Shown: positions 1 through 11,701 of the stretch, piece after piece
Position numbering within the stretch: position 1 is the first letter of the stretch
Layout of the letters: each line of letters begins with the position of its first letter
UHGV virus genome: UHGV-0118682
Reading direction: 5' to 3' (one strand)
From: a virus
Length of the DNA stretch: 11,701 bases
Made by a program: the position numbers and the translations under genes
Notes under the pieces: model-generated
What the model was told of the DNA's origin: nothing
Database searches by the model: none
Seen by the model: only the letters and a program-made list of their open reading frames with translations

Positions 1-398
1 GTGCTCGACACAATCAGAATCATGCGAATGGTCTGCGTGCGGCCGCTTCCCTCCTGCAGTTGCGGCTTGTAGGTTTCCGGGCAGTTCGCCACGGCAATAA
101 GTACACCGGCATCATCATAGAGACCAATCTCGCGGATCCAGAAACCGCCCTCATTCTCGGGAATAATCTGTTCCGCGATAATCTGGCTGGTATTGGCCGG
201 GTCAACGGTCAGCAGGTTCAGCGGTGCGATGCGCTTCTGGTTAATGAGCTTCGTCTGCGCCGGGTCAGGGGTCGGCAGCGTACCATTCGCATCACCGACG
301 GCCATCTGCGTCAGGTTGAGTTTGGTACCGAGTGCCGCCGCGTTCGCCAGCCGCGCCGCGCCCTGATTGGTCAGAATGGCAAAATATTTTGCGGTCAT
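1..398 (-). CDS. H: Tail fibre protein H, N-terminal part only (gene continues beyond the left edge of the window)
   Basis: Minus-strand ATG at 398-396 overlaps the gene I stop (ATGA). My translation reads MTAKYFAILTNQGAARLANAAALGTKLNLTQMAVGDANGTLPTPDPAQTKLINQ..., the conserved N-terminus of P2-family tail fibres. Absent from the ORF track because no stop lies inside the window. Confidence 0.85.
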   Translation of the reverse strand, partial: MTAKYFAILTNQGAARLANAAALGTKLNLTQMAVGDANGTLPTPDPAQTKLINQKRIAPLNLLTVDPANTSQIIAEQIIPENEGGFWIREIGLYDDAGVLIAVANCPETYKPQLQEGSGRTQTIRMILIVSS

Positions 399-1003
399 GC
401 GTTCACTCTCAGGTTATCAATCAAATGGATGGCCGAGGCCGGATAATATTCACCACCAACGACAATTTCCTCGGGGGTGTAGGGGTAAACGGTCAGCGCG
501 TCACCGTCGTAACATCCCGCGCCGACATACAGCTCGCCGGTTGCACTCAGGCTGATAGCCAGCCCGGTCAGGTGGCGGCTTGCCGGTTTGGCGTCTTCAA
601 TCAGGCGCTCAAGTTCCTGATACATTTCGTCAGTAATGCCGCTATCAAGCACACCGACAACGAGGCGGAATGTGCCTGGCTCCTCGTCGAGCTGCCACCA
701 CTCGCGCACCTCAATCAGAAAGCCGAGCGGCTCAACCACCCTACGCAATGCGCTGATGGTGCCTTTGTGCTGATGGACGAAAAACGAGGACGCGCAGACG
801 CTGCGCTTTGTCGCCTCCGGCCACTTCTCATCCCATCTGTCGACCGACAGCGCCCACGCCAGATACGGCAGTAGCTTTACCGGGCAGGTGCGCCAGTTCC
901 ACAGGGTGCGCAGCGGTACCGGCACGCGCTGAATCTCAGAGAGCGCGGCAGCGGCGGCAACCTCCAGCGACGACGAGCCAACGGGTAACAGCCGGTCACT
1001 CAT
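395..1003 (-). CDS. I: Baseplate/tail protein I (202 aa)
   Basis: ORF track 395..1003; N-terminus MSDRLLPVGSSSLEVAAAA...LLPYLAWALSVDRWDEKW resembles P2 gpI as recalled; lies between J and H; start overlaps the J stop. Confidence 0.85.
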   Translation of the reverse strand: MSDRLLPVGSSSLEVAAAAALSEIQRVPVPLRTLWNWRTCPVKLLPYLAWALSVDRWDEKWPEATKRSVCASSFFVHQHKGTISALRRVVEPLGFLIEVREWWQLDEEPGTFRLVVGVLDSGITDEMYQELERLIEDAKPASRHLTGLAISLSATGELYVGAGCYDGDALTVYPYTPEEIVVGGEYYPASAIHLIDNLRVNA

Positions 1004-1904
1004 CCGAGCCCCCGATAGTTATCTGGTACTTGGTGCAGTTCGACGCCTGCGACTTACTCAGCACAATATCGGCCTGAGGTGATGCCAGCTCGACACGCTG
1101 CACCCCCTCAACATGCAGCGCCGCGTAAATGGCCGACAGACGGATATCACGCCCGAGGCGGTGCTGCGCGCTGATGTAGCTCTGCAGCTTCTGCTCTGAT
1201 GCCTGCCTGATGGGCTCAGATTCGGGGCCGGGGTAAACGTAGAGCGTCGCGTCAATCTGGTACGGCACAATCTCGGCTGACTGGACGGTCACCCGATCGG
1301 CCACCGGGCGCACATCTTCGGCGTTCAGAGCTTTATCAACAATCGCCAGTAGTTCAGCGCTGGCAGTGCCGTCACCCTCGCGCGATAGCACGGTAATCGT
1401 CACGCAGGCTGGCGACGGACTTGCGACTGAGACGTCAGCGACCCGCCCGTCGGCGCTGCGACCGTGATACTCATATGCGCCGACCGGCCCCGCCACGCTC
1501 AAGCCCTCAAACGCCTGTTGCGTGCGCAGACGCAGGTCGGTATCGGATTCCATAACGGCAGGTGTCGGCGGGATAGTGGTGTCATCCGCCGGGGTGATGG
1601 TCAGGCGCTCGGTATTGTTGTTCCCTGCCACGACGTCGAGGTCATTACCGGCGGAATAGGCCAGCGTCACCGCCTGCGCGGCTTCGTTCACTCGCTGACG
1701 CCAGATAACCTCACGGTAGGCGTTTTCCTGCAGCAGCTTAACAACCGGCTCAGACTCAAGCGCGAGCGTCCGGGCGACGGCTTCCTGCTGGTCTTCTGGA
1801 TAGAGCGAAATCAGCGTCGCAATGCGTTCCGCAAGGATAGTTTCATAGTCCAGTTCCTCGACCACATCGGGAACAGGTAGCAGGCTCAGGTCAACAGTTG
1901 CCAT
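996..1904 (-). CDS. J: Baseplate assembly protein J (302 aa)
   Basis: ORF track 996..1904; 302 aa equals P2 gpJ length; position between W and I. Confidence 0.88.
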   Translation of the reverse strand: MATVDLSLLPVPDVVEELDYETILAERIATLISLYPEDQQEAVARTLALESEPVVKLLQENAYREVIWRQRVNEAAQAVTLAYSAGNDLDVVAGNNNTERLTITPADDTTIPPTPAVMESDTDLRLRTQQAFEGLSVAGPVGAYEYHGRSADGRVADVSVASPSPACVTITVLSREGDGTASAELLAIVDKALNAEDVRPVADRVTVQSAEIVPYQIDATLYVYPGPESEPIRQASEQKLQSYISAQHRLGRDIRLSAIYAALHVEGVQRVELASPQADIVLSKSQASNCTKYQITIGGSDE

Positions 1905-1910
1905 AGTGAT

Positions 1911-2258
1911 TTAACTCAGTGAAACAGTGGTTGAAACTGACGCACCGGTATCGGTACGCACCCCGGTAATATCGACATACATTTCGCCAGTGTCGCCGTG
2001 CTCAAAGCTGATGGATGTAAGCCTGATACGTGGTTCCCACTTCTGGATCGCGGAATAGCACGCCACCATGATTTGCAGCCTGAGCGCCGGGGTTTGTGGC
2101 ATATCAATCAGCGCAGACAGGAGCGAGCCATATTCACGGCGCATTACCCGCGAGCCGACCGGCGTCAGCAGAATGTCGCGCATGCTCTGGCTGATATGCT
2201 CACTGTCACGGATAGCGAGGCCGGTATTGCGGTTCATCCCCATATAACGCGCCGTCAT
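1911..2258 (-). CDS. W: Baseplate protein W (115 aa)
   Basis: ORF track 1911..2258; 115 aa equals P2 gpW length; ATGA overlap with the V stop. Confidence 0.88.
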   Translation of the reverse strand: MTARYMGMNRNTGLAIRDSEHISQSMRDILLTPVGSRVMRREYGSLLSALIDMPQTPALRLQIMVACYSAIQKWEPRIRLTSISFEHGDTGEMYVDITGVRTDTGASVSTTVSLS

Positions 2259-2896
2259 TTAGTGCCCTCCGTCCAGCTCCCGCCCCGTTGCACGCCACCG
2301 TGACCGTGGTCATCAACCTGCACACCGTTTGATTTCAACGTGCCGCCGGTATGTTCGATATTTCCCCGCATGGTGCCGCCTTTCTGCACCTCAAGCGTCG
2401 CCGTCGTCAGTTTGTTGGTGCAGACCACCTCCGGGCTGTCGAGGGTGATGCGGGTTTCTGCTTTCACAAGCACCACCGGCACAGTGGCGGTGATGGACTC
2501 CGATGCCGTCACATCAGCAGTCTTAATGCCACTGACCGTCAGCGCACCGGTTTCCGGCTCATACTCCATAACCGCGCCATCAGGGAACACCACATGCCAC
2601 GCATCCGCCGAGGCAGACGGGGCGGGGTTATCGTCTGAGAAAATCCCCGGCAGCACGAAAGCGGTATCAAGCTCGCCACCAATCGCCAGCAGCAGTACCT
2701 GCTCACCGACCGAGGGAGCCCACCATGTACGCGAACGACCGGCGCGGGTAGTAAGCCAGTTCAGCCATGTAGTCTGGATCCCGCCGCTTTGTACGCGGCA
2801 CAGCCCCTGCACGGTATCGACCTCAGTCACCACACCTGAGCGGATGAGATTGCGAATTGCACGAGCTAGTTCTTGAATGCTGTTTAGTGTGTTCAT
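2255..2896 (-). CDS. V: Baseplate central spike protein V (213 aa)
   Basis: ORF track 2255..2896; N-terminus MNTLNSIQELARAIRNLIR and internal RSRTWWAPSVGEQVL and VCTNKLTTATLEVQKGGTMRGNIEHTGG match P2 gpV as recalled. Confidence 0.9.
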   Translation of the reverse strand: MNTLNSIQELARAIRNLIRSGVVTEVDTVQGLCRVQSGGIQTTWLNWLTTRAGRSRTWWAPSVGEQVLLLAIGGELDTAFVLPGIFSDDNPAPSASADAWHVVFPDGAVMEYEPETGALTVSGIKTADVTASESITATVPVVLVKAETRITLDSPEVVCTNKLTTATLEVQKGGTMRGNIEHTGGTLKSNGVQVDDHGHGGVQRGGSWTEGTK

Positions 2897-3084
2897 GTAG
2901 CAAGAATGACGCAGTTAAAACTATGGGGCTACCGAGGGAAAATTGTTCAGCAATGGGACAACAAACATCGAGGTCTAGACCTTAAAAAAACAGCCTTGTT
3001 CTAGATCGCCCTTCCAATTACACTTGATTTAATCTCGACAGAGATGGAATTCTAAATGGCTAGCTTATAATTCAGGATTGAAAA
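2897..3084. promoter_or_regulatory. Intergenic region upstream of both V (minus) and the cargo ORF (plus); likely holds the cargo promoter and possibly a late promoter for V. Contains TATAAT at 3066-3071, AGGA Shine-Dalgarno at 3074-3077, TTGATT at 3024-3029, and a TGT-N11-ACA dyad at 2944-2960
   Basis: Hexamers read directly from the sequence. TATAAT lies only 13 nt from the cargo ATG, so the true -10 is uncertain. The dyad resembles the TGT-N12-ACA Ogr/Delta-type late activator site but has an 11-nt spacer. Confidence 0.3.
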
Positions 3085-3948
3085 ATGGAAGAATCTAAAA
3101 GAATACGCCAATTAAAAGAAAACCTCATAAAGGAACTACCTTTCTTTCCAAATGAAAAATCAATACGCACTGAACTAGAAAATCAAAGTTTAAATGGGGT
3201 TTTAATCGCTTACCTCCACTGGAAAACAAGAATTGTGCCGACCCGCAGAAGGAGAGTTCATATATATCCAGAAGTAACGAGCGATAAAAGATGGAAAGAA
3301 CTAAAACTTGGTATTCATGGGTTACTGGATAAGGTCAGAAAAGGTGAAGACTTATACCCTCATCTTTCATTGCGCGCACATAAGTATGGCTACACTCCTG
3401 TTGAAAGAATTCGTAATGGAGATGCTGATTCATGGGAAGACAAAGATCAGTTATTAAATACGAAAGGTTTTCATCATTTTCATTTGAGCATGAATATTCA
3501 AAGTACAGGCTTGGCCGAAAGGACAAATAATGTTCTTTTTGCCTTCGTTTCTCGCGACCAGTTTCGTGCTGTGGGGATATTTGATCATAGTGTATTTGAT
3601 AAACCCGATAGTTTAAATGGCATGACTGAGGAACGTGAAAGAATGTGGACCCTGCATGAAAAATACATCACATTCGGAATGAAAGCTGGCACAGTGTATA
3701 TAAACAATCTGATAACAGCATCCGGGCATCCTGTAAATCTTATCATGCTCGCCGATCGTTATGCTGCAATCATCCGAGAATATGACCAGAAGGCGGAAGA
3801 CAGAATTTTTGTAAATGAGCTTTATGCTCAAAGCCCACTTCCCTCTCCAGAAAGGTTTAAATTTGAGTGGCGCATAGAGGGTTTGGATCTTGTTCTTTTT
3901 GATAAAAAAAACAGAGTGGCCTTTAACGTCTACAAAGCTCACATTTAA
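3085..3948 (+). CDS. Hypothetical 287-aa protein on an AT-rich cargo island; opposite strand to the late operon; function unknown (candidate phage accessory/defence gene)
   Basis: ORF track 3085..3948; ATG preceded by AGGA at 3074-3077 (7-nt spacing). Hand counts of sample lines give roughly one-third GC here versus about 60% in flanking phage genes. No P-loop, no long hydrophobic segment, no signal peptide visible. Confidence 0.8.
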   Translation: MEESKRIRQLKENLIKELPFFPNEKSIRTELENQSLNGVLIAYLHWKTRIVPTRRRRVHIYPEVTSDKRWKELKLGIHGLLDKVRKGEDLYPHLSLRAHKYGYTPVERIRNGDADSWEDKDQLLNTKGFHHFHLSMNIQSTGLAERTNNVLFAFVSRDQFRAVGIFDHSVFDKPDSLNGMTEERERMWTLHEKYITFGMKAGTVYINNLITASGHPVNLIMLADRYAAIIREYDQKAEDRIFVNELYAQSPLPSPERFKFEWRIEGLDLVLFDKKNRVAFNVYKAHI

Positions 3949-3964
3949 GCATGTGAATATATTT

Positions 3965-3996
3965 TTCTCTGCTGCTATTAAATTAGCAGCAGAGAA
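3965..3996. terminator. Perfect 13-bp inverted repeat with a 6-nt loop between the convergent cargo ORF (stop 3948) and gene S (stop 4005-4007); putative bidirectional intrinsic terminator
   Basis: ttctctgctgcta (3965-3977), loop ttaaat, tagcagcagagaa (3984-3996); arms are exact reverse complements. On the plus-strand RNA the stem is followed by U-rich AUUAAUCAAUUAUCUU; no U-run follows it on the minus-strand RNA. Confidence 0.5.
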
Positions 3997-4004
3997 TTAA
4001 TCAA

Positions 4005-4457
4005 TTATCTTAGGAAAAGATACTGTAAGACCACTTCCTCCATCAATGTCACTTCATCTTGGTTAAATCCGAGCAACGGGCGCGCCTCGTACTGCACATC
4101 GCGGCTGTTGCGGTTTGGCCGGTCTTTGAGGCCATACTGATGCACCCGCGCCATGCGCTGCACCCTGCCGGTAAACTCCACCACAGCCGAACTGTCGCTG
4201 CCTTTGGCTTTCATAAAACGACTGGTGCGCAGTCTGGTGAACATCTCGCGCTTAATGCGGCCTTTCTTGCTCCGCACAGGCTGGCGCTTTCGCGCGGCAT
4301 ACGGGGTGCCGTCGGGTGCCTGCTGCCGCTTAATTCGCTGTTGCTGGCTGGCGCGCAGCTTTTTCGCAATCTCAGCCGCCATTTGACGACGCGCCGCCGG
4401 TGACAGGCTGGCAATCAGACCGGCAAGGCGCTCCTGCAGCACGGTTAACTCACTCAT
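4005..4457 (-). CDS. S: Tail completion protein S (150 aa)
   Basis: ORF track 4005..4457; 150 aa equals P2 gpS length; start overlaps the R stop; position after R in the P2 order. Confidence 0.88.
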   Translation of the reverse strand: MSELTVLQERLAGLIASLSPAARRQMAAEIAKKLRASQQQRIKRQQAPDGTPYAARKRQPVRSKKGRIKREMFTRLRTSRFMKAKGSDSSAVVEFTGRVQRMARVHQYGLKDRPNRNSRDVQYEARPLLGFNQDEVTLMEEVVLQYLFLR

Positions 4458-4917
4458 CCCACTTACTCACCAGCTCACCGTTAACGTACAGCTCGACCGG
4501 GCGCGTCACCGGCTCAGGCAGCGACGGTTCCGGCGCATAGCTGACGTGCAGTGCGCCGTCGACCTCTTTGACGAGCGTGCGCTCGGTGAGTCTCAGGCTG
4601 ATACTGATATCGAGCGAATCGTCATTATTGATATCAATCATCCAGGTGAATCCTTTCTCCCGCCCGTCGTCGGTGGTCATAATGTCCGGCTGATGTTCAC
4701 GCAGCCACGCCTGCACCGGCACGAATATCAAATCGAGGTCGCCGGTGAAGTCAGTCACCACCACGTTAAGCACGTACACTTTTTCAAACGACAGCGAGCT
4801 CGCCAGTCGGGAATCCGTATGCCCGTTATCAGCGAACAGGCGCAGCATATCGGGATTATTTCGGAGCTGCGGCACGGCGTTAATCAGCGCTTTGCGCAGG
4901 CTTTTGTGCTTCTGCAT
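4450..4917 (-). CDS. R: Tail completion protein R (155 aa from the internal start)
   Basis: ORF track 4450..4962 trimmed to the ATG at 4917 (MQKHKSLRKALINAV...), which has AGGA 8 nt upstream and gives 155 aa, equal to P2 gpR. C-terminus ...PEPVTRPVELYVNGELVSKWDE matches gpR as recalled. ATG at 4926 is an alternative start. Confidence 0.85.
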   Translation of the reverse strand: MQKHKSLRKALINAVPQLRNNPDMLRLFADNGHTDSRLASSLSFEKVYVLNVVVTDFTGDLDLIFVPVQAWLREHQPDIMTTDDGREKGFTWMIDINNDDSLDISISLRLTERTLVKEVDGALHVSYAPEPSLPEPVTRPVELYVNGELVSKWDE

Positions 4918-5170
4918 CGAGTTCATCCTGACAGTGTTTGACGGTTTTGACCTGCAGCGCACAGGCAGTCAGCGCGCCCTCAAGACGGCGAATATCCGCG
5001 CTCAGGTCACCATTTGTTTTTGGGTCACTTCCCGGCATCGGGCAAAGGCTCACCTTCGGGCATCCGTTGACCACAATCACCTGCGCTGGCGCAGGCGGGG
5101 CGGGTGTGCAGCCGACGCACAACATCAGGCAGAGCAGCGTTATACCAGCGGCGAAAGGCTTCATTCTCAT
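4880..5170 (-). CDS. lysC: LysC, Rz1-like outer-membrane lipoprotein spanin (96 aa), embedded out of frame in lysB
   Basis: ORF track 4880..5170; starts inside lysB in a different frame and extends past the lysB stop; N-terminal hydrophobic signal ending in Cys (LLCLMLCVGC) followed by Pro-rich TPAPPAPA; 96 aa equals P2 LysC. Confidence 0.75.
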   Translation of the reverse strand: MRMKPFAAGITLLCLMLCVGCTPAPPAPAQVIVVNGCPKVSLCPMPGSDPKTNGDLSADIRRLEGALTACALQVKTVKHCQDELDAEAQKPAQSAD

Positions 5171-5438
5171 TAAGTAACCTCGTTATCGTCTGCTCACGGC
5201 GGCTGGCTTCTGCGCTTGCCTTTGCGAGCTGTTCGCGCAGTGCCACCTGCGCGGATTCATTACGTCTGGCGAGCTGACCGGCAACACTGAGCTGATTTTT
5301 CAGCATGCCAATCGTCGTCTTTTGCTCGCTCGCGACACGGTTTGCCGTCTCAAAGGAGCGGGATAAATTGCCGTTCTCATGACGCAACCACAGCAGCCCG
5401 AGCACGGCCAGCACAAGCAGCGTTATCAGGACTTTCAT
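5025..5438 (-). CDS. lysB: LysB, Rz-like inner-membrane spanin (137 aa from the internal start)
   Basis: ORF track 5025..5543 trimmed to the ATG at 5438, which overlaps the K stop (ATGA). N-terminal transmembrane segment MKVLITLLVLAVLGLLWL followed by a charged, probably coiled-coil region (REQLAKASAEASRREQTITRLLNENEAFRRW). Confidence 0.8.
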   Translation of the reverse strand: MKVLITLLVLAVLGLLWLRHENGNLSRSFETANRVASEQKTTIGMLKNQLSVAGQLARRNESAQVALREQLAKASAEASRREQTITRLLNENEAFRRWYNAALPDVVRRLHTRPACASAGDCGQRMPEGEPLPDAGK

Positions 5439-5932
5439 GCCACCACCCCGCCAGCCGTGCGCCAGACAGTGACCAGTTTTTCGAGGCTGTGCTCGCGCTG
5501 GCCGTAACCGGCACCCGGTAATGACGCCCAGATATTGCGACAACGGGAAACAGCACGCTCAATACGCCCCGCCCGGATATCATCAATAGCGCCACGCTCC
5601 CGGATTAACTGGAGCGCGAGCTTGTCCTGCGACAGTGGGCTGAAATCAGGCAGTGAGAGCTGTTTTTTATAGTGCGGCCAGAACAGATAAAGCTGCTGGT
5701 AACGCCCCGATGCCGTGGATTTCTCGCCACGGCGATTAAACACTTTCGGTGGTCGGCCATGTGCGAAAGGGTGGTCGCTGTAATCGGTGAAAATCTCTGG
5801 CTTACCATCAAGGCCGGTGACAATGACGTCATAGCCACGGTTTTTCGTCAGCGGATGGTTCGCTGTTCCTTCGGAATACGCCAGCATGTCCAGAAAGGCG
5901 GCGATATTCTGGTGAGTATTAATGACCGGCAT
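5435..5932 (-). CDS. K: Endolysin K (phage lysozyme, 165 aa from the internal start)
   Basis: ORF track 5435..6163 trimmed to the ATG at 5932 (MPVINTHQNIAAFLDMLAYSEGT...), giving 165 aa equal to P2 gpK. The longer reading would overlap holin Y. Confidence 0.88.
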   Translation of the reverse strand: MPVINTHQNIAAFLDMLAYSEGTANHPLTKNRGYDVIVTGLDGKPEIFTDYSDHPFAHGRPPKVFNRRGEKSTASGRYQQLYLFWPHYKKQLSLPDFSPLSQDKLALQLIRERGAIDDIRAGRIERAVSRCRNIWASLPGAGYGQREHSLEKLVTVWRTAGGVVA

Positions 5933-6215
5933 CGTCTTCCCCTTTCTGTGACTTAAAGCGGCGCTGTATGGCGATTTCCACCACCTGATAACCGGCAATG
6001 CCGAGCATGGATCCAATCCCGCACACGGCAGGCAGTGACATATCAGGAAACTGCACCAGAACAACACCGGCGACCATCGAAACGAAACCGCCGAGCAGCA
6101 TGCGTCCGACAAACAGGCGCGGGGTGATGGGCTCACCACCTGCCAGCACTTTCCCGACAACAATCATCACGCCAATCACAAACAGTGACAGGACGCCTTT
6201 TTCCCCTTCTGTCAT
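5919..6215 (-). CDS. Y: Holin Y (98 aa)
   Basis: ORF track 5919..6215; three hydrophobic segments and a charged C-terminus (RRFKSQKGEDDAGH); GGGAG Shine-Dalgarno upstream; lies immediately before the endolysin. Confidence 0.85.
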   Translation of the reverse strand: MTEGEKGVLSLFVIGVMIVVGKVLAGGEPITPRLFVGRMLLGGFVSMVAGVVLVQFPDMSLPAVCGIGSMLGIAGYQVVEIAIQRRFKSQKGEDDAGH

Positions 6216-6218
6216 GGT

Positions 6219-6422
6219 TTACTCCCAAAGATTGATAGTGTTAGTTACTGGTGAAGACGGCACATCGGGCAGGTCAATCTCCGTGCCATGCGGCAGAATG
6301 ACACCCAGCTCAGACAGACCCGGATTAGCCTGCAGCACCGTCTCGACCACGCCCTCAGTGCGCCCGTAATACCGGGCGCAAATCGCATCGAGGGTGTCGC
6401 CCTGCATTGCCCTGACTTTCAT
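6219..6422 (-). CDS. X: Tail protein X (67 aa, LysM-like)
   Basis: ORF track 6219..6491 trimmed to the ATG at 6422, which overlaps the L stop (ATGA). MKVRAMQGDTLDAICARYYGRTEGVVETVLQANPGL... matches P2 gpX as recalled and gives the P2 length of 67 aa. Confidence 0.85.
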   Translation of the reverse strand: MKVRAMQGDTLDAICARYYGRTEGVVETVLQANPGLSELGVILPHGTEIDLPDVPSSPVTNTINLWE

Positions 6423-6928
6423 CAGAGCTGACCCACAATGCAGCGCGGCTTGTCCTGCAGACGCGCAACTGACCAGCGCATATCCCGCCACAGGTCATCA
6501 ATGGTGGTTTCCACACTGTCGGCTTTTTTGTCACCCTTGCCGGTGGCCTCAACGCCGCGATAGCGCTCATACAGGGTGGCGGTTGCCATCGCCGTCACGG
6601 CGCTCAGATAATGGAAAACACGCACATTCTCGCCGTCGATTTCCTCGGCAGGCACGTCGGCCAGTTGCTTAAACCCGGCGGCCGTCTGGCGCAGCCGGTA
6701 GTCATAAAGCTCCGCATTGGTCTCGGCCATGCCGGTCTTGATGGCATTGCGCAGGCGCGCATCGGAAACCGTCTGCTCAAGGCGCATCAGTTCGCGCACG
6801 CGCTTCGGATCCACATCAGGGAAAAAGAACGTGTTTTTAATCACTGCACCGCCCGTCTCCGGTGCGGGAATCACCACGCCCGGTACGTCCTGCGGTTCGT
6901 CGGGCTGATTCAGTATTACTGTCGTCAT
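6422..6928 (-). CDS. L: Head completion protein L (168 aa)
   Basis: ORF track 6422..6928; sequence VIKNTFFFPDVDPKRVRELMRLEQTV...LYERYRGVEATGKGDKKADSVETTIDDLWRDMRW matches P2 gpL as recalled; GAGG Shine-Dalgarno upstream. Confidence 0.9.
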   Translation of the reverse strand: MTTVILNQPDEPQDVPGVVIPAPETGGAVIKNTFFFPDVDPKRVRELMRLEQTVSDARLRNAIKTGMAETNAELYDYRLRQTAAGFKQLADVPAEEIDGENVRVFHYLSAVTAMATATLYERYRGVEATGKGDKKADSVETTIDDLWRDMRWSVARLQDKPRCIVGQL

Positions 6929-7021
6929 GACAACCTCATTAGGTTGGGCGGTGGACGCCGGTCGCCGTCAGGGTCAAAACCTGCTTTGACCGGCGTGCCG
7001 CCCGGCTCGGGGAGCGTTCAG

Positions 7022-7771
7022 TTAACCGGCGGTTTTTGCCGCCTTTGGTGGACGCCCGCGCTTTGCTGCCGGTTTGCTGGCAGGTTTGCGCGTGCGCGGT
7101 TTAGTCGTTTTACGGAGTGCGGTCTCTGGCTTTGGCTTCAATGCCCGTTCCAGTCGCTCAATCTCCTTGCGCACACCGGCATTGCGGTCGAGCTGCATCG
7201 CGCGCTGAAACTGCGCCAGCGCCTCTGCATTCATACCGACATCACGCAGGGTCAGGCCTGTCACCTTATGCAGACGGGCGCGCACCATGTCGGGAACGTC
7301 AGCACCGTCGGTCAGGTCGATAGTGGTCTGCAGCCAGGAAAGGTCGACAGACTCACCGGCATCGCGCAGACGCTGCGCGGCAAGCGCCACCTCCTCAACC
7401 AGCATGTAAGGTGTTGTGCGGCGATGGTCAGAGGTGAGGCCGTATTTCAGCGCGTAGGGGGCAATTTCCAGCGCGCCAGCGATATCACCGGCATCGAGAC
7501 GCCACAGCATGACAGTCATGACAATGTCATCCTGCGCACCACGGCCATCAGCCAGCACACCGGCGACCCACGGCGCATAGAACGGCAACAGCTCGCGCTT
7601 TTTCGCGGCTTTCAGTTCGTTTGAACGGATGGTTTTTAACGTGCGACGGTCATCGGCCAGCTTTACCAGCATCTGCTCGTAGGCGGTTGCATGGCGCAGC
7701 GGGGCTTGTTCCCGCTGCGCGGCTTGAGAGGCCGAGACCCGCATCATGTGACGCTGTGCGGGGCTCGTCAT
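7022..7771 (-). CDS. M: Terminase small (endonuclease) subunit M (249 aa)
   Basis: ORF track 7022..7771; positioned between N and L as in P2; basic Lys/Arg-rich C-terminal tail; GGAG Shine-Dalgarno upstream; length close to P2 gpM (about 247 aa). Confidence 0.85.
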   Translation of the reverse strand: MTSPAQRHMMRVSASQAAQREQAPLRHATAYEQMLVKLADDRRTLKTIRSNELKAAKKRELLPFYAPWVAGVLADGRGAQDDIVMTVMLWRLDAGDIAGALEIAPYALKYGLTSDHRRTTPYMLVEEVALAAQRLRDAGESVDLSWLQTTIDLTDGADVPDMVRARLHKVTGLTLRDVGMNAEALAQFQRAMQLDRNAGVRKEIERLERALKPKPETALRKTTKPRTRKPASKPAAKRGRPPKAAKTAG

Positions 7772-7774
7772 GGT

Positions 7775-8842
7775 TTAGGCTCCGCTTTCCGGTGCTGCAG
7801 GTGCGGTGAAATCGCCCAGGGTGATGTTTTCCAGCAGGCACCCGGCGGCATACGCCTCGACCACATAGTCGATATTCATCGACTCGTAGTTTTCCACGCG
7901 GTCTTTTTTCGGGTTTTCATCAATGCTGCGGCGGTGGCTCTCATCCATGAAATAGATAGAGAGGTTTTCCAGTGTGGTCACTAACACGGCATTCGCCGGG
8001 AAGTACGGCACACGCACAGCAGGCAGGTTGCCGATTCGCTTCTGGCTGATGATGATATCTGCCGCAAGCGCCTCGCTGTTTTCCTGCGGCTTGTTCACCA
8101 GCGGGAAATATTTGTCGGCCAGCAGCTTACGGCCAACGATGGCAACGAGTTTCGGGTCATCCTGATAAACCTCGTCAATCAGGTTGTTGGTCGCATCCAT
8201 CACCAGCGCGTCGAGGTTCTCATAGTCGCCGTTTCGACCGACACGAATCACTGCCGAAACGACCTTACCGTCAGCATCGGTGATATTGCTCATCACACGC
8301 GTCGGGGCTTCATTGCGGTATTTCTGCAGCCAGCCGACGGCCACATCCTGCAGCATCGGATTTTTGGTGCGGTCAGAGGTGGCGGCACGGGTGGTACCGT
8401 TAAAACCGGCCATGATGAAATCGAGCGCCTGACGCTTGACAATGGCGTCGCGGATGCGGCGCTGGAAGTCCTGAAAACGCGCCCACAGGTCGAGGGTTTT
8501 ATATTTCAGATGGAAGTCAAAGTTAATCTGGTCGCACTCGTACTTGTTGGACTCAAGCGCGGTGAAGTCTGCGGTCTTACGCTCATCATCGCCCGAGGTG
8601 TCGGTCGTGCTGGCGATAGTACCGGTCACACCGACGCCGATTTTCTCACCCTTCATTTCTGCGACCGGCAGAATGTTAATCGTCTGCAGAAACGCGGACG
8701 ACTCCTGCACTTTGTTCATCAGCGTTTGCGTGACGGACGGCTCGACAGTGAATTTTTTACTGACATCATCAGTGCTGATGCCGTTCAGCTCAGCGACGCG
8801 GGTCAGATAGGCATTGAACTTAAAACGGGTTTCCGGGCGCAT
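7775..8842 (-). CDS. N: Major capsid protein N (355 aa)
   Basis: ORF track 7775..8842; N-terminus MRPETRFKFNAYLTRVAELNGI resembles P2 gpN as recalled; AGGAAA Shine-Dalgarno upstream; lies between O and M. Confidence 0.9.
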   Translation of the reverse strand: MRPETRFKFNAYLTRVAELNGISTDDVSKKFTVEPSVTQTLMNKVQESSAFLQTINILPVAEMKGEKIGVGVTGTIASTTDTSGDDERKTADFTALESNKYECDQINFDFHLKYKTLDLWARFQDFQRRIRDAIVKRQALDFIMAGFNGTTRAATSDRTKNPMLQDVAVGWLQKYRNEAPTRVMSNITDADGKVVSAVIRVGRNGDYENLDALVMDATNNLIDEVYQDDPKLVAIVGRKLLADKYFPLVNKPQENSEALAADIIISQKRIGNLPAVRVPYFPANAVLVTTLENLSIYFMDESHRRSIDENPKKDRVENYESMNIDYVVEAYAAGCLLENITLGDFTAPAAPESGA

Positions 8843-8918
8843 AGTATTTCCTGTTTGAAATTATCGGTTAGTCACTGCATCGGGCGGGGTTGCCGCCCGG
8901 GTTCTGGTTTGCGGCTTA

Positions 8919-9773
8919 TCAGCAGTCGGTCAGCAGCTCATCGCCACCGCCGCCGCTGGCTTTCGTGCGTCGCGGCTGGCTGAAACTTTCGGTTTTATCG
9001 AGGGTGGTTTTCAGGTCGGAAAATGCCTGGCTGGTTTCTTCAACCTTGCCGGTCAGTTCCTGTTTAAAGGTGGCAAATGCGGTTTCCATATCGGAAAGGC
9101 GCTTATCCTGCGTAGTGAGGTTGGTCTGCACATGCTCGCTGACGGCGGTCACCGCTTCATGCACATCATTCATGCGCGCATCGTCGCTGACCTGTTTACG
9201 GCTGAAAATGGCTTTCACCTTATCAGTCAGGGCGGTAAATACCGTTTCCGGCTGGTCTTCAAACTCAAGCTCCGCAAGCGTTGCCGCTGAAATCAGGTTT
9301 TCAGGGTTAGCCTTAAAGCGGTTAAGCGGGTTGTTTTTTGCATTGCGACAGAATTCGAGGTATTCGGTGCCGAGGCTTGCCGGGTCATCGGTCACAGCCA
9401 GACCAACGAGATAGCATTTGCCGGTATTGGCAAAATTCGGCTGAATTTCCATTGAGGTGTAGACCTTCTGCAATTTTTTATTCATTGCAATCAGGTCATC
9501 GGTCGGGGTGATTTTAGCGAACAACGCCCATTTGCCGTTAAGCGCAGAGTCGTCATCAATCTTCTCGGCTTTCAGCTCAACCACATCACCCAGGCGCTTA
9601 AAGTCGCCGTCAGGGAAAAGACCGCGAATATGCTCAAGATTGATGCGGCAACCGTAGACGCGCGGGTCAAACGTGTCGGCCATTTCCTGAATATCACTGG
9701 CGCTGATAATGCGCCCGTCGCAGGTATCACCCTCGACGCCGATACGAAAGAATTTTGAGACTTTTTTTGCCAT
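8919..9773 (-). CDS. O: Capsid scaffolding protein O (284 aa)
   Basis: ORF track 8919..9773; 284 aa equals P2 gpO length; N-terminus MAKKVSKFFRIGVEGDTCDGR; AGGA Shine-Dalgarno upstream; first gene of the capsid operon, divergent from P. Confidence 0.9.
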   Translation of the reverse strand: MAKKVSKFFRIGVEGDTCDGRIISASDIQEMADTFDPRVYGCRINLEHIRGLFPDGDFKRLGDVVELKAEKIDDDSALNGKWALFAKITPTDDLIAMNKKLQKVYTSMEIQPNFANTGKCYLVGLAVTDDPASLGTEYLEFCRNAKNNPLNRFKANPENLISAATLAELEFEDQPETVFTALTDKVKAIFSRKQVSDDARMNDVHEAVTAVSEHVQTNLTTQDKRLSDMETAFATFKQELTGKVEETSQAFSDLKTTLDKTESFSQPRRTKASGGGGDELLTDC

Positions 9774-9938
9774 TGTCAGGAGTCCTGAGGTTAGGGTTAC
9801 TGGTCAACGCCAGTTTCCAGACTCAGGGCACGCCAGACCACTAACGACGGCTGGACAATCGCCCACACAACAGCACCTTAGCGAATCACTGACGGCCATT
9901 AAGTAGCCTTGCCCTGAATCCACTACGGCGAGGCATCA
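9774..9938. promoter_or_regulatory. Divergent late promoter region between O (minus) and P (plus); contains a TGG-N12-ACA half-consensus dyad at 9852-9869
   Basis: A 165-bp gap between divergent start codons, where P2 has its P_O and P_P late promoters. The dyad centre (about 9860) is roughly equidistant from the two ATGs. No canonical sigma70 hexamers recognised. Confidence 0.4.
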
Positions 9939-11701
9939 ATGACCATTTCCACCGATACAACCTTGTTGCATGACCCGCGACGACAGGCATCGCTGCTTTA
10001 CTGGCAGGGCTTTTCCGTGCCACAGATTGCCGAAATGCTGCAGGTCAAGCGCCCGACCGTGCAGAGCTGGAAGCAGCGCGACGGCTGGGACGGCATCGCA
10101 CCGATTTCCCGCGTTGAAAGCAGCCTTGAGGCGCGCCTGATTCAGCTCATCGCGAAACCACAGAAGACGGGCTGTGATTTCAAAGAGATTGACCTGCTCG
10201 GGCGGCAGATTGAGCGGCTGGCGCGCGTCAACCGCTACAGCCAGACCGGCAACGAAGCCGACCTTAACCCCAACGTCGCCAACCGCAACAAAGGGGAGCG
10301 CAAAAAGCCGAAAAAGAATTTTTTCAGCGACGAGGCTATCGAGAAACTGGAGGAATTATTTTTCGACCAGTCTTTCGAGTACCAGTTGCAGTGGTACCGC
10401 GCAGGACTGGAGCACCGTATTCGTGACATTCTCAAATCCCGCCAGATTGGTGCGACGTTCTATTTCTCCCGCGAGGCGCTGCTGCGCGCGCTCAAAACAG
10501 GCCATAACCAGATATTTTTATCAGCCAGTAAAACGCAGGCTTACGTGTTTCGCGAATACATCATCCAGTTTGCACGACTGGTCGACGTTGACTTGACCGG
10601 CGACCCGATTGCCATCGGTAACAACGGCGCAAAACTGATTTTTCTCGGTACCAATTCCAACACCGCGCAGAGCCATAACGGCGACCTGTATGTCGATGAA
10701 ATATTCTGGATCCCGAACTTTCAGAAACTGCGCAAAGTCGCCTCGGGCATGGCTTCGCAGAAGCACCTGCGCTCGACCTACTTTTCGACACCCTCAACAC
10801 TGGCGCACGGGGCTTACCCCTTCTGGTCTGGTGAGCTGTTCAACAAGGGGCGCGCCAGTGCCGCTGACCGCATCGAAATCGACATCAGTCACCGCGCGCT
10901 CGCCGGTGGTCAGCTCTGCGACGATGGCCAGTGGCGGCAGATTGTCACCATTGAGGATGCCCTTGCCGGGGGCTGCACCCTGTTCGACCTCGACCAGCTC
11001 AAACGAGAAAACAGTGATGATGATTTTAAAAACCTGTTTATGTGCGAGTTTGTCGACGATAAAGCATCGGTATTCCCGTTCGAGGAGCTGCAGCGCTGCA
11101 TGGTCGATGTGATGGAAGAATGGGAGGACTTTGCCCCGTTCGCCGACCATCCTTTCGGTTCTCGCCCGGTCTGGATTGGCTACGACCCGTCGCACACTGG
11201 CGACAGTGCCGGGTGCGTCGTGCTCGCACCGCCGGTGGTCTCGGGTAGCAAGTTCCGCATGCTGGAGCGCCACCAATGGAAAGGCATGGACTTTGCCGCG
11301 CAGGCAGAGGGCATCCGCAAGCTGACCGAGAAATACAACGTCGAATACATCGGCATTGACGCAACCGGCCTCGGCCTCGGCGTGTTCCAGTTGGTGCGCT
11401 CATTCTACCCGGCAGCACGCGGCATCCGTTACACACCTGAAATGAAAACCGCAATGGTGCTCAAGGCAAAAGACACCATTCGCCGTGGCTGTCTGGAGTA
11501 CGACGCAGGGGCAACCGACGTCACGCAGTCGTTTATGTCGATTCGCAAAACCATGACCAGCAGCGGGCGCAGCGCCACCTACGAGGCCAGCCGCACCGAG
11601 GAAGCCAGTCACGCCGATATCGCATGGGCGACCATGCACGCCCTGTTAAACGAACCGCTTTCTGCCGGTAGCGGCATGCAGCCTAAATCTATTCTGGAGT
11701 T
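9939..11701 (+). CDS. P: Terminase large (ATPase) subunit P, 3' end truncated by the window (587 codons visible)
   Basis: Open frame from the ATG at 9939 to the window end with no stop (so absent from the ORF track). My translation MTISTDTTLLHDPRRQASLLYWQGFSVPQIAEMLQVKRPTVQSWKQRDGWDGIAP... resembles P2 gpP as recalled (P2 gpP is about 590 aa). Confidence 0.88.
   Translation, partial: MTISTDTTLLHDPRRQASLLYWQGFSVPQIAEMLQVKRPTVQSWKQRDGWDGIAPISRVESSLEARLIQLIAKPQKTGCDFKEIDLLGRQIERLARVNRYSQTGNEADLNPNVANRNKGERKKPKKNFFSDEAIEKLEELFFDQSFEYQLQWYRAGLEHRIRDILKSRQIGATFYFSREALLRALKTGHNQIFLSASKTQAYVFREYIIQFARLVDVDLTGDPIAIGNNGAKLIFLGTNSNTAQSHNGDLYVDEIFWIPNFQKLRKVASGMASQKHLRSTYFSTPSTLAHGAYPFWSGELFNKGRASAADRIEIDISHRALAGGQLCDDGQWRQIVTIEDALAGGCTLFDLDQLKRENSDDDFKNLFMCEFVDDKASVFPFEELQRCMVDVMEEWEDFAPFADHPFGSRPVWIGYDPSHTGDSAGCVVLAPPVVSGSKFRMLERHQWKGMDFAAQAEGIRKLTEKYNVEYIGIDATGLGLGVFQLVRSFYPAARGIRYTPEMKTAMVLKAKDTIRRGCLEYDAGATDVTQSFMSIRKTMTSSGRSATYEASRTEEASHADIAWATMHALLNEPLSAGSGMQPKSILE

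Follow-up and report, generated by a model that had tools for sequence, protein, structure and literature searches.

The window, that is, the whole stretch of 11,701 nucleotides that was analysed (UHGV virus genome UHGV-0118682), corresponds to the late region of a prophage of the P2/186 type. The genes I, J, W, V, S and R, the lysis genes and L, M, N and O lie on the minus strand, and the terminase gene lies on the plus strand. An identical annotated prophage is present in E. coli Ecol_545. The gene of a 287-aa protein is placed between V and S, and it is the sole cargo of this prophage at that position, the S/V or "orf30" slot. The features of the locus are collected in Table 1.

Table 1. 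Features of the S/V slot and of the cargo gene (positions in the window; aa numbering of the 287-aa protein).
Feature	Position	Strand	Remark
gpV, baseplate spike	2255–2896	–	left anchor of the slot
Variable cargo segment, S/V ("orf30") slot	2909–4060		takes in the last ~56 nt of gpS
TTGT-N11-ACAA dyad	2943–2961	–	centred 56 bp upstream of the gpV start
AGGA, likely Shine-Dalgarno	3075–3078	+	6 nt before the ATG; read from the sequence
CDS of the 287-aa protein	3085–3948	+	ATG start, stop codon included; very probably a divergent PD-T4-7-superfamily protein
N-terminal helical region, aa 1–56	3085–3252	+	predicted helices 5–17, 25–32 and 36–47
Predicted RelE/YafQ-like (BECR) toxin-fold core, aa 57–172	3253–3600	+	assigned by elimination and topology
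D121 codon, W-x-DKD motif	3445–3447	+	invariant; candidate catalytic or His-tuning residue, by analogy with YafQ D67
GFHHFHLS, aa 128–135	3466–3489	+	predicted second strand of the toxin fold; H131 and H133 invariant
H168 codon	3586–3588	+	invariant; candidate general acid, by analogy with YafQ H87 or YoeB H83
C-terminal domain, aa 174–287	3604–3945	+	predicted three helices and three-stranded sheet; SGHP 213–216 and W262 conserved
Hairpin, 13-bp perfect stem and 6-nt loop	3965–3996		between the convergent cargo gene and gpS
gpS, tail completion/virion morphogenesis	4005–4457	–	right anchor of the slot

The limits of the variable segment were set by comparison with related phages. Homology to phage 186 ends at window position 2908 and restarts at 4061. 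In five other slot variants from E. coli, the homology ends between 2896 and 2912 and restarts between 4051 and 4069. Since these breakpoints roughly coincide, the segment could be delimited as given in Table 1. Phages 186 and PSP3, like many of their relatives, have an empty slot, with V next to S. In related E. coli prophages, the slot is either empty or filled with at least six different cargo contents, among them a pentapeptide-repeat protein, a HIT-family protein together with a hypothetical protein, a 261-aa protein weakly matching UPF0489, a hypothetical protein of 347 aa, and two small hypothetical proteins. The gene of the 287-aa protein occupies the slot in 7 of 5426 complete genomes. 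The GC3 value of the gene is 0.33, and those of the flanking phage genes V, S, J and N are 0.65–0.70. The low GC content extends across the whole variable segment. The preliminary description had regarded the gene as cargo. This is borne out by its location between conserved phage genes, by its GC content of 0.385 against 0.576 in the remaining window, and by its absence or replacement in related phages. The cargo gene is of foreign origin and reached the phage by horizontal transfer.

The arrangement of the locus resembles that of P2, where S, a terminator, the opposite-strand cargo orf30, the pV activator site and V follow each other in the same layout. P2 orf30, the other cargoes of the slot and the gene in the window are all low in GC and non-essential. 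However, the P2 Orf30 protein and the 287-aa protein are unrelated (BLASTP E=27), and a kinship between them was rejected. A PADLOC scan of the other cargoes of the slot gave no match. Therefore, the S/V slot is regarded as a cargo hotspot only and not as a defence hotspot. The hotspot surveys consulted deal with old/tin, Z/fun and a tail/cI site, and their text mentions neither orf30 nor a hotspot at the S/V position.

The signals around the gene were also inspected. A sigma-70 consensus promoter was not found between 2850 and 4060. The hairpin downstream of the gene was spotted by eye and then confirmed by folding, which gave –22.5 kcal/mol with z=–4.7; none of 200 shuffled sequences folded as well. 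The annotated terminator of the P2 O operon occupies the same position, and the hairpin is likely a transcription terminator or insulator. Its weak T-tail explains why it escaped a simple terminator scan. On the other side of the gene, the dyad upstream of gpV agrees with the annotated pV activator site of P2 in its TTGT-N11-ACAA form and in its distance from V. Judged from this likeness, it is likely an Ogr/B-type activator site of the late promoter of the V operon, and would belong to the phage rather than to the cargo gene.

The ORF call on the plus strand, with an ATG start, agreed with the earlier account of a 287-aa ORF at this position. The same account had described a hydrophilic protein with no P-loop, transmembrane segment or signal peptide, and composition, hydropathy and the N-terminal sequence bear this out. 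The protein is basic and should be soluble, with a pI of 9.26, a GRAVY of –0.57 and no cysteine, and its commonest residues are 10.1% Leu, 8.4% Arg, 8.0% Glu, 7.3% Lys, 5.6% Asn and 5.6% Asp. The Walker-A pattern is absent. A transmembrane segment is not expected because the highest Kyte-Doolittle mean over 19 residues is only 0.97, and a signal peptide is not expected because the N-terminus, MEESKRIRQLKENL, is hydrophilic. The protein search gave 157 homologues at E≤1e-3. The best 120 of the 157 are nearly all 282–292 aa long and are 52–100% identical to the query. The dN/dS values against close homologues are 0.13–0.21, and the gene is thus under purifying selection. The homologues of alike length and the low dN/dS values together indicate a genuine gene rather than an ORF arising by chance. 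The family was extended by a profile search against 1.84 billion representatives, which returned 1477 proteins at E≤1e-3 (representatives at 50% identity). Not one of the 1477 carried a precomputed Pfam family, and where the source naming was shown, there was no functional name. The protein itself is labelled as a hypothetical protein in RefSeq (WP_078207423.1). Homologues are found in Gamma-, Beta-, Alpha-, Zeta- and Deltaproteobacteria and in Nitrospiraceae.

The preliminary description had found no recognisable family for the protein. This holds for the general databases: scans against Pfam, NCBIfam and PHROGs gave no match even at E≤10, a Pfam scan of 48 relatives gave scattered noise only, searches of PDB sequences with family profiles gave nothing meaningful, and tblastn against 50,697 phage records gave no relative. 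It does not hold for PADLOC, where the protein matches two models of PD-T4-7 (PDLC04065 and PDLC04066; E=4.8e-9 and 1.5e-7). The match runs from aa 23 to 168 against profile positions 16–171 of 333, which is about 47% of the model. These two models were also hit by every one of the 48 family members tested, with a best E of 1.8e-14. Distant relatives of about 300–320 aa from the profile search match the PD-T4-7 models nearly over their full length, with E-values down to 2e-24. These relatives form a PD-T4-7-like clade whose members cover positions ~25–304 of 337 in the PD-T4-7 HMM. The alignment of the 287-aa family with 18 members of this clade by hhalign had a probability of 100% and E=5.7e-54 over 283 columns, at an identity of ~25–30% between the 287-aa protein and the clade. 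The homology to PD-T4-7 is therefore full-length, on the strength of this alignment and of the long HMM matches of the intermediate clade; the link runs through that clade and the models and not through RRN43039.1, the PD-T4-7 protein, itself. A search with the PD-T4-7-like sub-alignment did not return the 352-aa protein of E. coli. We hold with high confidence that the 287-aa protein is a member of the PD-T4-7 superfamily. By its sequence, the C-terminal half has diverged strongly from PD-T4-7 despite the full-length homology, and the 287-aa proteins, with lengths around 287 aa, appear as a distinct, divergent clade of the superfamily.

PD-T4-7 is a system of one 352-aa gene from E. coli UMB0103 (RRN43039.1), which was obtained by selection with T4 and described as "RelE toxin-like" (Vassallo et al. 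2022, Nat Microbiol; PMC9519451). Its authors stated that it gives abortive-infection defence, and their domain call rested on an HHpred match to YafO_toxin with 51% probability over residues 118–164 (PMC9519451). A mechanism for PD-T4-7 was not found in the literature searched. Like the 287-aa protein, PD-T4-7 is encoded by a single gene without a partner, has the W-x-DKD, HHxHL and D-H-x-x-F motifs in its N-terminal half, and is found on mobile or accessory DNA in E. coli. The two differ in length (352 against 287 aa). In addition, the SGHP motif of the C-terminal domain is specific to the 287-aa clade, and P2-like prophages carry the clade's gene in their S/V slot. The YafO relation was examined with E. 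coli K-12 yafO and a 13-sequence family alignment, which were compared by hhalign with the 287-aa family. The probability was below 1%, and YafO membership was rejected. The sole piece aligned was LLNTKGFHHFHLS against LIKFERVAHIHLA, the segment with HHFHL and AHIHL, which is suggestive but not significant.

For the understanding of the protein at the structural level, a model was built by AlphaFold2 from a 48-sequence alignment. It has a pLDDT of 85.5 and a pTM of 0.84, with disorder limited to residues 200–214, and it shows a compact alpha/beta arrangement of the BECR type. Structure prediction followed by Foldseek, which the preliminary description had proposed, led to RelE-type toxins and not to HEPN proteins. 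HP0894, YafQ, YoeB and ParE2 took the top ranks with probabilities up to 0.90 and a target-normalised TM of ~0.6, and the E-values were non-significant (best 0.15). The structure searches as a whole returned a clean series of RelE, YoeB, YafQ, HigB and ParE toxins. About 120 alignment columns were needed for targets of 88–90 residues, so the protein should have an insertion of ~35 residues relative to them. In the model, the core is ordered as a strand (57–60), two helices (62–65 and 70–85), an insertion of ~40 residues (86–127) and three strands (129–133, 149–155 and 159–167). On the basis of this model, the protein has in all probability a RelE/YafQ-type (BECR) fold, although somewhat less surely than it belongs to the superfamily. 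Sequence membership in the Pfam toxin families (RelE, YoeB, HigB, YafQ, YafO and others) was not found at E≤10. The N-terminal region contains conserved LPFFPN, W46, R49, R54 and R56, and may contact RNA or the ribosome, or may be part of an autoinhibition. The C-terminal domain had no match among solved structures; we propose it as an autoinhibitory or sensor module.

Only five residues, D121, H131, H133, H168 and W262, are invariant among 72 sequences with identities down to 21%. W46, R49, R56, D119 and G214 are near-invariant in the same alignment. Of the three histidines in the GFHHFHLS cluster, the last two are H131 and H133, which lie inside the predicted strand 129–133; H168 follows directly after the last core strand. 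In RelE and YafQ, the residues K52/K54 and H50, respectively, sit on the second strand of the toxin fold. The GFHHFHLS strand of the model would be their counterpart. The acid-base catalysis of YafQ is carried out by H50, H63, D67 and H87 (PMC4652777), and by analogy D121, H131, H133 and H168 are likely to form a candidate active site. The His cluster, which had been flagged from the sequence at the beginning, thus proved meaningful, with H131 and H133 fixed throughout the superfamily, and the predicted fold in which they lie is of the RelE type and not HEPN.

The gene was then compared across its neighbourhoods. In 28 loci from different taxa, there was no conserved neighbouring ORF within 1.5 kb, and an all-against-all comparison of the neighbours showed that the small upstream ORFs in Shewanella and Amphritea are unrelated. 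A conserved partner or antitoxin gene was rejected on these grounds. In the window, only two ORFs of 20 aa or more, of 42 and 32 aa, occur in the 188-bp upstream region, and the Enterobacter copy conserves neither these short ORFs nor the upstream DNA. There are no tandem repeats in 2800–4100 and no Rfam match at E≤1 in the window. Because a conserved neighbour, a tandem repeat, an Rfam match and a conserved upstream ORF are all absent, neither a protein nor an RNA antitoxin is present. Toxin-antitoxin modules of type II and type III were rejected, as there is no adjacent antitoxin gene and no repeat RNA antitoxin. The gene is a single-gene system without an obligatory partner.

The same solitary gene occurs in different settings. 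The Enterobacter homologue is in the V/S slot of P2-like prophages with an identity of only 63%, and the Serratia homologue accompanies IS fragments in a P2 remnant (Ogr). In Vibrio vulnificus, the homologue is the only gene of its cassette in a chromosomal integron, whose 12 attC-like repeats are spaced by ~1 kb, and its cassette neighbours are DarT/NADAR and ParE/Phd cassettes. Another V. vulnificus contig bearing the same gene carries a HEPN cassette. Homologues are also present on seven viral contigs. Those of Shewanella, Amphritea and Aeromonas are found at plain chromosomal sites with no visible mobile or defence genes.

RelE and YafQ are known to cut mRNA on the ribosome, and the following mechanism is proposed for the cargo gene. 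As a moron acquired horizontally into the S/V slot, it would encode a self-contained toxin of the PD-T4-7 superfamily. The region of aa ~57–172 would be a RelE/YafQ-type endoribonuclease with D121, H131, H133 and H168 as its likely active site. In the lysogen, the N-terminal helices and aa 174–287 would hold the nuclease inactive. When a superinfecting phage is sensed, the nuclease would be released, and it would then cleave mRNA, probably at the ribosome. Translation would then be shut down and the infection aborted with the loss of the infected cell. The ORF, its foreign origin and solitary state, its homology to the PD-T4-7 models, the RelE-like fold and the conserved residues come from the analysis itself; the RNase activity, the ribosome dependence, the autoinhibition, the phage trigger and the defence phenotype are the parts of this model that we infer. 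The preliminary description had put the gene forward as a single-gene defence candidate. This fits a solitary gene whose only recognisable relative, PD-T4-7, is a validated single-gene abortive-infection system. A defence role is deduced from homology and context, and an anti-phage role of the protein is somewhat more probable than not. Ribosome-dependent mRNA cleavage is given slightly less than an even chance. Taken together with the superfamily membership and the fold, these two estimates lead us to favour by a small measure, as the combined best explanation, a self-contained, autoinhibited RelE-type abortive-infection toxin. The protein is probably a phage-defence toxin and does not represent a new category of system.

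Other explanations concern either the biochemical nature of the protein or its role. A HEPN-type abortive-infection RNase had been hinted at earlier from the R-x6-H spacing RAVGIFDH (aa 161–168, nt 3565–3588). The spacing is real in the copy of the window. However, it is not a family motif: H168 is invariant, but over 90% of the members have His in place of R161. The segment is also predicted as a β-strand in an α/β fold and not as part of an all-alpha four-helix structure, and HEPN proteins were absent from all structure searches. Therefore, the HEPN hint fails, the HEPN RNase was rejected, and we attach almost no weight to it. A ParE-like BECR domain, which would poison DNA gyrase or bind another target non-catalytically instead of acting as an RNase, is considered very improbable, though less so than HEPN.

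With respect to the role, a RelE-fold toxin with built-in antitoxin domains could have a non-defence job such as prophage addiction or a stress- or SOS-linked growth arrest. The evidence from the fold and from the conserved residues is the same for this explanation as for the defence toxin, fused toxin-antitoxin single genes are common (PMC11980606), and the homologues of Aeromonas, Shewanella and Amphritea lie in ordinary chromosomal neighbourhoods. On the other hand, the sole characterised relative, PD-T4-7, was isolated as a phage-defence gene, and the gene moves as a lone cassette among phages, integrons and chromosomes, which is typical of defence cargo. To our knowledge, a single polypeptide is unable to drive classical post-segregational killing through differential stability, and this speaks against the explanation as well. 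A non-defence toxin is thus judged unlikely. A non-toxic cargo, for which the RelE-like fold would be a scaffold only, is judged unlikely to the same degree. Its role could be counter-defence, lysogenic conversion or the regulation of a helper phage or satellite, and it would agree with the other cargoes of the slot (the pentapeptide-repeat protein, the HIT-family protein with its hypothetical companion, the UPF0489-like protein and P2 Orf30), which are not recognisable defence genes. However, the PD-T4-7 models match consistently across the family (48 of 48), and the strict conservation of polar residues speaks for catalysis. Because homologues also occur outside phages, a role bound to P2 biology is unlikely.

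The autoinhibited toxin proposed here can be compared with known systems. In the type II toxins RelE, YafQ, YoeB and HigB, the fold makes up a small protein, whereas in the present case it is embedded in 287 aa with a 56-aa N-terminal extension, the insertion of ~40 aa and a 114-aa C-terminal domain. No antitoxin gene adjoins the gene, and the RNase activity is a predicted one. The C-terminal domain of CapRel inhibits its toxin and senses a phage protein. By analogy, the 287-aa protein may follow a similar logic, as one prophage-borne polypeptide with an N-terminal translation toxin, a C-terminal non-catalytic domain and an expected abortive-infection outcome. However, the toxin of CapRel is a RelA/SpoT-like tRNA pyrophosphokinase unrelated to the RelE-like fold, so that this is an analogy and not a membership. 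Cami1 is a CRISPR-associated, cA4-activated RelE-like ribosome-dependent RNase with a CARF sensor, and it depends on CRISPR signalling. A CARF or nucleotide-sensor domain was not detected in the 287-aa protein by Pfam or structure searches.

The S/V slot swaps unrelated cargo at fixed breakpoints, and the hotspot surveys consulted do not treat it. A wider reading would join both levels of the analysis. The 287-aa clade would be a fused toxin-antitoxin immune sensor, in which a ribosome-dependent RelE-type RNase is held off by a C-terminal domain, with a fold absent from all solved structures, that directly recognises a phage protein in the manner of CapRel, and the slot would at the same time be an uncharted hotspot whose other cargoes are undescribed conflict systems. 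We regard this joint reading as rather unlikely. Genes of the clade may be overlooked by standard defence finders, because the PD-T4-7 model aligns over only about half of the protein, and the gene in the window is left as hypothetical in RefSeq. PD-T4-7 is a validated defence gene, and the 287-aa clade is its well-conserved, compact and confidently modelled relative, spread over the Proteobacteria. Since a mechanism for PD-T4-7 was not found in the literature, the clade is useful in offering a structural model, residues and a domain boundary. Specifically, D121, H131, H133 and H168 are offered as targets of mutation, and the boundary near residue 173 separates the putative toxin core from the domain that may control it.

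The variable segment between gpS and gpV (the S/V slot) is a site of cargo exchange in 186/P2-like prophages of E. coli. Two fixed breakpoints bound the exchange of unrelated cargoes in the window and in the comparison loci L048-L053. The slot was either empty or occupied by a pentapeptide-repeat protein, a HIT-family protein with a hypothetical, a UPF0489-like protein, a 347-aa hypothetical, two small hypotheticals, or the 287-aa protein of the window. None of the other slot cargoes was matched by a PADLOC defence-system model. The right breakpoint falls within gpS. Therefore, the last ~18 residues of gpS vary together with the cargo.

Features of the S/V slot and of loci carrying the cargo gene or its homologues
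Feature	Locus	Coordinates	Size
S/V slot	Window	2909-4060	
Activator-type dyad upstream of gpV	Window	2943-2961	
TCTAGA palindromes with A-rich spacer, upstream of the cargo gene	Window	2974-3006	
Hairpin between the cargo gene and gpS	Window	3965-3996	
Split major capsid gene, E. coli Ecol_545	L001	24878-28531	
Small ORF upstream of the homologue, Shewanella	L033	7459-7938	159 aa
Small ORF upstream of the homologue, Amphritea	L039	7597-7893	98 aa
Integron array, Vibrio vulnificus	L044	1-15415	
Opposite-strand gene beside the homologue, viral contig	L058	5893-8580	895 aa

Two elements towards the edges of the slot correspond to ones annotated in P2. The centre of a TTGT-N11-ACAA dyad lies 56 bp upstream of the gpV ATG, and the form and spacing of this dyad match those of the annotated activator-binding site of P2 pV, for which the transcription start is annotated at the V start codon itself. 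This likeness implies that the V operon of the window prophage would also be leaderless. Towards the other edge, the convergent cargo gene and gpS are separated by a perfect 13-bp hairpin (-22.5 kcal/mol, z -4.7), in the place where the O-operon terminator is annotated in P2. A simple terminator scan overlooked this hairpin, because neither strand has more than a weak T-tail. Upstream of the cargo gene, an A-rich spacer separates two TCTAGA palindromes (GGTCTAGACC ... TTCTAGA), and no sigma-70 consensus promoter was detected in this region.

Homologues of the cargo gene were found in other settings. In Vibrio vulnificus, a homologue of 56% identity forms a single-gene cassette. It belongs to a chromosomal integron array in which 12 attC-like repeats recur at ~1 kb spacing and whose other cassettes include DarT/NADAR, Phd/ParE and AAA_21/DUF4435. 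The same protein is found on two further V. vulnificus contigs with different neighbouring genes. In Shewanella and Amphritea, a small ORF precedes the homologue by 60-110 bp on the same strand. Neither ORF has a Pfam match, an all-against-all comparison of neighbours found no relationship between them, and the window holds no counterpart. On a viral contig, the homologue adjoins two opposite-strand genes, one encoding an 895-aa protein whose C-terminal part is a HATPase_c domain, the other a 324-aa protein without matches. These may form a further accessory or defence module.

The cargo gene occurs in seven E. coli genomes, among them Ecol_545. In Ecol_545 the prophage is defective, because the major capsid gene is split by the IS21-family element ISEc12. 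Despite this disruption, the cargo region is 100% identical, which is consistent with the cargo being kept for its benefit to the host.
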